Source: Candidatus Parcubacteria bacterium
GTDB taxonomy: Bacteria > Patescibacteriota > Minisyncoccia > Phycocordibacterales > JAKAEA01
Assembly (NCBI GenBank): GCA_019661945.1
Contig: JAIFWI010000001.1
Coordinates: 6,342 to 70,341, forward strand
Direction: 5' to 3'
DNA length: 64,000 bases
Part shown: one piece after another, positions 1 through 64,000 of the stretch
How the letters are laid out: every line of letters starts with the position of its first letter
Position numbering within the stretch: the first letter of the stretch is position 1
Position numbers and translations under genes: made by a program
Notes under the pieces: model-generated
What the model saw: only the letters and a program-made list of their open reading frames with translations
What the model was told of the DNA's origin: nothing
Database searches by the model: none

Positions 1-1077
1 TCGAGCAAGTTGCTTCAAAGATCGAGAAATTTCAGTTACTTGCTGGACCATATTGTCAGCGCCATGTTTTTGCGTCGGCTGCATCAGCTGGAGATAGTCG
101 ACGATAATTAAACCAAGACCTTTTTCGCTTTTTAATCGGCGGGCCACTGAACGCATTTTCAAAATATTATTAGCTGGATGATCGTCAATGTAAATGGGAG
201 CTTTTGCCAAACGATCAATAGCACTTCTCATAGCTTCAAAATCGCTTTCAACTATTTGCTTACCAGTGCGAAGTTTCCATGAGTCTACACGCGATTCAGC
301 AGCTAGGAGCCTATCAACGAGCTGCTGGGAGCTCATTTCAAGAGAAAAGATACCAACGGGAGTATTGTGCAGTACGGCAGTCTGGCGGGCAATATCGAGG
401 GCAAGCGAGGTTTTACCCATTGAAGGCCGGGCAGCGAGAATAATAAGGTCTGATTTTTGAAAGCCGGCAAGCTTATTATCGAGTTCCTTAAAACCAGTTG
501 GGATACCGCGCATTTCATCTTTTGACTTGTGAAGTTTATCCAAACGATCCCAGGCTTCGGCAATAGTTTCACGGAGTTCTAAAAAGCGGTGAGCGCTCGA
601 GAAATTGGTTACCTGGAAAAGACTTTTTTCTGCTGAATCGAGAATGTGCTCGAGGTCATCAGCTTCATCGTAGCCAAGATTTGAAATTTCTTCGGCACTT
701 TCAATGAGATTGCGCATTAAATACTTTTTCTGAACAATTTCGGCATAATATTTAGCATTGGCTGCTGAAGGAACGGTGTTTACAAGTTCAGTCAGATACG
801 TAGCGCCGCCGATTTGATCGAGTTGTTCTTTATCGCGCAGGAATGATGATAGAGACAGAAAATCAATTGGAGTGGATTTACCGAAGAGCTCAAGCATTGC
901 CCGGAAAATAATACGATGTTTCTCAGAGTAAAAAGATGGAGCACCGACGAAATCGATAATTTCAAACATGACATCAGGCCGGAGCATCACCGAGCCAAGC
1001 AAAGCCATCTCAGCTTCAATACTCTGAGGAGGGATTCGAAGATAGGGAGTGTTTTTAACGAGTTGTCGCTCTGGCAT
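1..1077 (-). CDS. dnaB: Replicative DNA helicase DnaB (3' end / C-terminus truncated by window edge)
   Basis: Minus-strand translation from ATG at 1077 gives MPERQLVKNTPYLRIPPQSIEAEMALLGSVML...GKTSLALDIA (Walker A)...IVDYLQLM...EISRSLKQLAR; reading frame runs off position 1. Not in ORF track because open at edge. Confidence 0.85.
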   Translation of the reverse strand, partial: MPERQLVKNTPYLRIPPQSIEAEMALLGSVMLRPDVMFEIIDFVGAPSFYSEKHRIIFRAMLELFGKSTPIDFLSLSSFLRDKEQLDQIGGATYLTELVNTVPSAANAKYYAEIVQKKYLMRNLIESAEEISNLGYDEADDLEHILDSAEKSLFQVTNFSSAHRFLELRETIAEAWDRLDKLHKSKDEMRGIPTGFKELDNKLAGFQKSDLIILAARPSMGKTSLALDIARQTAVLHNTPVGIFSLEMSSQQLVDRLLAAESRVDSWKLRTGKQIVESDFEAMRSAIDRLAKAPIYIDDHPANNILKMRSVARRLKSEKGLGLIIVDYLQLMQPTQKHGADNMVQQVTEISRSLKQLAR

Positions 1078-1117
1078 ATTCAAATTCTATCACAGCAACA
1101 TGTGACGCTTATAGGAG

Positions 1118-1140
1118 CGCAAGTATTACAAAACTGTGGA
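1118..1140. promoter_or_regulatory. Two tandem DnaA-box-like 9-mers (TGTGGATAC, TGTGGATTA) upstream of dnaB
   Basis: ctgtggatactgtggatta; each 1 mismatch from TGTGGATAA consensus; lies in dnaB 5' intergenic region. Confidence 0.25.
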
Positions 1141-1182
1141 TACTGTGGATTACTTTTTCAAACTTGTAAAATACGGCTGAGG

Positions 1183-2553
1183 CTATAGTTTTTTTACTCG
1201 AGGACCTTCATCGGTATCTTTCACTTCAAACCCCAGATTTTTGATTTTGTCACGGAGTTCATCTGACTTTTGGTAGTCTTTACTTTTCCGAACTTTTTCG
1301 CGTTCTTCAATGAGTTGTTGAACATCATGTGGAATTTCTACTTTATGGATAGTATCTAAGCCAAGCCCAAGGACTTTATCAAATTCTACTAATGTCGCTC
1401 TTTTATCTTGGGAGAGTACTGATGTATCTTTTAATAATTCCCAAATTAATGCTACGGCTTTTGGTGTATCAAGATCATCATTAATAACATTTTTAAATCT
1501 ATTTAAATATTCTGAGTTTGGAGTGCCAATTTCTAAGCCGAGGACAATAACATTTTCTATGAGTCGCTTATACGCAGTCTGAGCCGCTCCAAGAGCCTCC
1601 CATGAAAAATCAACTTGGGTTCGGTAATGGGCAGTCAAAAGCCAATAGCGATAGGCCAGGGGATTAATATTCTTCTCTTTTAGTGTCTGGAGACTCAGAA
1701 AATTGCCAGCAGATTTTGCCATTTTTCCTCCTTCTATATTAAGAAATGCATTATGAATCCAATAATTAGCAAATTCACAGCCGCAGGCATTTTCAGACTG
1801 AGCAATTTCGTTATTGTGATGAATAGGCGCAAGATCAATACCACCAGTGTGAATGTCAAAATGCTGGCCAAGGTATTTTTGAGACATAGCAGAACATTCA
1901 ATATGCCAGCCGGGAAATCCCTGACCCCACAGACTCGGATATCCTAAGTTTTTATTAAATTTCCACAAAGCAAAATCTCGAAAGTTTTTCTTTTCAGAAT
2001 TTTCATTGATACGAGCGTGTGAATCATCGGCAGCAATACCACCCAATTTTCCATATTGTGCATCTTTTGATGTATCAAAATAAACTCCATCTGATGTCGT
2101 ATATGTAAATCCTTTTTCTTCAAGTTTTTTAATTAACTCAATATTCTCATTAATATGCTCACTCGCTTTAGGTAGATGAGTTGGGGATTTAATATTGAGT
2201 TCCTTCAGATTTTGCTTAAATGCCTCAGTATAGAAGTGAGCCAATTCATTCATTGCTTCAATGGTAATAGGCTTATTCTCTCTTTTTAAGCCTTTTGTCA
2301 TTTTATCTTCCTCTTCGCTGCTTGAATCAGGATTTAACTGCCCCACATCTGTAATATTCATTACTTGGGTCACTTCAAAGCCATTATGCTCAAGGGCTCG
2401 TCGTAAAATATCAGATGTCAAAAAAGCTCGGAGATTACCGATATGTATATAGTCATATACCGTTGGACCACAACTATATATGCCAACGTGGTTCTCTTTG
2501 ATAGGTTTAAATTCTTCTTTTTTTCCACCCAACGTATTGGTCAGCTTGATCAT
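1183..2553 (-). CDS. cysS: Cysteinyl-tRNA synthetase
   Basis: HIGH-type motif (HIGNLRAF), KMSKS-type motif (KMAKSAGN), class I aaRS architecture, 456 aa. Confidence 0.9.
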   Translation of the reverse strand: MIKLTNTLGGKKEEFKPIKENHVGIYSCGPTVYDYIHIGNLRAFLTSDILRRALEHNGFEVTQVMNITDVGQLNPDSSSEEEDKMTKGLKRENKPITIEAMNELAHFYTEAFKQNLKELNIKSPTHLPKASEHINENIELIKKLEEKGFTYTTSDGVYFDTSKDAQYGKLGGIAADDSHARINENSEKKNFRDFALWKFNKNLGYPSLWGQGFPGWHIECSAMSQKYLGQHFDIHTGGIDLAPIHHNNEIAQSENACGCEFANYWIHNAFLNIEGGKMAKSAGNFLSLQTLKEKNINPLAYRYWLLTAHYRTQVDFSWEALGAAQTAYKRLIENVIVLGLEIGTPNSEYLNRFKNVINDDLDTPKAVALIWELLKDTSVLSQDKRATLVEFDKVLGLGLDTIHKVEIPHDVQQLIEEREKVRKSKDYQKSDELRDKIKNLGFEVKDTDEGPRVKKL

Positions 2554-2620
2554 GTTGAAAAATTATAGCCTTTTTAGAGCGTGTTTACAAACATACATTT
2601 TTTTGCGATACTCCTTATAT

Positions 2621-3856
2621 ATGTCGTCTTTTTCAAAACGATTCGCAGCTGTGGTTATTGGTGCTGCTCTAGCAGCCAGTTCTTTTATTGCTGGGGCCTA
2701 TTATGGCACTCGCCAAAGTTTTGCTCTTGAAGATTTTACCGGTGGTATTTCAAATAAAGAACTTGCGAAACCCAATGGTGTTGATTTCGCTCCTTTCTGG
2801 CAGGCCTGGAATATTCTGAATGATCGGTATGTGCCTACAAAAAAGAGTGCCTCAACGACACCAACCACGGACCAAGCAAAAGTCTGGGGCGCAATTAAGG
2901 GATTGGCTGAAGCTTACGGTGATCCATACACTACTTTTTTCCCACCACAAGAAGCATCGGATTTTAAAGCAGAAATCAGTGGTGCTTTTGAGGGAGTGGG
3001 CATGGAGGTAGCGATCAAAGATAATATCTTAACGGTTGTCGCTCCTCTAAAAAACACACCCGCCCAAAAAGCAGGCCTTAAGCCGGGGGATAGGATTCTT
3101 AAAATCAATGATTCGATTACCGCCAAATTAAGTGTTGAAGAAGCTATTCGCCTGATGCGTGGTAAAAAAGGAACGGAAGTTCGTTTAACTATTTTAAGTG
3201 CTGAAGCGAAACAACCGAAAGAAGTAAAAATTGTTCGTGATACTATTTCTATTCCAACACTTGATACAGAAAAGCGGGCTGATGGTATCTTTGTTATCAA
3301 GCTCTACAACTTCTCGGCAAATTCAGCCAATCTTTTCCGTAATGCTCTCGAAGAATTTGCACGTTCTGGTAGCAATAGGCTTGTCCTTGATCTCCGAGGT
3401 AATCCTGGAGGATATCTCGATGCTGCTCTTGATATGGCTAGTTGGTTTTTGCCAAAAGAACAGATTGTTCTTCGCGAAGATTTAGGTGACGGCAAAGAAG
3501 AAATCCATTACAGCAAAGGCTATGATATTTTCAATAACAATTTGAAAATGGTCATTCTTGTTGATGGTGGTTCTGCCTCAGCCTCAGAAATTTTAGCCGG
3601 TGCTCTTCAGGAACATGGTATTGCCTCACTTGTCGGTGCAACAACATTCGGTAAGGGTTCTGTTCAGGAGTTAGTAAACTTAACACCTGAAACGGCTTTG
3701 AAAATTACTATCGCCCGATGGCTGACCCCAAAAGGCAATTCCATTTCAGAGCAGGGCCTGAAGCCGGATGTTGAAGTGAAGGTGACTGAAGAAGATGTCA
3801 AAAATCAAGTTGATGCCCAAATGAATAAGGCTGTCGAACTATTAAAAGCTAGATAA
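2621..3856 (+). CDS. ctpA: Carboxyl-terminal processing protease (S41 peptidase, PDZ domain)
   Basis: Signal/TM MSSFSKRFAAVVIGAALA; PDZ (GLKPGDRILKINDS); S41 motifs LVLDLRGNPGGY and ILVDGGSASASEI...TFGKGSVQ. Start moved to ATG 2621 (track ORF has a non-homologous upstream extension). Confidence 0.85.
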   Translation: MSSFSKRFAAVVIGAALAASSFIAGAYYGTRQSFALEDFTGGISNKELAKPNGVDFAPFWQAWNILNDRYVPTKKSASTTPTTDQAKVWGAIKGLAEAYGDPYTTFFPPQEASDFKAEISGAFEGVGMEVAIKDNILTVVAPLKNTPAQKAGLKPGDRILKINDSITAKLSVEEAIRLMRGKKGTEVRLTILSAEAKQPKEVKIVRDTISIPTLDTEKRADGIFVIKLYNFSANSANLFRNALEEFARSGSNRLVLDLRGNPGGYLDAALDMASWFLPKEQIVLREDLGDGKEEIHYSKGYDIFNNNLKMVILVDGGSASASEILAGALQEHGIASLVGATTFGKGSVQELVNLTPETALKITIARWLTPKGNSISEQGLKPDVEVKVTEEDVKNQVDAQMNKAVELLKAR

Positions 3857-3862
3857 CAAAAT

Positions 3863-4306
3863 ATGAAAGTAATACTTTTACAGGATGTCCGCAAGGTAGG
3901 TAGAAAATTTGAAATTAAAGATGTAGCAGACGGCTATGCTTTGAATTTTCTTATTCCAAGAAAATTAGCTGAAGTTTCTAATAGCTCAAACACTCGAAGA
4001 GTAGAGCATATCAAAGCCAAAGATGAAACCAATAAAAAAGTCCAAGAAGAACATGTATTGAAAAATCTCAAGGCTCTCGATGGAGCTAAGATCGAAATCA
4101 AAGAAAATACCAATGAGAAGGGCCATCTGTTTAAAGGAGTAAATAAAGAGGAAATTGCTCATGCTCTAAAAGTTCAAGGCCATTCAGATATTACTCCGGA
4201 ATATATAATGCTCGAGAAGCCTATTAAGGAAGCAGGGGAATATTCTATTGAAGTCAAAGTCCAGGAAACTGCCGCGAATTTTAAACTCGTCATTTCAGCG
4301 AAGTAA
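3863..4306 (+). CDS. rplI: 50S ribosomal protein L9
   Basis: MKVILLQDVRKVGRKFEIKDVADGYALNFLIPRKLA typical L9 N-domain; 147 aa. Confidence 0.9.
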   Translation: MKVILLQDVRKVGRKFEIKDVADGYALNFLIPRKLAEVSNSSNTRRVEHIKAKDETNKKVQEEHVLKNLKALDGAKIEIKENTNEKGHLFKGVNKEEIAHALKVQGHSDITPEYIMLEKPIKEAGEYSIEVKVQETAANFKLVISAK

Positions 4307-4320
4307 AATAAAAAATATAA

Positions 4321-4352
4321 AAGAAAAAACCCGACCGAGGAATCGGTGCGGG
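4321..4352 (-). terminator. Intrinsic terminator (hairpin cccgaccga/tcggtgcggg + U-run on minus strand) for 4363..4713
   Basis: GC hairpin with one bulge; A-run on plus = U-run on minus immediately after hairpin. Confidence 0.5.
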
Positions 4353-4362
4353 TGGCTGGAAT

Positions 4363-4713
4363 TTAGCGCGTAGGTGTGGGGCGTCCTGAGTCCTTAAACA
4401 CATTGTCGATTACCTGTTGCAGGAAATCCCACAGCGCGTTATCAGTGCTCGGAATCAAACCGTACATGCTGTTGTTGAACGGCGGAGCTGCCGGCCGGTG
4501 GAAATCAGTTGGGCTCGATCCCCAGACATAGACCCGAAGTTCCTTTCTTGATACCAGGCTCGGGTCTGTAGAAAAGTGAATAGTGACTCCGTTCGCCTTC
4601 GGATGCCTGAGCACTAAAGCAATATATCCTCGCTGAGGGGTTTTGCTGCCCAGGTCGTAGCCAGTAGCACGAGCCATAGCCAGGACCTGTTCTTCATTCT
4701 GGAAGTACAGCAC
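4363..4713 (-). CDS. Hypothetical protein (GC-rich, likely acquired)
   Basis: 116 aa ORF; GTG start preceded by AAGGAGG 4 nt upstream; terminator downstream; GC content clearly above flanks; no recognisable family. Confidence 0.5.
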   Translation of the reverse strand: MLYFQNEEQVLAMARATGYDLGSKTPQRGYIALVLRHPKANGVTIHFSTDPSLVSRKELRVYVWGSSPTDFHRPAAPPFNNSMYGLIPSTDNALWDFLQQVIDNVFKDSGRPTPTR

Positions 4714-4783
4714 GTGACCTCCTTGGTCAGTGGTTGAGCCGATCTTGTCTGATTATTAATCAGGTGTATGAATATGTCAAACA

Positions 4784-4809
4784 AAAACCCCTTGATAGGG
4801 GCTTTGTTT
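4784..4809. terminator. Bidirectional intrinsic terminator (cccct tgata gggg flanked by A/T runs)
   Basis: Hairpin 4788-4801 between A-run and T-run, directly after rpmA stop on minus strand. Confidence 0.55.
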
Positions 4810-5081
4810 TAGAGAACGCTAACCATTTTGCGACTGACGATGCGGCCGTCGAAATTCGTTTTGCGCTTGTCTTTGAATTCTACCTTGCCATCTTTGAGAG
4901 CAAAAATGGTGTGATCTTTACCAAGAGCGACATTCTTGCCAGCAAGATACACTGTGCCGCGTTGTCGGACAATAATCATGCCGATTCGAGCACTTTGACC
5001 ATGGTTAAGTTTAACCCCTAGATATTTTGGGTTTGAGTCCCGTAAATTTTTCGCTGTTCCGCCGGCTTTTTTGGTTGCCAT
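4809..5081 (-). CDS. rpmA: 50S ribosomal protein L27
   Basis: [24 protein letters not shown]...; 90 aa, canonical L27. Confidence 0.9.
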
Positions 5082-5121
5082 ACCTCGTAATTTCCTAAAC
5101 TTTGTTTATAATGTAGTGACA

Positions 5122-5487
5122 ATGATCATACATGATATTCCTGAAAAAGGCAAGAACCCGCTTGAAAAGGCATTTATTCCACTTCTGATGCTCTTGACCT
5201 TAAGTGCAGGCTGGGGTGCATACGAGCTTTTTTCCCTCCAAAAGGCTAGTATTCCTATCAAACTTACGTATAATAACAGTCTGGCCGCCAGTGCTTTTGA
5301 TTCAAGCTCAGTCCGAGCGAGTACTACTACCGGAGCATATGTTGCCTCAAAAAACGGCAAGGCGTATTATCTTGTTACCTGTACCGGAGCCAAACGTATT
5401 CTAGATAAGAACAAGGTTTTTTTTGAAACTCGGGAAGCGGCTGAAAGAGCAGGCTTTCAGGCAGCTAAAAATTGTCCTGGATTATAA
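5122..5487 (+). CDS. Hypothetical membrane-anchored/secreted protein with C-terminal Ada-metal-binding-domain-like motif (degenerate)
   Basis: N-terminal TM (FIPLLMLLTLSAGWGAY); C-term YYLVTCTGAKRILDKNKVFFETREAAERAGFQAAKNCPG resembles the YxVxTTGIxCRPSC...ENVxFFxSxxEAxAAGFRPCKRC pattern of Ada N-domain but lacks two of the Cys. Confidence 0.4.
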   Translation: MIIHDIPEKGKNPLEKAFIPLLMLLTLSAGWGAYELFSLQKASIPIKLTYNNSLAASAFDSSSVRASTTTGAYVASKNGKAYYLVTCTGAKRILDKNKVFFETREAAERAGFQAAKNCPGL

Positions 5488-5512
5488 TTTATATAATATA
5501 AACACTGTTTAG

Positions 5513-5764
5513 ATGAAACGAATCGCTCACAAAACTGCATTACATTGCGCTGGCTGGTCCTGCATCCTTTTTGGTATTTTGGCTGGATTTCTGCCTCTTA
5601 TTCCGGGTTTTGTCTTTGTGATAGTTGGAATCTACCTACTTGGCCAAGCATCGCTCTGGCTTTGGAATCATATCGAACGTCTTAAAATCAAATTCCCGCG
5701 TTTTGCCTTTCAATACATGCGAATTGATACTAAAATCAGTAAGTACATTAAACGCGCGCACTAA
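5513..5764 (+). CDS. Small inner-membrane protein, YbaN/DUF454-like
   Basis: 83 aa; GFLPLIPGFVFVIVGIYLLGQ motif typical of YbaN family; stop overlaps the nrnA start codon (TAATG). Confidence 0.5.
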   Translation: MKRIAHKTALHCAGWSCILFGILAGFLPLIPGFVFVIVGIYLLGQASLWLWNHIERLKIKFPRFAFQYMRIDTKISKYIKRAH

Positions 5765-6798
5765 TGCAAGAAATAAACAAAGATATAGCCGGACAGATTT
5801 TGGCTGAAATTAAGCTGGCTAAGAAAATTTTAATGCATTGTCATCCGAGTCCTGATGGTGATAGTTTAGGAAGTACATTAGCAATGTCACATGTCCTTAA
5901 AGCTATGGGCAAAGAGCCTACTGTTATTAAAGGTGACTCTGATTTGCCGAAATATCTTTCAAAGCTGCCTGGATACGATACTATTGTGCTTAAGAATATC
6001 TTTGAAATAGACCTTAAAGATTTCGATCTTTTCTTGGTTCTTGATACCGGCTCACCAGATCGCGTCTCAAAGATTCAGCCTCTCACATTACCTCTGCCAA
6101 TAAAAACTATTCTTATTGACCATCATATTTCAAATCAGGGTTTCGGCGATATTAGTCTTATTTTGAGTGACTATTCCTCAACGTGTGAAATACTCTATGA
6201 TCTTTTGGAAATGTGGCAGATAGATCTTTCGCCACAAGCAGCAGTATGTCTTTTTGTAGGTATATATACCGATACAGGAGGATTCAGATATAGAACATCG
6301 AAAACTTCACCGCCAGCCGAAACTATTGGTAAGGCTGCAAAATTGGCCCATATTGCTCCGAATTATATCGATATTCTCCATTCAATGGAGAACAGCAACA
6401 CGAAAGGCAGACTGATTGCCCAGGGCCTACTTCTTCATTCAATCGAGACACATTTCAATGATAGTGTTGCTTTTGTATCAGTATCAAAAGCCGAACTTGA
6501 TGCGCATAAGATTACCCTTGATGACATATCAGGTTTGGATGTAGCCAATCAGCTAAAATCTGTCATTGGCTGGAATATGGGTATTAGTTTTATTGAGAAA
6601 GAGCCAAATTATATAGGTATAAGCTTCAGGAGCCGAGATCCTGAACGCTATGATGTTGCAAAAGTGGCTAGCTTTGTTAAGGGTGGGGGACATAAGGCTG
6701 CTGCTGGGGCTCGAATTTTGGGCACTCTCCAAGAAGCTAAGGATCAGGTGCTCAAAGCTATTGCTGAAACCTACCCGGATCTTAAGCCAGGTTTGTGA
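5764..6798 (+). CDS. nrnA: DHH/DHHA1 phosphoesterase (NrnA-like nanoRNase / pAp phosphatase)
   Basis: HCHPSPDGDSLGS (DHH motif I), DHH (IDHHISN), C-terminal GGGHKAAAGA (DHHA1). Confidence 0.8.
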   Translation: MQEINKDIAGQILAEIKLAKKILMHCHPSPDGDSLGSTLAMSHVLKAMGKEPTVIKGDSDLPKYLSKLPGYDTIVLKNIFEIDLKDFDLFLVLDTGSPDRVSKIQPLTLPLPIKTILIDHHISNQGFGDISLILSDYSSTCEILYDLLEMWQIDLSPQAAVCLFVGIYTDTGGFRYRTSKTSPPAETIGKAAKLAHIAPNYIDILHSMENSNTKGRLIAQGLLLHSIETHFNDSVAFVSVSKAELDAHKITLDDISGLDVANQLKSVIGWNMGISFIEKEPNYIGISFRSRDPERYDVAKVASFVKGGGHKAAAGARILGTLQEAKDQVLKAIAETYPDLKPGL

Positions 6799-7007
6799 TT
6801 TCATCATAAATCTGTCAAATCGTCAAATATCGGTAACACCCTGAATGTGAAAAATAGGCCTATACAGGGCCTTTTTACGACACTTGCAATAAGTGAAAAT
6901 ACCTCAAAAATCATTGACTTTAAGGATGAGGTATGCTATACTTATTGGGAATCAGAGAGCGTCTCTGGTTTTTTATTTGGGAGGTCTATTAGACTAATCA
7001 AATACCT

Positions 7008-7493
7008 ATGTTTACATTCACAACCAGTCTTGTTCTTATTCTTGCCACTGTTACCGCTTCTACACCAAATACCGCTCTAACCCCTGGAATTCAAAACTCA
7101 TCAATCGTCGAGACAGCTTCAAATATGATGCTGACCGCTGATCAATCAGTCTTTGATGAAGCTTCACTTGCTACTGCAAAGTCTGAAAAGAAGGCTCCGA
7201 GTGTTGAAAAGTATGTTCGCGCATACTTTGCCAAAACTCCGATCCTTGCAGAAATTGCCTACTGTGAGTCACGCTTTACCCACTATACCTATACAGGTAC
7301 CGTGGTTCGAGGAAAGATTGTTCACGAAGACGTTGGTGTCATGCAGATTAACGAGGACTACCACTTGAAAACTGCTGAGAAGCTTGGATATAACATCCAT
7401 TCGCTTCAAGGAAACCTTGCGTATGCCCAGTATCTCTATGAGAGACAAGGTGTACAACCATGGTCAGCTTCGGCTCCATGCTGGAATAGATAA
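7008..7493 (+). CDS. Secreted lysozyme-like / lytic-transglycosylase-like protein
   Basis: Signal peptide; EIAYCESRF...VGVMQINEDYH resembles the SLT catalytic Glu-Ser + GLMQ motifs; paralog of 12821..13291. Confidence 0.55.
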   Translation: MFTFTTSLVLILATVTASTPNTALTPGIQNSSIVETASNMMLTADQSVFDEASLATAKSEKKAPSVEKYVRAYFAKTPILAEIAYCESRFTHYTYTGTVVRGKIVHEDVGVMQINEDYHLKTAEKLGYNIHSLQGNLAYAQYLYERQGVQPWSASAPCWNR

Positions 7494-7507
7494 GACTTAA
7501 AAAACAA

Positions 7508-7538
7508 AACCCCGTACCGTAAGGTGCGGGGTTTTGTT
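7508..7538 (+). terminator. Intrinsic terminator (ccccgtaccg taagg tgcgggg + U-run)
   Basis: 10-bp GC stem with one G-U wobble, followed by TTTTGTT. Confidence 0.7.
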
Positions 7539-7564
7539 ATGGAGAGTTTTTTATTGACCGGATT

Positions 7565-7700
7565 TTATGGAATGATACACTGAGCATTGGACCTGAAACC
7601 AACGGAGGTGTGCGCCGGAAACAGCCGGGCCAGACTCTCTCCTGTAGGTGGATCACACAGGGCCCGATTGCATGATGCAGTCGGGCCCTGTTTACTTACA
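7565..7700 (+). ncRNA. Candidate small structured ncRNA (unclassified), ends in a 10-bp hairpin + U-run
   Basis: About 135-nt GC-rich (>55%) island between two terminators in AT-rich DNA; perfect stem cagggcccga...tcgggccctg followed by TTTAC; internal helices GUGUG/CACAC and CCGG/CCGG; no convincing ORF. SRP-RNA-like CCGGAA motif present but consensus not matched. Confidence 0.25.
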
Positions 7701-7749
7701 TCTGCTAATTTTGTTATATTTTTCACATTAGCTCTGCTATAATTAACAT

Positions 7750-7935
7750 ATGAAAAACACAATAATAATTGTTCTCGTTTTATTAGGAATTTATTGGTTG
7801 TTTGATCACACTGCTCCCTTGCCGCTTAATCATGCATCTTTTGGTTTGTATAACCATGGTGTTCATAGAATTATCGGCGTTGTCTTTTTGGCAGTAGCAG
7901 CATTCTTTACCTGGAAGTGGAAATCTAAAAGCTAG
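7750..7935 (+). CDS. Small hydrophobic protein (61 aa), 2 TM
   Basis: ORF with TATAAT 7 nt upstream of ATG (possible leaderless); hydrophobic segments; no homology recognised. Confidence 0.3.
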   Translation: MKNTIIIVLVLLGIYWLFDHTAPLPLNHASFGLYNHGVHRIIGVVFLAVAAFFTWKWKSKS

Positions 7936-8924
7936 CGAGAATTATTTTCTAATTGTTTATAGACAGTCTCTGAAATTGTAGAGATTACTTTTTCTAGTTT
8001 ACTAAAATCCTTGCCTTTAGTCATGACACATAAAAAATAAGGGTTACCTGGCCGGTAAATAATTCCGCAATCGTGAAGTTGTCGGGAAATAAGTGAGCCG
8101 TCAGGACGAATATCCGTATGTTCTCCGAATTTATGGGCCACAGTTATTTCATGTGGCACTCCGGCAACTAATCCTTGAGTAAACGTCGTTTGTGTTAAGA
8201 GGAGTAGTGCCCGTTCAGATATACCTCGTGATAAAAAAGATGAGTTATAGAGGGTTCTGAAAAGAACGGAGTAAGACTTTGGAGACATAAAATCAATCAG
8301 CTTTTCTTGAGGTGGCGGAGGCAATTGTAGAGAATCATACACCAAATCAAACCCTTTGCGATTAGCTTTCACTAAGCTATCGGTGGCAATGTTATCAGAT
8401 TCAGTAATCATTTTTACAATAAGGTCTTCTACGCTGTACTGACCGCTCTTTGGAATGCTTATTGGTTTATAATGCTGTCCTAATTGATCAGCTACTGCAT
8501 ACGTGAGTTTGGTTGATAAAATAGAAGGCTCAGTTTCCGCTAATCGTAGATATGAGAGCATCACCAAAACCTTGAGCATACTTGAAGGCTCATAGGCTAC
8601 ATCTTCATTAATACCGGTCCACAAACCGGTATTCAACTCGCGAAAATAAACAGAAACTGAATCTGCCGATTGATTATTGAGAATAGTCTTTATCTCGGTA
8701 TCGAGACTTTTTCTGAGTGGATTATACACCAATGATCGACTCTGAGTTGTTTCAGTATAGAGAACGGGATTTATCAACACTGAACCAGCATTTTCACGCA
8801 CTTGTTTTACAATTTGTGGAAGGGCTGAATTACTTATATGAGCTTCTACAAGCCAACCTGTTGCAAGTCCACCTATAAAAAATACAGCAAGGGCAGTGAT
8901 ATAGATGGACCGTTTTTTGGGCAT
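7932..8924 (-). CDS. Class A beta-lactamase-like serine hydrolase (membrane anchored)
   Basis: N-term TM; SMLK (SxxK), ESDN (SDN), KFG (KTG-like) motifs in correct order; 330 aa. Confidence 0.7.
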   Translation of the reverse strand: MPKKRSIYITALAVFFIGGLATGWLVEAHISNSALPQIVKQVRENAGSVLINPVLYTETTQSRSLVYNPLRKSLDTEIKTILNNQSADSVSVYFRELNTGLWTGINEDVAYEPSSMLKVLVMLSYLRLAETEPSILSTKLTYAVADQLGQHYKPISIPKSGQYSVEDLIVKMITESDNIATDSLVKANRKGFDLVYDSLQLPPPPQEKLIDFMSPKSYSVLFRTLYNSSFLSRGISERALLLLTQTTFTQGLVAGVPHEITVAHKFGEHTDIRPDGSLISRQLHDCGIIYRPGNPYFLCVMTKGKDFSKLEKVISTISETVYKQLENNSR

Positions 8925-9001
8925 AACCCATTATGTCGTATCATTGTAGTAAATTCAACCAGGATAGTCAGACGCTATTTTGAATCTGGTATACTTTAGT
9001 T

Positions 9002-9478
9002 ATGAACTACTGGCTTTTGAAAATTGAGGCGGCTTGCTTTTCAATCGATGATATGAAAAGGGAAAAGAAAGTGCCCTGGACGGGTATTAGGAATTATCAG
9101 GCTCGGAATTTTATGCGAGACAAGATGAAAGTAGGGGACTTAGCACTTTTTTATCACTCGAGTGCTGATCCAACAGCTGCGGTTGGTGTGGTGAAAGTAG
9201 TAAGTGAAGCATATCCTGACCCAACCCAGTTTGATAAAAAAGATGATCACTTTGATCCGAAAGCAACTAAAGAAAAACCAATGTGGTCTGTGGTTGATGT
9301 CCAGTTTGTTAGAAAATTTAAACAACCAATCTCGCTCCATCAGATGAAAATTCGACCTGATTTAGTTGGTATGTCTGTCACTCAAAAGGGAAGCAGGCTG
9401 TCTGTTTTGCCTGTCTCAGAGAAGCATTTTAAAATAATTGAGGAATTGGGTAATAAAATAAGTAGCTTCGCAGCCTAG
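9002..9478 (+). CDS. EVE (PUA-like) domain protein
   Basis: MNYWLLKIEAACFSIDDMKREKKVPWTGIRNYQARNFMRDKMKVGDLALFYHS... matches EVE/thymocyte-nuclear-protein-1 fold. Confidence 0.7.
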   Translation: MNYWLLKIEAACFSIDDMKREKKVPWTGIRNYQARNFMRDKMKVGDLALFYHSSADPTAAVGVVKVVSEAYPDPTQFDKKDDHFDPKATKEKPMWSVVDVQFVRKFKQPISLHQMKIRPDLVGMSVTQKGSRLSVLPVSEKHFKIIEELGNKISSFAA

Positions 9479-9546
9479 CAAAAATTGCAAGGTCCTCGGG
9501 TCTCCTGCCTTCGGCAGGCCAGACCATTGCAATTTTTGCTAGGCCG
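9472..9546. repeat. REP-like palindromic element copy 1: conserved 38-nt GC hairpin core (aggtcctcgggtctcctgccttcggcaggccagaccat) centred in a perfect AT-rich palindrome (ctagcaaaaattgca / tgcaatttttgctag); probable bidirectional terminator
   Basis: Core contains cctgc-C(UUCG)G-gcagg tetraloop hairpin extended by ggtct/agacc; flanked by A-run and T-run; second near-identical core at 29077-29114 with different palindromic flanks. Confidence 0.55.
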
Positions 9547-9610
9547 CTTCGCTTGTAACAGATTCAACATTTAACCGTCTAAAATTCTGTTATTCATTAA
9601 ATGACGTGTT

Positions 9611-10132
9611 ATGAAATATGGATTTACCTGCAGCGCTTTCGACCTCTGCCACGCTGGGCATATGCTCCTATTTAAAGAAGCAAAACGAAATTGTGACTAT
9701 CTAATAGTAGGACTTCAAGAAGATCAGTCGGTTGATAATCATATTAATATGCAATACAGAGGTAAGCTCAAACCTCAGCCGATTATGTCATTGGCAGAGC
9801 GCAAAACTATTCTTGAAGGCATAAAATATATAGATGAAATTTTTGTCTATCGTGATGAAAAAGATTTGTATAAAAATATTCAGAGACTAGCCAAAGAGGG
9901 GAAGTATCAGATTAGATTTATTGGTGATGATTACAAAGGTAGACATTATACCGGTGATGATATTGCCCATGAAATTTACTATGTTAGCCGCGATCACGGC
10001 TATTCAACCTCAGCATTACGTCAGCGCGTATACGAAGCCGAAAAGGCTCGCCTCGAATCTGAAGCGCCTCAAGAATCAAAGCAAAAAGCTCCAGTACCAC
10101 CACTTGGCTCTCTTAAAATCGCTAATGCCTAA
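9611..10132 (+). CDS. Cytidylyltransferase-like nucleotidyltransferase (TagD / RfaE domain II family)
   Basis: GFTCSAFDLCHAGHMLLFKEAK = (T/H)xGH nucleotidyltransferase motif; 173 aa with charged C-tail. Confidence 0.7.
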   Translation: MKYGFTCSAFDLCHAGHMLLFKEAKRNCDYLIVGLQEDQSVDNHINMQYRGKLKPQPIMSLAERKTILEGIKYIDEIFVYRDEKDLYKNIQRLAKEGKYQIRFIGDDYKGRHYTGDDIAHEIYYVSRDHGYSTSALRQRVYEAEKARLESEAPQESKQKAPVPPLGSLKIANA

Positions 10133-11010
10133 ACGAGGGCTTTTAACTTCTTAATAAATTCTTTTACTTCCTCGAGATTTTTGCCGCCGGCAGCTAGGCG
10201 GACGAGGGGTTCGGTATTAGATGGTCTCATATTAACCCAGATGTGTCCCATATCGAGGGTGATACCTTCAATGGTTTCTATTTTAGCTTTGTGACCTTCG
10301 GCTAATTCTCTAACTTTAGGCTCAAAATCTTTCCAGGTTTTGTCGCCAAGTTTAATATCATCATTTTCAATATATTGTTCCGGCAGGCTTTTCATGAAAT
10401 CTGAAAGGGAAGCGGCTAGGGTTGAAACAATATTGGCCATAACGATCATTGAGAAGATACCAGAATCACTGCCGAAAAAATCAGAATAATAATAGTGGCC
10501 GGAAAATTCTCCAGCTGCATTAGCTTTGTGTTCTATAATTTTCTCTTTTATATAACGTGTGCCAATTTTTGAACGGATAAGATCTTTTTCAGGGAATACT
10601 TTGATGTATTCGAGGGATTTATAAACCCATTCATCTGCCACATACGGTGGTTTGAAATGCTTGAACAGCAACACACAAACCATAAATGAAGGCATGAGTT
10701 CTCCCAACTCATCAACAAAAAATGCCCGGTCACCATCAGCGTCATATGCTACACCAAAGTCAGCTCGCTGCCTTATAACTTCAGCACTGAGTCCAGTCAG
10801 AGCACCATGAATGAGCGGATTTGGTCCATGAGCAGGGAATTCAGGATCAGGTGTGTCATTAGTCAGCACAAGCTCAAGGTTCGGAATATCTCTCAACTCA
10901 TTGAGGACTAGGCTTGTCGTACCATTAGAACAATCACAAATAACTTTTAAGTTTTTCTTCAGGGTCAGATGATTTTTCAGAAAATCAGCGTAGAGCGTAA
11001 AATAATTCAT
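10129..11010 (-). CDS. Phosphoglucomutase/phosphomannomutase, C-terminal part (domains II-IV)
   Basis: AYDADGDR (Mg2+ loop), GEFSGH (sugar-binding loop), RPSNTEP (phosphate-binding loop); ATG overlaps stop of upstream N-terminal ORF by ATGA. Confidence 0.75.
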   Translation of the reverse strand: MNYFTLYADFLKNHLTLKKNLKVICDCSNGTTSLVLNELRDIPNLELVLTNDTPDPEFPAHGPNPLIHGALTGLSAEVIRQRADFGVAYDADGDRAFFVDELGELMPSFMVCVLLFKHFKPPYVADEWVYKSLEYIKVFPEKDLIRSKIGTRYIKEKIIEHKANAAGEFSGHYYYSDFFGSDSGIFSMIVMANIVSTLAASLSDFMKSLPEQYIENDDIKLGDKTWKDFEPKVRELAEGHKAKIETIEGITLDMGHIWVNMRPSNTEPLVRLAAGGKNLEEVKEFIKKLKALV

Positions 11011-11414
11011 GATAATTTTTTGATAGTCTGTAATACCTCAGTGCCTGGCACCATAACTGCTCCTTGGTGAACAACTTTGATCCCATTATATTCTTTGGGA
11101 TTGTGTGAGGCTGTGACCATACATCCACCGCTGGCCTTATAATTATTTACTAAAAAATAAAACATTGGAGTAGTAGACAAGCCGATTATTCGGGTGCTGA
11201 TTGCCTTTCCGAGCTTTTGAGCTTCGCTTGAAATACTTTGCTCCAATATATTCATGAGTTCGGTTGAACCATGACGAATGTCATGAGCCAAGATGATTTC
11301 GCCCTTATCGAACATATGGGCGCAAGCTCGGCCGATCAGAGCGGCTATTTCCTCATTAACCTCAGTCGGATATATACCACGAATGTCATAGGCTTTGAAT
11401 ATGCTTGTATTCAT
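11007..11414 (-). CDS. Phosphoglucomutase/phosphomannomutase, N-terminal part (domain I with active-site Ser)
   Basis: FKAYDIRGIYPTEVN and TASHNP active-site motif; ends exactly where the domain II-IV ORF begins (+1 frame). Confidence 0.75.
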   Translation of the reverse strand: MNTSIFKAYDIRGIYPTEVNEEIAALIGRACAHMFDKGEIILAHDIRHGSTELMNILEQSISSEAQKLGKAISTRIIGLSTTPMFYFLVNNYKASGGCMVTASHNPKEYNGIKVVHQGAVMVPGTEVLQTIKKLS

Positions 11415-11437
11415 AAAAGTATTGTATACTAGAAGTT

Positions 11438-11860
11438 ATGAATATGGAAAATTTTCGATCGACAGAATCTGTCGAAGGTTTTAAAAATAAAGAAAAGAGT
11501 GTATTAGGTGAGTATGTTACAAGATATGGTCTTCGAGCTATGGGCGGAGTCCTAGCTTTAATGGCTGGTGGATGCTCAGCCGAACAATTACATGATGCTC
11601 GAGCAGAATTGGATCGAATGAATCACAATGCGCGAGTTGATAATGCTCCAGTTTACAAGGGCTATGAGCACAGAATAAATGCAGAAGGCGCAATCGGTAC
11701 GCATGGTGCTCGGGTTGAAGTGCGCGAAACAGAAACTCATTATGGCTTGAATCATCCCGACCGCCACCATAAAGAAAATCACCGAGATCGAGGACATAAC
11801 AGACCAAGTGACGATCCAAGTAGACGCCAGAATCCTGATAGACGCTCTAACGAAAAATAA
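11438..11860 (+). CDS. Hypothetical protein, possible lipoprotein, His/Arg-rich C-terminus
   Basis: LALMAGGC lipobox-like; C-terminal HPDRHHKENHRDRGHNRPSDD low complexity. Confidence 0.4.
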   Translation: MNMENFRSTESVEGFKNKEKSVLGEYVTRYGLRAMGGVLALMAGGCSAEQLHDARAELDRMNHNARVDNAPVYKGYEHRINAEGAIGTHGARVEVRETETHYGLNHPDRHHKENHRDRGHNRPSDDPSRRQNPDRRSNEK

Positions 11861-11865
11861 GCATT

Positions 11866-12141
11866 ATGACAAATTACGAACGCATAAAAGCGAAGGTGCA
11901 GGATTCTTCGATTGAGCAAAATGATAAACAGATTATCTTAGACTTTTTTGCCGAAGTTTCAGACGAAAACTTAGTAGAAATTGCCGATTTGTTTGAACAA
12001 AAGCCGGAATGGGTAAAAATCTTTAATGATAATCGTAAGGCCAAGTTGAAGGCATTTGCTTCCGGCGACGAATCTGAACTTAACGAAATTCTTGAACAAG
12101 AAAAAAAGTACTTGAATGAATTGACGTATGGGTTAGACTAG
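11866..12141 (+). CDS. Hypothetical protein (91 aa)
   Basis: ORF 5 nt after previous stop, acidic; no family recognised. Confidence 0.35.
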   Translation: MTNYERIKAKVQDSSIEQNDKQIILDFFAEVSDENLVEIADLFEQKPEWVKIFNDNRKAKLKAFASGDESELNEILEQEKKYLNELTYGLD

Positions 12142-12145
12142 AGAT

Positions 12146-12763
12146 ATGAGTAGACTTCTGGTTATTGTTTTGGTTCCCATTCTTGTTGGTCTCGGTTTCT
12201 ATTTTTATACCCGAGAAGATCCGTCACAAATAAAAAATTATCCCGGCCAGGGCAAAACCATTGTTGCTTTTGGTGATAGTTTGGTGGCCGGAACCGGCGC
12301 AACATACCATAAGGAGTTTGTATCACTTCTTTCCGAAAAACTTCGCATACCTATCATTAATGAAGGGGTTATCGGTAACACTACTCGTGATGGTTTGGCT
12401 CGTATCGATGATGTCTTGAAGCACGATCCTAAACTGGTCATTATACTTCTTGGTGGTAATGATGTCCTCAGAAAAATTTCCAAAGAAGAAACATTTCAAA
12501 ATTTAGAAAAAATAGTTCAAAAAGTTCAGGATTCCGGTTCAATGGTTTTACTTATTGGTATTCAGGGCGGAGTACTGCGTGATCCCTATAAAGAAGAATT
12601 TGAAGCGCTGTCGGAAAAATACCAGACAGCCTATGTTGAAAGTGTCCTGAATGGCATGATTGGTAAACCTGAATATATGTTTGATGCTATTCATCCTAAT
12701 GATGTTGGCTATGCCAAAATTGCCGATAGACTCTATCCGATAGTGATCAGGATGCTTTTTTAA
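12146..12763 (+). CDS. SGNH/GDSL-family hydrolase (lipase/esterase)
   Basis: N-term TM; GDSLVAG (block I GDSL), GGNDV (block III), DAIHPND (catalytic DxxH block V). Confidence 0.75.
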   Translation: MSRLLVIVLVPILVGLGFYFYTREDPSQIKNYPGQGKTIVAFGDSLVAGTGATYHKEFVSLLSEKLRIPIINEGVIGNTTRDGLARIDDVLKHDPKLVIILLGGNDVLRKISKEETFQNLEKIVQKVQDSGSMVLLIGIQGGVLRDPYKEEFEALSEKYQTAYVESVLNGMIGKPEYMFDAIHPNDVGYAKIADRLYPIVIRMLF

Positions 12764-12820
12764 TATGTAAGGAGGCCAGGGCTCAAGCGTCTCATATGCT
12801 TTCCGACGGGTTGATACGAT

Positions 12821-13291
12821 GTGACGCATATGAGATCGCTTAAAATATCATTATTGGTCTGTATTACTCTTTCTGCCGCAGCAATACCAATACGGCTACG
12901 AGACACTGAAGCGGCACTTGTAAAAGGCGACTCAGAAAAGCGGTATATGAGCTATCTCGAAGCACCTGCCTCACCGGTTTCATATGCTGAATATTCTCAG
13001 GAATTCAAACCCAACGTTAAAACCATTTCATTACGTTCATTAAATAAACCTCTGGCATACATTCTCCAAAAAATAGCCGATTGTGAATCAGGCAATAATC
13101 CTCAAGCCAAAAATCCACATAGTTCAGCTAAGGGACTTTTACAAATTATTGACGGTACCTGGAAGAGTTTCCAATGTGAAGGCTCTGCTTTGAATCGCGA
13201 CGATAATTTTCAGTGCGGTATGAAAATTGCCACCCTTTCGGGCCTTCATCATTGGAATGCTTCTCGAACATGCTGGAATACGTCTTTATAG
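12821..13291 (+). CDS. Secreted Rpf/transglycosylase-like protein
   Basis: Signal peptide; IADCESGNNPQAKNPHSSAKGLLQIIDGTW matches CESGGNW...GLFQF..TW pattern of Rpf/SLT-like domains; C-terminal ...CWN like the 7008 paralog. Confidence 0.55.
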   Translation: MTHMRSLKISLLVCITLSAAAIPIRLRDTEAALVKGDSEKRYMSYLEAPASPVSYAEYSQEFKPNVKTISLRSLNKPLAYILQKIADCESGNNPQAKNPHSSAKGLLQIIDGTWKSFQCEGSALNRDDNFQCGMKIATLSGLHHWNASRTCWNTSL

Positions 13292-13295
13292 GCCC

Positions 13296-13330
13296 TTTTA
13301 TAGCAAGCAAGCCTACGGTATAATGGTGTT
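13296..13330 (+). promoter_or_regulatory. Putative sigma70-type promoter (TTTTAT-17-TATAAT) for the ECF sigma operon
   Basis: cttttatagcaagcaagcctacggtataat; 17-nt spacer; about 55 nt upstream of sigE-like ATG. Confidence 0.25.
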
Positions 13331-13385
13331 ACCATATGACAGGCAAGTTCGTAGTATATAGTAGCGCCTGTGTAGGTATACACAG

Positions 13386-13955
13386 ATGCAATATAACGAG
13401 AAAGAACTAATTGAAATGAGCCAACGTGGCAATAGTGAGGCTTTTGGCCGAATCTATGACCGTCACGTTAAGACTATATACGATTTCATCTTCTATAAGA
13501 CCCGCCACAGAGAAACGGCGGAGGACATCACCAGCCAGACATTTTTTAAGGCATTAAAAAATATCAGCTCGGTTGATGCCGATCGTTCAATACTTTCTTG
13601 GCTGTACAAAATTGCCCACAATAGTGTTCTCGACCACTATAGGACAACCCGTCACCAAGATGATATCGACGATTGCTATGATTTGTCAGATGATACCGAT
13701 GTGGTCGGTGAGCTCGATAATGCCGAGGAGGTTGAGCGGGTGAAGAAGTATCTTCATGCGCTCACGCCTCTTGAGCGGGACATTGTTATTATGCGAGTGT
13801 GGCAGGAACTTTCCTACAAGGAAATTGCAGATATTATCGGTAAGACTGAAGCCAATTCGAAAATGATTTTTTCCCGGACGCTCAAAAAGCTGCGCACGCT
13901 GATGCCTCTGGCCATGATGTTGTTATATATTTTTCATACATACTATGGAGCCTAA
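13386..13955 (+). CDS. ECF-type RNA polymerase sigma factor (sigma-70 regions 2 and 4)
   Basis: Region 2 FGRIYDRHVKTIYDFIFYKTRHRETAEDITSQTFFKAL; region 4 LTPLERDIVIMRVWQELSYKEIADIIGKTEANSKM. Confidence 0.85.
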   Translation: MQYNEKELIEMSQRGNSEAFGRIYDRHVKTIYDFIFYKTRHRETAEDITSQTFFKALKNISSVDADRSILSWLYKIAHNSVLDHYRTTRHQDDIDDCYDLSDDTDVVGELDNAEEVERVKKYLHALTPLERDIVIMRVWQELSYKEIADIIGKTEANSKMIFSRTLKKLRTLMPLAMMLLYIFHTYYGA

Positions 13956-15306
13956 TCTTCCTGAAAATTTTAAAGATATCGAAAAATTCTTACGTGAAGC
14001 TAAACCTGACACACATTTTAGTCCGGTTTTTGCTGCGCGCCTTCGAGATGAATTGGTAGTTAAAAAATCCTCATGGCTTTCGCCCTATGTTTCATTATTC
14101 GGAACTGGTTCATTTCAGGCCAGTTTAGCCGGAGCATTGGTAGCAATTATTTTTATTACACCGTTGACCTATTTAGCAACACGAGAACTATATGTCGGTA
14201 GTGATGCTGAAACCTATGTAAAAAATATTACCTCAGGTCTAAGTCTCAAGCAGCAAGTTAACAGCAAGGGTATGAATGCATTCGGTAAAATTTCATATAT
14301 TCAGCCTTCTGGCGAATCGACTCCGGCTATGAGTGCTGCTCCAACTTTAAATGCACAAGCAGCACCTGATCCTGCTGCACGTTCATTTGGTAAGGGAGGC
14401 GCTGCAACAAGCATGGTAGTTGATTATTCTTATACTGGTGATGATCTTAAGCTTGATACTGAAGAGGGTAAAGTATTTATGCGTGTTAAAAATACTGAGG
14501 CCGGCAAACAACTTGCAGAATTTATTAAAAAATCAAATTTCGGTTTAGTTGATATGCCGTCATTCTCATCGGTTGGACTTCAGAATATTCAGCTTTTTGA
14601 GGATAAGCCATTTGGGTATTCAATTAATGTAAACTTTGACGAAGGTAATATTTATATTGCTCCTGATTATCGAAAATGGGATGTATCACAAGAACGTGCA
14701 CCACTTTCTGCCTCACAACTGCCGGCAGATACAGATATCATTACTATTGCTGCTGATTTTATAAAACAGCATGGCATTGATGTTTCAACCTATGGCAAAC
14801 CAATTATTGAAAACAAAACAAATGAAGGTAATGTTATTAATGTAACCTATCCGCTTATTCTTGAGGATATGGATGTCTATGATGAAAGCGGCAATGCCTA
14901 TGGTCTTCATGTAGGTGTTGATCTTCTGCTCAAGCGTGTTGTTAGTGTCAGCGATTTAACATCTCAGGTATATGAAAGCTCAAATTATCCGCTTGAGACT
15001 AATGCTAAAAAAGTAATTTCTGCCGCAACAGGGGACTCAAAATCTGGTACGACTACAGAAACACTTGAATTAAAAACTCCAAAACGAGTGTTGATGCGTC
15101 ACTTTATATACTCAAATAAAGGAGTTGCAACAGAGCTTTATGTACCAGCATTACTCTTCCCCATAGAGCAGAAGAAGGGCATTGTGCAGTATCAAAAGAA
15201 CGTTGTAGTGCCTCTTATTAAAGATGCTTTAGCAAAAATGATCCAAGATACTGAAGTTCACGTTCTTGGTACAACTACATCAGCCGTCAATAATACCGAT
15301 TTGTAA
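13945..15306 (+). CDS. Putative anti-sigma factor (single-pass membrane protein with large extracytoplasmic domain)
   Basis: Start overlaps sigma gene end by 11 nt; about 50-aa cytoplasmic N-domain, one TM (ALVAIIFITPLTYL), 380-aa outside domain; position and topology typical of ECF anti-sigma. Confidence 0.5.
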   Translation: MEPNLPENFKDIEKFLREAKPDTHFSPVFAARLRDELVVKKSSWLSPYVSLFGTGSFQASLAGALVAIIFITPLTYLATRELYVGSDAETYVKNITSGLSLKQQVNSKGMNAFGKISYIQPSGESTPAMSAAPTLNAQAAPDPAARSFGKGGAATSMVVDYSYTGDDLKLDTEEGKVFMRVKNTEAGKQLAEFIKKSNFGLVDMPSFSSVGLQNIQLFEDKPFGYSINVNFDEGNIYIAPDYRKWDVSQERAPLSASQLPADTDIITIAADFIKQHGIDVSTYGKPIIENKTNEGNVINVTYPLILEDMDVYDESGNAYGLHVGVDLLLKRVVSVSDLTSQVYESSNYPLETNAKKVISAATGDSKSGTTTETLELKTPKRVLMRHFIYSNKGVATELYVPALLFPIEQKKGIVQYQKNVVVPLIKDALAKMIQDTEVHVLGTTTSAVNNTDL

Positions 15307-15347
15307 AGATGAAATAGGAAGCGGTCTGTAGTATACTAGCCGTATCA

Positions 15348-15944
15348 ATGAACAGGTTAGTTTACGGCGGTATCGGTATACTTCTATTGGCAGTTGGTAT
15401 CGGTCCTATACATTTAGTTGAAATTCAGGAGAAGGCTACTCTAAGCCACTCTGTCGCTATTTCAAAAGTCTCAGCTCAAGTTACAAAACCTCTACAACCC
15501 GCAGAGCCAAAGCGGCTTATTATTCCTGTACTTAACGTTAATGCCCCTATCCAATCTATGGGTCTTGATGAGGGCAAAATGGCCGTACCAAATAATTTTA
15601 GCGATATAGGCTGGTATAAGTACGGAACAATTCCGGGGAATAAGGGTAGTGCTGTAATGGGCGCTCATGTTGATAATGGTGGAAGTGTTCGAGGAGTATT
15701 TAAGTATCTCAAGGATGTAGCCCCTGGAGATGACATATATGTTACTGATACAGAAGGCACGACACGTCATTTTCGAGTTAGTGATCGAAAAGTATATCCC
15801 TATCAAACAAAAATCACGGATGAGGTTTTTTTACAGAATGATAAGGTTAGGCTTAATCTCATAACGTGTCACGGAAAATTTTTACCTAAGGAAAATACCT
15901 ATAATCAACGCCTTGTTGTCTTCGCAGAATTAGTGACGAGTTAA
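15348..15944 (+). CDS. Sortase (class E/F-like transpeptidase)
   Basis: N-term TM; catalytic His (GAHVD), LITC active-site Cys (NLITCHG), conserved Arg region downstream. Confidence 0.8.
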   Translation: MNRLVYGGIGILLLAVGIGPIHLVEIQEKATLSHSVAISKVSAQVTKPLQPAEPKRLIIPVLNVNAPIQSMGLDEGKMAVPNNFSDIGWYKYGTIPGNKGSAVMGAHVDNGGSVRGVFKYLKDVAPGDDIYVTDTEGTTRHFRVSDRKVYPYQTKITDEVFLQNDKVRLNLITCHGKFLPKENTYNQRLVVFAELVTS

Positions 15945-16012
15945 AAATATTAATGGTAGCTTAATGCTGAAGCCGTATAATTGAACTATTAATAGTTCAA
16001 TCAACAATCAAC

Positions 16013-16684
16013 ATGAGTTATTATCAAACTATTTTTCAAAATCGTACTGAAGCCGGATCCTATCTCGCCGAATATTTATTTTCATATAAAGATAAAAAAC
16101 CCTTGATACTCGGCATAGCACCTGAGGGTGTGCCGGTAGCCTCAAAAGCTGCAGAGATTCTTGAATCTCCGCTTGATGTTATTGTTGCGCGGACACTATT
16201 TGCTCCAGGTAATAAACATATAGTCTTAGGAGCAATTGCGGCAGGGGATGTAGTTGTTGTTGATCGATCTATTCAAATCTCACTTGGTCTCAGCGATAAT
16301 GATATGAATAAACTTATTGAAAGTGAACGGAAAGAAATGGCTGCGGACATGATTCATTATGGTAGTGGCTCGCATGTTGCTCGGGTATCATCGCCGCATA
16401 CACTTGTCGTGGTTGATGATGGCTTGGCTTCAAGTGTTACTATACGAGCTACCATTGAGGCTGCCAGAATTTTATACAATCCACAGCAACTAGTTTTTGC
16501 TTCACCGATTTGCGCATATGATACCTTGGAATCTATTAAATCAATTGTCGATGACATTGTTGCAGTCAACACTCCTAAGCATGTGTATTCGATAGGGAAT
16601 TGGTACTACGAATATGATCGAGTGTCAGAAAAAGATGTCAAAGAATATCTTAAATCTAAGGCGTCTAAATTTGTCTTTAGTTAG
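16013..16684 (+). CDS. Phosphoribosyltransferase-fold protein (COG1926-like predicted PRTase)
   Basis: FQNRTEAGSYLAEYL N-motif and PRPP-loop LVVVDDGLASSVT. Confidence 0.6.
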   Translation: MSYYQTIFQNRTEAGSYLAEYLFSYKDKKPLILGIAPEGVPVASKAAEILESPLDVIVARTLFAPGNKHIVLGAIAAGDVVVVDRSIQISLGLSDNDMNKLIESERKEMAADMIHYGSGSHVARVSSPHTLVVVDDGLASSVTIRATIEAARILYNPQQLVFASPICAYDTLESIKSIVDDIVAVNTPKHVYSIGNWYYEYDRVSEKDVKEYLKSKASKFVFS

Positions 16685-16750
16685 TTGATAAAAATTAAAA
16701 AAGATGTAATGTTCACTCTGGATATACCGTTCCTTTAACCGGAGGTTGTG

Positions 16751-18283
16751 ATGAAAGCTCTCGATTTAGCGCGGGCTGAAGCCTGCACTCAGTTGGGGGA
16801 TGTCATCTACGTTCCTCACCTGCCGATGACACAAGAGTGTTATCGGTCCTTGAAGCGGGTACGTAGACAGCCGAGCATGCAGACTCTTCTCGGTAATCGA
16901 CCATGGCATGTTGCATTTTCGGAGCTTATCGGGATGTATAGGGAGCACTTTACTGAAACTCAGAGTAACCCTGTCTGGTTCGAGCGGCTCGATCCTGTGC
17001 TCAGGCGTCATTTGAGCAGTTGGTATGGGTTGTTTGGGGATATCTACGAGCCGTTGTCTATAACCCCATGTGTTCCTTTGGCTGGCTTTGGGTTCACCGT
17101 ACTCGAAGAAGGTATTGCCGAAGATGTCGTCAGGTCTCTCGGGCTTTTCCGGCTTGGGGGAATTCGACAGCTTGGCTTTCTCCATACTCCTCGGGTGACG
17201 AGTGATGCCCTTCAGGCCTACATGCCGGTGTATTCTCACACACGATATCTCCATATTATGTGTGTCTATGCCCTAGCAAATCTCATGGCTGAGAACAACC
17301 ACCTAAGCGAGCTTGAAAAGAATACCTTGCTCGTGGCGGCCCTGACCCATGATGCTCGGACTCCTGCGGGAGGAGACAGTACCAAACGTATCAACCACAC
17401 CCTCTTTGATGAAGATGCCAGCTTTGAAGCTGTTTATAAGCTGCCTGGTTGGCCCGGACTTCGAGAGCGGTATGGTTTATGCGAGAAACTGCTGTTTCGA
17501 ACAATTATGGGCGAAGGGAAACTTGGCCGGCTTCTTGATCTTGCGGATAAGGCGGCCTACATTGCCTTCGATACTGCTCGCTTTCTGGATAGTGGGACTC
17601 CCTCAGCAGCTGTGTCGGAGATTCGTACTGTTCTCAATGAAGATTCCCTAGTCTGCGGACTATGGGATGCAGCTAATGTCGAAGGGGAACAGGTCATCAT
17701 CAGTGATCCGGAACGGCTCCACCGGTTTTTGAGGCTTCGAGCAGGAATGTTCAAGGGCCTCTACTACAATCCGGCCAGTCGCTTTCTGGAAGATACGCTG
17801 GCGCGAATGCTCATCAGCTATTTGTTGGAAAAGGGCGTAGTTACTCCCGGCACACTCCTGCAGATGGGTGATGGTCATCTCGAACAACTCATTGATCAAG
17901 TAACCGGCATTCCAGGGCTTATGGCCGGAATTGTAACCCACCAAGCAACCCGGGTTGAAACTTTTCAGACATTGTCTCAAGCTGAAGCACGGGAAGCTGA
18001 ACTCGCCTTAGACCAGGGAATCATGACACACATCGAGTCAATGTTGTGGTTAACCAAGTCAGGCGCTAAAAGTTTCTTAGTACGCGGTAAGAATAAGCAG
18101 GTGGCAACATTTGCTGAAGCTTATCCGGAACAGACAGTGAAAATTGAGGAAGGTTTGAAAGATATTCCGCCGGTGCGGCTGTATGCATTCTCAATCAGGC
18201 ACTCAGGTTTGCCGAACGAGATTGTCAGACGGCTACGGAAGAGGCGTGAAAAACGAATTAAGAATTACAAGCGGAGCCACTAA
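16751..18283 (+). CDS. HD-domain phosphohydrolase, dNTP-triphosphohydrolase (dGTPase/SAMHD1)-like; GC-rich
   Basis: H...HD...D motif order: YSHTRYLHIMCVYA, LVAALTHDARTPAGGD, LLDLADKAAYIAFD; about 57% GC vs ~38% flanks; GGAGG RBS before ATG 16751. Confidence 0.5.
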   Translation: MKALDLARAEACTQLGDVIYVPHLPMTQECYRSLKRVRRQPSMQTLLGNRPWHVAFSELIGMYREHFTETQSNPVWFERLDPVLRRHLSSWYGLFGDIYEPLSITPCVPLAGFGFTVLEEGIAEDVVRSLGLFRLGGIRQLGFLHTPRVTSDALQAYMPVYSHTRYLHIMCVYALANLMAENNHLSELEKNTLLVAALTHDARTPAGGDSTKRINHTLFDEDASFEAVYKLPGWPGLRERYGLCEKLLFRTIMGEGKLGRLLDLADKAAYIAFDTARFLDSGTPSAAVSEIRTVLNEDSLVCGLWDAANVEGEQVIISDPERLHRFLRLRAGMFKGLYYNPASRFLEDTLARMLISYLLEKGVVTPGTLLQMGDGHLEQLIDQVTGIPGLMAGIVTHQATRVETFQTLSQAEAREAELALDQGIMTHIESMLWLTKSGAKSFLVRGKNKQVATFAEAYPEQTVKIEEGLKDIPPVRLYAFSIRHSGLPNEIVRRLRKRREKRIKNYKRSH

Positions 18284-18376
18284 ATGGGGCTGCGCTTTTT
18301 TGTTGAGTTTCTTAAGCTTTTGTTCTATGCTTGAGTCAGGAACTAAACATTCACCTTCGGGTGGAAAGGAATTTCA

Positions 18377-18763
18377 ATGAAATTTCTCATTGCTGGCTTG
18401 GCCTTGTTCATGGTTGGCTGTACTACACCTAGTGTTTCAGATCAAAACTCCCGGAAAGAGCTTCTGGGAGAATCGCGGACAGTTTATCTTGAAGAAGAGC
18501 CTTTTCGGGTCATTGTGCACGCTCTGGGTTTGTCATTTCCAACAGCGGTAGCTCATGCCAGGGGTGTGGATGTTCATGGCAATCAGCTTTTTGTGGCTCT
18601 GAACCATAATATGGGCTGGAATAAGGGTGACTTTGTTGTGTGCAGCCCTATCTACATGGACAGAATGCTTCTCGACAAGTTTTTAAAATTTCTGAGTGAG
18701 AACAGCCAGAAAAAGCAAAAGAAAGACAAAAAGGAGGAAAAGAAAACCAAATCCCAAAGGTGA
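18377..18763 (+). CDS. Hypothetical lipoprotein with Lys-rich C-tail
   Basis: LALFMVGC lipobox; KKQKKDKKEEKKTKSQR tail. Confidence 0.45.
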   Translation: MKFLIAGLALFMVGCTTPSVSDQNSRKELLGESRTVYLEEEPFRVIVHALGLSFPTAVAHARGVDVHGNQLFVALNHNMGWNKGDFVVCSPIYMDRMLLDKFLKFLSENSQKKQKKDKKEEKKTKSQR

Positions 18764-18826
18764 ACCTGGAGGGATTTTTTTATTGATATATCTTCCTGTA
18801 AGGAGGGGCTTGGTCGACCGTCCAAA

Positions 18827-20068
18827 TTGGATATGAGTACCAAGAAGTTTTTAATTACAACAACACTTGTAGTATTGCCAGCACTTTTGCTGATTGTATA
18901 TTCGCGATTTAGCACTGTTAAGGCCCAGAATGAAAGTGCATCCGAGTCATCACAATATAGTGAAGTATTTATGGCCCACCTCGATGGCAGTCAAGAAGTG
19001 CCGCCTATTTCAACCACAACAGCTATGGGCCATGCCGATATAAAAGTTAGACGAGACAATACTACTTCTTCAACTACTATTGAATACACCCTAGGCTTGC
19101 AAAACATTACTAATGTCACAGCGGCTCATTTCCACTGCGCAGCTCCAGGCCAGAATGGTCCGGTGATTGTGCCTATTTTATCTCACAGTGCAGGACAAGA
19201 TTATGCCTCAAGCTCGGTTTCAGGCACTATTACTTGGGCAGATGTGTTGCCGGCAGCAATGAATTGCAGTCCAAACATTCAAACTATGGAGCATTTTATT
19301 CAAGCTATGCGTGAAGGTAAAATCTATGTCAATGTTCACACAACAGAAAATCCCAATGGTGAAATCCGCGGTCAGGTTATGACAGGCAATTTGATGCCAA
19401 TGATGCCAAGCGCTACGTCGACGGCGACATCAACTATGCCGACGCCTACTCCAACACCCACACCAACTCCGAGCCCAACGCCAGTAGCGACTTCGACTGA
19501 TACAACAGCAACAACCACCACGCCATTTTCAACAGGCTTGCCAGGACATTATTTTGTCTTCGTGTCACCTGACTCATATTATAAAATGCAGGGCGGAGCA
19601 GTTTCATTTACAGGCACACACTTTTATCCTGGAGAAACTGTAACCATTCGGCGCGATGGAACTGTTGTGGGAACTGCTGTAGCCAATGCTTCGGGACAAT
19701 TTATGACAGGCAACGTAGATATCCCATATGCATCTGGTCAAAGAAGTTTCACCTTTATTGGTTCAGTCAGCAATATTTCATTTCCGGTTGGCATCTGGGT
19801 TGATGGTTCAAACCCATGGCTAAGCTTGAGCACCTATTACGCTGGAGATGCTGCACCTATCACTATTACTGGACATGGCTTTGGCAGCGGGGAAGAGGTC
19901 ACCGTTTGGTTTGATGGCATGAATCGCGGGATGGTCCTGACCTCACAAAATGGAGAGTTTAGCTTAACAACAGTAGTGCCGGATAATACCGCTGGACAAA
20001 AAACTGTTGAAGCCAAAGGCTCGAGGACTGGCGCTGTAGCTCAACAAAGTTTTAGTCAGGCTTTCTAA
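18827..20068 (+). CDS. Secreted CHRD-domain protein with Pro/Thr linker and C-terminal Ig-like beta domain
   Basis: CHRD signature: AHLDGSQEVPP...AAHFHCAAPGQNGPV...IYVNVHTTENPNGEIRGQV; TPTPTPTPTPSPTP linker. Confidence 0.7.
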   Translation: MDMSTKKFLITTTLVVLPALLLIVYSRFSTVKAQNESASESSQYSEVFMAHLDGSQEVPPISTTTAMGHADIKVRRDNTTSSTTIEYTLGLQNITNVTAAHFHCAAPGQNGPVIVPILSHSAGQDYASSSVSGTITWADVLPAAMNCSPNIQTMEHFIQAMREGKIYVNVHTTENPNGEIRGQVMTGNLMPMMPSATSTATSTMPTPTPTPTPTPSPTPVATSTDTTATTTTPFSTGLPGHYFVFVSPDSYYKMQGGAVSFTGTHFYPGETVTIRRDGTVVGTAVANASGQFMTGNVDIPYASGQRSFTFIGSVSNISFPVGIWVDGSNPWLSLSTYYAGDAAPITITGHGFGSGEEVTVWFDGMNRGMVLTSQNGEFSLTTVVPDNTAGQKTVEAKGSRTGAVAQQSFSQAF

Positions 20069-20121
20069 TTTTTAAAAAGTATTATAAGATGCTTATGTAC
20101 TTATAAATTAAATATGTACTT

Positions 20122-20538
20122 ATGAATCGAAATGCATTTATTGCGGTTGTAGTTATCCTTGTTCTTATTATCGCTGGAGTGGTCCTCGCAAAATCAATGG
20201 GTCAAGACCAAACCGTGGTTGAAAATCCTACACCTACACCTCTAGCTACTGCCACCTCAATTCCTTCTACAGCTTCAAGTACAGCAAAAACATATCCTCT
20301 AACCGAAGTTGCTAAGCACAATAAGAGCACAGACTGCTGGTTGGCTATTAGCGGCAAGGTCTATGATGTTACTAAATTTATAGCAAGCGGTATGCATCCA
20401 GGCGGTGAGGCAATTTTGCAAGGCTGCGGTAAAGATGCTACAACACTTTTTGAGACACGACCTATGGGTTCAGGCACACCACACTCAGCTCAGGCTCATG
20501 CTGCTTTAGTCAACTTCTATATTGGTGATTTGAAGTAA
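20122..20538 (+). CDS. Membrane-anchored cytochrome b5-like heme-binding domain protein
   Basis: TEVAKHNKSTDCWLAISGKVYDVTKFIASGMHPGGEAILQGCGKDATTLFE = Cyt-b5 fold HPGG motif; N-term TM. Confidence 0.7.
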   Translation: MNRNAFIAVVVILVLIIAGVVLAKSMGQDQTVVENPTPTPLATATSIPSTASSTAKTYPLTEVAKHNKSTDCWLAISGKVYDVTKFIASGMHPGGEAILQGCGKDATTLFETRPMGSGTPHSAQAHAALVNFYIGDLK

Positions 20539-20556
20539 ACTTCGTATAATAACTCC

Positions 20557-21882
20557 ATGAAAGTAATTCAGCGCGAACGCGGGAAGATACTATTCCTAAT
20601 CATTTTCCTATTTATTCCGCTTGGTATTTGGTTGGGTGGAGAAGGACAGCAATTTCTGTTTACCAATCTCTATACCAGCTTAACTACTATCGGCAAAATT
20701 GCCGGCATCATTGGCGTAGGTTTCTTTGCTGGCAATATGTTTTTGTCTGGACGATATAAAGTTTTGGATAGACTCTTTCACGGTCTCGATCGAGTGTATC
20801 TTTTTCATCGACAGACGGGCATTCGAGCATTTGTGCTGCTGACTATTCATCTTTTAGCTTTGACCTTCAGAAATCTGGCATTTTCATTTCAGGCTGTTAT
20901 TGATTTTACGACGAGCTTTAGTAACATTCCGGTCCTTATCGGCAGGGTAGGGTATTACGGTTTTTTAGTTCTTATCATCATTACCCTTTTTGTTCGCATG
21001 AAATATGAGCGGTTGAAAAGACTGCACCAATTTATGGGCGTCTTTTTGTTTTTCGGCGGCTTACATGTCTATCTCATTCCATCAGATGTTTCGGTTAATA
21101 TGTATCTGCGCTGGTATATTTTAGGTATTGTTGCTTTGGCCCTGATAAGTTATTCCTGGCGAGTATTATTGCGGCGCTGGATTATTCAGAGAACTATTGC
21201 TGACGTTATTGCAGTTAATAAGCTTGGCGACACCGTGATAGAAGTAGTCATGAAACCCCAAAAGGAGAAAGTAAATTTTATTCCAGGCCAATTTATTTTT
21301 GTAAAATTTAAACAACCTGGTTTCCCATATGAAGATCATCCATTTTCACTGACGGCTTCAACAGAAGAGCCAACCTTAAGAATCTCGGCAAAAGCCTTAG
21401 GAGATTTTACAAAAAAGCTGCCCGAATTAAAGCCTGGCGCAGAAGCTCACATTCAGGGACCATTTGGTGGCTTTAGTTTCTTAAAATCAGAAAATAAAAA
21501 ACAAATTTGGATTGCCGGTGGTATTGGCATTACGCCATTTATGAGTATGGCTCGGTCATTGCGCGATAGGGTAGAGAAGGATCCTACATTAAAAGAATAT
21601 GACATTACACTTTTCTACTCAGTTAAAAATGAGCCTGAACATATTTATGCAAAAGAGCTGGAAGAGATTTCACAAAAATTACCTAATTTTCATTTCATTC
21701 CTTGGGTAACTGATCGAGATGGCTTTATTAATGCCGCTAGGGTTCATCAAAAAATAAAAGTCACAGACGAAACTATTTTCATTTGCGGCCCAAAGCCAAT
21801 GTTGAATGCCCTCCGCGACCAATTCCAAATTCTCGGTATTTCCAGAAGCCGTATTCATTTTGAATTATTTAAATTGCTCTAG
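20557..21882 (+). CDS. Ferric-reductase/NOX-family membrane oxidoreductase (ferric reductase TM domain + FAD + NAD(P)-binding)
   Basis: 6-TM N-domain with paired His (HRQTGIRAFVLLTIHLLAL; HQFMGVFLFFGGLHVYL); HPFS FAD motif; GGIGITPFMSM NAD(P) motif; CGP near C-term. Confidence 0.75.
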   Translation: MKVIQRERGKILFLIIFLFIPLGIWLGGEGQQFLFTNLYTSLTTIGKIAGIIGVGFFAGNMFLSGRYKVLDRLFHGLDRVYLFHRQTGIRAFVLLTIHLLALTFRNLAFSFQAVIDFTTSFSNIPVLIGRVGYYGFLVLIIITLFVRMKYERLKRLHQFMGVFLFFGGLHVYLIPSDVSVNMYLRWYILGIVALALISYSWRVLLRRWIIQRTIADVIAVNKLGDTVIEVVMKPQKEKVNFIPGQFIFVKFKQPGFPYEDHPFSLTASTEEPTLRISAKALGDFTKKLPELKPGAEAHIQGPFGGFSFLKSENKKQIWIAGGIGITPFMSMARSLRDRVEKDPTLKEYDITLFYSVKNEPEHIYAKELEEISQKLPNFHFIPWVTDRDGFINAARVHQKIKVTDETIFICGPKPMLNALRDQFQILGISRSRIHFELFKLL

Positions 21883-21954
21883 TGTACATATATTAAATTT
21901 TGTGGTATAACACTTTCTGGAAGAGGGTTACGTGAACCACAAACAGGAGGCTTC

Positions 21955-22494
21955 ATGCCAAGTGCCGAAGATTTGAGGATGGCTCAGCAGGCAGCTGCAC
22001 TCATCGATCTGCTTGATCGGAGTGTTTTCCCAAGCAATAAGGGGAAAGTCTATGTTCTGACGGAAGAAGAACCACCAGATGAAAATGTCGAATTGAGATC
22101 ATCAGGTTCAGGGCAAGCAATGTACATTCTCTGGGCCAGTGGTATCAGTCGATACTTCGCAGAACTCATGGAAGGTCGATCTGGGATAGCCTGGGAAGCC
22201 TATGTCTGGAGTTATGCGGCACAGTTTGTTCGCAGACGATTCCAGATCGATGGCATACCTACGCTGCTACGTCCCACTGATGTTCGAATGTTTCCCGAGC
22301 TTGTGGATATGAGTAGGGATGTTGAGGAAACGCTGAAGGCAACAAGTCCACATGACTTTGATCAACGCTACGATGCAGTAATAGTTGAGATTTTGACAGC
22401 AAACGAGGTAATGGATGGCAGGGATACTCTTGAACATCTGGCAGACCTTGTCAGGGTCTCACCCACAACACTAGCTCATTTCGCGGCACCGTAG
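21955..22494 (+). CDS. Hypothetical protein (GC-rich)
   Basis: 179 aa; CAGGAGG RBS 6 nt upstream; no family recognised. Confidence 0.45.
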   Translation: MPSAEDLRMAQQAAALIDLLDRSVFPSNKGKVYVLTEEEPPDENVELRSSGSGQAMYILWASGISRYFAELMEGRSGIAWEAYVWSYAAQFVRRRFQIDGIPTLLRPTDVRMFPELVDMSRDVEETLKATSPHDFDQRYDAVIVEILTANEVMDGRDTLEHLADLVRVSPTTLAHFAAP

Positions 22495-22516
22495 AAACCG
22501 GTGCTTTTTAATACAT

Positions 22517-22930
22517 TCATTGAGTTCCATCCCGATTCTTTTTCAAAAATTCGGCATAGCATTCGCTGACACGTTTGACCATTTCGCTCGGGATAGCATT
22601 TACTTTGATGTAGAAGCCAATGGTAGATGGCAATTTCTTTACTTCATCGCCTAAATGTCCAATTTGAGCATTCGTTAAGTAAATGATAGGAATAGATTTC
22701 GTATGCTTATTTGCTTGGAGCATGGTTGCCAGACTGACTCCATTCAAATCAGAGGTACTAAATAGCAAGTCCATTAAGATAAGATCTGGCGATTTATGCC
22801 GTACCTCCGAGACAATATTCTGGCTCGGAGTTGTGATGATAGAAACCTTAAAGCCTGCATCAGAAAACTTCTTAGAATACATGGCATCAAATGTAGTGTC
22901 ATCATCAATGATTAAAATTTTTGTTGACAT
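22517..22930 (-). CDS. Stand-alone response-regulator receiver (CheY-like REC) domain protein
   Basis: ILIIDDD acidic pocket, phospho-acceptor D in LILMDLLF, conserved K downstream; 137 aa, no output domain. Confidence 0.7.
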   Translation of the reverse strand: MSTKILIIDDDTTFDAMYSKKFSDAGFKVSIITTPSQNIVSEVRHKSPDLILMDLLFSTSDLNGVSLATMLQANKHTKSIPIIYLTNAQIGHLGDEVKKLPSTIGFYIKVNAIPSEMVKRVSECYAEFLKKNRDGTQ

Positions 22931-23010
22931 AATTTAATGATATACCTACTCTCTCGAAAGTAAAGTGAGAAAGGAAAAGAAAAAACACTCAACGAGATGA
23001 GTGTGTATTG

Positions 23011-23403
23011 TCAATTGCTACGGGCAATTCGTCTTATCTCATGCTGAGCGATTGCATCGGAGGGTGAGAGATGAGTATCAATTTTTTCAACCGGTATGGT
23101 TAACCCATAGCTCCGTATCTCAAGTGTGAGCCATCTAAGAAATCGATGACCCTCATCAGTGGTTCGTTCGTAGAGTGCGTCCGTGCAAATTGATTGCAAT
23201 CTTTCACGGTAGTATCCAACCATGTCGGACCAGAAGCCATTAAACAGGCCTTCTGAAAAAGCCATTGCCCTTGCTTCCTGCCAATCAGCAGGTGATACAA
23301 GGCTAACCCACTCATCTAAAAAAACTCGGCATGTGGATGCTCTGTTTTCCAATACCCATTTCTCAACAGTGTCGAAAAACTCTCCAAATGTTCTAGTAGC
23401 CAT
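23011..23403 (-). CDS. Hypothetical protein (GC-rich)
   Basis: 130 aa; AAAGGAGA RBS 5 nt upstream of ATG. Confidence 0.45.
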   Translation of the reverse strand: MATRTFGEFFDTVEKWVLENRASTCRVFLDEWVSLVSPADWQEARAMAFSEGLFNGFWSDMVGYYRERLQSICTDALYERTTDEGHRFLRWLTLEIRSYGLTIPVEKIDTHLSPSDAIAQHEIRRIARSN

Positions 23404-23700
23404 ACTGTCTCCTTTCAGGGGTAGGGGATCCTTCTCTCATCGTTCCTTTAATACTCTACTCTTTATTTACTGAAAAGTCTCCTTTAATTTCATACATCAA
23501 GTGATTTTATAAATTAATAGTAATAAATATTATTGCGACACTTGTCAAATGGGGACGTGAAACCTGCCTGTGGATAACTTTTGAGGGGGCCCTCTCTTCA
23601 TCTTAGATATACGTCGCACAATATATCTTTTACGACTCTAATATAAAATAAATACAGCTAAAGCATGGCTTCAAATAAAAAGCCCCCGCAGGCTTAGTTC

Positions 23701-23937
23701 CTACTGGGACTTCGATGCACTGGGCATCATTCTTCTTTGTCGATGTTGCTGTTTGTTGAACTGGCTCCTCACCTTGGGTCCTTGTCTCGGTTTCTTGGTT
23801 CGAGCATAGACTCTGTGAGTCACACATCCAGTCAACGAAAGATCCTGCCGATCCAGCGGCGTTCTCTGGGCCAGTGCGAGCATGATGAGCATCACGTGCA
23901 TGCTTGTACCCAGCGAGCCGAGCTGCATCAGTTCCAT
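23701..23937 (-). CDS. Small hypothetical protein (78 aa) with own promoter, GGAGGA RBS and terminator
   Basis: RBS GGAGGA-5nt-ATG; TTGACC-17-TAAACT upstream; hairpin+U-run downstream; one hydrophobic segment and basic tail. Confidence 0.4.
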   Translation of the reverse strand: MELMQLGSLGTSMHVMLIMLALAQRTPLDRQDLSLTGCVTHRVYARTKKPRQGPKVRSQFNKQQHRQRRMMPSASKSQ

Positions 23938-23983
23938 AAACGTCCTCCGTGAATGGGTTGAGAGGTTCGCGACGCCTACTGTT

Positions 23984-24013
23984 GAGTTTAAATCTTTATG
24001 GGTGATGGGTCAA
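23984..24013 (-). promoter_or_regulatory. Putative sigma70-type promoter TTGACC-17-TAAACT for the 78-aa ORF
   Basis: Read on minus strand: ttgacc catcacccataaagatt taaact. Confidence 0.35.
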
Positions 24014-24023
24014 CTAATTCTGT

Positions 24024-25916
24024 CTATTCAAGGAGAGTTGCAATAAGATCTTCGACATTGCCGACGGCCACTCCGGCGTATGAATCAGCCGCGCCGTAAT
24101 ACATATAGAGCATGTTCTTTCGAATTACGGCGCCGCAAGGGAAGACCACGTTTCCAACTTGGCCTTCCCTTTCATATTTTTCTTTTGGTTCAAAAATAAA
24201 ATCAGAAGATCGGGCAATAACTTTTGTTGGATCTTTTTTATCAAGAAGAGCCAATCCTGCACGATATATGCCATCATCAGAGATTCCATGATATACAAAG
24301 AGCCAGCCATATTCGGTTTCAAGTGGCGGACAAGAAAGGCCGACTTTTTTACTATCCCACATACCTGGGCGCGGTTTCATAATGACAACATGATCAGTTA
24401 CTCGGGTCGGATTTATAAGATCAACAAAGCTGGCCCAAATTTCGTGATTAATACGATGAATAAAAAGATGTTTGCGGCCCTTTTTAACGGGCATAATGCA
24501 GGCATCCTTATCATCGGTGCCGACAGGAGAAATAAGAATGGATGGTTCCCAGCGCCAGCGTCGGGCGAGAAAATCATCTGCGGTGATACTGGTCATGGCT
24601 ACAGCCGGCGGTTCAATGCCATTATAGGCTGTATAGGTCATATAAATTCGGTTGCCGACAAGTACGGCCCGGGCATCTTCACAGCCAGAATTGCCATTCG
24701 GCACGCCTTTTCTTTCAAATGTTTCATGCGGAGTATAGATCGGATCTTTAAGCCGCTCGCTAATCGTCACACCGTCATTTGATACGGCATAACCGATAGT
24801 CGAAGTATTATCTTCGGACATTGCTCGATATAAGAGGTGAACCTGGCCATGTAGTTCAAAGGCAGCTGGATTAAACACAGCTCTATTTTCCCAACTGTTT
24901 TTTGTTGGTTTCAAAATAGGATTTTTGGCTGAGCGGAGCAGAATCTTCTCTCGCCCACCGAGCATACTGAAAATAAGATGCGATAGGGTGACTTCAGTGA
25001 TAGAAACAGTCGTATCAGTACTGCCATAAAAAATACGTAAGGTGTCCCCTTCTATAACCGCGCCAGAAGGGAAAATAGTATTTGGTACGGTGCCATATTT
25101 TTCGTATGATTCTTCCGGCACAAACATTGGTGATGAAGTTCTGCCGATTATTTTTTTAGGATCTTTGAGGTCGAGCAATACGGCTTCAATACCAAACACT
25201 TTATCCGGGCTAAAATATTTTTGAATATGAGCGTAGATCAAAAGCCAGCCATACTTAGTTTTAAGTGGTACTGCACCAACTTCGATTTGGTCGTCATCTT
25301 TACGCTTCAGGTTAACAATATGGCTATCAATATTTTTGTACCATTTATTCCAGAACTCGGCTGACCACATCTCCTCTTCCCTCTCGCATTGAGCAATAGC
25401 AATTTTTGACGGTGGTAAATCTGAATTTGCCGTTAAAATCATCGTGAATTTGCCGTTAATTTTTTCAGGAAATAAAGCCATAGCTTTTGAATTGAATGGT
25501 GTCACCAAATGCTTAGCGGTAATTGTTTCCAAATCATTGCTGACAGCTACGCCAATTTTTATACCTTCTGCATTAAACGGAAAATGAGACAGTGCCGTAT
25601 AAAATGTATAATATTTGCCATTCAAATATGTTACCCGAGGATCTTCACAGCCATAGCGTTCCCATTCTTTTTCTGGAGTGATATAGGCGCTGCGATTGCC
25701 GAAATGAATGCCGTCTTTGCTGGTAGCTTTGCAAATTTGTGACATTGAGAATTGGCTATTCTCAAATCGCTCAGGTGTTGACATTGCTCGATACAACAAA
25801 TGGGTCGTTGATCGAATTTGGATTGGGCAGCCATTAAAAACAGCATAAGCCTCCCAAGGATGGTCTTGGACTGGGCTCAATATTGGATTGTGGACTGAAC
25901 GACGGACGACAAACAT
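24024..25916 (-). CDS. Tandem-domain GH130/DUF377-like beta-propeller glycosidase/phosphorylase
   Basis: Two repeats of NPA...LLYRAMS...IGYA.S.DG...GCEDPRV/GCEDARA...Y.TY motif pattern; 630 aa. Confidence 0.6.
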   Translation of the reverse strand: MFVVRRSVHNPILSPVQDHPWEAYAVFNGCPIQIRSTTHLLYRAMSTPERFENSQFSMSQICKATSKDGIHFGNRSAYITPEKEWERYGCEDPRVTYLNGKYYTFYTALSHFPFNAEGIKIGVAVSNDLETITAKHLVTPFNSKAMALFPEKINGKFTMILTANSDLPPSKIAIAQCEREEEMWSAEFWNKWYKNIDSHIVNLKRKDDDQIEVGAVPLKTKYGWLLIYAHIQKYFSPDKVFGIEAVLLDLKDPKKIIGRTSSPMFVPEESYEKYGTVPNTIFPSGAVIEGDTLRIFYGSTDTTVSITEVTLSHLIFSMLGGREKILLRSAKNPILKPTKNSWENRAVFNPAAFELHGQVHLLYRAMSEDNTSTIGYAVSNDGVTISERLKDPIYTPHETFERKGVPNGNSGCEDARAVLVGNRIYMTYTAYNGIEPPAVAMTSITADDFLARRWRWEPSILISPVGTDDKDACIMPVKKGRKHLFIHRINHEIWASFVDLINPTRVTDHVVIMKPRPGMWDSKKVGLSCPPLETEYGWLFVYHGISDDGIYRAGLALLDKKDPTKVIARSSDFIFEPKEKYEREGQVGNVVFPCGAVIRKNMLYMYYGAADSYAGVAVGNVEDLIATLLE

Positions 25917-25917
25917 A

Positions 25918-27783
25918 TTAAATAATTAAGGGTTGTTTAGGATTAAGTTCAATAGTAGCATCTTCTTTCACTTTCTCTAAAAATGAATCAAGCGGTGATG
26001 AGGCGACACATACGACCTTGTCTCCTCCGCCGTAATATACATACAGCTCATCATCTTTTATGATCGCTCCAGATGCGTACACCACTCCAGGCTTACCATC
26101 ATTTTCATAATGCATATCAGGACACAAAATGGGATGTGATGTTCGGTATAAAATTTTCTCAGGGTTATCAGTATCTAAAATCATTGCGCCGAGTTTGTAT
26201 TTGTGCGGATCAAAAACATCATTGGCATGATACAACAAGAGCCAGCCTGCCGGTGTTTTTATCGGTGGAGGCCCTGCGCCGCGAACTTTATTATCCCAAT
26301 GTTGCATTCGCCCGCCGATTGGCGGTTTACTTTTTATGAATGTTTTTCCATTAAACTCGGACAATGAATCGGCGTAGTGAATAGAAATTTGAGGTGTAAT
26401 GCTGTGGAGCACAGCAAATTTGCCTTTAACTTTTTCTGGGAACAGAACCCAATTCTTGTGGATTTCGCCGGGTGGAGAAATAAATTGTGGTCGCTTCCAT
26501 TTCCATATTTCATTATTCAAATCTTTTTGACTGATTGAGGTTAAGGCAATACGCATTGAATTCCAGCCGCCGAAAGCTAAATACGTAACATAAATCCGCT
26601 TGCCGATTTTAACTGCCCGTGGATCTTCACAGCCTGCCCAGCCACCGCCAGAAGCGTATTCAGCCGGATTATAGGTTCGTGAGCCAGCATCTATTTCAGG
26701 TCCTGGCAGAGCGTGACCATCATGCGGCTCATATACAGGCTCATCTCGTCGAGTGAAATCAAGGCCATCTTTACTTGAGGCATAACCCAGGACTGATAAA
26801 CCGCTTTTGCCGATAGCTCGGTACAAGAGGTGAATTTTGCCGTCGTCGTATATTGCCGCCGGATTAAAGACAGCTTCGTTCTCCCATTCATTTTCGCTAT
26901 GAGGAGCAATAATAGGATTTTTGGGATGACGCTTAAGATAAGGTTTCTCTTTTGGCGGACTGATTGCAGTTGTAAACGGTGTGGCCAAGACTGCCGTCAG
27001 GATTGAGCCATCTTCAGTCGCCCAAAAGAGTGTGGTCCTGCCTTCGAGTGTAATAAGACCTATTGGATAGGCTCGGTGCTTGCCCGTAACCTTGACCATG
27101 GCTTTCCAGACAGGAATATCAGAACGCCAAATAATTTTGCCCGGCTCGTCTCGTGAAAAGAGTACTGCTCCTGCCTGTATCATATCAAGGGTGCCATTTG
27201 AAATGGTTGCATCATAAAACATGAGGATTCCTCTTTTGGTTATGGTTGCCCCAATAATTTTCATGTCTCCCGAATCAAAGGCATAATTGCGAGATGTGTA
27301 TAAGAGTCCAGACTCTTTTGACCACTTCTTGAGATCTTTTGACTTGGCATGGGTAACGAAAAGTCCACCGAGGTACAAAATATAATTTGTTTTTGTTGTG
27401 GCATTGACTACGAGTGCGGCATCATTAGTTGAAATATCAAGTTCAGATTTCACTGACCACATGTACAAATCTTTTGAGGTGGCAATAATTAAATTCTTTT
27501 TGTGTTTTTCAGTACGAATATAGGTGGCAATCCAACCATCAACACTTTTAGCAAATTTAAAGTGGGAACATATTTTAGGATTCTCCTTTTTATCAGCAGT
27601 TATATAAATAGTAACTTCTTTGCTGATGGTTTTATAATGAGCTTCATCAGTGCTCCAAATAATTAAAAATTTTGAACTGACCGTTTTAATTTGCTTAACA
27701 AAAATACCAGTCAAACCATGATGCGACAAAACGCCGAGCGGCACTACATTTCCCAGTTTGTCTTTTATTTTTATGGGAGTCAT
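25918..27783 (-). CDS. Tandem-domain GH130/DUF377-like beta-propeller glycosidase/phosphorylase (paralog of downstream gene)
   Basis: VFNPAAIYDDGKIHLLYRAIGKSGLSVLGYASSKDG...GCEDPRAVKIGKRIYVTY; 621 aa, adjacent paralog. Confidence 0.6.
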   Translation of the reverse strand: MTPIKIKDKLGNVVPLGVLSHHGLTGIFVKQIKTVSSKFLIIWSTDEAHYKTISKEVTIYITADKKENPKICSHFKFAKSVDGWIATYIRTEKHKKNLIIATSKDLYMWSVKSELDISTNDAALVVNATTKTNYILYLGGLFVTHAKSKDLKKWSKESGLLYTSRNYAFDSGDMKIIGATITKRGILMFYDATISNGTLDMIQAGAVLFSRDEPGKIIWRSDIPVWKAMVKVTGKHRAYPIGLITLEGRTTLFWATEDGSILTAVLATPFTTAISPPKEKPYLKRHPKNPIIAPHSENEWENEAVFNPAAIYDDGKIHLLYRAIGKSGLSVLGYASSKDGLDFTRRDEPVYEPHDGHALPGPEIDAGSRTYNPAEYASGGGWAGCEDPRAVKIGKRIYVTYLAFGGWNSMRIALTSISQKDLNNEIWKWKRPQFISPPGEIHKNWVLFPEKVKGKFAVLHSITPQISIHYADSLSEFNGKTFIKSKPPIGGRMQHWDNKVRGAGPPPIKTPAGWLLLYHANDVFDPHKYKLGAMILDTDNPEKILYRTSHPILCPDMHYENDGKPGVVYASGAIIKDDELYVYYGGGDKVVCVASSPLDSFLEKVKEDATIELNPKQPLII

Positions 27784-28136
27784 TTTACTCGGCCATAATT
27801 ATCTTTTAAACGGACAATATCGTTCTCATCGAATTCACCGAGGGAAATCTCCAGAATTTCAACAGCTTCATCCTCTGCTTTAATACGGTGATTGGTTTCT
27901 TCGGGTACTTCGATTTCATCGCCGGGTCGGCCTTTAACAACCTTATCTCCCACAGTAATAATTGGATGGCCTGAAAGAATACGCCAGAGCTCGCGTCTTT
28001 TATGGTGATATTGCAGGCTAAATTCCTGACCTGGATTAACCGTTATCAACTTTACCGTCGATGGTTCATTAAGAGTGAATTGAATAAAATTCCCCCAAGG
28101 TCTAGTTTCAGTTTTTAGAGCCATAAATAAAAGCAA
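27780..28136 (-). CDS. Cupin-domain protein (mannose-6-phosphate-isomerase-like cupin)
   Basis: RPWGNFIQF...VKLITVNPGQEFSLQYHHKRRELWRILSGH two-His cupin motif 1. Confidence 0.6.
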   Translation of the reverse strand: MLLFMALKTETRPWGNFIQFTLNEPSTVKLITVNPGQEFSLQYHHKRRELWRILSGHPIITVGDKVVKGRPGDEIEVPEETNHRIKAEDEAVEILEISLGEFDENDIVRLKDNYGRVK

Positions 28137-28272
28137 TCATAATGCAGTTATGTGTCTTTATTATATAACGATCTCTGCTATTAAAAAGCCCTAAAAAGCT
28201 TTAACTGTGTATATCTTTGGTTTTAATTTATCAAAAATTTATGAAAAAAGCCTCGACACTGTCGAGAGCTTA

Positions 28273-28563
28273 TCAGATTGTACTCATAGACCGATCTTCG
28301 TTTGCCTGTCTCCTGCCAAGAGTGTAGCAAGGACTGCTCACTTTTGATGGTATGCCGGCGTATGCTTCATGGAAGCCCCGACGCCAGAATTTTTTCTCCT
28401 CAGAATTTTCAGGTTTGTCATGTGGACAACTATGATGATGCTTCTGGTCGTCTTCTTTGCCGCAGTAACCACAGAAGTGTCCAATCTCGGCGTGAATAAA
28501 CCTGTCCCTGATCTTCCGAGCTAGTTCCTCTGGACCCACAAAGGTCCGAGCATGTTTGGGCAT
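28273..28563 (-). CDS. Hypothetical Cys/His-rich small protein (GC-rich)
   Basis: Internal ATG at 28563 preceded by GGGAGG RBS 5 nt; HFCGYCGK...HHHSCPH putative metal-binding cluster; longer track ORF start rejected. Confidence 0.4.
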   Translation of the reverse strand: MPKHARTFVGPEELARKIRDRFIHAEIGHFCGYCGKEDDQKHHHSCPHDKPENSEEKKFWRRGFHEAYAGIPSKVSSPCYTLGRRQANEDRSMSTI

Positions 28564-28696
28564 AAGGGCCTCCCTTCGAGGTCGTGCTGGTCTCTTTCTG
28601 TAGAACACAAAGCTAAACCATAGTAATACATATTGTGGCTTATTACCATTGGTTTTTTCACTTATCCACATATAGTACCTTGCATTAAAAGGTACT

Positions 28697-29050
28697 ATGG
28701 TGTATACATATACTATGACAACTGAAATTCAACTAGAGAATTCTAAGGCTCAAATGCGCAAAGGCATTTTAGAGTTCTGCATTTTACTTATTATTGCTCG
28801 CGGTCGAGTGTATGCATCTGAAATTTTGACGGAATTACATAAAGCAGACCTTATTGTTGTTGAAGGTACACTCTATCCCCTACTAAGCCGTCTTAAGACT
28901 GGAGGGTATTTGAGCCACACTTGGGAAGAGTCAAAGTCAGGTCCGCCGAGAAAATATTATACGCTGACAGAAAAAGGTGAGGAGTTTTTAAAGGAGTTGA
29001 AGGAGACATGGGGCAATTTATCACAATCAATTAAATCATTAATGAAGTAA
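28697..29050 (+). CDS. PadR-family transcriptional regulator
   Basis: LEFCILLIIARGRVYASEIL...EGTLYPLLSRLKTGGYL...RKYYTLTEKG winged-HTH PadR signature. Confidence 0.8.
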   Translation: MVYTYTMTTEIQLENSKAQMRKGILEFCILLIIARGRVYASEILTELHKADLIVVEGTLYPLLSRLKTGGYLSHTWEESKSGPPRKYYTLTEKGEEFLKELKETWGNLSQSIKSLMK

Positions 29051-29060
29051 AGCTAAAGAA

Positions 29061-29130
29061 GTTATAGAAATTTTTAGGTCCTCGGATCCCCTGCCCCCGG
29101 CAGGCCAGACCATAAAAATTTCAATAACTT
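29061..29130. repeat. REP-like palindromic element copy 2: same 38-nt GC core (aggtcctcggatcccctgcccccggcaggccagaccat) centred in a different AT-rich palindrome (gttatagaaattttt / aaaaatttcaataac)
   Basis: Core differs from copy 1 at only 5 of 38 positions (mainly loop); flanks unrelated in sequence but again form a near-perfect inverted repeat. Confidence 0.55.
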
Positions 29131-29151
29131 CTAACGCTTAACAAAAATAAC

Positions 29152-30846
29152 ATGAAAAAAGCATTACAAATCACCATAGCCGGCACCCTCTTCACAATAG
29201 AAGATGACGCCTATGCAAAATTAGACGATTATTTGCAGTCAATTAAGAAATATTTTTCAACCTATCCCGACAATGCCGAAATTTTGCAAGATATTGAAGC
29301 GCGCATTGCGGAGAGATTATTGGAAAGCATTAAAGAGACTCACGATATTGTTACTATTGATGTTGTTAAAAATGTCGTCAGTGCTATGGGTACGGTTGCT
29401 GACTTTGCTGACGCTACAGGCGAAAAAAGTCAGACTGAGACCTCATCTTCAGATGGAATGCCAATGAAAAGACTGTATCGAAACCCAGAAGATGTTGTTA
29501 TTGCCGGTGTTGCTTCAGGAATTGGTGTCTTTTTCGGTATTGATCCTCTCATCATCAGGGTTTTGTTTGTTATTCTTGCCTTTGTTACTTCAGGTGCAGT
29601 GATTTTGGTCTACATTATCCTTGCTTTGCTCATTCCCAAGGCCCAAACTGCGGCTGAAAAAATTCAAATGAAGGGTGGACCAATGACCCTCAATTCTTTT
29701 CGCGAAAATGTTCAGGAACATGTTGATACAGTTAAAACAAATGGTACCGAGTATCTTGGCCATCGCTCAAAATTACGCACGGTGCTTAATAAAATATTCA
29801 GTATCTTCGGCATCATAATTCGTACTGCTCTAAAAATTCTTATTGTAGTTATTGGTACGGCTTTGATTCTGGGAGCAGCCTTTGGTCTTATTGCCGGCAC
29901 CTTTGCATTCATTAATCTGACATTCAATGTTCACTCACCGTATGTTGAATTTCCTGTAGCCGAAGTTCTTGGTGGTCCACTCTATTACTTCATGATTACT
30001 CTAGGGTATGTCCTCCTAGTCATTCCCCTAGTCTTCATCGCTACCATTGGCATGAGTTTCATCCGTCGCAAAAAGACTCTTGGTATGCAATCAACACTGA
30101 GCCTAGGTGCTGTTTGGATTGTAGCTCTTCTCATTGCTGGTACGCTTTCTGTTCGCTACATTCCGGAAACACACGAGAAAATTTTGGCCTTACCACAATA
30201 TCAAGTTATGTCTAAGACTGAAGACTTGAAAGGCTTTAATAAACTTGAGCTTCACGGCATTGATAGTGTTCACCTTACTCAAGATGATACGTATTCAGTC
30301 TCTGAGCGCGGCCGACAAATTGATGTTGAGCGAGTTCAGTTTACCGTTCAGGATAATACTTTAATTTTGACTCAGCGATCTCGAGAAAAAATGTGTTTCT
30401 TCTGTCTTGGCCGCGAGCGGGTTGATATTAGTATTACCATGCCTGATATTCAGGCTATCGAAACGAGTGGTGCTATTTCCCTTTCGGCAGATGAGCTTAC
30501 GACCGAATCTCTGAGCCTGACATCAACGGGTGTTTCATCCATAGAACTAGATTTAGAAACTAAAGCCTTGGTTGTTGATCAAAGTGGGGCTACTAGAATT
30601 AATATTGAAGGTTCATCGCCTGTGTTGAAAGTTGAAGCTTCGGGTGTTGCTCGATTCAATGGCCAGAATTTTGCCGTCCAATCAGCAACGGTTGATACCT
30701 CCGGAAACACAGAAATAAAAGTGAATGCTGCCAATTCTTTGAATGTCTCTGCCAGCGGTGTCAGTGAAATTTTGTATCGTGGCACACCCAAAATTACCGA
30801 GGATCTTTCAGGTCATGCTCGTATTCGTCAATTCTCGGAAATGTAA
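29152..30846 (+). CDS. PspC-domain membrane protein with C-terminal DUF4097/DUF2807-like beta-helical (putative adhesin-like) domain
   Basis: RLYRNPEDVVIAGVASGIGVFFGIDPLIIRVLFVILAFVT = PspC domain; repetitive C-term S/T-G beta-strand repeats. Confidence 0.7.
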   Translation: MKKALQITIAGTLFTIEDDAYAKLDDYLQSIKKYFSTYPDNAEILQDIEARIAERLLESIKETHDIVTIDVVKNVVSAMGTVADFADATGEKSQTETSSSDGMPMKRLYRNPEDVVIAGVASGIGVFFGIDPLIIRVLFVILAFVTSGAVILVYIILALLIPKAQTAAEKIQMKGGPMTLNSFRENVQEHVDTVKTNGTEYLGHRSKLRTVLNKIFSIFGIIIRTALKILIVVIGTALILGAAFGLIAGTFAFINLTFNVHSPYVEFPVAEVLGGPLYYFMITLGYVLLVIPLVFIATIGMSFIRRKKTLGMQSTLSLGAVWIVALLIAGTLSVRYIPETHEKILALPQYQVMSKTEDLKGFNKLELHGIDSVHLTQDDTYSVSERGRQIDVERVQFTVQDNTLILTQRSREKMCFFCLGRERVDISITMPDIQAIETSGAISLSADELTTESLSLTSTGVSSIELDLETKALVVDQSGATRINIEGSSPVLKVEASGVARFNGQNFAVQSATVDTSGNTEIKVNAANSLNVSASGVSEILYRGTPKITEDLSGHARIRQFSEM

Positions 30847-30914
30847 TTTCTTGACATTGTTGAGGTTTCTTTAGATGATTAGAGATGGAGATTCGTAAAA
30901 GAAAGGAGGGTTGA

Positions 30915-31172
30915 ATGGCTACACATCATTGCTGCCCATGGTGTAATAGACCTGTTACTGCAGCACTACTTTTGAGAAATCGGGCTACTGGACTGCATAC
31001 CTGTCCTCATGAAGAGTGTAAAAAAGACTTTTGCCTCCCGGCAAATGCAGAGAAGTTTGTTCCTGCACCGGAAGATCAAAGGCAAATGCCTGAAGAGCGC
31101 GGCCATTTGTCTAATTTTCTGGAATGGCACAAGGACAAGAACTTCAATCAGGAGAATACTGACAATACGTAG
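30915..31172 (+). CDS. Hypothetical zinc-ribbon protein
   Basis: CCPWC...CPHEEC Cys4 pattern; AAAGGAGGG RBS 5 nt upstream. Confidence 0.45.
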   Translation: MATHHCCPWCNRPVTAALLLRNRATGLHTCPHEECKKDFCLPANAEKFVPAPEDQRQMPEERGHLSNFLEWHKDKNFNQENTDNT

Positions 31173-31228
31173 GCCGTACGATAGCATCAGCATCGCACGG
31201 TTTTTATTTTACATGTTACACTTGAGTT

Positions 31229-31606
31229 ATGACAAAACTCCTCCGAATCGAAGCTTTTGGATTTTTGTTGCTAACGCTTTTTCTCTATTACCTGTATGGC
31301 TTTAGCTGGATCTGGTTCGCCATTTTGTTTTTTGCGCCGGATATTTCAATGCTTGGCTATTTAAAAAATCCCAGATTTGGCGCACTCATATATAATGCCG
31401 CTCATTTCTACCTTATTCCGATTATTATTCTTATTATCAGTTGGTACATCTTTGGGTATACCACATGGTTAGTTGTGACAGATTTTACCTGGCAGCTTTC
31501 GCTCATCTGGATTGCCCACATCAGTCTCGATCGCACTTTAGGGTATGGTTTGAAACTCTCAACTGGATTTAAAGATACTCACCTCGGCCGGATAGGCAGA
31601 AAATAA
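31229..31606 (+). CDS. Hypothetical integral membrane protein (4 TM, DUF4260-like)
   Basis: Four hydrophobic helices, conserved HISLDR near C-term. Confidence 0.45.
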   Translation: MTKLLRIEAFGFLLLTLFLYYLYGFSWIWFAILFFAPDISMLGYLKNPRFGALIYNAAHFYLIPIIILIISWYIFGYTTWLVVTDFTWQLSLIWIAHISLDRTLGYGLKLSTGFKDTHLGRIGRK

Positions 31607-31657
31607 AAACCCGCTCAAGTTTTGATTTGAGCGGTCAGACACTGCGGTCGTTTTTTT
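31601..31657. terminator. Intrinsic terminator hairpin (ccgctcaa gttttgat ttgagcgg) between convergent genes
   Basis: 8-bp stem; A-run upstream, T7 run downstream; overlaps stop codon of minus-strand gene. Confidence 0.5.
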
Positions 31658-32037
31658 GTTGTCGGTCGAGACAGGACGTAGTATGAGATACCGATTGAGA
31701 TCAAACCCAAGGTGATCTGAATACCGAGGGGTGACCTTACTACCGTCGATACTTGGTATATGCTTAAGGCTGAGAACAATGTTTGGGTGGTTACTGCCCA
31801 GATCTTGGCGTTGCGTGAAATCGATCTGTGTTCCTGCCAATTTCGAAGTGCCGGGCCAAGCCAGCGATTGTTGAGCAAGGCTTTGTGGAATCGCTCAGAG
31901 CTTCGGGCATAGCACCAGACGGCTAATACCACAAACGGGGATGTTGGAATAACCGGTATAATTACCCCGAATATTCCAATGAGCAGTGAAACATGTCCAA
32001 TCATGAGGAGTACCCATTTCGAAGACTTTCGAAGCAT
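31615..32037 (-). CDS. DUF454/YbaN-family inner membrane protein
   Basis: IPVIPTSPFVVLAVWCYARSSERFHKALLNNRWLGPALRNWQ characteristic; start set at ATG 32037 with AAGGGAG RBS. Confidence 0.6.
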   Translation of the reverse strand: MLRKSSKWVLLMIGHVSLLIGIFGVIIPVIPTSPFVVLAVWCYARSSERFHKALLNNRWLGPALRNWQEHRSISRNAKIWAVTTQTLFSALSIYQVSTVVRSPLGIQITLGLISIGISYYVLSRPTTKKRPQCLTAQIKT

Positions 32038-32110
32038 GAAACTCCCTTCTGCTGAGTCCTCCATGAGTATACACAATTACTAGAATATGTGTATCAGGCT
32101 TGAGTGGAAT

Positions 32111-32653
32111 TTATTTCAATAACTCAGCAAATTTGTGCTGAACTTTATCAAGCTTTGGATTAATAATGAGCTGGCAGTACGGCGCTGTTTGATTGCGGGC
32201 AAAATAATCTTGATGATATGACTCGGCAGGATAAAAAGTATCAAGCGGCGCCACTTCGGTGACAATAGGATTCCCTTCTTTTGACGAACCATTCAATTCT
32301 TGAATGAAAAGCTCAGCCTCAGATTTTTGCTCCGGTGTAGTATAAAAAATAGCTGAGCGATACTGGGTGCCGACATCATTTCCCTGGCGATTTTTCTGTG
32401 AACCATCGTGGGTGGCAAAGAATACCGTAAGCAAGTCGTGATATGCGGCGACGCTTGGGTCAAATTCAATCTGAACCACCTCAGCATGGCCCGTTTTGCC
32501 GCTGCAGACATCATCATAATTCGGCTGAGGTGTATTTCCCCCGGCATATCCGGGCATGACAGCCGTAACGCCTTTGAGCATTTTAAATACCGCCTCTGTG
32601 CACCAAAAACATCCTCCGCCAAATACTGCTATTTCTTTATTTTTCGTTGTCAT
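32111..32653 (-). CDS. msrA: Peptide methionine sulfoxide reductase A
   Basis: AVFGGGCFWCTEAVF catalytic GCFWC motif; 180 aa. Confidence 0.9.
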   Translation of the reverse strand: MTTKNKEIAVFGGGCFWCTEAVFKMLKGVTAVMPGYAGGNTPQPNYDDVCSGKTGHAEVVQIEFDPSVAAYHDLLTVFFATHDGSQKNRQGNDVGTQYRSAIFYTTPEQKSEAELFIQELNGSSKEGNPIVTEVAPLDTFYPAESYHQDYFARNQTAPYCQLIINPKLDKVQHKFAELLK

Positions 32654-32739
32654 ATAAATAATTATATCAGAATATCATAAACACTTGCCTTTTTTGCTCA
32701 TCTGGTTTATATTCTTACCCAGACACCTTCCACCATTTA

Positions 32740-33057
32740 CCTGGAAAAACGAACACATTGGCACGCCCGCAAGGGCTACCTCGGAGCCAGGGATTACGGC
32801 TCTAGCACGATACAGCATTGAACTGGTCCGACCCTCCGAGACGGAGGAAAATGCTGAAAAGCGGCAGGCGCGAAACAATCCCGGGCGGTGTAATAACCTC
32901 TGGGCAAAGTAGCGCTGAGACTAGGGACTGGCTGTCCCTGCCGATGCATTTTTGAGGCCTGACTGCTTCATCCGCTGTTGAAACTGTTGGAGGAACAGCC
33001 GTCGCGTACACCCATCTTTGAACCCCGCTCGCATGCCTGCTGCGGGGTTTCCTTTTG
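32740..33057 (+). ncRNA. Candidate structured non-coding RNA (~320 nt, GC-rich, unclassified) ending in intrinsic terminator
   Basis: No ORF >95 aa and no RBS; about 57% GC vs <40% flanks; multiple local hairpins (cctccg aga cggagg; gggac tggct gtccc; gctgtt...aacagc) and terminal ccccgc...gcgggg + UUUCCUUUU. tmRNA, RNase P, SRP consensus motifs not found. Confidence 0.3.
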
Positions 33058-33315
33058 TCAAAAATTTGCTTATAAAATAACACAGCCCCTATCTAACGGA
33101 TGGCGGTGCGAGGTCTTTCTGTAAGCTCTTATTTACAGTCTTTATCTTTTCTTGATGAAAATTTTATCTGGTACTGAATATAGCATAATCCCAACTCGCA
33201 AATAAAATACATCATTAATTCATTTCCCTATTCCCAGTACATTTGTTATTTTTCACACACAATATATTGTTATCTGTGGCCGTTATATAGATTTGGGGTT
33301 ATCCGAAATGAGAAA

Positions 33316-34083
33316 ATGCTTGCTTTGATTTGTGTTAAATGCTATATTTTCCCCATGAATAACGACGAGAAGATATTGACGCCTCCCTATCTCTCTGTAA
33401 GGAAGATAGTTGAGATGATTGAATTGGTTTCAAGCAGAAACTACCCAGAGGGTATATCTACCGATTTCTTCAAGAGCAGAGGTTTTAGTTCTGCAGACGC
33501 CACGCTTGCAGTTAATACGCTAAAGTTTCTTAATCTCTTGAAAGAAGATGGCACCCCGACGGAACATATGGAAAAGATGAGAATAAAGGGCGAAGACCGC
33601 AAACCTGAATTTGAGAAAATTATACGCTTGGGTTACAAAAAACTTTTTGATACTGTAGACAGTCCACATGAACTGCCTAAAGATAAACTTGAAACTGAGT
33701 TTATTGCTGTGTACAAACTATCTGATAGAATTGTTGCATCAGCAATACCGGCATTTTATAGATTGTGTATGTATGCTGGTCTCAGAGAAGAGAAAGCAGT
33801 ATCAAAGGCTCCAATTTCAAGAGATGGGAGTGCCAAACCAGCTTTTTCTCCGCAGCCGAAAAAAGCTAATCTCAAAAATCAAGGTGTTTCTGTACGTAAT
33901 GGTTTTTCTGTGTTGCCTATTTCTGGTGGTAAATTTGAACTTCATCTTCCTGAAGAATGGAAGAATCGGCTCCTTGATGAGGAGGATGCTGAAGTGAAGT
34001 GGCGCATTGCAAGAACAGCTTTGAAAAATCTAGCAGATACGCTCAGCAAGGATTCTGATATCAAAGATACAGAGGATAATTAA
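33316..34083 (+). CDS. Hypothetical protein (255 aa)
   Basis: Uninterrupted ORF; no family recognised; followed by ccccc aaaagc ggggg hairpin. Confidence 0.45.
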   Translation: MLALICVKCYIFPMNNDEKILTPPYLSVRKIVEMIELVSSRNYPEGISTDFFKSRGFSSADATLAVNTLKFLNLLKEDGTPTEHMEKMRIKGEDRKPEFEKIIRLGYKKLFDTVDSPHELPKDKLETEFIAVYKLSDRIVASAIPAFYRLCMYAGLREEKAVSKAPISRDGSAKPAFSPQPKKANLKNQGVSVRNGFSVLPISGGKFELHLPEEWKNRLLDEEDAEVKWRIARTALKNLADTLSKDSDIKDTEDN

Positions 34084-34278
34084 GCTTATTAAAAACACAA
34101 TACCCCCAAAAGCGGGGGCATTAGCTTGATTACTCGGAGCCGTTCTACTAAAAACGGGCGGGGTCAGCGACAAACTGATATTTAAACTCGCATAGTGACT
34201 TCGGGCCCGAAGTCTTCCTAAACTACATGTAGTATGAGTAACTTGTCAAAATAGTGCCTCTCCCTTTGTGGATATTGA

Positions 34279-34358
34279 TGCGCCGGTGACGAAACAGGTA
34301 TCTGTTTTGTGAATAGGATGTCTTTCGAGATTTACGGGTTCGAATCCCGTCCGGCGCA
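34279..34358 (+). tRNA. tRNA-like element: intact 7-8 bp acceptor stem and canonical T-arm (ACGGG-TTCGAAT-CCCGT), 6-bp/4-nt D-arm-like hairpin, UUCG variable hairpin, but no canonical anticodon arm (possible pseudo-tRNA / island attachment site)
   Basis: gcgccgg...acgggttcgaatcccgt ccggcgc a; GTTCGAATC T-loop perfect; interior 47 nt cannot form standard anticodon stem-loop. Confidence 0.35.
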
Positions 34359-34442
34359 TACTTGACTTTGTGGCGTAAGTATATTGTAGCATATTTTTTG
34401 ATTTGCTGTCAATGACCTAACTTATTAAGCGTGGATAACTTG

Positions 34443-34856
34443 TTAAAGTTCTCCGCGGTTTGCCTTGCCCACAAATTCTTCTAGGGAAATAATATCTACT
34501 TTCTCACAGTTTTTTAGGTAATCATTAAGTCCACCACCAATGTAAAAATCTCTTAAAGTCCATCCGGCTCCTCCCAAAACAAGATACGCCGAGTGATACT
34601 CACCTTCATTAATTGCTTTAGCCAGTGAGATAATTTCGAAAGGTACTTTCTGTTCAGCTGTACCCCCCACCTGCTGCCACTTAAGGGAAACTAAGTATTT
34701 TTTACCTTGTTTCTCTGCAAGAGCATCAACTTTATGCTTTCTTCCTCCAGGTCGTAAACCAACTAGTACTTGGCCTTTATATGCATATCCGCCTCTCTCT
34801 AATGATGGAATTATCATCTGTTCAAGAACTCCCCCAGTACCAGTATCTCTAGGCAT
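34443..34856 (-). CDS. Small hypothetical protein, putative restriction endonuclease partner of adjacent Dam-family MTase
   Basis: 137 aa, translationally coupled (2-nt gap) downstream of MTase; possible D...E.K (KVDALAEKQGKKYLVSLKW) nuclease-like motif; no firm family call. Confidence 0.3.
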   Translation of the reverse strand: MPRDTGTGGVLEQMIIPSLERGGYAYKGQVLVGLRPGGRKHKVDALAEKQGKKYLVSLKWQQVGGTAEQKVPFEIISLAKAINEGEYHSAYLVLGGAGWTLRDFYIGGGLNDYLKNCEKVDIISLEEFVGKANRGEL

Positions 34857-34857
34857 A

Positions 34858-35691
34858 CTATAAATTTCTAGTTGCTAAAACTTCTTTTGCTTTTGTTCTA
34901 TCCCCCGTAGAATTAATCATACGTGGAGCATCAAGCAATTGTACACTAAATCCATATTTTTTGTAGAGTTTAATAATTCTATCTGTTGCTTGGTTCGAAA
35001 GTACAACAGGACCCTTATGTCTCGATAGCCATTCAGCAGTACGTATTTGGTCATCCCATGTGAATCCTCCAGTGGAATATTGCGTAAATTGTACATCATA
35101 TGGAGGATCTGCATATATAAAGTCTTCAGTTTCGGTATCAAGATTTTCAAAATCTGTATTCATAAATTGCCACTTTGAAAACAACTTTTTATATTCCTCA
35201 AAATCTTGCTTATATGTAACAGTTTTATACTTACCAAATGGTACATTAAACTCACCCTTGCTGTTGAATCTACATAATCCGTTGAAGCCAGTTCTGTTGA
35301 GATAATAAAAAAGTATAGCAGCTTCCTTACTGTTCGAATTATTGGATCGAATGTAATTATTAAAATCTGTACGATATTGGTAATAAAGTTCTTGATTGTA
35401 TTCTAGAGGGATGTTAACCTTCAGGCCCTTTCTTAGGTGTAAATAAAAATTGATTAGATGTTCATTGATATCATTTACTAACGCCCTTTTAGGTAGAAGC
35501 CCAAGGGTCACAGCAAGTCCGCCAGCAAACGGTTCAACTAAGCGTTTCTCCATGTGTGGCATCCACAACTTTATCAACTCTGGAACAAGCCATCGCTTAC
35601 CTCCCGCCCATTTTAAAGGAGGTTTTACACCGACCTCGAGTTTATACTTATCCTTAGTAAATAGTGACATTGTATATTCCATATTTTGCAT
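34858..35691 (-). CDS. DNA adenine methyltransferase, Dam/D12-class (N6-adenine, probable GATC specificity)
   Basis: Motif I LKWAGGKRWL, FxGG (EPFAGGLAV), motif IV DPPY (FIYADPPYD); 277 aa. Confidence 0.85.
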   Translation of the reverse strand: MQNMEYTMSLFTKDKYKLEVGVKPPLKWAGGKRWLVPELIKLWMPHMEKRLVEPFAGGLAVTLGLLPKRALVNDINEHLINFYLHLRKGLKVNIPLEYNQELYYQYRTDFNNYIRSNNSNSKEAAILFYYLNRTGFNGLCRFNSKGEFNVPFGKYKTVTYKQDFEEYKKLFSKWQFMNTDFENLDTETEDFIYADPPYDVQFTQYSTGGFTWDDQIRTAEWLSRHKGPVVLSNQATDRIIKLYKKYGFSVQLLDAPRMINSTGDRTKAKEVLATRNL

Positions 35692-35838
35692 TATTTAGTG
35701 CTTATAAACAACTTTACATTTTAGAATGTTGAGATGAAATTTAAATAAAGAAAGTATGAAGTTTTTAATTTGACTTACCATAAAAACATTGTAATATCTA
35801 TATAGATCAGCAGAGGGGTCCTCAGAAAAGGAGACAAT

Positions 35839-36108
35839 ATGAAAAGGTTTTTGCGGTTTTTGGTTCATGAGCCAATCTTCAAGTTCCTGCCGAAATTTCT
35901 GACCTGGGCCATGTTTGTGATGGTAGCAATACTCGTCCTTGGTGCGCTTCAGGATAATCGAGTTGCTCAAGACATCGTGGATCGACCGGGTGCGATGTTG
36001 ATGTATGTCATTGTTGCGCCAACAGGTGTTGTCTTGATTTCCGCCATTTTTGAGATGTTGTTGGTCATTCCGAAGTACCGGCGCTACTGCCGGGATGGTT
36101 ACTGCTAA
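35839..36108 (+). CDS. Small 2-TM membrane protein, paralog A (GC-rich module)
   Basis: GGAGACAAT-ATG RBS; MKRFLRFL...IPKYRRYCRDGYC; paralogous to 36611..36928. Confidence 0.5.
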   Translation: MKRFLRFLVHEPIFKFLPKFLTWAMFVMVAILVLGALQDNRVAQDIVDRPGAMLMYVIVAPTGVVLISAIFEMLLVIPKYRRYCRDGYC

Positions 36109-36125
36109 GCGAAAGGAGCTCGACA

Positions 36126-36313
36126 TGTTTCATTTGATCGCTGAGCACTGGGTGCTTACGCTATCGATCCTGTGGTTTGTGGCGGTGCTTCTGTCCATCG
36201 TAATCTGCATAGCCGTAAAGTGTCCAAAGTGCGGTTGGTGGCCAATGGGCAGAAGAGGGCATACCTTCCACTGCCTGTGGTGTGGTCATCAGTTCGAAAA
36301 AAAGACCAGTTAA
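36126..36313 (+). CDS. Small membrane protein with C-terminal zinc-ribbon (CPKC...CLWC)
   Basis: AAAGGAG RBS 7 nt upstream; TM helix then CxxC-x13-CxxC. Confidence 0.45.
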
Positions 36314-36315
36314 TC

Positions 36316-36344
36316 AAGCCCGTTCCACTGGAATGGGTTTTTTC
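36316..36344 (+). terminator. Intrinsic terminator (cccgttcc actgg aatggg + U6)
   Basis: Hairpin + TTTTTT; near-identical copy with compensatory changes at 36932-36960. Confidence 0.65.
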
Positions 36345-36447
36345 TTGTACAAATTTTGGTCTAATTCTTAATTTGACTTCCCACAGAGATATTGTAGCCT
36401 TTAGGTAGATAGCCAAAGGGGTCTTTTACAAGCCAGGAGATCGGCCT

Positions 36448-36597
36448 ATGATCCAATTGAAGCCGGGTGCAGGCAGGATGCGGGATTGCATCATAGCCGC
36501 GATTGTACTTGCGGCTGTATTGGGTACTGTAGTCTACCTTACGTACCGTCCCAACGTAGATTGGGATGAGTCCCTCATCAAGACAGTGTCCCCTTAA
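36448..36597 (+). CDS. Very small hydrophobic ORF (49 aa)
   Basis: MIQLKPGAGRMRDCIIAAIVLAAVLGTVVYLTYRP...; single TM; immediately upstream of paralog C RBS. Confidence 0.25.
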   Translation: MIQLKPGAGRMRDCIIAAIVLAAVLGTVVYLTYRPNVDWDESLIKTVSP

Positions 36598-36610
36598 AAA
36601 GGAGTCTCTG

Positions 36611-36928
36611 ATGAAGAAGTTTCTGAAGAATTTCTTTAGTTTCCTGAGGACGGAAGAGGTGCCCGATGCAATGCTGATAGTCTTGATCGCCCTGGCGGTA
36701 GTTGGAACGCTCATGCTCGTCAGTGGAAATTTGGCCGGTGACCGAGCCTCGCAGCTCATTATGAGCAACCTCGCGAGCAGCCTAATCGTTTTGTTTGGTA
36801 TCCCAATTCTCGGGGCTGCTGCGGTAGGCATTCTGATGACGCTCTTCAAGATTCCGAAGTACCTACGCTACCGCAAGGAAGACAGGCTACTGCTAGAAAG
36901 GAGTCGATTCACAAAAGAGATCAGTTAG
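36611..36928 (+). CDS. Small 2-TM membrane protein, paralog C
   Basis: AAAAGGAG RBS; MKKFLKNFF...IPKYLRYRKED; shares N-term MK(R/K)FL and ...IPKY(R/L)RY with paralog A. Confidence 0.5.
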   Translation: MKKFLKNFFSFLRTEEVPDAMLIVLIALAVVGTLMLVSGNLAGDRASQLIMSNLASSLIVLFGIPILGAAAVGILMTLFKIPKYLRYRKEDRLLLERSRFTKEIS

Positions 36929-36931
36929 TCA

Positions 36932-36960
36932 AGCCCGTTCTACCAGGATGGGTTTTTTGT
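36932..36960 (+). terminator. Intrinsic terminator (cccgttcta ccagg atggg + U6), duplicate of 36316 terminator
   Basis: agttagtcaagcccgttctaccaggatgggtttttt vs agttaatcaagcccgttccactggaatgggtttttt: stem changes are compensatory. Confidence 0.65.
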
Positions 36961-37009
36961 TTGACTAACTATTAAGAATGTTGTAATTTATTAGTAGACC
37001 GAGGGGAAT

Positions 37010-37324
37010 ATGGATTCCCTGCCTTATGTTAAGGAGAAGCTCATGAAGCGATCCGAAGACACCAGAACTTACGGAGATGAACACGGCCGGGTCATTCCCC
37101 ACCTGTTCCTGACGAATTCTGCGCTTTGGCCGCCACGGCTTGTCGAGGCGCTCAAAGACCAGATGCGTCTGACACCAGACGAATGCAAGCGGCTCAAGCT
37201 TGGAACGGCCCAGCGACAGGAGTTTGATCAACTCGTTCGGCTCTGGCACGCTTTTGGCGGAGCACAGGAAGCTGAGCAATTCATTCACACTCAATCCGGC
37301 CTAGGCGCCTTTGCCGGCGACTAG
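37010..37324 (+). CDS. Hypothetical soluble protein (104 aa, GC-rich)
   Basis: GAGGGGAAT-ATG RBS; followed by strong terminator. Confidence 0.4.
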   Translation: MDSLPYVKEKLMKRSEDTRTYGDEHGRVIPHLFLTNSALWPPRLVEALKDQMRLTPDECKRLKLGTAQRQEFDQLVRLWHAFGGAQEAEQFIHTQSGLGAFAGD

Positions 37325-37354
37325 AAGCTTTAAGGCAATATCACGAACCCGCTG

Positions 37355-37399
37355 AGCCCGTCCGCGACAACATTTGTACTGTCGCAGGCGGGTTTTTTC
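37355..37399 (+). terminator. Intrinsic terminator (12-bp GC stem + U6)
   Basis: cccgtccgcgaca acatttgtact gtcgcaggcggg tttttt. Confidence 0.7.
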
Positions 37400-37451
37400 T
37401 TTGTCGCAATTTTCTTGCAATTATTGCTTTTATGGTTAGTATTACTTCAGA

Positions 37452-37477
37452 GCACCTGTGTAGGTGCCTGTTTTTTG
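37452..37477 (+). promoter_or_regulatory. Hairpin + U-run in purL leader (gcacct gtgt aggtgc ctg UUUUUU): possible attenuator/second terminator
   Basis: Lies 35 nt upstream of purL ATG, 55 nt after the preceding strong terminator. Confidence 0.3.
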
Positions 37478-37511
37478 ACACGAACGAAAACAACAAACAA
37501 AGGAGGCACAA

Positions 37512-40500
37512 ATGCCACCAATCTATCGCTTCTATCGACAAGTGAGTGAAGATCTCGAATACGGCTTCTACGTTGAGGCCAGCGAGTTTCTGGACGCCGG
37601 AGAGTATCTCCGGCTTGAATGGATCATCGCTGAGACATTTGAACCGACGATGACTCGCCCGGATTCCATCTGGTTTCCGGCCGAAGTCATCGAAATCGGT
37701 CCGCGGCTTTCGATCGAGACTCCGTTCTCATCGAATGCAGTGGCAATTTGTCACAACGCAGGTTTGACCAAGGTCACTCGCTTCGAACGCACTCGCCGCT
37801 ATCGCCTGGCCCCGGGCCAGTCAGTGGCGGATGTGCTCGAAGCCAACCTCGATCGAATGACCGAGCAGCACTATCCCACTGGGATCGTGAGCTTTGAAAC
37901 CGGCCGTAAGCCGGAAGGTGTGCGGGAAATCGATGTCATCGGCAATCCGATCATCGCTCTCCAGAACGCCAACAAAGAGCTTGGCCTTAGCATGGATGCC
38001 AGGGATCTTGCCTATTATGAAGAACTCTTCGCTGACACTCTCGGTCGAAACCCGACCGATGTCGAGCTCCTGAAGCTCGGCAACGACAACAGTGAACATA
38101 GCCGGCACTGGCTCTTCAGAGGAATGCAGATCATCAATGGTGTACGGATGTCGAAGACTCTCTTCGAACTTGTCCAGGAACCGCTGAAGCGGCTCGGCGA
38201 CAACAATGTCAGCCTGGTCGCATTCAGAGATAATGCCGGAGTGATTAAAGGCTTTTGGACTGAGGTGCTGCTGCCGGAAGATCCGGGCCAGCCATCAGTA
38301 CTTCGCCTGACTCGAAAATATGTCCACAATACCGACACGGCCGAAACGCATAATCATCCGACTGGTGTTGCAGCTTTCCCCGGTGCTCAAACAGGTGCCG
38401 GCGGACGGATTCGCGACAACAGTGCGGTTGGATGCGGCGGTCTTCCCGGAATCGGAGTGGCCGGATATTTTGTCGGCAATCTCTTTATTCCAGGGTACCA
38501 GATACCCGGAGAGAATGTTGGACATGACATGCCGTCGACGTACGCCTCACCGCTCACGATTCTTGTCGAGGGCTCAAATGGCGTCACATCGTACGGTAAT
38601 GAATTCGGCGAACCATTGACCCTTGGCTTCACCCGAAGCTTTGGTCAAATGGTTGACGGCAAATGGCGTGAACCGCGAAAGCCGGTGCTCTACAGCGCTG
38701 GTATCGGTTCTATCTTTGATGAACACGTCAAAAAGGAAAAGGCCGAAATCGGCATGCTCATCGTGCGCATTGGCGGCCCGGCTTACCCCATTGGGGTCGG
38801 CGGCGGCAGTGCCTCAAGCATGATGCAAGGTTCGAATACCGAACAGCTTGATTATAATTCCGTTCAACGCGGCAACGCTGAGATGGAAAATCGAGCCAAT
38901 CGAGTCATTCAAGCTTGTGTGGAAATGGGCAGCGAAAATCCCATTTCGAGCATTCACGACCAAGGCGCTGGCGGTCCGAGCAATGTTTTGACGGAGCTCG
39001 TCGAACCGCTGGGCGGCAGAATCAACATTCGCAACATTGTTCTTGGCGACAAGACGATGTCAATCAGAGAAATCTGGTGCGGCGAATATCAGGAAGGCTA
39101 CGGTTTCCTTATCAGAAAAAATCGGATCGAATTTTTCCAATCGATCTGCCAACGTGAGCGGGTTAATTGTGAAATTCTCGGAGAAATCGACGGCAGCGGT
39201 AAAATCGTTGTCGAAGATCCCGATACCGGTACAACGCCGGTAGATCTCAACCTCGACCAGATCCTAACGAAGATGCCTCAAAAGACGTTTGAATCACGAC
39301 GCCAAGAACTGAAGCTCGAACCTCTGGCCCTGCCGGATGTCAGCATCAGTGAAGCAATCAAGGCCGTGTTCAAACTTCTGCAGGTTGGTTCAAAGAATTT
39401 CCTGACAAGCAAAGGTGATCGAAGTGTCGGCGGCAAGGTCGCTCAGCAACAGTGCGTCGGCATCGCTCAGATTCCGATCGCTGACTTCAGCGTCCTAGCC
39501 CAAAGTCACTTTGGTCTGACCGGTGCAGCAGGCTCGATCGGTGAACAGCCGATTAAGATGCTCATTAATCCGGCTGCCGGAGCTCGGATGGCCGTCGGTG
39601 AAATGATTCTGAACATGGCTGGTGTCCGCATTAGTAATCTCGGCGATATTCGTTGTCGGGCAAACTGGATGTGGGCGGCTAAGCTCGAGAACGAAGGCGC
39701 AAACCTCTACGATGCAGCTGTGGCCGCGACCGGTCTCTTGACCGATCTTGGTGCGGCGATTGATGGGGGTAAAGACAGCCTGACGATGGCTGCACGAGTT
39801 CATGGCCATCTGGTCATTGCGCCTGGACAATTGGTGATGCTTGGAACGGCTCCCGTGCCTAACATTACCAAGAAGGTCACCCCTGACATCAAGAAGCCGG
39901 ATGGAAGTTTCCTCTGTCTGATTGATCTCGGTGGTGGCAAAAATCGCCTCGGCGGCGGAAGCTTAGCCCAGGCTAACAACCAAATTGGCAATGAATCACC
40001 TGATGTCGAAAGTTCGCTGCTTCTCAAGAACACGTTTCTTGCGGTTCAGCAGATGATTGACGAAGGAGTGATTCTGGCCTATCACGATCGAAGCGATGGC
40101 GGTCTTTTCACTACCGTCGCCGAGATGTGCATGGCCAGCCGATGTGGCTTTGATCTTCAGGTTAATGATCACCGACATGCTCTGGCTGAACTCTTCAACG
40201 AAGAGCTCGGTGCAGTGATTGAGGTAGCACCGATACACGATAAGCGGGTGCGTGAAATCTGCGAATCGTTTGACGTGCCGATCTCACTCATTGGTGCTAC
40301 GCATGCCGACGGCAAGTGCAGCATTCGAGCGATGTCTTCTGACCATGAGTTGTGGAGTGGCAACATTTCGCTACTGCGTTTGTGGTGGGAGGAGACAAGC
40401 TCGCGGCTTGAAGCTCTGCAGTCGGATCCTGATTGTGCCCGGGCAGAATACCTTGGTCACGTTGACCTTCTGCCTGGAATCAACAGCGCTCCATCATACA

Positions 40501-41354
40501 GACTTCGATTTACACCGGCAGAAACGCCGCCAGAAATTCTCAAAGTCCGAAACAATCCCCGCGTGGCAGTATTGCGCGAGGAAGGTACGAACGGCGATCG
40601 AGAAATGCAGGCAGCATGTTTTGCCGGAGGTCTTGCCGCGTGGGACGTCACCATGAGTGACCTCATCGCAGGCAGGATCGACCTGGACGAATTCCAGGGA
40701 ATCATTTTCGCCGGTGGATTTTCCTTCATGGATGTGCTCGACAGCGCCAAGGGCTGGGCAGCAACAATTCGCTACAACACGCGTGTGCGCGAAATGTTTG
40801 CTCGCTTCTATGGCCGTAAGGACACCTTCTCACTTGGTGTCTGCAACGGTTGTCAGCTCATGGCTCTGCTTGGATTAGTTCCACTCGAAGATCTCCAGGC
40901 TGATATGCAGCCGAGATTTGTGAGGAACGAGTCCCGTCGCTTTGAGTCTCGTTGGGTTCAGGTAGAAGTTTTGCCAAGCCCGGCGATTCTCCTTCGCGGC
41001 ATGGAAGGTTCGAAACTCGGTGTCTGGGCTGCCCATGGTGAAGGCCGACTGGTATATCCAAGCCAGACGGTAGCGGATGTGGTGCGTTTGAGAAATCTTG
41101 CGCCCCTCGCCTTCCTCGATCCCCATGGCAATCAGACTGAAGAGTATCCTCATAACCCGAACGGTTCGCCGGGCGGGATTACAGCCCTCTGTTCGCATAA
41201 TGGGCGGCATCTTGCAATGATGCCTCACCCTGAACGTTGTTTTCGTTTGTGGCAGTGGCCGTGGATGCCGCCCTCATGGAGTAGCCTCAGCGCTTCTCCA
41301 TGGCTCCGGATGTTTCAGAACGCCCGCACGTGGTGTTTGGAACATTCGAAGTAG
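37512..41354 (+). CDS. purL: Phosphoribosylformylglycinamidine (FGAM) synthase, large single-chain type (PurL with fused glutaminase)
   Basis: 1280 aa; N-domain, FGAM synthetase ATP-grasp-like core, C-terminal class I GATase (GVCNGCQLMALLG catalytic Cys); GC ~56%. Confidence 0.9.
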   Translation: MPPIYRFYRQVSEDLEYGFYVEASEFLDAGEYLRLEWIIAETFEPTMTRPDSIWFPAEVIEIGPRLSIETPFSSNAVAICHNAGLTKVTRFERTRRYRLAPGQSVADVLEANLDRMTEQHYPTGIVSFETGRKPEGVREIDVIGNPIIALQNANKELGLSMDARDLAYYEELFADTLGRNPTDVELLKLGNDNSEHSRHWLFRGMQIINGVRMSKTLFELVQEPLKRLGDNNVSLVAFRDNAGVIKGFWTEVLLPEDPGQPSVLRLTRKYVHNTDTAETHNHPTGVAAFPGAQTGAGGRIRDNSAVGCGGLPGIGVAGYFVGNLFIPGYQIPGENVGHDMPSTYASPLTILVEGSNGVTSYGNEFGEPLTLGFTRSFGQMVDGKWREPRKPVLYSAGIGSIFDEHVKKEKAEIGMLIVRIGGPAYPIGVGGGSASSMMQGSNTEQLDYNSVQRGNAEMENRANRVIQACVEMGSENPISSIHDQGAGGPSNVLTELVEPLGGRINIRNIVLGDKTMSIREIWCGEYQEGYGFLIRKNRIEFFQSICQRERVNCEILGEIDGSGKIVVEDPDTGTTPVDLNLDQILTKMPQKTFESRRQELKLEPLALPDVSISEAIKAVFKLLQVGSKNFLTSKGDRSVGGKVAQQQCVGIAQIPIADFSVLAQSHFGLTGAAGSIGEQPIKMLINPAAGARMAVGEMILNMAGVRISNLGDIRCRANWMWAAKLENEGANLYDAAVAATGLLTDLGAAIDGGKDSLTMAARVHGHLVIAPGQLVMLGTAPVPNITKKVTPDIKKPDGSFLCLIDLGGGKNRLGGGSLAQANNQIGNESPDVESSLLLKNTFLAVQQMIDEGVILAYHDRSDGGLFTTVAEMCMASRCGFDLQVNDHRHALAELFNEELGAVIEVAPIHDKRVREICESFDVPISLIGATHADGKCSIRAMSSDHELWSGNISLLRLWWEETSSRLEALQSDPDCARAEYLGHVDLLPGINSAPSYRLRFTPAETPPEILKVRNNPRVAVLREEGTNGDREMQAACFAGGLAAWDVTMSDLIAGRIDLDEFQGIIFAGGFSFMDVLDSAKGWAATIRYNTRVREMFARFYGRKDTFSLGVCNGCQLMALLGLVPLEDLQADMQPRFVRNESRRFESRWVQVEVLPSPAILLRGMEGSKLGVWAAHGEGRLVYPSQTVADVVRLRNLAPLAFLDPHGNQTEEYPHNPNGSPGGITALCSHNGRHLAMMPHPERCFRLWQWPWMPPSWSSLSASPWLRMFQNARTWCLEHSK

Positions 41355-41366
41355 GCTCCGCAGCAG

Positions 41367-41395
41367 AACCCTCGCATACATGCGGGGTTTTTTAT
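41367..41395 (+). terminator. Intrinsic terminator (ccc-u-cgcau ac augcg ggg + U7)
   Basis: Hairpin with 1-nt bulge followed by TTTTTTT after purL stop. Confidence 0.65.
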
Positions 41396-41399
41396 TTGA

Positions 41400-42650
41400 C
41401 TAATGTGCTTCGCCCCAATATGGAATGCCGAGGCGTTTGAAGTCGGGATATTGTTGCGGACCGAATCTTTTATCACGACGTTTGTTTGAGAGAAGTGTGC
41501 GAGCTAGGGTGACGACATCACGGCCAAATTTTTTGGATAATAAATCTATTGTCGAAAATATCGCTCCCCTATTTTCAACTTCCTGGGTCTCGCCAAAAAG
41601 ATCTGGTTGAAATGTTGCGGCTGGAGTGATCGAGCGAAATACTACACCGGTAGCTCGGTAATCATAATGTGGACTGTAAATTTTGTGGAAGTTTTTATGA
41701 ATCTGATCGACTATATCCATCGGATTACTTGTAGCTAATGGTAATGTGACTTCAGTACTTCGGTAAGTGAATTTTTGAGTTTTAATATAGAAGTAAAGAT
41801 GTTTGGTAATAAGATAATGCCTCCGTAATCTTTTGCAGGCTCGTTCAGCATTTTTAGAAAGCTCAGCTAATAAGACTTTTGGATCTTTGGTAATTGGTTT
41901 GAAGGTGCCGGTTTTCATAATGGATTTCTGATCATCCCGCTCATCCTCATGCACTCGTAAAATACTCCGGCCATTTAATTCATGCCAAATTTCTTCATAG
42001 GGTTTGGAAAGATTTTCACGAATCCACCATTCAGGTTTTTGAATAAATTCGAGAGCGATGCGAACGCCATGTTTCATTAAGTTGGCCGAGCCGCTTGGAC
42101 CAATGCCCCAAATTTTTCCCACTAGCATTTTTTCCAGAAATTGAGGGATATCTTTTTTTTCAAGGACGGTAAATCCAGATGGCTTGTTCCATTTTGATGC
42201 CACTTTAGCCAACACTTTTGTTGGCGCCAGGCCAATGGAAAATGTCATGCCCAAGTCTCGCTCGAGGTCTCGTTTGATATTTTTTGCAGCCTGAACAGCA
42301 GCCTCACCCCTTTCCCCTCTCCTTGACAGGAGAGGGGTTAAATCCCCAAAGCACTCATCAATACTGTACTCCTCAACCATCGGCGCATACCTGCGGACTA
42401 TTGAGTACATCCTCTGGGCATAGGTGCGATAAGTATCATAATGCGACAGAGTGATAATTGCCTCTGGACAAATTTTCTTAATTTCACCGATAAGCATGCC
42501 GCGGCTAATACCCCGTTTTTTGGCCTCATATGACACAGCTAAAGCAATACTACGGTCAGCCCCTGCCACAACAGGCTTGCCTCGAAATGCTTCATTTTGA
42601 GCGATTTCACACGAGGCAAAGAAAGCATCACCATCGATGTGGAGGATCAT
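41400..42650 (-). CDS. dinB: Y-family DNA polymerase IV (DinB-like translesion polymerase)
   Basis: MILHIDGDAFFASCE (catalytic Asp), SIDECFGDLT, little-finger domain; 416 aa; last gene of LexA-box operon. Confidence 0.85.
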   Translation of the reverse strand: MILHIDGDAFFASCEIAQNEAFRGKPVVAGADRSIALAVSYEAKKRGISRGMLIGEIKKICPEAIITLSHYDTYRTYAQRMYSIVRRYAPMVEEYSIDECFGDLTPLLSRRGERGEAAVQAAKNIKRDLERDLGMTFSIGLAPTKVLAKVASKWNKPSGFTVLEKKDIPQFLEKMLVGKIWGIGPSGSANLMKHGVRIALEFIQKPEWWIRENLSKPYEEIWHELNGRSILRVHEDERDDQKSIMKTGTFKPITKDPKVLLAELSKNAERACKRLRRHYLITKHLYFYIKTQKFTYRSTEVTLPLATSNPMDIVDQIHKNFHKIYSPHYDYRATGVVFRSITPAATFQPDLFGETQEVENRGAIFSTIDLLSKKFGRDVVTLARTLLSNKRRDKRFGPQQYPDFKRLGIPYWGEAH

Positions 42651-42656
42651 GTTTTT

Positions 42657-43235
42657 TCATTGAATGCCAATAAATTTTCGTTTCAAGGTCATTCGGCGGG
42701 ATTTATAGTCAGGAATAGTCAAACCGACCAGGTCCCAAAATTTCTTGGAATGGTTTAATTCTTTGAGATGACACAGCTCATGCACCACAATATAATCTGC
42801 TAATTCAAGTGGCAGATGAACCAAGGCATAATTAAAATTTAAATTGCCTTTCGATGAGCAACTGCCCCAGCGTGAGCGTTGATTTTTAATGGCAATTCTT
42901 TTGTAGTTAAAATTATATATTCTATTGTAGTGTTCCAGGCGGGCTTTGATAAATATAAGGGCACGCTTTTTATGTTTCAGATAATCTTTTCGGGTTTGAT
43001 TAATAATAGTTTTATTAGCAAATCTTTTGCGCAATTTCTCCTGCATTCTGCGGATCCAATCACTTTTCCTTTTTACAAATTTTTCAGCTACAAACGGCGA
43101 AGCAAGCAACGGTAATGTCACCACTATTTCCCCGCTGTGATGCACAGTAATACTAACCCTCCGGGCCCGCCTGCTTCGCTTGATTTTATAGCTTATTTCG
43201 GTCATTTTCTTATAATACCCTACTCCAAGCTTCAA
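42657..43235 (-). CDS. DUF45/YgjP-family HExxH metallopeptidase (SprT/WLM-like)
   Basis: HELCHLKELNHSKKFW HExxH+H zincin motif at C-term; ATGA start/stop overlap with upstream gene. Confidence 0.7.
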   Translation of the reverse strand: MKLGVGYYKKMTEISYKIKRSRRARRVSITVHHSGEIVVTLPLLASPFVAEKFVKRKSDWIRRMQEKLRKRFANKTIINQTRKDYLKHKKRALIFIKARLEHYNRIYNFNYKRIAIKNQRSRWGSCSSKGNLNFNYALVHLPLELADYIVVHELCHLKELNHSKKFWDLVGLTIPDYKSRRMTLKRKFIGIQ

Positions 43236-43687
43236 AATCGACGAATATCCTTATTCATCTCAGTGATAAGATACTCTTTTTGAATATCTCGTTTTTGCAG
43301 AATATTCAAGGCTTTTTTAGCTGCTTCAGCAATCTCAATTCTTTTGAGGTGGACATCAGATGCCAGTTGTATAAATTCATCAAGTGTTCGCAAGACATAT
43401 TCGACCTGCTCCTGGATATTATCATTCTTTGTGATCAGGCGAACTTTCCAGGAATATGAAGTGAGATTATGAGCCTCTTTTCTAACCTTTTCAATAATAG
43501 CAGCCGGATTAATAGTATCTATTTCTTCTCCGACAGGTATTGTTTTATTAAGCTGTTCCAAGAATTCCGAATACACTTGGATTTTTTTATTTTTGAGGTA
43601 TTTTCTATCGTCCAGTATATATCCCAGAATAAGCGAGACAATACTTGAAATTACGACAGATGAAAGTATAACGGTAAGTAATTGCAT
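43232..43687 (-). CDS. Single-TM membrane protein (151 aa), candidate SOS-induced cell-division inhibitor
   Basis: N-terminal TM LLTVILSSVVISSIVSLILGYIL then soluble coiled domain; sits between lexA and dinB in the same operon (position analogous to YneA/ChiZ-type inhibitors). Confidence 0.45.
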   Translation of the reverse strand: MQLLTVILSSVVISSIVSLILGYILDDRKYLKNKKIQVYSEFLEQLNKTIPVGEEIDTINPAAIIEKVRKEAHNLTSYSWKVRLITKNDNIQEQVEYVLRTLDEFIQLASDVHLKRIEIAEAAKKALNILQKRDIQKEYLITEMNKDIRRF

Positions 43688-43728
43688 AATTATTTCGTCA
43701 TGGAGGTTTCATTGATAGGCCTCTATTA

Positions 43729-43929
43729 TTAGAACATAAAGCTTGCGGCTACTCTCATTGAGCGAGCTAGCCAGCTGGTGCGATTTAAGATTCCGAGCCG
43801 AGCTAGTAATATTTTGTGATGCCGTGCTTCACGGGTGTATGGCAGGCCTCGCAATATTTTCTTATCTATCAACTTATTAATCTTAATAATTTCGTGCTGG
43901 ATCTCTTTTTTTAATGTTGATTTGCTCAT
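43729..43929 (-). CDS. Small hypothetical protein (66 aa) in LexA operon
   Basis: Basic, helical; between lexA and TM protein. Confidence 0.35.
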   Translation of the reverse strand: MSKSTLKKEIQHEIIKINKLIDKKILRGLPYTREARHHKILLARLGILNRTSWLARSMRVAASFMF

Positions 43930-43976
43930 GATATTTTATTTTTAATATATTTTGCTTTTAATATAATGTTTTTTAT

Positions 43977-44552
43977 TTAGTACTTACGTATGACTGCCTT
44001 GACCACTGCCATAATTTTCAATTCTTCACTTTCCGCGGGCACAATGTCTTTGAATCGCTCGTTGGCCGCTTCAAGCCAGACCTTCTCTCGTCGTTTTCTT
44101 AAAAATTTCACGGTATACCCGCTATCAATGAATGCCACTACGATATCTCCATCTTTTGCATCTGATCGGCGCTCTACTATCAACATGTCTCCTGGCTGAA
44201 TTCCGGCATCAAGCATTGATTCTCCTGAAACTTTGAGCATAAAGGTTGCTTCTTTATTTTGTATCAAGTAATTGTCGAGACTCATCGTTTCGGCTAAGTC
44301 TTCCTCGGCTGGGGTTGGAAAGCCGGCTTCAACAGATCCTAAAACTTTCAAGCCGCCAAGGAGTTTATCGGTAGGCATGAGTCGGCCCTGGCTATCTTTC
44401 TCCACTGAACCTTCATCGACAAGTTTATTTACTAACTTAAAGACAGCGTTTTTAGATTTGAGGTCAAACATCTTCATCATCTCGCGATATGACGGCATGA
44501 TCTTGTTGTCGTCGTAGAACTTTCTTATTTTGTTTTTATAGCGCTCGATCAT
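43977..44552 (-). CDS. lexA: LexA repressor (S24 autopeptidase)
   Basis: N-terminal wHTH; cleavage-site region VEAGFP; catalytic Ser (VSGESM) and Lys (VVKAV); 191 aa. Confidence 0.9.
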   Translation of the reverse strand: MIERYKNKIRKFYDDNKIMPSYREMMKMFDLKSKNAVFKLVNKLVDEGSVEKDSQGRLMPTDKLLGGLKVLGSVEAGFPTPAEEDLAETMSLDNYLIQNKEATFMLKVSGESMLDAGIQPGDMLIVERRSDAKDGDIVVAFIDSGYTVKFLRKRREKVWLEAANERFKDIVPAESEELKIMAVVKAVIRKY

Positions 44553-44582
44553 ATGGTTATTGTTTCTTGATGAGTTTAGTAT

Positions 44583-44604
44583 ACGGTGAACGATCGTTCA
44601 CCGT
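44583..44604. promoter_or_regulatory. SOS box / LexA operator, Cheo-box type (perfect 22-bp palindrome acggtGAACgatcGTTCaccgt)
   Basis: GAAC-N4-GTTC core as in Gram-positive CGAACRNRYGTTYC; 31 nt upstream of lexA ATG. Confidence 0.75.
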
Positions 44605-44695
44605 CAAGCCTCAAGACGGCCAAAGTGTGTATAACTTTCGTAGAGCGACACAAAAACTTACACCACGGAAGAGTTTTCCTAATAAAAAATGCAAG

Positions 44696-44722
44696 AAAAA
44701 ACCCGAATGATTCGGGTGTTAC
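44696..44722 (-). terminator. Intrinsic terminator (cccgaa tga ttcggg + U-run on minus)
   Basis: Immediately after stop of KGG-repeat gene. Confidence 0.6.
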
Positions 44723-45021
44723 TGGTATTCCAGATCGTATGCTCGTATTGTGGCATCACCAGGCTTATTGCTTTTGTCTTGCTCAGAATTTACCTTACGC
44801 TTTGCTGCTGATGCTAGACCGCCTTTCCTGCCGATTCTTGACATGAACTTCGGGTCGGCGCTGACCTTTTTTCCACCCTTCCTTCCAGCTTTTTTTCCAG
44901 TCTTTGAAGTGAATCTGTTGACCCCGGCGCCTTCCTGGGTTTTCTTTCCGCCCATGCTGGCAATTTTCCTCTGCTCTTCCTTGTCCATGCCAGCGAATCC
45001 ATGGTTTCTGGACATGCGCAA
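44719..45021 (-). CDS. KGG-repeat general stress protein (YciG/YmdF-like)
   Basis: Repeated GGKKTQEGAG / GRKGGKKV / GRKGGLASA KGG motifs; 100 aa; GC-rich. Confidence 0.6.
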   Translation of the reverse strand: MRMSRNHGFAGMDKEEQRKIASMGGKKTQEGAGVNRFTSKTGKKAGRKGGKKVSADPKFMSRIGRKGGLASAAKRKVNSEQDKSNKPGDATIRAYDLEYQ

Positions 45022-45059
45022 CCTCCTTTCAAGTACGTGGACTATTTTCAGTTTATATA

Positions 45060-45353
45060 TTATTGCGAAAGAGTCAAATTCCAGAGGTTGTTGTAATAGA
45101 TTCTTTGATTATTTTTATCAGTACTAAAATTTCTAATATGATCTTTTGCTGTTCGGTAAATCAAGCGCTTCATATTATGAATGCTTTCAACGCCGTAATA
45201 AACAATAGTATCCCAAACATCGGCAAACACATTCTTGGTCAGGTATTTAGCCACTTCTTTGTGCGCTGTTTCTTTATAGCAGTATGCGAAAATATCGTCG
45301 ACGTGCGCGTCATACGCTTTTAAAAAAGTATCCTTCATAGTTTGTTGCGTCAT
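45060..45353 (-). CDS. Sigma-70 region-2-like protein (truncated ECF-sigma paralog, no region 4)
   Basis: AYDAHVDDIFAYCYKETAHKEVAKYLTKNVFADVW closely parallels region 2 of the ECF sigma at 13386 (IYDRHVKTIYDFIFYKTRHRETAEDITSQTFFKAL); only 97 aa. Confidence 0.45.
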   Translation of the reverse strand: MTQQTMKDTFLKAYDAHVDDIFAYCYKETAHKEVAKYLTKNVFADVWDTIVYYGVESIHNMKRLIYRTAKDHIRNFSTDKNNQRIYYNNLWNLTLSQ

Positions 45354-45421
45354 AGGCTATGTTGGTTATATTAATAACTGACCAACATAGTAACGGATGA
45401 AACCGCTGTTTCTTACAGAGT

Positions 45422-47092
45422 TTATTTAGAAACCTTATCTAAATAATGTGTGTCGAGATGATTCAGTGCGTAATCCCATGAGCCGCCAACTTTTTTCCCC
45501 GGATTAAACATATTATTCGGATCAAATATTTTTTTAGTTTCTTCAAATAGTTTATATATTTCAGAACCAAACATTTTTTCAATGTATGGTGTACGGACAA
45601 TACCGTCATTATGCTCACCGGTAATTGAACCTTTATGCTCAAGAACAAGTGAATTTACTTTTTCCATCAATTCATTAATTATTGTTTTTGCTTCAGGCTT
45701 GGTCAAATCCATGAGTGGAATAATATGGAAGTTACCATTGCCGACATGTCCTGCCACGGTGTAGGTAATTTTATATTGATCTAGGATGGCATAAAGTTTT
45801 GGCAAAAAATCTGGCAAATATTCTGGATTAACCACAAAGTCATCAATGAAAGGCGCTGTTCGCAGAGTTTTGACATGATTTCGAAGCATACTGAAACTTT
45901 CTCGGCGAATTGTCCAGTATTTTTTGCCCTCTTCTGCTGACTTTGTTACTTTCGATTTAACATTTTCAAATTCCCTGAGACTTGCCTGAGCTTTTAGGGC
46001 CTGGGCATATGCTTCTTCATCTGTGTCAGCAGTAAATTCAGCCATGAGCACGAGCTTGGGTACACCACCAGTAACAACTGCCCAAAGTTCTGGAATAAAT
46101 TTAAAAGCCAATGTAATAAGATTGCCCTTCATCTTTTTAAGCATCATTGGGAAAAGTTTGGCCGCAAATTTAAAAGTGTGGTCATCGTATGATTCAAGGC
46201 TCTCAGGTTTAAATTCCAATAAGTGATTGGTCAAATCTCCTAAGTGCTTCATATCTTTCATGAAAATAACCACAAGTCGTGAATGAGTTTTAGGTCTGAC
46301 AAGCCTATAAGTAATCTCGGTAATAAGCCCGAGTGTTCCCTGCGAGCCAACAATAACTTTTGTCAGATCAAATATGCCCTTCTCTTTATTAAGGACTTCC
46401 CACAAATAGTATCCCGCTGAATTTTTTGACACATGGGGCTTTGCGCGCATAATAGCCTCATAGTTTTTTTCAATGAGCTCATGAGTTTCTCTATATATTT
46501 CTCCCTCGAGATCTTGTTGCTGCTTTTTTTGTTCTAATTCTTGAAAGGTAATAGGAGCGAAGGTGTATTCATTGCCGTCACGTAAGACTACTTTAAGTTT
46601 AGTGACATAATCCAATACTTTTCCATACAGTAGCGTTTTCTCACCACCTGAATTATTGGCGGCCATACCTCCAACGGTGCAGAGATCCCGCGAAGCCGGA
46701 TATGCCGGCATAATCATGCCTTTGGCCAAAGTCGCTTTATCAAAATCCCGATAATACACTCCAGGCTCAGTTACAGCCTCATTGCCTTCTACTTTTTTGA
46801 CATGGCTAAAATATTTGGTAAATTCAACGATAACTGATGTGCCTAAAGGACCTCCTGTCATATCAGTTCCGGCAGAACGCGCAGTTAAGTAGTATGGCTT
46901 GCCCGCTGCTTTTTCTTCGGCCACTATTTTAACAATACTTTTTACGTCCTCAACATTTTTAGGGAAAACAATAATTTCCGGTTTTATTTTGAAAAGGCTT
47001 GCATCGCGGCTGTATTTTTCTAAGCTGGCTGCATCAAATGCAATATCACCATTAAAATCAGCTTTAAGTTTTTCTATGAGCTGTTCGATCAT
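45422..47092 (-). CDS. FAD-linked oxidase (PCMH-type FAD-binding; GlcD / D-lactate dehydrogenase family)
   Basis: PAYPASRDLCTVGGMAANNSGG FAD-binding loop; 556 aa with C-terminal substrate domain. Confidence 0.75.
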   Translation of the reverse strand: MIEQLIEKLKADFNGDIAFDAASLEKYSRDASLFKIKPEIIVFPKNVEDVKSIVKIVAEEKAAGKPYYLTARSAGTDMTGGPLGTSVIVEFTKYFSHVKKVEGNEAVTEPGVYYRDFDKATLAKGMIMPAYPASRDLCTVGGMAANNSGGEKTLLYGKVLDYVTKLKVVLRDGNEYTFAPITFQELEQKKQQQDLEGEIYRETHELIEKNYEAIMRAKPHVSKNSAGYYLWEVLNKEKGIFDLTKVIVGSQGTLGLITEITYRLVRPKTHSRLVVIFMKDMKHLGDLTNHLLEFKPESLESYDDHTFKFAAKLFPMMLKKMKGNLITLAFKFIPELWAVVTGGVPKLVLMAEFTADTDEEAYAQALKAQASLREFENVKSKVTKSAEEGKKYWTIRRESFSMLRNHVKTLRTAPFIDDFVVNPEYLPDFLPKLYAILDQYKITYTVAGHVGNGNFHIIPLMDLTKPEAKTIINELMEKVNSLVLEHKGSITGEHNDGIVRTPYIEKMFGSEIYKLFEETKKIFDPNNMFNPGKKVGGSWDYALNHLDTHYLDKVSK

Positions 47093-47099
47093 ATGCCCA

Positions 47100-47327
47100 T
47101 CATATCATTTGGATACTCTTCTGCACAAAAGCAAAAAATAAGTTCCAGAGATATTTAAACGTATCAATAACAAGGAGGAGCGCGTATCGTAAATTTTCTT
47201 CTACCAGCGGCCCAGAAAATATTTCTTTTAAATCAATATTAAAATAGCCAAGAATTATGAGAGCAACAACAATCAGAACTATAGTATCTATTAATCCCGA
47301 TTGGTGATTTTTGAAGCTTAAGCTCAT
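47100..47327 (-). CDS. Small membrane protein (75 aa)
   Basis: One TM (IVLIVVALIILGYF); 7 nt before downstream oxidase start. Confidence 0.3.
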   Translation of the reverse strand: MSLSFKNHQSGLIDTIVLIVVALIILGYFNIDLKEIFSGPLVEENLRYALLLVIDTFKYLWNLFFAFVQKSIQMI

Positions 47328-47334
47328 GTATACA

Positions 47335-48609
47335 TTATAGATAAGAAAGCGGATTTAGGTAAGCCTTGAGATCAGCTACAGGCATAGTATAGGTTTTACC
47401 ACCACAGGCAGTGCTTGGCCGCGATACTATCTGAACACCTTGCGAAGCATACACCGTAAAGTGTAAATGCGGCCCAGTTGAGTAGCCAGTATTGCCGCTA
47501 TAGCCTATAACATCACCCGTGTTAACCCGCTGGCCCGCTACAGCCTTTATAAGAGAAAAGTGACCATACAAAGTTGATAGGCCATTATCATGTTTAATTA
47601 AGACCCATTTGCCGTATGAAGCCCCTGGGCAAACCGTATCAGTGTCACCAGTGCCTTCAACCGTGCCATTTCCTGCAGATTTAACAGGTGTGCCTAGCGA
47701 TGCGGCCAGGTCTATGCCATTGTGGCCATTACCATTATAGACACTGACTGTTTTAGAAAATTCAGTCTGACCAAAGCCTTGAGTAACTCGAATGTTATCA
47801 AGCGGCCATGAAAGGACACCTGATCCTGTTTTCGGAATGCTGTTTGGATCAATGGCAATTTTCAATTTCGATTCATAATCATTCAATTCTTTTTCAAAGG
47901 CTTTTTTACGAGCCTCCTTTTCGGCAATAAGTTTTTTGTAATCTGACTCTTTGCTCTTTGTCTGAGTTAAGACTTTGGCTTTTTCGTTTTTGTTAATTTC
48001 GATAATAGTTTTTTGATCAGCCAACTCATTTTTCAATTCCATTAATTCTTTTTGTTTCTGCTCGGTAGTTTTTTTGCTGTTTTCCAGAGTAACTTTTAAT
48101 GTTTTCAACTCATTCAAACCATCTCTGACGCTAGCTTGAAATCTGCCAATGCTATCAAGTTCTTGGGAAAAGGTGCCAATATCAGGATATATGAGCATGG
48201 TTTCTACAAGTGAATTTGAATCAGATTCATTTATTTTTCGGAGGGTCTCGGCTAAAGCTTCTTTATTCTTTAACATTCGCCACTCTTTATCAGTAATGCT
48301 TTGGCCGAGCTGCTTAATAGTTAAGCCGGTTGAATCAATACGAGTTTCAGTTACTCGCAAATCAGTGCCGAGTTTCTTGCTATTAATATCTAATGCATTG
48401 ACCGTGCTCTGGAGACTTTTAGCCTCGGTGCTCGTTTTATCAAGCTCGAGGCGATATTGATTGATTTCTTTTTCAAGTTCTTGGATGGTCAGAGCATGGG
48501 AATCAATTTTCTGTTTTATTTCATCAATAGTTTCGGCATGACTAAAAATGACAAAGCTCATTGCCAATGCTAAACACATAAAACTAACAAAAAATCGATA
48601 CTTACGCAT
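47335..48609 (-). CDS. M23-family peptidoglycan DD-metalloendopeptidase with N-terminal coiled-coil (EnvC-like)
   Basis: Signal/TM; long coiled-coil; HNGIDLAA...D...GHFSLI...GNTGYSTGPHLHF (HxxxD / HxH M23 motifs). Start set to ATG 48609. Confidence 0.8.
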   Translation of the reverse strand: MRKYRFFVSFMCLALAMSFVIFSHAETIDEIKQKIDSHALTIQELEKEINQYRLELDKTSTEAKSLQSTVNALDINSKKLGTDLRVTETRIDSTGLTIKQLGQSITDKEWRMLKNKEALAETLRKINESDSNSLVETMLIYPDIGTFSQELDSIGRFQASVRDGLNELKTLKVTLENSKKTTEQKQKELMELKNELADQKTIIEINKNEKAKVLTQTKSKESDYKKLIAEKEARKKAFEKELNDYESKLKIAIDPNSIPKTGSGVLSWPLDNIRVTQGFGQTEFSKTVSVYNGNGHNGIDLAASLGTPVKSAGNGTVEGTGDTDTVCPGASYGKWVLIKHDNGLSTLYGHFSLIKAVAGQRVNTGDVIGYSGNTGYSTGPHLHFTVYASQGVQIVSRPSTACGGKTYTMPVADLKAYLNPLSYL

Positions 48610-49945
48610 GTGATACTTTCTCGAGAGCGCTGTGGAGACGTTTGAGGCTTTCTTCTTTACCAAGGAGTTCTGCTAGGACAAAAGGATCGGGTGATTTTTC
48701 TTTTCCGGATAGTGCCACGCGTGTTGGCCATAAAACTTCGCCTCGGCCTTCACTTGTAGCATATTCCCAGAGCGCATCTTTAATTATAGCCTGTTTGTAG
48801 TCTTTTTCATCTATACGTCCAAGGATTTTTATGACCTCATTCAAACGTCGAATTAAAGCTTCATGGTCCTTTTGGCCTTTCCAGTACAAGAGTTCAATCG
48901 AATAGTCAGGCGACTTAAACAAATAATCAAATTCTCCTTGTTGAATAAGTGCTCGAGCTTCACCAAATGTTGAAATCCGTTCAAGAATTACCGGCGTAAA
49001 GTGTTTGATATCATTGTCAGATACTTTATATACCGAAGTAATAATCTCTTTCATTTTTTGCTCCAAGACTTCAGCCGGCAGGCGCTTCATATGCTCTTTA
49101 TTAAACCACTTTAACTTTTCTTCATTAAAGATTGCCCCGCCTTTCTGGACTTTGGAAATATCAAAAGCTTTAATCAATTCTTCAAAGGTAAAAATTTCTT
49201 GATCGGTACCAGGATTCCAGCCCAAAAGTGACATGTAGTTAATAATTGCTTCAGGCAAATAGCCTTGCTCAATGTAGTGCTTCAATGATACGCGCTCTCC
49301 ATGTTTTCGTTTAGAAAGTTTGGAGCGATCTTCGGCAAAGATAAGAGGTAAATGGGCATATACTGGTCGAGATCCACCAATCGCTTCAAGTAAAAGTATC
49401 TGCCGTGGCGTATTTGAAATATGGTCTTCACCGCGGATGACGTGAGTAATGCCCATTTCAAAATCATCTACCACAACCGCCAAATGATAGAGCGGCTCAT
49501 CCAAGCTTTTGGCAATGACGAAATCTTTTAAATCAGTGGTGTCTATACTAACCTCACCGCGGATAAGATCAGTAAAGGTTATATTTGTATTAGGATTCTT
49601 AAACCGAATGACTTCGGTTCGCTGACCTTCCTCTTTAGGTTCTTCTTTAGAAATATAGGCCTTGCCTTCAGCCAATAACTTTTCTAAATACTTTTTATGA
49701 ATACCTGCTCGCTCTGACTGGCGAGTCACCCCATCATACTTCAAGCCAAGCCATTCCATGCTCTTAAAAATATCCTCCTCATATTCTTTCTTTGAGCGTT
49801 CCTTGTCAGTATCTTCAATGCGAAAAATAAATTTCCCTTCATTTTGTAAAGCAAAAAAGTAGTTATATAGTCCTGTGCGGACATTACCAATGTGTAACAG
49901 TCCTGTCGGACTCGGTGGAAATCTGGTGACAATATTATTTTTCAT
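48602..49945 (-). CDS. gltX: Glutamyl-tRNA synthetase
   Basis: HIGH motif (PSPTGLLHIGN), KMSKS-type (KLSKRKHG); start set to internal ATG 49945. Confidence 0.9.
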   Translation of the reverse strand: MKNNIVTRFPPSPTGLLHIGNVRTGLYNYFFALQNEGKFIFRIEDTDKERSKKEYEEDIFKSMEWLGLKYDGVTRQSERAGIHKKYLEKLLAEGKAYISKEEPKEEGQRTEVIRFKNPNTNITFTDLIRGEVSIDTTDLKDFVIAKSLDEPLYHLAVVVDDFEMGITHVIRGEDHISNTPRQILLLEAIGGSRPVYAHLPLIFAEDRSKLSKRKHGERVSLKHYIEQGYLPEAIINYMSLLGWNPGTDQEIFTFEELIKAFDISKVQKGGAIFNEEKLKWFNKEHMKRLPAEVLEQKMKEIITSVYKVSDNDIKHFTPVILERISTFGEARALIQQGEFDYLFKSPDYSIELLYWKGQKDHEALIRRLNEVIKILGRIDEKDYKQAIIKDALWEYATSEGRGEVLWPTRVALSGKEKSPDPFVLAELLGKEESLKRLHSALEKVSHA

Positions 49946-51062
49946 GGCCGATGGCAATAGTGAGTATTTCAGCAGCGATGAGTTCGGCTGCATTTTGATG
50001 TGTAAAACCGAGAGCAGCTGTTCTCATTTTTCCTCGAAGGGCAGCATCATTCATAATTCGATCAATTTCTGAAATCAAAATATGAGGAGCTAAATTATTC
50101 TCCTCAATAACTACAGCCGCGCCAGTTCTGGCATAACTATAGGCATTTTTACGCTGATGATCGCCGTTTGAATCACTAATAGGAATAAGAATGGATGGAA
50201 CGCCCCAGTTGGCGATTTCAAAAACAGTCGAACCGGCACGTGAGACGATGACGTCAGCAATACCGGCTGCCATTCGCATGGCTAGATCATTGAGATGATC
50301 ATATGATTTGTAACGATCTTTAAATTGACTGTCGAGAAGTACAACATTGGCAGTTTCATTAGTCTCTTTAACATTATTTTCTCCAACCTGGTGAATAATC
50401 TGATATTTCTCTACAAGTTTAGCCAAAGCATCAAGTATATTTTGATTTATTATTTGAGAACCTTGTGAGCCGCCAAGAACTAAAAGAACCGGCACGTTAT
50501 TTTGAAGTTTCAGAAATTCATGAGCACCGTCACGGGCTGGATACATAATTCCCTGTCGAACAGGATTACCAGTTTCGGCAACTTTTTCTTTTGGAAAATA
50601 TTCAGCCGCCTGAGGATAAGAAATAGCAACCTTTTGAGCAATCTTTCCGGCCCAGGCATTAGCCCTGCCCGGCACACTGTCAGACTCATGAATGACAATT
50701 GGAATGCGTAGAATATAGGCTGCAATAAGCGGAGGTATACTTACATACCCGCCTTTACTAAATACCACATCCGGGTAAATCCAATACATAAGCCAGGTAG
50801 CCTTTATAATTCCCCAACCTGTTTTAAAAAGATCAAAGAAATTGGCAATAGAAAAGTAGCGGCGAATTTTACCGGCTGGAATCTTTACAAAGTTAATATT
50901 ATTTTCCTGAAGTAATTCGAGATTGTAAGGCTCAGGAGCCATGTAGTATATTTCTACACTGACCAGTTTTTTCTCTTTTTCATAACGATGCAATGCTTCG
51001 GTCACGGCAATAAGCGGATAAAAATGCCCTCCGGTACCGCCTCCTGTAAGTAATATCTTCAT
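49935..51062 (-). CDS. murG: UDP-GlcNAc:lipid I N-acetylglucosaminyltransferase MurG
   Basis: MKILLTGGGTGGHFYPLIAV N-motif; GT28 architecture; within dcw-like cluster. Confidence 0.85.
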   Translation of the reverse strand: MKILLTGGGTGGHFYPLIAVTEALHRYEKEKKLVSVEIYYMAPEPYNLELLQENNINFVKIPAGKIRRYFSIANFFDLFKTGWGIIKATWLMYWIYPDVVFSKGGYVSIPPLIAAYILRIPIVIHESDSVPGRANAWAGKIAQKVAISYPQAAEYFPKEKVAETGNPVRQGIMYPARDGAHEFLKLQNNVPVLLVLGGSQGSQIINQNILDALAKLVEKYQIIHQVGENNVKETNETANVVLLDSQFKDRYKSYDHLNDLAMRMAAGIADVIVSRAGSTVFEIANWGVPSILIPISDSNGDHQRKNAYSYARTGAAVVIEENNLAPHILISEIDRIMNDAALRGKMRTAALGFTHQNAAELIAAEILTIAIGHEK

Positions 51063-51074
51063 AACTCTATTATA

Positions 51075-52175
51075 TTAGGCTCTTTGATTTTTTGAAATGC
51101 TTAGAATAATACCTGCCTCAGCCAGTGCAAAAAGCATGGCGCTACCACCATGGCTGATAAATGTCAGTGGAATACCTGTCAGAGGCAAGATACTGAGCAT
51201 TGAACCCATATTTATAAATGCTTGAGAGATGATCAATGTTACCAAACCTACGGCTGTAGTCATAGCAAATGTATCGGAGACACGCGAAGCGATTTTATAA
51301 CCGCGCAATGCAAAAAATACAAATAGACAAAGAATCGTCATCGAGCCTACAAAACCGAATTCCTCAGCAGCTACGGCAAAAATAGAATCGCCAATAGGTT
51401 CCGGCAAGAAATTGAACTTTTGAATACTTTGGCCGAAGCCGCGGCCGAAAACTCCACCAGAACCAATGGCAATAAGTGACTGCTGAATTTGATAACCGGC
51501 GCCGAGCGAATCTTTTGAGGGATCAAGGAAGGTAGTCAAGCGAGCCATTATATATGGCCTAAACTGAGCAATGACAAGGATACCAATAATTGCAGTCAAA
51601 CATAAAATGCCGATGTAGCGCCATTGTCCGCCAGCTGTGATAAACATCGCCACCAGAGCAGCCACAATGACCATAAGGGTATCAGTATCTGGCTGGAGGA
51701 GTAGAAGCACAGAGCAGATGCCCAAAATAATAAAAAGTGGCAACGCACCCCATTTAAATGTTTTGACTTTGTCTTTAACCATTGAAAGCCAAGCAGCGAA
51801 ATAGACTACTGCTCCCAATTTCAAAATCTCCGCCGGCTGAAATGAATATGATCCGAGATTAATCCAACGCCTGGCACCACCGTGAGAAAAACCAATTTTT
51901 GGTAAAAAAACTAAAACGCAGGCAATAACAGCAAAAAGAAAAATATAGAAGGAATATTTCCGCCAAAATTTTGTTGGAATGCGTGAGGTGATGATAAGCA
52001 AAATGCCTCCAGCTAAAAAACCAATAGCGAATTGTTTTAAAGCAACGGTTGAGAAGCTTACACCCTGCCGTGCCAAAAGTCCCATCGAAGCTGAACTAAA
52101 TATAAAAAAGCCGGCAGTAATGAGAGAAACCGTAGCAATAAAAAAAGGACGATCAACACGCTTCACCTTGGCCAT
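51075..52175 (-). CDS. ftsW: SEDS-family cell-division protein FtsW (peptidoglycan glycosyltransferase)
   Basis: 10-TM SEDS protein; adjacent to murG; start set to ATG 52175. Confidence 0.8.
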   Translation of the reverse strand: MAKVKRVDRPFFIATVSLITAGFFIFSSASMGLLARQGVSFSTVALKQFAIGFLAGGILLIITSRIPTKFWRKYSFYIFLFAVIACVLVFLPKIGFSHGGARRWINLGSYSFQPAEILKLGAVVYFAAWLSMVKDKVKTFKWGALPLFIILGICSVLLLLQPDTDTLMVIVAALVAMFITAGGQWRYIGILCLTAIIGILVIAQFRPYIMARLTTFLDPSKDSLGAGYQIQQSLIAIGSGGVFGRGFGQSIQKFNFLPEPIGDSIFAVAAEEFGFVGSMTILCLFVFFALRGYKIASRVSDTFAMTTAVGLVTLIISQAFINMGSMLSILPLTGIPLTFISHGGSAMLFALAEAGIILSISKNQRA

Positions 52176-52243
52176 ATTTTCATCATACCATAAAGCTGAG
52201 GTTGGATAAAACAAAAACAGCAGACCCGGACAGGCTGCTGCGA

Positions 52244-52447
52244 TTACATTTTGATTGCCACCTTCCGCTTGGAAAGCCACTTAGAAAAGTAGTAACAGAA
52301 AGGAAATGCAATGACCACGTAAACGAAGGATCGGAGGATTAAATCTGAAACTCGAGGAATACCCTCAGTTGGGATTCCGGCCAATGTCAGAAGAATCGCA
52401 ACTGCGACTGACCAGATCATCGGCTTTAGCCACTTTTTCCAATTCAT
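52244..52447 (-). CDS. Small membrane protein (67 aa)
   Basis: Two hydrophobic helices; between GH6 gene and ftsW. Confidence 0.3.
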   Translation of the reverse strand: MNWKKWLKPMIWSVAVAILLTLAGIPTEGIPRVSDLILRSFVYVVIAFPFCYYFSKWLSKRKVAIKM

Positions 52448-52538
52448 CTTTCACCTCATGGTTAGGGACTATCTCAAGTATACACCCTCAGCATTAAAAA
52501 ACCGCAAGAAAAAACGCATACTGGGGTATGCGCGTTGG

Positions 52539-53555
52539 TTACTTCCTTTTGGGAGTCTTGGCTTTCTCTCGGGCTAATTCCTCCGCCATGCGGTAGAGCT
52601 CAACTGCTCGCTTAACCCAGAGAACTCCAGCTCGTGGACCGCCACGACATTCCCCATCACTCTCATCAGGATGCTTGCCCCAGATTAATGCATCACAATG
52701 GTCAATCCCTGTGACAAATGTCGGCAGTACTCCAAGGGCTCGACCCGGCGGGTTGCACCAATCGTTTTCACCTGGTGGAACCTTAAGAAGTGGGCCATTG
52801 CCATTACGAGAAACGTCAATCACAAATGGCATATTACCGACGAGGATACTCACTGCCTTGCCGAAGTCTCCCGCTTCTTTAGTGGTGCGATAGTTTGAGA
52901 CATTCACAGCAAAGCCTCGACAATCTTTAACTCCTGCCTCAAGCAAGCGTTTTGCCGTCCATTCTGGCGGGTGCCAGTTTGAATGTCCTGCATCAAGATA
53001 GACTCGAGCATTTGGATTCTTCTTCATGGCCTTCACAGCTGCTTGAAGAAGTTTAATCCGAATTTCCTGATCCTCTTTGCCGAGCTCATCAAGGTGCGGT
53101 ATAGCATCTGGCTCAATAATGACAACGACATCGGATTGGCCAATCGTAGCTGTTACATCAGTGAGCCATTTTTGGTAGACTTTCTCTTTTTCCACCCCTT
53201 CCGCCCCACCAGCCGAATGCTGACCAATGTCTCGGTTTGGGATGTAATACAGAACCACTCCAAGGATTTGCTTCTTGGCTTTTGCTCCAGCTACTGCCTT
53301 AGCAAGTGCAGTCAGATCTTTGCTTTCAATCCACAAGCACTGCGGTACAGTAGCGATTTTGGCCAAAATCTTGGCCTCAGGCTTGTTCCGATTCTCAGGC
53401 TTTTCAGACCACTCCTTTCCCTGAGTTTCGATGGCAAAAAGTTCCTTCTTCATAGCTGGTGTTTGTCTTCTAGCTGTGGCAAACAATGAACTCTCAAGTG
53501 CCATTCCGGCAAGTGCAGTCCCACCGGCTGACACCAAGAACTGTCTGCGATTCAT
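52539..53555 (-). CDS. Glycoside hydrolase family 6 (endoglucanase/cellobiohydrolase-like) with Tat signal peptide; GC-rich
   Basis: RRQFLVSAGG Tat motif; GH6 blocks VLYYIPNRD (cf. DLPDRDC), VVVIIEPDAIPHL (EPDSL), YLDAGHSNW, AVNVSNY, FVIDVSRNG, WCNP. Confidence 0.7.
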   Translation of the reverse strand: MNRRQFLVSAGGTALAGMALESSLFATARRQTPAMKKELFAIETQGKEWSEKPENRNKPEAKILAKIATVPQCLWIESKDLTALAKAVAGAKAKKQILGVVLYYIPNRDIGQHSAGGAEGVEKEKVYQKWLTDVTATIGQSDVVVIIEPDAIPHLDELGKEDQEIRIKLLQAAVKAMKKNPNARVYLDAGHSNWHPPEWTAKRLLEAGVKDCRGFAVNVSNYRTTKEAGDFGKAVSILVGNMPFVIDVSRNGNGPLLKVPPGENDWCNPPGRALGVLPTFVTGIDHCDALIWGKHPDESDGECRGGPRAGVLWVKRAVELYRMAEELAREKAKTPKRK

Positions 53556-53644
53556 GACGTCGCTCCTTTCGAGTATCCCCTTTTGTTCTTTCTATAGAAT
53601 AAGACGTATAGAAGAGCAAAAATATTTCAGATTATATATAGTGA

Positions 53645-54721
53645 TTAGCCCACTACAGCCAAGATCATGCCAAGCGCAGCAAAGACGATAGTGATTACCC
53701 AATAACGCATAGTTACTTTGTAGGCTGGCCATCCAAGGGCTTCAAAGTGATGATGCAAGGGTGCCACCAGAAATACTTTTTTGCCTCTGAATTTTTTGGA
53801 AAGAATTTGAATGATAACCGAGAGTGTTGTAACAACAAGTGGCAAAGCAATAATTGGCAGGACAAGCACGCCATAGCCGCCTGTTTTTGAAACTGAGTCG
53901 GTCATAAAAGCGACGATGCCTAGGGTCACGGTCAGACTCATACTGCCCGTCTCTGACATATAAAATCGAGCTGGAGGAATATTGAACCAGAGAAAAGCCA
54001 AAATCGCACCGACAACAACAGCGCAAAATGCAGCCAAGTCAATTTGGTTTTGATAAAACGCGATACCGCCATATGCTGCAAACATTGAAGCAAAAACGCC
54101 GCCGGCCAAACCATCAATGCCATCAATGACTCCTCCAGAATAAAGAGCAGCAATGACAAGAGTAAAAAATGGAATAAATAAATATCCGAGAGGAATAGAA
54201 TTACCAAAAGGTAGACCTATAGTCGAAATCCCAAGTTCAAAATAAAACCATGTAGCACAAATAAAACCAATTGAGCCTACAACAAGAAGTCTCTTTTTCA
54301 AAGATAAACCGCCGGCGATATAATCCTTAGAGCCTTTGATTTCAAGATAATCGTCATACAGTCCAACAATCGCACCAAAAAGTAGAGTGAAAAGTGGAAT
54401 AAAGGTCTGGCTTCTGCTTAAGAAATCAAATTTTTCAGTTAGGGTCAGCGGAAAAATTCGGGCAGCAATCCAAAAAACAGCAATCGTAATTAAAACACTA
54501 CCCCAAATTACAATGCCACCCATTCGGGGCGTGCCGACTTCTCTTTCTTTATGTAATTCATTGAAAATAGGTGTTGCTCCGCCTGTCATGTCGACCTTGC
54601 CGGCTTTCTTTTTCCACATTTCATGTTTGTAAAGGTAATGAGTGAGAATGGGAGTAATGGCAATACCAACACCGAATGCAATTGCCGAAGGAATAAAAAG
54701 TTTTACAAGATCAAGTATCAT
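53645..54721 (-). CDS. mraY: Phospho-N-acetylmuramoyl-pentapeptide transferase MraY
   Basis: TPRMGGIV, GLYDDYLEI (DD motif), VIDGIDGLAGG, HHHFE; 10-TM GT4 family. Confidence 0.85.
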   Translation of the reverse strand: MILDLVKLFIPSAIAFGVGIAITPILTHYLYKHEMWKKKAGKVDMTGGATPIFNELHKEREVGTPRMGGIVIWGSVLITIAVFWIAARIFPLTLTEKFDFLSRSQTFIPLFTLLFGAIVGLYDDYLEIKGSKDYIAGGLSLKKRLLVVGSIGFICATWFYFELGISTIGLPFGNSIPLGYLFIPFFTLVIAALYSGGVIDGIDGLAGGVFASMFAAYGGIAFYQNQIDLAAFCAVVVGAILAFLWFNIPPARFYMSETGSMSLTVTLGIVAFMTDSVSKTGGYGVLVLPIIALPLVVTTLSVIIQILSKKFRGKKVFLVAPLHHHFEALGWPAYKVTMRYWVITIVFAALGMILAVVG

Positions 54722-54738
54722 GAAGTTTAAGAATTATC

Positions 54739-55692
54739 TCATTGCTCTTTTAGAGCTGTAATGGCAATAGTAACTAAGGTTTCAATATCATTGAAGCGGG
54801 CGTCATATGATGAGCCCAACACTACTATAACTACAGGTCGTCCGGGCATGGCTTCAAAAAGTACTGCTAAATTTCCACCGGCTAGAGTGCTATAACCAGT
54901 TTTGCCAGCAATGAGGCCTGGAATTTTTTGACTGATAATATTTGTATTCTTTCCGGTATGGGCAACATCACTTTCTGAATAAACGGTTACACCAGCTTCA
55001 CGTGTTGATTTAAAAATACTTGGATGATATTTCACAGCATACTCAATAAGCCGGGCCACATCTTGAGCCGAACCATAACCACCGGCAACGCTTTCACTTT
55101 GATCAAGTCCTGATTCATTGGCAAACCACATGTTTGTTAATCCAAGTCGTCGGGATGTATCATTCATTTTTTTTACAAATGCTTCACGCTCAGTTATTTC
55201 CGATCCACTCTGAGTCTGGCCTCGGCCAATAGCATCGGCTACAGCGGCTGCTCCGTCATTTGATGACACAACCAAGGTAAATTTCAACAAATTTTCCAAT
55301 GACCATTGTTCATCAACTAAGAGACCACTATCACCTTCTTCGGATAAATGTTTTCTATCGATGGTGACTAGTGTCGACGTCGGTGCCTGTTCCAGAGCAG
55401 TAACTGCAGTCATCATCTTTGTTAGTGAGGCTAACGGTAATACAGCCTGTTCACTTTTGGCAAACAACGTTTTTCGGGTTGAAATATCGTAGACATAGGC
55501 CGCTTTGGCCTCAATCTGAACATTAGCGAAATGATTTTTTCGGGGTGTTCGAATTTCATCAGCTACAAGCTTAGAGGTGGCCTCAGGAAAAACAAGGATA
55601 CCGACCAAAGCAACCATACTCCAAACACTTATCCGGATATATTTCCACCAATTTTTATTCATGGGATTGTTGAGCATGTTCATGAGTTTCAA
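54739..55692 (-). CDS. D-alanyl-D-alanine carboxypeptidase (S11, PBP5/6-like)
   Basis: SLTK (SxxK), SSND (SxN), GKTGYS (KTG); signal/TM. Confidence 0.8.
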   Translation of the reverse strand: MKLMNMLNNPMNKNWWKYIRISVWSMVALVGILVFPEATSKLVADEIRTPRKNHFANVQIEAKAAYVYDISTRKTLFAKSEQAVLPLASLTKMMTAVTALEQAPTSTLVTIDRKHLSEEGDSGLLVDEQWSLENLLKFTLVVSSNDGAAAVADAIGRGQTQSGSEITEREAFVKKMNDTSRRLGLTNMWFANESGLDQSESVAGGYGSAQDVARLIEYAVKYHPSIFKSTREAGVTVYSESDVAHTGKNTNIISQKIPGLIAGKTGYSTLAGGNLAVLFEAMPGRPVVIVVLGSSYDARFNDIETLVTIAITALKEQ

Positions 55693-56194
55693 TTTCCCTT
55701 CGAACCTCCGTATACTCAGGTAGCTCTTCGATACTACTTATACCAAGAAATGACAAAAGTTCAAAGGTCGGTTTATACAAAAAGCTTCGTTCATCTTTAG
55801 GATTAGTGACTTTTTCAACCAAACCTCTGATCAGAAGGTTACGCAAAATGAAATTTGAATTTACTCCGCGGATATAATCAATATCACGCCGCACTATCGG
55901 CCCACGATAGAGAATGATGGATAGAGTTTCAAGTCCGGCTTTGCCCAAGTCTTTGACCAATTCTTCTTTAATCAGTTTTTCAATAAGACTTCCCATATCA
56001 CTTCGGGTACTCATCATGACCTCTTCATCTTTAAATATGAGTTGGAGTCCTCGGCCTTCAAGTTTTTGACCTAGTGCTGTTAAGCCCTCCTTAATTTCTT
56101 CTTCAGTTTTATGAAGAATTGCAGCGAGCTTTTCTATCTTGAGGGGTTCTCCTTTCCAAAAGAGAATGGCTTCAATCTGAGCATCAAGTGACAT
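55655..56194 (-). CDS. scpB: Segregation and condensation protein B
   Basis: IEAILFWKGEPLKIEKLA...tandem wHTH ScpB pattern; 179 aa. Confidence 0.85.
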   Translation of the reverse strand: MSLDAQIEAILFWKGEPLKIEKLAAILHKTEEEIKEGLTALGQKLEGRGLQLIFKDEEVMMSTRSDMGSLIEKLIKEELVKDLGKAGLETLSIILYRGPIVRRDIDYIRGVNSNFILRNLLIRGLVEKVTNPKDERSFLYKPTFELLSFLGISSIEELPEYTEVRREIETHEHAQQSHE

Positions 56195-56224
56195 CTATAT
56201 ATTGTAATGCAAAATAAAGCTTTT

Positions 56225-57262
56225 TTAAAGCGGTATATCGGTCTTTACTTTCTTCATTCTAGCCCTAGATTTTTTAAGACTTTCCAAACATAAAGCTGCA
56301 CTGCTTTCTATATCACTCATATTTCCAAGAAGTCTAAAACTATCTTTTCCGAATGTCTCTTCAATCAATCTTGCAATATCTAATATTTGACCAGTAAAGT
56401 GTGCTTTAAGAAATAAATTGAATATCTCTTCAGAAGATGAATAATCATGTGGAAATTCTTCTACTATTTCACCTATAACATAATCTAAGACTCTTCGCTG
56501 ATTAATGTAGACAATCATTTCGTATTCACTTGAATTTGTACCAACCCAAATTAAATCTTTCTCATTAATATTTTTCTCTTTCGCAATTTCTTGTTTTAAT
56601 TTCATTGCTTCTTCTGTTTCTAGACGTCTTTTTTCTTCAGCAAATATTGGTAGTTCTAGCATTCGATGTAGCGATCTCGACTCTTGGGTAGATATAATTG
56701 CTTCTGTTAATCCTTTGAAATGTGCATGCTGTAAATCTTGTTTTTCCAATGCCTGGAGTGAATAAATGTTTATGCCAGATCGGTAAAGTGTAGTATTGGC
56801 TTCATCTTTTCCCTGTTCGTGTTTAACTTCAAATGATGTATGTCCTTTTAGATGGAGCATCTCATGAAAAGCAGTACTTCCAAAATGAATACTGTTACCT
56901 CTAAGCTCTGCAGCATTAAAAAGAACACCTTGATTTGTTATAAACGCTGAAGCGTTACTTTCATCATCACACGCTTTTTGATATATTTCGGGTGGTAGAA
57001 GATGGAAGTTATCAGTTGGTATATCATATGGTTCTACTCCTCCGACTTCCTGCATTAACCTATTTGTTTCCTGGTTTGCAAAATCGATAAGAGCCACCTC
57101 CTCGAGAGATTTAGGGTATTCAAATTTTTTTAATGCCTTTTGCTCTCGTTCTGCTAGAGAAGGAAAATGATCAAAAAGATTCTCAGCTATTTTCTTCTTC
57201 TCCATGTTTTTAACCTCCTCAGAGGCATTTCCTATTATCCGTATATCAGGTCCTTTTTCCAT
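56225..57262 (-). CDS. Hypothetical protein with HExxH motif (possible ImmA/IrrE-like metallopeptidase) inserted between scpA and scpB
   Basis: TAFHEMLHLKGH; AT-rich, 345 aa. Confidence 0.45.
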   Translation of the reverse strand: MEKGPDIRIIGNASEEVKNMEKKKIAENLFDHFPSLAEREQKALKKFEYPKSLEEVALIDFANQETNRLMQEVGGVEPYDIPTDNFHLLPPEIYQKACDDESNASAFITNQGVLFNAAELRGNSIHFGSTAFHEMLHLKGHTSFEVKHEQGKDEANTTLYRSGINIYSLQALEKQDLQHAHFKGLTEAIISTQESRSLHRMLELPIFAEEKRRLETEEAMKLKQEIAKEKNINEKDLIWVGTNSSEYEMIVYINQRRVLDYVIGEIVEEFPHDYSSSEEIFNLFLKAHFTGQILDIARLIEETFGKDSFRLLGNMSDIESSAALCLESLKKSRARMKKVKTDIPL

Positions 57263-57279
57263 GGTTAAAGCATTATTAG

Positions 57280-58014
57280 TTAATTATATCTCGGCACGCT
57301 TACATTCTGGGTCTCGATATGAATGTCATCAGAATCTTCATGTTGCACGGCATCGACGACGCCTTGTTTTACAAGTTCGAGCATCGCCAAGAAACTAACA
57401 ATAACATGAACTTTCTCTTTTTTCCCTACTCCGGCAAAGTCCTTGAAGCTCATCTTCATACTTGTTTTAATTCTATCTGTCAGACTCTCAATCATATCTT
57501 CAAGAGAGACAACTTGTCTAACTACTGCTTTTGGCAATACTTCTTTCTTCGGCAGATTGACTAGCACAGACTTAATTGAAGTTAGAAGATTTGGTATTGT
57601 CATTGATTCGTCTGGAGAAAAAACTGGAGTGATTATTCGTGATGAATTTTTTTCGAAACTAATGTTTTTACCAAAACGCTCGTGCACATGAGTACTTAAA
57701 TCACGAATTCGCTGATATAATTTCAACCGCTCTTCCAAATCATGAATACTTGTTTCTTCTTCTTCGGTTAAATCAAGTGTTGGCAAAAGAGATTTGGATT
57801 TAATAAGAAGCAAGGTTGAAGCTATCAAAATAAACTGGGCACTTTCGGCAATGGGAAAATTACCCATCTCTTTTGTATGGGCAATAAAATCATCAGCTAC
57901 TTTTGAAAGTGATATATCATTAATAAAAAGCTTATGCTTTTCAATGAGATTAAGCAGCAGATCAAGCGGTCCTTCAAAGTGTTCTGTTTTAATTTTAAAA
58001 TCCTCTAGCGGCAT
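57280..58014 (-). CDS. scpA: Segregation and condensation protein A
   Basis: FEGPLDLLLNLIEKHKLFINDISLSKVADDF kleisin N-motif; start set to ATG 58014. Confidence 0.85.
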   Translation of the reverse strand: MPLEDFKIKTEHFEGPLDLLLNLIEKHKLFINDISLSKVADDFIAHTKEMGNFPIAESAQFILIASTLLLIKSKSLLPTLDLTEEEETSIHDLEERLKLYQRIRDLSTHVHERFGKNISFEKNSSRIITPVFSPDESMTIPNLLTSIKSVLVNLPKKEVLPKAVVRQVVSLEDMIESLTDRIKTSMKMSFKDFAGVGKKEKVHVIVSFLAMLELVKQGVVDAVQHEDSDDIHIETQNVSVPRYN

Positions 58015-58078
58015 AGAGCTATTATAGCAAAGAAAAAAGGACCGTTTCCGGTCCAGGTGTACATTTCGTTTCAACTTC

Positions 58079-59503
58079 CTACTTCTCGGCGTAGGCAAGC
58101 TTATTGCAGGCGATGTCCGCTAGAAGCGGTACATCGTAGCAGCGAGTTGCTTCTGCGAGCATCCAGATCTCCCGGCGCAGATCGCCAGAACTGGCGGGCA
58201 TAAAGAGATCATGGATATTGTCAGTGCCGATTGAAACCGGCACTCCGGCCTCAACAAGGCTAATGACCGGAACAATGGAGTTGTGGGTTGGGACAACTTC
58301 ATTGTCGAGCTGTTCCATGCTGATAGCCGCCGAAGGGCAGACAACAACCTTCAACCGGGCATTGACCATTCTGCGAATAATTCCATCACGGATGTGTTTC
58401 GGCTTGGCTGCCACCGAGATGGCATGCACAGCTGTGACGCGGCCTTGCAGACCGTGCTTCAGAGTCATATCAATGAGCTGTTCAGTTTCCCGCTCATCGG
58501 GATGATTTCGCTGGTCGACATGAGCATACACGGGCTTGCGGTATTCCCTGGCATAGGACATTACGAAATCCAAATGCTCTTCAGGGTGGGGGTTATCCCG
58601 CGACGGCAGGGCTCCCATGAAATCGGCTGGCTCAGATGCTCTCAGGTAGATCTCCCGGCTTTCCGGTTTAGTCAGTCCTTCAAGCGGCTGAATGCCGAAT
58701 TCAAGCCTGAATCTATCGGCGTATCGACGCTTCACATCGAGGGTAGCTTGGAGGACTCTGAAACCAACTGTTGTGTCGGCGTCAATGAATGTTCGACAGG
58801 TGTGAATGCCCTGAGCGATCATCCGATCAACGAAATGCGACATCCTGCGCACCAGGCCATCGTGGGTGTAGCCAAGCTTTACCTCACGGACAAGGTCCCA
58901 TTTGTGCGTCATTTTTGCATGACCGAGGGCGAAATGCTGACGACTGAGGGTACCGGCCCGATCGAGATGGGCATGATCGTTCCATAGCCCGCCGCGCTCC
59001 TTGACCAGCTCATCGAAGTAGGCCCAGAAGTCGTAATCGGCTGGCCCTACAACGCTCGGGCTCTCGGCGGCATGCTGCAACAAGCGTCGAATCGTCGCTA
59101 CTGACACATCCAGGTCGGTAAACACTGGAATGAGTCTTTCGGCAGCTAATGCTCTGATCTGCCTCGAGTCCGAACGTTGGTTGTCGTAGTCAGCATCACC
59201 GGTGAGGATGTTGATGACCAGATCGACAGTACCGTTCAGAATGAGACTCCTGGGATTTGGTTCGCAATCGTCGCTGATGCGGCAGACTGCTTCGTTCTTG
59301 ATCCCTCTCTCGTTCAGAAACCGGCTGGTGCCTTCCGTAGCGTAGAGCCTGACCCCCAGCTTGGCCAGCTCCTCAATGAGCGGTGCCAGGGCGGCCTTGT
59401 CTGCAGGACTTCCCGCGCTAATGAGGAACCCCCTAGCCTTGGTGCCATCCATCTTCATCTCGAGAGCCAGCAAGCCAAGATTCTCCTGGTTGAAATGCGT
59501 CAT
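58079..59503 (-). CDS. Fusion protein: N-terminal MGS-like domain + C-terminal amidohydrolase (cytosine-deaminase-like); GC-rich
   Basis: GFLISAGSPADKAALAPLIEELAKLGVRLYATEGTSRFL = MGS-like fold; amidohydrolase metal motifs NDHAHLD ... HAI ... IGTDNIHDLFMP. Confidence 0.55.
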   Translation of the reverse strand: MTHFNQENLGLLALEMKMDGTKARGFLISAGSPADKAALAPLIEELAKLGVRLYATEGTSRFLNERGIKNEAVCRISDDCEPNPRSLILNGTVDLVINILTGDADYDNQRSDSRQIRALAAERLIPVFTDLDVSVATIRRLLQHAAESPSVVGPADYDFWAYFDELVKERGGLWNDHAHLDRAGTLSRQHFALGHAKMTHKWDLVREVKLGYTHDGLVRRMSHFVDRMIAQGIHTCRTFIDADTTVGFRVLQATLDVKRRYADRFRLEFGIQPLEGLTKPESREIYLRASEPADFMGALPSRDNPHPEEHLDFVMSYAREYRKPVYAHVDQRNHPDERETEQLIDMTLKHGLQGRVTAVHAISVAAKPKHIRDGIIRRMVNARLKVVVCPSAAISMEQLDNEVVPTHNSIVPVISLVEAGVPVSIGTDNIHDLFMPASSGDLRREIWMLAEATRCYDVPLLADIACNKLAYAEK

Positions 59504-59642
59504 GCGAGTCCTTTCCCACGACTAATGTGTCGTGTATGCCTTGGTTTGTGAGGGAGAACGTTCTAAAGTTCATGTATATCATACTTGCATAAAATTTGCT
59601 AGTAAATAAAAAAACCGCACCACAACGTAGTACGGAATCAAT

Positions 59643-60617
59643 TTACGAAAACACATAATTACCTCGCTGGATGATGCGTTGTAAGTTGTGCGGACGCAGA
59701 AAGGCTGCAGCCCCGACACTGATCCCGTCTGCTCCAACATCCTTGAACTGCCCAACGTGATCAGGATGAGTGATCCCATTACCGGCAAAAACCGGCTTTG
59801 AAATTCTTAGTATCTTGAGCATCCAGATGTTGTTGAGTGAGAGCTCAAGACATGGTTCACCTGAACATCCACCACCGCCATATCTCCACAATGGTGATAC
59901 ACCATTTGAGAACAACTTGTAGCGTGTTTCTTCTGGGAGCTTGGCAAACGGGATGGTGTTTGACGGCGTGACTGCATCACAGTACGGACTGCGAGCAATG
60001 GCGCAAAGTGCTTCAGGATCAAAAAGCGGATCGGTCTTTACAACCAGTGGTATGCCAAGCACATTCGCTATTGCCAACATTTCATGCACTTCATCCACAA
60101 GCTCCTTGGGATCAAAGTGCAAGCCCACATTTGGACATGAAACGTTAATCTGCAGGCCGACATAGGGCACAGACTCACCCAGATACCAGTCGGCTAACTT
60201 AACAAATTGCCGAAGTTCTTCTAACCGCGCCTCACGCGTTTTTTCGACAGCCATGAATGACAGAAACATCATTTGGCCGTACTCAGCAGCGACATTCCAT
60301 TGCCGCCGCCTAAAAAGCTCTTCTGCTCCTGGACCTGAAAGGCCAACAGCATTGAGGGCGAAATTATGGATAGGATTCACGTAAATACAACGTGGAAGCA
60401 GGTCACGCGGTGTAATCCCATCCCGCAGAAATGGCATATTACCCTTGCGTGGTTCGAGAGTGGTTGTTCTCGCCGTAAAGACAGAGCCCTTGAAACCATA
60501 TTGGCCCAGAAGAACTGTCCTCAGAACTGGATGATACCAGTAGCCTTTGCCTAAAAATCCTCGAGCCCCAGATGCTGACCAAACCCTACCGACAGGCATT
60601 CCACGTAAACGCAGCAT
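59643..60617 (-). CDS. Dihydroorotate/dihydropyrimidine dehydrogenase-family flavoprotein (PyrD/PreA-like TIM barrel); GC-rich
   Basis: NAVGLSGPG, LQINVSCPN, GGGG...GAD motifs; start set to internal ATG 60617 (MLRLRGMPVGRVWSASG). Confidence 0.65.
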   Translation of the reverse strand: MLRLRGMPVGRVWSASGARGFLGKGYWYHPVLRTVLLGQYGFKGSVFTARTTTLEPRKGNMPFLRDGITPRDLLPRCIYVNPIHNFALNAVGLSGPGAEELFRRRQWNVAAEYGQMMFLSFMAVEKTREARLEELRQFVKLADWYLGESVPYVGLQINVSCPNVGLHFDPKELVDEVHEMLAIANVLGIPLVVKTDPLFDPEALCAIARSPYCDAVTPSNTIPFAKLPEETRYKLFSNGVSPLWRYGGGGCSGEPCLELSLNNIWMLKILRISKPVFAGNGITHPDHVGQFKDVGADGISVGAAAFLRPHNLQRIIQRGNYVFS

Positions 60618-60775
60618 GAGATTCTCCTTCGGCTTTTGCCGGGTGAATGTCAAACAGTCCAGATTATTTGTACCATATTTGAACACTCGAGCATATTTGA
60701 CAATACTATATTTATAATGTAGTTTAATGACTGGCAGAAGTTGAAACCCTAGTCCTCTAGCAGAAGGAGCTTCTC

Positions 60776-61267
60776 GTGAATCACCACTACCTGTACGGTC
60801 TGGCAACGGGAATCGGCCTGGCAATCTTGTTCCGGCTCGTCCGCGATCGGGGCCACGCCCTTTACGGGGTAACCGAGGGTCGGGTCCAGAAGGAGTTGAC
60901 GCGTATCGTCAGAAAGTACGCCCTGCTCCTACCGCTCAACAAGATCCATTCTGGCGGAACGCATCAGCAGGTCTTCGATGGCGGCACGGTCATCGCCCAC
61001 TTCGACAGCGACAGCGCAATCGCCGGCCTGCCAAGGAATGCCCGTTCATACGTCGTCTGGGGCAAAAAACGTCGCCGCAAGGCCGCAGAGGAACTCATGC
61101 ATAGCCTGTGGCACCTTGGCTACAATGCCACGATACACGAGCCCCTGCCGTTCCCCTCAGGGACATTCATCATGGTGAAGTCGAATGCCTTCATTGACAA
61201 CGCGATGGCCTTCCGGCCGCACTGGGTCAAGATGGCCATCCTCGACGCCAGAAGCAAGAAGAAGTAG
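60776..61267 (+). CDS. Hypothetical protein (163 aa, GC-rich)
   Basis: N-terminal TM; no family recognised; divergent from DHOD-like gene. Confidence 0.4.
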   Translation: MNHHYLYGLATGIGLAILFRLVRDRGHALYGVTEGRVQKELTRIVRKYALLLPLNKIHSGGTHQQVFDGGTVIAHFDSDSAIAGLPRNARSYVVWGKKRRRKAAEELMHSLWHLGYNATIHEPLPFPSGTFIMVKSNAFIDNAMAFRPHWVKMAILDARSKKK

Positions 61268-61325
61268 GCACTCGGATTTCAGATTTCGAAGCAGTTCAGC
61301 CGTCCACACCAGGACGGTTTTTTCT

Positions 61326-63134
61326 TTATACAGTTTCAGTATCTTTTAAAAATCCGCCAGCTTGAAGATTCCAGAGCTTGCGGTACAAACTATTTTCCTG
61401 TTCAAGGAGCGTATCATGGCTGCCCTCCTCCAAAACTTTACCGTCACTGATAACCACAATTCGATCCATTTTTCTAATTGTTGAAAGTCGGTGAGCAATA
61501 ACAATTGTTGTCTTGCCTTTCATCAAAGTATCCAAAGCATCCTGAATAAAACTTTCTGATTCAGAATCAAGACTTGATGTTGCTTCATCGAGAATGAGAA
61601 TTGGCGCATTTTTAAGCAAGGCTCGAGCAATAGCCACCCGCTGGCGCTCACCGCCTGAGAGTTTAATTCCCCGCTCGCCGACAAAGGTGTCGTATGCGAG
61701 CGGTAGATCTTTAACGAATTCATCACAGTGAGCAAGCTTAGCTGCAACAATGACTTCTTCGTCGGTAGCATCACGTCGGCCGTAGCGAATGTTTTCTTTT
61801 AACGTCCGGTGAAAAAGAATTGGATCCTGTGGCACGAGGCTAATATTTCCCCGCAGACTTTCTTGAGTGGCATATTTAATATCCTGGCCATCAATTAAAA
61901 TCGCGCCGCTTTCTGGATCATACAGACGCAATAAAAGCCGAACAAAGGTAGATTTACCTGCGCCAGATGGGCCAATCAGAGCCACTTTTTCACCAGGTTT
62001 AATAGCTAAATTAATATGATCAAGTACTCTTCGAGTTTCATTAAAACTAAATGTTAGTTCCTTGTATTCAATTTCACCCTTTTCGACATGTAATATTTTT
62101 GCGCCCGGCAGATCTTTAATCTCATGCGGTTCAGTCATAATATCTACCATTTCCTTTCCATCAGCATAACTCTCATATACAGCCCGAATAACTCGTGAAA
62201 ATCCCCACAATCGGTCACCTAAACCAAGAATATAAGCTTGAATCAATACGAACGTACCAACTGTAAAAATTTCCTGCTGCCAATAACGGATAGCATAGTA
62301 AAAGACAAAAAATTCAAGAATAAAAATAAGCGAGGCCTGAACACTATCAACAATAGCCGCAAGATTCCAGGCAAAGATAGATTTTTTAGCGTGATCATCA
62401 GTTGCCTTCCGAAATTCGCCTGACTCAAATTTTGTGCCTGTGAATAGCTGAACAATATTGCTATTTGTTATAACATCCGCAAGATAGCCTGTTACCTTTG
62501 AATCTGCAGTATTTGCGATGAGATCATATTTTGATTTATAGCGTGAAAAAAAGAGATTGAAAAGCAAGAAAAGAAGCGTCCAGACCAAAATTGCTCCGGC
62601 GAATGTTGGATTTATCCTCCAGACAACAATAACTACACCAATAATGTTAATAGTCAGAGGCAATATACTCCAGGTTATCTGATCAAGTAGTTTACCGAAA
62701 CCTCGGACATAACGATTTACTTTTTGGACCAATGCGCCGCCAAAATTATTTGAAAAGAACGAGTAGGAATGCTCTATGAGGTAATCAAAAGCTTTCTGCT
62801 TCATCCGAGCACCAGTCCAGCTTTGAAAGAGATTATCTGTGATGGTACCAATTCTAAATCCAAGCCAGAGAATTGCATTCAAGACCAAGACTTTTACTAT
62901 GATGTGTATAAGTTCTGGGGTTGCAGCTGCTTTATCTGTTGAACTAGAGATAATATCAAAGAATTGTTTGTATAATAGTGGATTCAATATCCTAACTAAA
63001 GCCGTAGATATGATACAAACAACAGTAATTGAATATAACCACCAATATGACTGACCGCCTTGCCAATATGATGAAATGACCTGCCGCATGCTGACATTTG
63101 GCAGTTTTTTTGTTGGAGGAGTAGGTTCGGACAT
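61326..63134 (-). CDS. ABC exporter, fused permease/ATP-binding protein (MsbA/MdlB-like)
   Basis: 6-TM N-domain; Walker A GPSGAGKST, signature LSGGERQRVAIARAL, Walker B ILILDEATSSLD. Confidence 0.85.
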   Translation of the reverse strand: MSEPTPPTKKLPNVSMRQVISSYWQGGQSYWWLYSITVVCIISTALVRILNPLLYKQFFDIISSSTDKAAATPELIHIIVKVLVLNAILWLGFRIGTITDNLFQSWTGARMKQKAFDYLIEHSYSFFSNNFGGALVQKVNRYVRGFGKLLDQITWSILPLTINIIGVVIVVWRINPTFAGAILVWTLLFLLFNLFFSRYKSKYDLIANTADSKVTGYLADVITNSNIVQLFTGTKFESGEFRKATDDHAKKSIFAWNLAAIVDSVQASLIFILEFFVFYYAIRYWQQEIFTVGTFVLIQAYILGLGDRLWGFSRVIRAVYESYADGKEMVDIMTEPHEIKDLPGAKILHVEKGEIEYKELTFSFNETRRVLDHINLAIKPGEKVALIGPSGAGKSTFVRLLLRLYDPESGAILIDGQDIKYATQESLRGNISLVPQDPILFHRTLKENIRYGRRDATDEEVIVAAKLAHCDEFVKDLPLAYDTFVGERGIKLSGGERQRVAIARALLKNAPILILDEATSSLDSESESFIQDALDTLMKGKTTIVIAHRLSTIRKMDRIVVISDGKVLEEGSHDTLLEQENSLYRKLWNLQAGGFLKDTETV

Positions 63135-63146
63135 TCACCTACTGTA

Positions 63147-64000
63147 CTACTTCGACAAAAGATTATCAATTCGATTGAGATCGCGGGGGAAGAGTGTCGC
63201 TTCTTTCACATTTTCGAGACTAAGAAGCTTTGCTGTAAGTCGTTCAAGACCCATACCGAAACCGCCGTGTGGAGGCATACCGTATTTGAAAGCCTGCAAA
63301 TAGAAACTAAATTTCTCAGGATTAAGCTTTTTCTTTTGCATTGAGGCAATGAGCATATCGTAGTCATGGATTCGCTGTGCACCAGTTGTTATTTCTACCC
63401 CACGGAATAAAAGATCAAAGCCTTTGGCATATCCCTGATCATTTTCATCTTCATATGTATAAAATGGCCGTTTTGTTATTGGAAAATGAGACACGAAAAT
63501 AAAGTCCGAATTCCAAGTCTTTTTTGAGTATTCACAAAGCCAACGTTCATGCTGCGGTTCGAGATCCGGAGCATTTTTTGGATCCTCACCAAATTCTTTT
63601 TTTATAATTTCCTGAGCTTCACGGAGTTTTAGTGTAGGAATTTTTTCAGGTACTTCAGGAATTTCTGCTCCAAGAAGTTTGAATTCAGCTGCATGCTTTT
63701 CTTTGAGCTCTTTCATAATGTATGCCAAGAGTTTATTTTCCATATCCATAACATCCGTATGATCTTTTATGAATCCCATTTCGATATCAAGACTGGTATA
63801 TTCATTAATATGACGCGAAGTGCTGTGTTTCTCAGCTCGATAGACATTACCAACAGCAAAAACACGCTCAAAAACGCCGACCATAATTTGCTTATAGAGT
63901 TGAGGACTTTGAGCTAAATGTGCAGTATGACCAAAATATTCAACATCAAATGAATTCGCTCCTCCCTCAGCATCTTCACCAATAAGTTTGGGAGCATTAA
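63147..64000 (-). CDS. aspS: Aspartyl-tRNA synthetase, archaeal/eukaryal type (class IIb), 5' end beyond window
   Basis: Motif 2 YRAEKHSTSRHINEYTSLDIEMGF, motif 3 PPHGGFGMGLERL, C-terminal FPRD; ORF continues past position 64000. Confidence 0.8.
   Translation of the reverse strand, partial: NAPKLIGEDAEGGANSFDVEYFGHTAHLAQSPQLYKQIMVGVFERVFAVGNVYRAEKHSTSRHINEYTSLDIEMGFIKDHTDVMDMENKLLAYIMKELKEKHAAEFKLLGAEIPEVPEKIPTLKLREAQEIIKKEFGEDPKNAPDLEPQHERWLCEYSKKTWNSDFIFVSHFPITKRPFYTYEDENDQGYAKGFDLLFRGVEITTGAQRIHDYDMLIASMQKKKLNPEKFSFYLQAFKYGMPPHGGFGMGLERLTAKLLSLENVKEATLFPRDLNRIDNLLSK

What the first reader, a model, noticed from the sequence alone, without database searches (positions are those of the whole stretch)
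34279..34358. Non-canonical tRNA-like element with perfect acceptor/T-arm but no anticodon arm
The element reads gcgccgg-(47 nt)-acggg ttcgaat cccgt-ccggcgc-a, with a textbook GTTCGAATC T-loop and a 7-8 bp acceptor helix. The interior forms a 6-bp/4-nt hairpin (aaacag guau cuguuu, a tRNA-Sec-like D-arm geometry) and a UUCG-capped hairpin. No 5+7+5 anticodon stem-loop can be placed. It could be a pseudo-tRNA marking an integration site, a tRNA-like regulatory/decoy RNA, or a fragment of a permuted tmRNA.
Basis: seen in the sequence. Interest (0 to 1): 0.5.

Follow-up and report, generated by a model that had tools for sequence, protein, structure and literature searches.

The report
Broken copy of odd tRNA gene
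The element is a tRNA gene that has lost six bases and with them one side of its D-arm; its intact relatives form an unusual, apparently undescribed family of leucine-shaped tRNAs that carry a threonine anticodon.

Summary
The 79-nt element (window 34280-34358, + strand) is real, but it is not a tRNA-like RNA without an anticodon arm. It lies in a Candidatus Parcubacteria (CPR) genome. It is the ortholog of an 83-89-nt tRNA found about 100-200 nt downstream of a DUF5343 gene in eight related lineages.

The intact relatives have a long variable arm, a tRNA-Leu-type D-arm, A15:U48, A73 and a UGU (Thr) anticodon. Their cloverleaf is strongly supported by covariation. The window copy lacks six bases (CACGUA in its closest relative). 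That removes the end of the D-loop, the 3' strand of the D-stem and nucleotide 26. The anticodon arm survives (UCUGU-UUUGUGA-AUAGG), but a 9-bp alternative hairpin is 11.8 kcal/mol more stable.

- ARAGORN finds nothing at default settings.
- It calls tRNA-Thr(tgt) at relaxed settings, and at default settings once the six bases are put back.
- tmRNA, tRNA-Sec and att-remnant readings are rejected.

Most likely this is a recently disabled tRNA gene. The family is the interesting part. It has a Leu-type body with Thr or Ala anticodons, a long structured leader, and neighbouring winged-helix genes. ACA still reads as Thr in these genomes.

The parts
34280..34358 (+). The element: a 79-nt D-stem-deleted tRNA(UGU) gene with no encoded CCA.
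   Evidence: Rfam RF00005 scores 37.7 bits. The family model R1 scores 71.7 bits. The element aligns to orthologs in A2 and A5.
34280..34286 (+). Acceptor stem, 5' strand (GCGCCGG). It pairs with 34351-34357 (CCGGCGC). The discriminator A73 is at 34358.
   Evidence: There are 7 perfect pairs. All seven acceptor pairs show compensatory changes across the family. A73 is invariant.
34289..34300 (+). D-arm remnant ACGAAACAGGUA: the 5' strand of the D-stem plus the D-loop with A14, A15, G18, G19, U20 and A21. The 3' strand is missing. The deletion junction lies between 34300 and 34301.
   Evidence: The window shows a gap of 6 columns in A2 and A5. Relatives have CACGTA, TCCGTA or similar there.
34301..34317 (+). 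Anticodon arm: stem UCUGU/AUAGG (two G.U pairs), loop UUUGUGA, anticodon UGU at 34308-34310.
   Evidence: Supported by the Infernal alignment, by ARAGORN -ps, and by homology with covarying stems in relatives.
34289..34310 (+). Competing 9-bp hairpin (A10-U31, GUAU loop) created by the deletion. It sequesters the 5' strand of the anticodon stem and the anticodon.
   Evidence: The MFE is -34.0 against -22.2 kcal/mol for the cloverleaf-like fold. Pair probability is about 1.0 for the hairpin and about 0 for the anticodon stem.
34318..34333 (+). Long variable arm (AUGUCUUUCGAGAUUU) with the hairpin GUCU-UUCG-AGAU. U48 is at 34333.
   Evidence: A variable-arm hairpin is present in all relatives, in shifted register.
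34334..34350 (+). T-arm: ACGGG-UUCGAAU-CCCGU.
   Evidence: The T-stem covaries in the family.
34084..34279 (+). Conserved structured leader between the DUF5343 stop codon and the tRNA. A long closing helix (about 34098-34125 with 34245-34277) encloses hairpins at 34163-34179 and 34197-34214.
   Evidence: RNAalifold and pair counts on 5 lineages give 90% of cells paired. 17 pairs show compensatory changes, against 1-5 in slid controls. The window keeps 51 of 55 pairs.
33355..34083 (+). DUF5343 gene (242 aa), a winged-helix protein. It is the conserved upstream neighbour of the tRNA.
34443..35691 (-). Variable 3' flank of the tRNA: a type II R-M pair, a PD-(D/E)XK nuclease (34443-34856) and a Dam-family D12 methyltransferase (34858-35691).
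   Evidence: Relatives carry different genes at this position.

Best explanation
The element is a tRNA gene that has been damaged by a 6-nt deletion.

Shown. It is the ortholog of an unusual, lineage-restricted tRNA found downstream of DUF5343 in related Parcubacteria. Intact members are 83-89 nt long. They have a tRNA-Leu-type body: a 3-bp D-stem, the D-loop GAAYUGGUA, A15:U48, a long variable arm and A73. Their anticodon loop is UUUGURA, giving anticodon UGU, which reads ACA (Thr). The window copy has lost the end of the D-loop, the 3' strand of the D-stem and nucleotide 26. In the closest relative that stretch reads GGUA[CACGUA]UCUG. The acceptor stem, T-arm, variable arm, anticodon stem and anticodon loop are all kept.

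Inferred.
- The deletion arose by slippage between the two GUA triplets.
- The gene is or was transcribed together with the roughly 195-nt structured leader, cut by RNase P and RNase Z, and given CCA after transcription.
- Without a D-stem, and with a 9-bp hairpin that swallows the anticodon, the RNA cannot adopt the L-shape efficiently. It is therefore most likely a recently inactivated tRNA gene.
- Because ACA is a common Thr codon in this genome, a working tRNA(UGU) must exist elsewhere in the genome if this copy is dead.
For: Detection:
- Rfam tRNA hit above the gathering score, with the anticodon arm placed.
- ARAGORN finds nothing at default settings. It calls tRNA-Thr(tgt) at relaxed settings, and at default settings once CACGTA is restored.

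Orthology:
- The DUF5343 protein is 100% identical to a Candidatus Parcubacteria protein.
- Homologs at 37-68% identity carry an intact 83-89-nt tRNA(tgt) 100-200 nt downstream on the same strand, in 8 of 10 lineages.
- Large-scale synteny between the window and L003: CysRS-S41...DUF5343-tRNA...M23-GluRS.

Family structure:
- Cloverleaf: 99.5% of cells paired, 15 of 20 pairs with compensatory changes, slid controls no higher than 43%.
- The window has a 6-column gap exactly at the 3' strand of the D-stem.
- The family model scores intact members 83-100 bits and the window copy 71.7 bits.

Folding: -22.2 kcal/mol for the cloverleaf-like fold against -34.0 for the hairpin fold, with an anticodon-stem probability of about 0.

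Codon use: ACA makes up 15.5 of every 1000 codons. It aligns with Thr and not Leu in orthologs.
Against: - Apart from the deletion, nothing looks decayed. The acceptor and T stems are perfect, the anticodon loop is canonical (U33, G37), and the leader keeps 51 of 55 consensus pairs. So the copy may still be under selection, or the deletion may be very recent.
- Two window-specific D-loop changes (C16, A17) both strengthen the new hairpin. This could hint at selection for the new fold.
- No second tRNA(UGU) is seen, but only 64 kb of the genome is available.
- D-arm-less tRNAs do function in animal mitochondria.
- The deletion could be an assembly or population variant in a metagenome-assembled genome; this cannot be checked here.
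Confidence: 0.62

Rival explanations
1. It is still a working tRNA(UGU) that operates without a D-stem. The D-replacement loop keeps G18 and G19 for the elbow contact, as in D-arm-less mitochondrial tRNAs.
For: - The acceptor, T-arm, variable arm and anticodon loop are intact.
- The leader is intact.
- ACA is a frequent codon.
- There is no other tRNA in the 64-kb window.
- Relaxed ARAGORN and its mitochondrial mode both fold it as tRNA-Thr(tgt).
Against: - D-arm-less tRNAs are not known in bacteria (own knowledge; the review PMC7609411 describes them only for mitochondria).
- The cloverleaf-like fold is 11.8 kcal/mol less stable than the hairpin fold.
- All 11 other family members keep a covarying D-stem.
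- Leu-type recognition depends on D-arm tertiary structure (established knowledge of E. coli LeuRS identity).
Confidence: 0.13
2. After the deletion the RNA was co-opted as a tRNA-like RNA: an acceptor/T minihelix plus a 9-bp hairpin. It could act as a decoy or ligand for CCA-adding enzyme, RNase P, EF-Tu or a defence protein, and would not decode.
For: - A very stable alternative fold, z-score -4.08.
- C16 and A17 are window-specific and complete the hairpin.
- The neighbourhood is defence-like: a PDC-M34A homolog and an R-M system.
- The leader is conserved.
Against: - Only one genome is known with this form. No second sequence shares the deletion, so there is no comparative support.
- Two substitutions are weak evidence, and C16 also occurs in intact members (L014, L029).
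Confidence: 0.13
3. The 6-nt deletion is an assembly or consensus artefact of the metagenome-assembled genome, and the real gene is an intact family member.
For: - The source is a MAG.
- Restoring 6 nt yields a default ARAGORN tRNA call.
Against: - Short-read assemblies rarely create clean 6-nt deletions in unique sequence.
- The deletion is flanked by GTA direct repeats, which fits a biological slippage event.
- Several further lineage-specific substitutions accompany it.
Confidence: 0.07
4. It is an att remnant or integration scar, a partial tRNA copy left by a mobile element.
For: The 3' flank is variable: an R-M system here, and an integrase, UDG or IS1595 in relatives.
Against: - Both halves of the tRNA are present, in orthologous position, with the conserved leader.
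- The 3' half is not repeated in the window.
- The defect is internal, in the D-arm, and not a 5' truncation.
Confidence: 0.03
5. It is a fragment of a permuted tmRNA, or a tRNA-Sec-like gene.
For: Only the superficial 6-bp/4-nt hairpin and the long extra arm.
Against: - ARAGORN finds no tmRNA in any mode.
- There is no Rfam tmRNA or tRNA-Sec hit even at E <= 5.
- The acceptor/T geometry is 7/5, not 8/5.
- The anticodon is UGU, not UCA.
- The orthologs are ordinary cloverleaves.
Confidence: 0.01

Closest known systems
Bacterial tRNA-Leu (class II tRNA)
   Same: - Same body in the family: U8, a 3-bp D-stem, the D-loop GAAYUGGUA with G18 and G19, A15:U48, a long variable-arm hairpin, a 7/5 acceptor/T geometry and an invariant A73.
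- The family model scores true tRNA-Leu genes at 58-66 bits. That is as high as, or higher than, long-arm tRNA-Thr genes that share the exact anticodon loop.
   Different: - The anticodon is UGU (Thr), or UGC (Ala) in L002 and L031, never a Leu anticodon.
- ACA behaves as a Thr codon in these genomes.
- The window copy also lacks the 3' strand of the D-stem.
nev-tRNAs of nematodes (PMC3333845, PMC4300185)
   Same: Leu-type class II tRNAs with a conserved A73 that carry anticodons of other amino acids. They are leucylated in vitro because LeuRS ignores the anticodon.
   Different: - They are eukaryotic and nematode-specific, with Gly or Ile anticodons.
- The family here is bacterial (CPR, and a Gemmatimonadetes MAG), with Thr or Ala anticodons.
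- Charging has not been tested here.
- The family here is linked to a structured leader and winged-helix genes.
tRNAProX family of Streptomyces and Kitasatospora (PMC10404621, PMC11415595)
   Same: [quoted passage not shown]
   Different: - tRNAProX has a Pro body, A34 and A33, and is co-encoded with a dedicated ProRSx.
- Here the body is Leu-type with U34 and U33. No synthetase gene lies next to it; the neighbours are DUF5343 or HARE-HTH genes.
D-arm-less mitochondrial tRNAs (reviewed in PMC7609411)
   Same: The window copy has a D-replacement loop instead of a D-arm, while keeping the acceptor, anticodon and T arms.
   Different: - Those are mitochondrial and have co-evolved partner proteins.
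- Here the loss is a one-off 6-nt deletion in a single bacterial genome. All relatives keep the D-stem.
allo-tRNAs (PMC5389517)
   Same: Non-canonical long-variable-arm tRNAs with unexpected anticodons, found in metagenomes.
   Different: allo-tRNAs have an 8/4 or 9/3 acceptor/T geometry and Ser-type identity. This family is 7/5 with A73.

Membership tests
tRNA (Rfam RF00005 / canonical cloverleaf) | Score at or above the curated gathering threshold | tested here: met
   37.7 bits against a threshold of 29.
tRNA (Rfam RF00005 / canonical cloverleaf) | 7-bp acceptor stem, and a 5-bp T-stem with a GTTCRANYC loop | tested here: met
   All 12 pairs are Watson-Crick and the T-loop is UUCGAAU.
tRNA (Rfam RF00005 / canonical cloverleaf) | 5+7+5 anticodon arm with U33 and a purine at position 37 | tested here: met
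   The arm at 34301-34317 is UCUGU/UUUGUGA/AUAGG. It has two G.U pairs and is disfavoured against the alternative hairpin.
tRNA (Rfam RF00005 / canonical cloverleaf) | A D-stem of 3-4 bp closing the D-loop | tested here: not met
   The 3' strand is deleted (a 6-column gap in A2 and A5). ARAGORN at default settings finds no gene.
Leu-type class II tRNA(UGU) family of Parcubacteria ('group A', defined here) | Sequence and structure match to the family covariance model | tested here: met
   71.7 bits, against 83-100 for intact members and 66 or less for any other tRNA. Caveat: the window sequence was one of the 10 sequences used to build the model.
Leu-type class II tRNA(UGU) family of Parcubacteria ('group A', defined here) | Position downstream of DUF5343 on the same strand, behind a homologous structured leader | tested here: met
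Leu-type class II tRNA(UGU) family of Parcubacteria ('group A', defined here) | Complete cloverleaf with a covarying D-stem | tested here: not met
   The D-stem is absent only in the window copy.
tRNA-Leu (identity for LeuRS, E. coli rules) | A73, A14, A15:U48, and G18/G19 placement in a class II body | tested here: met
   These columns are invariant in A2 and A5. The D-arm is nearly identical to that of true tRNA-Leu genes.
tRNA-Leu (identity for LeuRS, E. coli rules) | A Leu anticodon, or decoding of Leu codons | tested here: not met
   The anticodon is UGU. ACA aligns with Thr and not Leu.
tRNA-Leu (identity for LeuRS, E. coli rules) | Leucylation by LeuRS | not testable with these tools
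   This needs an in vitro charging assay or tRNA-seq of charged species.
tRNA-Thr (identity for ThrRS, E. coli rules) | G35 and U36, plus G1-C72 and C2-G71 | tested here: met
   All are present in the window copy. Across the family, pairs 1-72 and 2-71 are not invariant: A-U in L020 and L030, U-A in L029.
tRNA-Thr (identity for ThrRS, E. coli rules) | Class I architecture (4-5-nt variable loop, 4-bp D-stem) | tested here: not met
   The variable region is 16 nt with a hairpin, and the D-arm is Leu-type.
tRNA-Sec | 8/5 acceptor/T geometry, a 6-bp D-stem and a UCA anticodon | tested here: not met
   The geometry is 7/5 and the anticodon is UGU. The apparent 6-bp stem is the deletion-induced hairpin.
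tmRNA (standard or permuted) | A tRNA-like domain plus a tag reading frame, detected by ARAGORN or Rfam | tested here: not met
   No tmRNA is found in the window or on the element in any mode.
att remnant of an integrated element | A partial tRNA (3' half) repeated at the far end of an island, with a full copy elsewhere | tested here: not met
   The element has both halves. There is no repeat of the 3' 16-22 nt in the same orientation.
allo-tRNA | 8/4 or 9/3 acceptor/T configuration | tested here: not met
   A 7/5 configuration is supported by covariation.

The most novel reading that the evidence does not exclude
The element's family would be a previously undescribed class of bacterial dual-identity tRNAs. 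The body is Leu-type and carries every known LeuRS determinant, and it bears Thr (UGU) or Ala (UGC) anticodons. The tRNA is made from an accessory module: a winged-helix gene (DUF5343/PDC-M34A or a HARE-HTH protein), then a long closing-helix leader, then the tRNA. On this reading these tRNAs are charged with Leu, or are kept out of normal translation by the leader. They would act as regulated mistranslators or as non-translational tRNAs, perhaps linked to defence. The window copy would be a variant locked into a tRNA-like hairpin form.
Probability: 0.25. Interest if true: 0.8.

Novelty: new variant of a known kind. Interest (0 to 1): 0.5.

Why it matters
Taken alone, the window element is a damaged tRNA gene, which is ordinary. 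It shows that a single 6-nt slip can hide a tRNA from standard finders and create a convincing 'tRNA-like' hairpin.

Its intact relatives matter more. Class II (long-arm) tRNAs in bacteria are thought to be limited to Leu, Ser, Tyr and Sec. Here a Leu-type body with an invariant A73 carries a Thr anticodon, and in other phyla an Ala anticodon, although ACA is still read as Thr.

There are two possibilities:
- ThrRS in these CPR bacteria charges a Leu-shaped tRNA. That would be a new identity solution.
- LeuRS charges it. That would make the family a bacterial counterpart of the nematode nev-tRNAs and the Streptomyces tRNAProX mistranslators.

Both can be tested directly with the sequences listed here. 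The conserved structured leader and the link to winged-helix genes suggest regulated production.

Tried and rejected
- Permuted or standard tmRNA: ARAGORN in tRNA+tmRNA mode, relaxed mode and mitochondrial mode finds none. Rfam finds none at the gathering threshold or at E <= 5.
- tRNA-Sec: rejected on geometry and anticodon.
- att remnant: searches for repeats of the 3' 22 and 16 nt, and for direct repeats in 33000-37600, found only a chance 2-mismatch hit on the opposite strand inside purL.
- Exact-protein look-ups of the nuclease, MsrA and P0001: not on record.
- The one genome-contig scan (acceptor plus T-arm pattern) did not find the source genome. It returned an archaeal tRNA-Gly and the Gemmatimonadetes UGC variant.
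- Viral collection: no long-arm UGU/UGC tRNA and no DUF5343 relative.
- Reassignment of ACA to Leu: rejected. ACA aligns with Thr just as ACC does, and almost never with Leu.
- A relationship between DUF5343 and the small HARE-HTH proteins found upstream of other family members: none by hhalign.
- Literature searches for long-arm tRNA-Thr, Leu-body tRNAs with Thr or Ala anticodons in bacteria, DUF5343 and PDC-M34: nothing relevant beyond nev-tRNA, allo-tRNA and tRNAProX.

Full report
**Observation.** The window bases 34280-34358 read GCGCCGG UG ACGAAACAGGUA UCUGU UUUGUGA AUAGG AUGUCUUUCGAGAUUU ACGGG UUCGAAU CCCGU CCGGCGC A. The acceptor stem and T-arm are perfect. The first one extends to 9 bp (A10-U31, loop GUAU). 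The MFE is -34.0 kcal/mol with a z-score of -4.08. ARAGORN finds no tRNA or tmRNA anywhere in the 64-kb window. Rfam's tRNA model does match the element end to end, at 37.7 bits against a gathering score of 29. Its alignment contains a rudimentary D-arm, an anticodon arm UCUGU/UUUGUGA/AUAGG (anticodon UGU), and a 14-nt insertion in the variable region. The claim that no 5+7+5 arm can be placed is therefore wrong. The rest of the description holds, apart from a start coordinate that is one base early.

**Context and source.**
- Upstream on the same strand lies a DUF5343 gene (33355-34083; Pfam E = 1.8e-19). It also matches the PADLOC candidate defence protein PDC-M34A (E = 1.1e-18).
- Downstream and convergent lies a type II R-M pair: a PD-(D/E)XK nuclease and a Dam-family methyltransferase.
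- The DUF5343 protein is 100% identical to an NCBI protein of 'Candidatus Parcubacteria bacterium'. The window is therefore from a CPR bacterium.
- The exact source genome is in neither the gene-position index nor the species-representative genome set.

**Relatives.**
- DUF5343 homologs at 68, 65, 55, 55, 46, 37.5 and 37.5% identity were traced to contigs (tblastn).
- In each of these, an 83-89-nt tRNA lies 100-200 nt downstream on the same strand. ARAGORN calls it tRNA-Thr(tgt), and Rfam scores it at 50-55 bits.
- Two more distant DUF5343 loci, L016 and L040, lack it. The linkage therefore holds in 8 of 10 lineages.
- The window and L003 also share large-scale gene order: CysRS-S41 ... DUF5343-tRNA ... 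M23-GluRS. The locus is orthologous, not a chance resemblance.

**Anatomy of the family.** All ten sequences share these features:
- a 7-bp acceptor stem, U8 and G9;
- a 3-bp D-stem, and a D-loop with A14, A15, G18, G19, U20 and A21;
- a 5-bp anticodon stem and the loop UUUGURA;
- a long variable-arm hairpin, U48, a 5-bp T-stem and an invariant A73.

The cloverleaf is strongly supported. 99.5% of cells are paired, and 15 of 20 pairs show compensatory changes. With the partner slid by 1-3 columns, pairing is 43% or lower.

The body is Leu-type. The D-arm (UGGCGGAAYUGGUAYACGC) is almost identical to that of true tRNA-Leu genes found in the same data. A covariance model of the family scores tRNA-Leu genes at 58-66 bits. 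That is as high as, or higher than, a second group of long-arm tRNA-Thr(UGU) genes that share the identical anticodon loop.

**What happened in the window.** Against the closest relative (L038...GGUA CACGUA UCUGC UUUGUAA ACAGA...), the window reads ...GGUA ------ UCUGU UUUGUGA AUAGG....
- Six bases are missing: the end of the D-loop, the 3' strand of the D-stem and nucleotide 26.
- The lost block lies between two GUA triplets. This fits replication slippage (inference).
- Everything else is kept and remains paired.
- The deletion brings ACGAAACAG next to CUGUUUUGU.
- The cloverleaf-like fold costs -22.2 kcal/mol against -34.0 for the hairpin fold. In the ensemble the anticodon stem has a probability of about 0.
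- ARAGORN, run locally, finds nothing at default settings. It calls tRNA-Thr(tgt) at relaxed thresholds, and also at default settings once CACGTA is re-inserted. It reports no tmRNA in any mode.

**Does the family decode Thr or Leu?**
- ACA is a common codon: 15.5 per 1000 in the window and 17.9 per 1000 in L003.
- In orthologs compared between the window and the L003-type genome, ACA codons align with Thr encoded by other codons. The counts are 38 of 87 and 18 of 75. They align almost never with Leu, at most 2 (counts are inflated about threefold by near-identical loci, but the ratios hold). ACC behaves the same way. ACA is therefore read as Thr, and there is no code change.
- Whether this tRNA is the ACA decoder, charged by ThrRS through G35 and U36, or is leucylated cannot be decided here. 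Leucylation is plausible because it has all the E. coli-type LeuRS determinants (A73, A14, A15:U48, G18/G19) and LeuRS ignores anticodons.
- Two observations argue against a plain housekeeping role. First, the same body occurs with a UGC (Ala) anticodon and G3-C70 in a Gemmatimonadetes MAG (L002, 93.6 bits) and in another contig (L031). Second, the neighbours are accessory genes: DUF5343/PDC-M34A; small coiled-coil HARE-HTH proteins in L002, L020, L030 and L035; IS1595 transposases; R-M systems; and an integrase.

**Leader.**
- The 185-197 nt between the DUF5343 stop codon and the tRNA are conserved in five lineages. They fold into one domain, closed by a helix of about 24 bp that ends a few bases before tRNA position 1.
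- 90% of cells are paired, and 17 pairs show compensatory changes against 1-5 in slid controls.
- Many invariant G.U pairs indicate that the structure forms on the + strand.
- The window keeps 51 of 55 pairs.
- Non-homologous leaders of the other family members also form a long closing helix directly in front of the tRNA.
- No Rfam family matches.

**Verdict.** The element is a real, orthologous, D-stem-deleted copy of an unusual tRNA. It is most likely a recently inactivated gene (confidence about 0.6). The less likely alternatives are a still-working D-arm-less tRNA, a co-opted tRNA-like RNA, or an assembly artefact. The tmRNA, tRNA-Sec and att-remnant readings are rejected.

**Comparison with what is known.** The closest known systems are:
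- bacterial tRNA-Leu, for the body;
- nematode nev-tRNAs (PMC3333845), which are Leu bodies with foreign anticodons;
- the actinomycete tRNAProX family (PMC11415595), which are bacterial dual-identity tRNAs with Ala, Asn or Thr anticodons;
- D-arm-less mitochondrial tRNAs (PMC7609411), for the window copy's shape.

The literature searches found no description of a Leu-type class II tRNA with Thr or Ala anticodons in bacteria, nor of DUF5343. I rate the element itself as ordinary and the family as a new variant of a known kind.

Noticed in passing
window 34084-34279 (+): The roughly 195-nt spacer between DUF5343 and the tRNA is a conserved structured RNA. A closing helix of about 24 bp encloses several hairpins, with compensatory changes across 5 lineages, and no Rfam family matches. 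Non-homologous leaders of other family members have the same 'long closing helix then tRNA' layout.
   Followed up: partly
window 34163-34179 (+): A leader hairpin whose stem covaries (GUCAG/CUGAU against GGGAG/CUCCC) has a conserved 7-nt loop RSACAWA (here CGACAAA). ACAAA is complementary to U32-U36 of the tRNA's own anticodon loop, so a kissing contact is possible. The motif is absent from the other leader types, so this may be coincidence.
   Followed up: partly
L002 1851-1936 (Gemmatimonadetes MAG JAHWJJ010000266) and L031 4799-4881(-): The same Leu-type class II body (L002 has an acceptor stem and T-arm identical to the window's) carries a UGC (Ala) anticodon and lacks the G3:U70 needed by AlaRS. 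In L002 it lies downstream of a HARE-HTH protein.
   Followed up: partly
L017, L018, L022, L023, L025, L026, L027, L028, L034: A second group of long-variable-arm tRNA(UGU) genes has Thr-like acceptor stems (GCCGAU/GCUGAU) and U or C at position 73. They sit inside dense tRNA arrays, with up to 27 tRNAs plus a tmRNA in 12 kb (L025). In L025 the long-arm gene is the only Thr tRNA; L026, L027 and L034 also carry a normal-length Thr(GGU) or Thr(CGU) tRNA, but no other UGU one. L025 also has over-long His (86 nt) and Asn (91 nt) tRNAs and a tRNA with a 4-base anticodon (catg).
   Followed up: no
window 34412->34383 (-) and 34123->34098 (-): A near-consensus sigma-70 promoter-like site lies on the minus strand just 3' of the tRNA (TTGACA-18-TACAAT, with TG). 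A minus-strand terminator-like hairpin with a T-run lies at the far end of the leader. Together they could define an RNA of about 285 nt antisense to the tRNA and leader.
   Followed up: no
window 37512-41354 (+) and the profile over 36001-42000: The single-chain large purL gene and its surroundings have 50-53% GC, against about 40% for most of the window. This suggests horizontal acquisition.
   Followed up: no
window 35762-36968: Two diverged tandem copies (73-83% identity, spacing about 600-780 nt) of a unit with small membrane or zinc-ribbon ORFs and a terminator-like hairpin (AAGCCCGTTCCACTGGAATGGGTTTTTT).
   Followed up: no
L003 7003-7550: A GC-rich stretch of about 550 nt with no called gene lies directly 3' of the intact tRNA in the L003-type genome. 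It is followed by a UDG gene and a tyrosine recombinase. It may be a structured RNA or the end of an integrated element. There is no Rfam hit at the gathering threshold.
   Followed up: no
L020 1468-2466(-), L035 1194-2108(-), L014 2567-3460(-): IS1595-family transposase genes lie immediately next to the tRNA module in three independent lineages. They are about 100 nt downstream of the tRNA in L020 and L035.
   Followed up: no
L040 944-2615 and L016 95-3199: More distant DUF5343 genes lack the tRNA. Instead, one overlaps a 318-aa ORF of unknown function (L040), and the other sits beside an EcoRI-like nuclease and a D12 methyltransferase (L016). This fits a defence-island protein.
   Followed up: partly

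What the first reader, a model, noticed from the sequence alone, without database searches (positions are those of the whole stretch)
35839..37400. Tandemly duplicated module of small 2-TM protein gene + terminator with compensatory stem changes
Paralog A (MKRFLRFL...IPKYRRYCRDGYC) and paralog C (MKKFLKNFF...IPKYLRYRKED...) share N- and C-terminal motifs and two TM helices. Each is followed 5-15 nt later by near-identical terminators: agtta(a/g)tcaagcccgttc(c/t)ac(tg/ca)g(a/g)atgggtttttt. The differences in the stems are compensatory (cc/gg to ct/ag), showing selection on the hairpin. A zinc-ribbon TM mini-protein, a 49-aa TM ORF and a 104-aa soluble protein are interleaved. All genes have consensus AAGGAG RBS and the block is about 55% GC. 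This resembles toxin-like or membrane-targeting small-protein cassettes (e.g. type I toxin or bacteriocin-immunity-like arrays), but no family could be assigned.
Basis: seen in the sequence. Interest (0 to 1): 0.5.

Follow-up and report, generated by a model that had tools for sequence, protein, structure and literature searches.

The report
Duplicated orphan small membrane-protein gene units
Upstream of purL in an uncultured Parcubacteria genome lie three small self-contained gene units, two of them old tandem copies of each other, that encode tiny membrane proteins with no relatives in any database searched; this is a tidy case of gene duplication and fusion, but nothing shows what the proteins do.

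Summary
Window 35.76-37.40 kb holds three autonomous units, each with a promoter, Shine-Dalgarno-led small ORFs and an intrinsic terminator. All three share one promoter family, TTGACT-N13/14-TTGTAR (3 sites, 0.09 expected).

- **Unit 1:** A (89 aa, two hydrophobic spans), then B (62 aa, one span plus CxxC...CxxC), then T1.
- **Unit 2:** a 49-aa single-span ORF, then C (105 aa), then T2.
- **Unit 3:** a soluble protein, most likely 93 aa rather than 104.

Units 1 and 2 are diverged tandem duplicates. In unit 2 a frameshift plus a deletion of about 169 nt removed B and fused C to B's last seven codons.

T1 and T2 differ at four positions and all four keep the pairing. All four are transitions, so "compensatory selection" is only suggestive (P = 0.013 to 0.20).

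GC is 49.7%, not 55%. GC3 (0.58-0.64) matches purL, not the host genes (0.26-0.39).

A, C and the soluble protein are singletons among billions of proteins. There are no family, structure, phage, plasmid or metagenome matches.

The toxin or immunity reading is neither shown nor excluded. Key type I features (under 70 aa, antisense RNA) are not met or not found.

Verdict: orphan small membrane-protein genes, function unknown, modest interest.

The parts
35770..35797 (+). Promoter P1: TTGACT, 16 nt, TAATAT, inside the conserved block 35762-35820
   Evidence: Promoter scan. Pattern TTGACT-N13/14-TTGTAR gives 3 hits against 0.09 expected. The block is 73% identical to P2.
35839..36108 (+). ORF A, 89 aa. 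Predicted N-in/C-in helical hairpin membrane protein that ends IPKYRRYCRDGYC. NCBI KW782_00280.
   Evidence: AlphaFold2 model has pLDDT 80 and is all-helical. AAGGAG lies 7 nt before the ATG.
36125..36313 (+). ORF B, 62 aa. N-terminal hydrophobic span plus a C-terminal CPKC...CLWC zinc-ribbon motif. Not annotated at NCBI.
   Evidence: Pfam zinc-ribbon hits are below cut-off. The exact sequence is absent from the 15-billion-protein collection. AAGGAG lies 16 nt after A's stop.
36316..36346 (+). Intrinsic terminator T1: 11-bp stem, 3-nt loop and a T-run. The stem starts 2 nt after B's stop.
   Evidence: Folds at -14.7 kcal/mol, z = -3.4.
36373..36400 (+). Promoter P2: TTGACT, 16 nt, TAGCCT, inside the conserved block 36365-36423
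36448..36597 (+). 49-aa single-span ORF (S49). It has no counterpart in unit 1 and is not annotated at NCBI.
   Evidence: AGGAG lies 9 nt before the ATG.
36611..36928 (+). ORF C, 105 aa, paralog of A. NCBI KW782_00285.
36851..36928 (+). Fusion scar inside C. It holds the IPKY block, the ancestral ...GYC* read in the +1 frame (36885-36896), the relic ribosome-binding site of B (36897-36903) and B's last seven codons (36908-36928).
   Evidence: blastn of unit 1 against unit 2; translations.
36931..36961 (+). Intrinsic terminator T2, homologous to T1. It has four differences, all of which keep the pairing.
36961..36989 (+). Promoter P3: TTGACT, 17 nt, TAATTT. It abuts T2.
37043..37324 (+). Soluble 93-aa ORF. 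The longest reading starts at 37010 and gives 104 aa (NCBI KW782_00290). Predicted helical.
   Evidence: The AlphaFold2 model has pLDDT 54, so it is low confidence.
37356..37399 (+). Intrinsic terminator T3. Its longer hairpin is unrelated to T1 and T2 apart from GGGTTTTTTCTT.
   Evidence: Folds at -22 kcal/mol, z = -5.2.
37407..37511 (+). Context: purL promoter and conserved leader (hairpin 37452-37467 plus T-run). It is not part of the duplicated cassette.
37512..41354 (+). Context: purL (large FGAM synthase). It has the same GC3-rich composition as the small ORFs.

Best explanation
**What it is.** A lineage-specific array of three autonomous transcription units sits between a type II restriction-modification pair and purL in a Candidatus Parcubacteria metagenome-assembled genome (MAG).

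**Shown**
- Each unit has a sigma-70-like promoter of one sequence family, Shine-Dalgarno-led small ORFs and an intrinsic terminator.
- Units 1 and 2 descend from one ancestral unit by tandem duplication. That ancestor ran: promoter, two-span hairpin gene, membrane-anchored zinc-ribbon gene, terminator.
- The regulatory blocks and the IPKYxRY/stop/ribosome-binding-site junction stayed 73-79% identical. The membrane-spanning cores diverged to saturation (third codon positions 36% identical).
- In unit 2 a frameshift left the ancestral ...GYC* out of frame. A deletion of about 169 nt removed the zinc-ribbon gene's body and fused C to that gene's last seven codons.
- All five small ORFs share purL's GC3 and differ from the host genes.

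**Inferred**
- The array and purL share a compositional history, either co-acquired or long co-resident, in a 40% GC genome.
- A and C insert into the cytoplasmic membrane as N-in/C-in helical hairpins. Their basic aromatic IPKYxRY tail would lie on the cytoplasmic face.
- B is a co-translated partner whose zinc ribbon is cytoplasmic.

**Most likely mode of action (weakly supported, about 0.3).** They work as small accessory or modulator subunits within the membrane. They are expressed without any visible repression, which argues against potent toxins.
For: **Anatomy**
- Promoters.
- Terminators.
- Ribosome-binding sites and ORFs.

**Duplication**
- Direct-repeat blocks of 61, 59 and 29 nt occur at a spacing of 603-615 nt.
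- blastn E-values are 5e-11, 1e-7 and 1e-6 in a 610 x 618 nt comparison.
- Protein paralogy.

**Fusion and frameshift:**

**Saturated cores:** codon-position identities are 46%, 48% and 36%.

**Topology**
- Hydrophobic spans and the charge distribution.
- Helical hairpin model at pLDDT 80.

**Composition**
- GC3 is 0.58-0.64 in the small ORFs, 0.57 in purL and 0.26-0.39 in typical genes of the window.
- purL's nearest relatives are Patescibacteria at 69% identity or less, and their purL is also GC-richer than its flanks.

**Orphan status:**

**Against a toxin:** consensus Shine-Dalgarno sequences, 5' UTRs with no significant structure and no antisense signals.
Against: - There is no expression data and no orthologue anywhere, so purifying selection on the ORFs cannot be measured.
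- A codon-usage frame test was inconclusive. For A, the antisense frame scored higher under purL- or host-trained models. This probably reflects that the antisense of hydrophobic codons looks like a soluble protein.
- The conserved-flank, saturated-core pattern could equally come from gene conversion of the flanks or from replacement of the core.
- The frameshift in C could be an assembly error in the MAG.
- The functional part (accessory membrane subunits) rests only on general knowledge of bacterial small membrane proteins and on the absence of toxin-control features.
Confidence: 0.6

Rival explanations
1. **Toxin or holin-like cassette.** A and C would be membrane-permeabilising peptides arranged like tandem type I toxin repeats or class II holins. 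B, the 93-aa protein or an undetected RNA would hold them in check.
For: - The units are tandemly repeated and the similarity extends beyond the coding sequence.
- The proteins are short membrane proteins with a C-terminal cluster of charged and bulky residues. These are traits used to discover type I toxins (PMC2887945).
- The two-span N-in/C-in topology with a charged tail matches the general description of class II holins (my own knowledge).
- A restriction-modification pair and a DUF5343/PDC-M34A candidate defence gene lie next door.
Against: - A and C are 89 and 105 aa with two spans, against under 70 aa with one span for described type I toxins.
- Strong promoters plus consensus Shine-Dalgarno sequences are present, and no significant 5' structure masks them.
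- There is no minus-strand promoter above chance, no minus-strand terminator and no Rfam sRNA.
- No holin, toxin or defence family hit appears in Pfam, PHROGs or PADLOC.
- No endolysin or phage genes are nearby, and there is no phage DNA match.
Confidence: 0.2
2. **The small ORFs are not genes.** The region would be non-coding or decayed DNA, or the long antisense ORFs (35695-36126 and 36361-36849, minus strand) would be the real genes. The hydrophobic 'proteins' would then be frame artefacts.
For: - No homologue exists anywhere.
- The antisense frame of A scores better in a codon model.
- Long antisense ORFs exist.
- B and S49 were not called by the NCBI annotation.
Against: - All five plus-strand ORFs have (A)AGGAG at 6-9 nt. 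The antisense 143-aa ORF has none.
- The promoters and terminators are on the plus strand.
- A and C align as proteins with matching hydrophobic spans, and third codon positions are the least conserved.
- The antisense translations resemble each other only where they cross the conserved promoter DNA.
- GC1/GC2/GC3 show a coding-type periodicity like purL's.
- tblastx finds no remnant of the purN, purD or purM genes that precede purL in relatives.
Confidence: 0.07
3. **Assembly chimera.** The GC-rich 35.8-41.4 kb segment (cassette plus purL) would belong to another organism and be mis-joined into this MAG contig.
For: GC and GC3 step sharply at both ends of the segment. The source is a MAG.
Against: - purL is 5-14 points GC-richer than its flanks in nearly all Patescibacteria loci examined.
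- Its closest relatives are Patescibacteria and share its leader sequence.
- The spacers inside the segment are AT-rich like the host.
- Other GC3-rich genes are scattered through the window.
- Both junctions fall in ordinary intergenic promoter or terminator DNA.
Confidence: 0.07

Closest known systems
Tandemly repeated type I toxin-antitoxin loci (ldr-rdl, ibs-sib, zorO/zorP-orzO/orzP of E. coli; Fozo et al. 2010, PMC2887945)
   Same: Units of about 0.6 kb are repeated head to tail. Similarity extends beyond the coding sequence into the regulatory DNA. The products are small membrane proteins with charged/aromatic C-terminal clusters.
   Different: The proteins are 89 and 105 aa with two spans, not under 70 aa with one. 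No antisense or divergent sRNA signal was found. The ribosome-binding sites are unmasked. The coding cores are far more diverged than the flanks. There is no sequence relationship to any known toxin family.
Class II holins and pinholins (two transmembrane domains, N-in/C-in, charged C-terminus); comparison from my own knowledge
   Same: Size range, predicted helical-hairpin topology and a basic C-terminal tail.
   Different: There is no endolysin, spanin or other phage gene nearby. There is no dual-start motif. No Pfam or PHROG holin family is hit.
Phage 'morons' (autonomous promoter-gene-terminator insertions whose GC differs from the surrounding genes; PMC3594210)
   Same: Each unit has its own promoter and terminator, and its composition deviates from the surrounding genome.
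   Different: The units are not inside a prophage. No phage proteins or phage DNA matches were found. The units are arrayed upstream of a metabolic gene (purL) that shares their composition.
Bacterial small membrane proteins that modulate larger membrane complexes (e.g. MgrB, AcrZ, KdpF, CydX); comparison from my own knowledge
   Same: They are very small membrane-integral proteins, lineage-restricted and often missed by annotation, as B and S49 were here.
   Different: Those examples are mostly single-span and are encoded next to, or regulated with, their partner. No partner is identifiable here, and there is no sequence similarity.

Membership tests
Type I toxin-antitoxin system | Toxin under about 70 aa with one transmembrane region (PMC2887945) | tested here: not met
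   A is 89 aa and C is 105 aa, each with two hydrophobic spans.
Type I toxin-antitoxin system | Tandem repetition, with similarity extending beyond the coding region | tested here: met
   The promoter, junction and terminator blocks are 73-79% identical at a period of 603-615 nt.
Type I toxin-antitoxin system | C-terminal cluster of charged, polar or bulky residues after the membrane span | tested here: met
   IPKYRRYCRDGYC in A and IPKYLRYRKED... in C.
Type I toxin-antitoxin system | Antisense or adjacent small RNA antitoxin that base-pairs with the toxin mRNA | tested here: inconclusive
   Only two weak minus-strand promoter matches were found, one of which serves the methyltransferase gene. 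That is no more than chance. There are no minus-strand terminators and no Rfam sRNA. Consensus scans cannot prove absence.
Type I toxin-antitoxin system | Toxicity when over-expressed | not testable with these tools
   This needs an experiment.
Class II holin | Small protein with two transmembrane domains, N-in/C-in, and a charged C-terminal tail | tested here: met
   Hydropathy and charge distribution. AlphaFold2 helical hairpin at pLDDT 80. This is a prediction only.
Class II holin | Encoded in a phage lysis cassette next to an endolysin | tested here: not met
   The neighbours are a restriction-modification pair, purL and a Y-family polymerase. There is no significant PHROG hit and no phage DNA match.
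Class II holin | Sequence membership of a described holin family | tested here: not met
   No Pfam or PHROG holin family is hit at E <= 1.
Phage moron | Own promoter and terminator, and GC unlike the neighbouring genes (PMC3594210) | tested here: met
Phage moron | Inserted between phage genes of a (pro)phage | tested here: not met
   No phage genes lie in the neighbourhood. Viral-contig and phage searches were empty.
Intrinsic (Rho-independent) terminator | G+C-rich hairpin directly followed by a U-run, downstream of a stop codon | tested here: met
   T1, T2 and T3 fold at -14.7, -13.5 and -22 kcal/mol (z = -3.0 to -5.2), each followed by a T6 run.
Zinc ribbon (ORF B) | Two CxxC knuckles about 13 residues apart, and a match to a curated zinc-ribbon family | tested here: inconclusive
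   CPKC-13-CLWC is visible in the sequence. The best Pfam hit, Zn_ribbon_8, scores 18.6 bits against a cut-off of 34.4. There are no significant PDB hits.
Bacteriocin/immunity gene array | A precursor peptide with a leader, plus processing or export genes nearby | tested here: not met
   No such domains were found in the flanking ORFs that were scanned (about 29.1-35.7 kb and 41.4-43.2 kb). No double-glycine leader is visible in the small ORFs. Only the flanks were scanned, not every ORF of the window.

The most novel reading that the evidence does not exclude
A and C (with B) could be the founding members of a Patescibacteria-specific class of two-span membrane-active proteins. They would be laid out like tandem type I toxin repeats but controlled by a protein (B or the 93-aa product) rather than an RNA. 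Conserved expression signals would flank fast-evolving membrane cores, as expected for molecules engaged in conflict with phages or with the episymbiont's host cell.
Probability: 0.1. Interest if true: 0.55.

Novelty: new member of a known kind. Interest (0 to 1): 0.27.

Why it matters
Candidate-phyla-radiation bacteria carry many unannotated, lineage-specific small membrane proteins, and the function of most is unknown. This locus is a clean natural example of how such genes arise and change. It shows tandem duplication of a whole promoter-gene-terminator unit, saturation of the membrane-spanning cores while the expression signals stay conserved, and creation of a new C-terminus by frameshift plus deletion-fusion. 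Two of the five ORFs (B and S49) are missing from the public annotation. If A and C proved to be membrane-active effectors, the locus would add a new family to small-protein toxin biology. As it stands it is a curiosity confined to one genome.

Tried and rejected
1. **Curated family assignment.** Pfam, NCBIfam, PHROGs and PADLOC on all five ORFs gave only sub-threshold, composition-driven hits.
2. **Word-indexed search of 5.8 billion proteins.** A, C and the 93-aa protein each found only themselves.
3. **Full HMMER profile of A+C against 1.84 billion representatives.** It found only A, C and a spurious repetitive 1269-aa translation, P0003.
4. **purL as an anchor.** I fetched 80 purL loci from other genomes and searched them with tblastn, tblastx and blastn for the cassette. 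There were no relatives. The closest genomes have purN, purD and purM upstream instead, and the cassette is not a decayed remnant of those genes.
5. **Metagenome and viral scans.** Protein patterns and the terminator DNA pattern found nothing. There was no phage or plasmid DNA similarity.
6. **Exact-sequence context look-ups.** Not on record.
7. **Structure.**
   - The 93-aa model is too poor to search (pLDDT 54).
   - The A model is a generic helical hairpin with no meaningful Foldseek match.
   - PDB sequence searches were empty.
8. **5' stabiliser hairpins after each promoter.** Rejected: the folds are no better than shuffles.
9. **Codon-model frame test.** Inconclusive.
10. **att-like direct repeats bounding the GC-rich segment.** None convincing.
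11. **Rfam at permissive threshold over the cassette.** Only chance-level hits.
Full report
**Source and setting.** ORFs A and C are identical to NCBI proteins KW782_00280 and KW782_00285 of a Candidatus Parcubacteria MAG, on a 94.8-kb contig. The window averages about 40% GC. The segment 35.8-41.4 kb is about 50-55% GC.

Genes to the left of the finding:
- a tRNA-like element found by Rfam only (34280-34358);
- a DUF5343/PDC-M34A gene (33316-34083);
- a type II restriction-modification pair on the minus strand, made of a PD-(D/E)XK nuclease (34443-34856) and a D12-class adenine methyltransferase (34858-35691).

Genes to the right:
- large single-chain purL (37512-41354; TIGR01735, 1436 bits);
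- a Y-family polymerase gene on the minus strand.

**Checking the observation.** The ORFs, the shared N- and C-terminal motifs and the two near-identical terminators are all present.
- A and C are 29% identical (E = 1e-5).
- The Smith-Waterman score of 65 was reached by 0 of 3000 full shuffles. It was reached by 10 of 3000 shuffles that keep the composition of each topological segment. The paralogy is therefore not merely hydrophobic composition.
- Both proteins have two hydrophobic spans and basic termini, which predicts an N-in/C-in topology.
- An AlphaFold2 model of A, built with C as the only other row of the alignment, is a helical hairpin at pLDDT 80.

**Corrected anatomy.** Three promoters of one family occur at 35770, 36373 and 36961. 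The family is TTGACT-N13/14-TTGTAR, that is, TTGACT, then 16-17 nt, then TAATAT, TAGCCT or TAATTT. These are the only three matches in 64 kb, against 0.09 expected. They align over about 60 nt.

| Unit | Layout |
|---|---|
| 1 | P1, A, B (62 aa; one span plus CPKC...CLWC), T1 |
| 2 | P2, S49 (49 aa; one span), C, T2 |
| 3 | P3, a soluble ORF, T3 |

- In unit 3 the AAGGAG precedes the ATG at 37043, so the soluble protein is most likely 93 aa rather than 104.
- T1 follows B, not A.
- The T1 and T2 stems start 2 nt after the stop codons.
- The block is 49.7% GC, not 55%.

**Duplication, frameshift and fusion.** blastn of unit 1 against unit 2 gives three collinear blocks:

| Block | Identity | E-value |
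|---|---|---|
| Promoter | 43/59 | 1e-7 |
| End of A + stop + ribosome-binding site of B | 46/61, with gaps | 1e-6 |
| Last 21 nt of B + terminator | 48/61 | 5e-11 |

- In unit 2 the second and third blocks are contiguous. In unit 1 they are 169 nt apart, and that gap is the body of B. Unit 2 has therefore lost B. A TCGA tetranucleotide occurs at both edges of the missing stretch in unit 1, which hints at microhomology.
- A ends ...DGYC*. At the homologous place in unit 2 the +1 frame still reads KTGYC*. The actual frame of C reads on through the relic ribosome-binding site (...LLLERSR) and ends FTKEIS*, on the codons homologous to B's FEKKTS*.
- C is therefore an A-type gene extended by a frameshift and a deletion-fusion. 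The frameshift could also be a MAG consensus error, which I could not test.
- Within the aligned coding cores, nucleotide identity is 46%, 48% and 36% at codon positions 1, 2 and 3, so they are saturated. The regulatory blocks are 73-79% identical.
- The simplest reading is an old duplication, with purifying selection on the promoter, the junction with its ribosome-binding site and the terminator, and a more recent loss of B. Gene conversion of the flanks or replacement of the core cannot be excluded.

**Terminators and 'compensatory' changes.** T1, T2 and T3 are convincing intrinsic terminators. They fold at -14.7, -13.5 and -22 kcal/mol (z = -3.0 to -5.2), and each is followed by a T-run.
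- T1 and T2 differ at four of 25 hairpin positions. One base pair changed on both sides (C-G to U-A), one changed from U-A to U-G, and one change lies in the loop.
- All 11 pairs are kept.
- In simulation, four random substitutions keep all pairs 1.3% of the time. Four random transitions do so 20% of the time, and all four observed changes are transitions.
- Selection on the hairpin is plausible, but two copies cannot show it.

**Are the ORFs real?**

Evidence for:
- Each of the five ORFs has (A)AGGAG at 6-9 nt from its start.
- The promoters and terminators are on the same strand.
- The two paralogs have matching topologies.
- Third codon positions are the least conserved.
- The GC1/GC2/GC3 pattern resembles purL's.

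Cautions:
- Long antisense ORFs exist (35695-36126 and 36361-36849).
- A codon-usage frame test was inconclusive. For A it favoured the antisense frame, as can happen for very hydrophobic proteins.
- The antisense ORFs lack ribosome-binding sites. They resemble each other only where they cross the conserved promoter DNA.

**Homology.** Nothing was found.
- Curated libraries gave only sub-threshold hits.
- The 5.8-billion-protein search returned only the query itself for A, C and the soluble protein.
- A full HMMER profile search of 1.84 billion representatives returned A, C and one spurious repetitive translation.
- B and S49 are not in the 15-billion-protein collection at all.
- Eighty purL loci from other genomes, the closest at 69% identity and all Patescibacteria, carry no relative of any cassette ORF or of its DNA. 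In the nearest of them purL is preceded by purN, purD and a purM-like gene.
- Metagenome, viral, phage and plasmid searches were empty.
- PDB sequence searches and Foldseek gave nothing.
- No close relative of this genome was available.

**Composition.**
- GC3 of A, B, S49, C and the soluble ORF is 0.58-0.64. purL is 0.57. Typical genes in the window, including the restriction-modification pair, are 0.26-0.39.
- The spacers inside the array are AT-rich (27-43%).
- purL is GC-richer than its flanks in nearly all Patescibacteria loci checked.
- The small genes therefore share purL's compositional history. Chimeric assembly is not required, though I could not test it directly.

**Mechanism.**

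Shown: three autonomous expression units, two of them paralogous, encoding predicted membrane proteins.

Inferred:
- A and C are N-in/C-in helical hairpins with a cytoplasmic, basic, aromatic IPKYxRY tail.
- B is a co-transcribed membrane-anchored zinc ribbon and a likely partner of A.
- The units carry good promoters and consensus ribosome-binding sites. Their 5' UTRs have no significant structure, and there is no antisense signal.
- I therefore consider constitutively made accessory or modulator membrane subunits somewhat more likely than toxins. This functional step is weak (about 0.3).

The toxin/holin rival (about 0.2):
- It keeps some feature-level support: tandem repeats, similarity beyond the coding sequence, a charged/bulky C-terminus (criteria in PMC2887945) and holin-like topology.
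- It fails on size, on the number of spans, on the absence of a detectable antitoxin RNA and on the absence of any phage lysis context.
- The units also look like phage morons (own promoter and terminator, deviant GC; PMC3594210), but they are not in a prophage.

**Verdict.** This is a real, neatly structured but single-genome feature: orphan small membrane-protein genes that arose by tandem duplication and were remodelled by frameshift and deletion-fusion. It is a new member of a familiar kind of locus, not a new kind of system. Interest is modest (0.27). It would rise only if expression and a membrane-active phenotype were shown.

**Seen in passing.** The purL leader next to the cassette is conserved across several Patescibacteria lineages and matches no Rfam family. 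It may deserve its own follow-up.

Noticed in passing
window 37407-37511; L001 5890-5983, L002 5953-5972, L003 5933-5992, L005, L006, L013 (~5955-5977), L015 4777-4796: The purL promoter and leader are conserved across at least 9 Patescibacteria genomes. The shared layout is: TTCTTGC -35, TA(G/A/C)TAT -10, a GCACC-loop-GGTGC hairpin, TTGTTTTTTG(A/T)CA(N)CACAAACG, an A/C-rich spacer, then AAGGAG. It is 74-78% identical to L001 and L003. Six loci match the core pattern exactly. No Rfam family matches, and there is no covariation because the stem sequence itself is conserved. This is a candidate short attenuator or protein-binding leader for purL. It is independent of the cassette, since relatives have purN upstream.
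   Followed up: partly
window 41365-41403: The purL terminator (CCCTCGCATACATGCGGGG plus a T-run) is followed by TTTTTTATTTGACTAA. This is 18/19 identical to the T2-P3 junction GGGTTTTTTGTTTGACTAA (36950-36968). The TTGACTAA overlaps the stop of the convergent Y-family polymerase gene. It may be a relic of a further promoter at the right edge of the GC-rich segment, or chance (blastn E = 0.097).
   Followed up: partly
window 34280-34358 (+): A tRNA-like element has intact acceptor and T arms but an aberrant middle. Rfam tRNA scores it at 37.7 bits, above the gathering score, yet ARAGORN does not call it. It is followed at 34362 by TTGACT-N16-TTGTAG. It could be a degenerate or unusual tRNA, or an integration-site relic beside the restriction-modification genes.
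   Followed up: no
window 33316-35691: A small defence-type cluster of host-like composition (GC3 0.28-0.34) abuts the cassette. It comprises a DUF5343 protein matching PADLOC candidate PDC-M34A (E = 1e-18), a PD-(D/E)XK_11 nuclease and a D12-class N6-adenine methyltransferase. The methyltransferase promoter (35745 to 35718, minus strand) diverges from P1.
   Followed up: partly
L001-L079 purL loci and window 37512-41354: purL is 5-14 percentage points GC-richer than its flanks in almost every Patescibacteria locus examined. In the closest relatives it sits in a purN-purL cluster, with purD and a purM-like gene on the opposite strand. In this window purL stands alone behind the small-gene array.
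   Followed up: partly
window 58079-59503 (-) and 16748-18283 (+): Other GC3-rich genes sit in the 40% GC window. One is an MGS-like plus amidohydrolase-like protein (GC3 0.63) next to a dihydroorotate-dehydrogenase-like gene. The other is a 511-aa ORF with no Pfam hit (GC3 0.51). This suggests several compositionally foreign genes, some of them for nucleotide metabolism.
   Followed up: no
window 36580-36606 vs 36879-36905: The end of S49 plus the ribosome-binding site of C (AAGACAGTGTCCCCTTAAAAAGGAGTC) is 74% identical to the frameshifted end of C plus the relic ribosome-binding site (AAGACAGGCTACTGCTAGAAAGGAGTC). S49 might therefore be a remnant of yet another A-type gene copy. The evidence is a 27-nt two-copy match and could be chance.
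   Followed up: no
window 36125-36313 and 36448-36597: ORFs B and S49 have consensus ribosome-binding sites and clear hydrophobic spans, but they are absent from the NCBI annotation. Locus tags run 00280, 00285, 00290 for A, C and the soluble ORF. Neither sequence is in the 15-billion-protein collection.
   Followed up: yes
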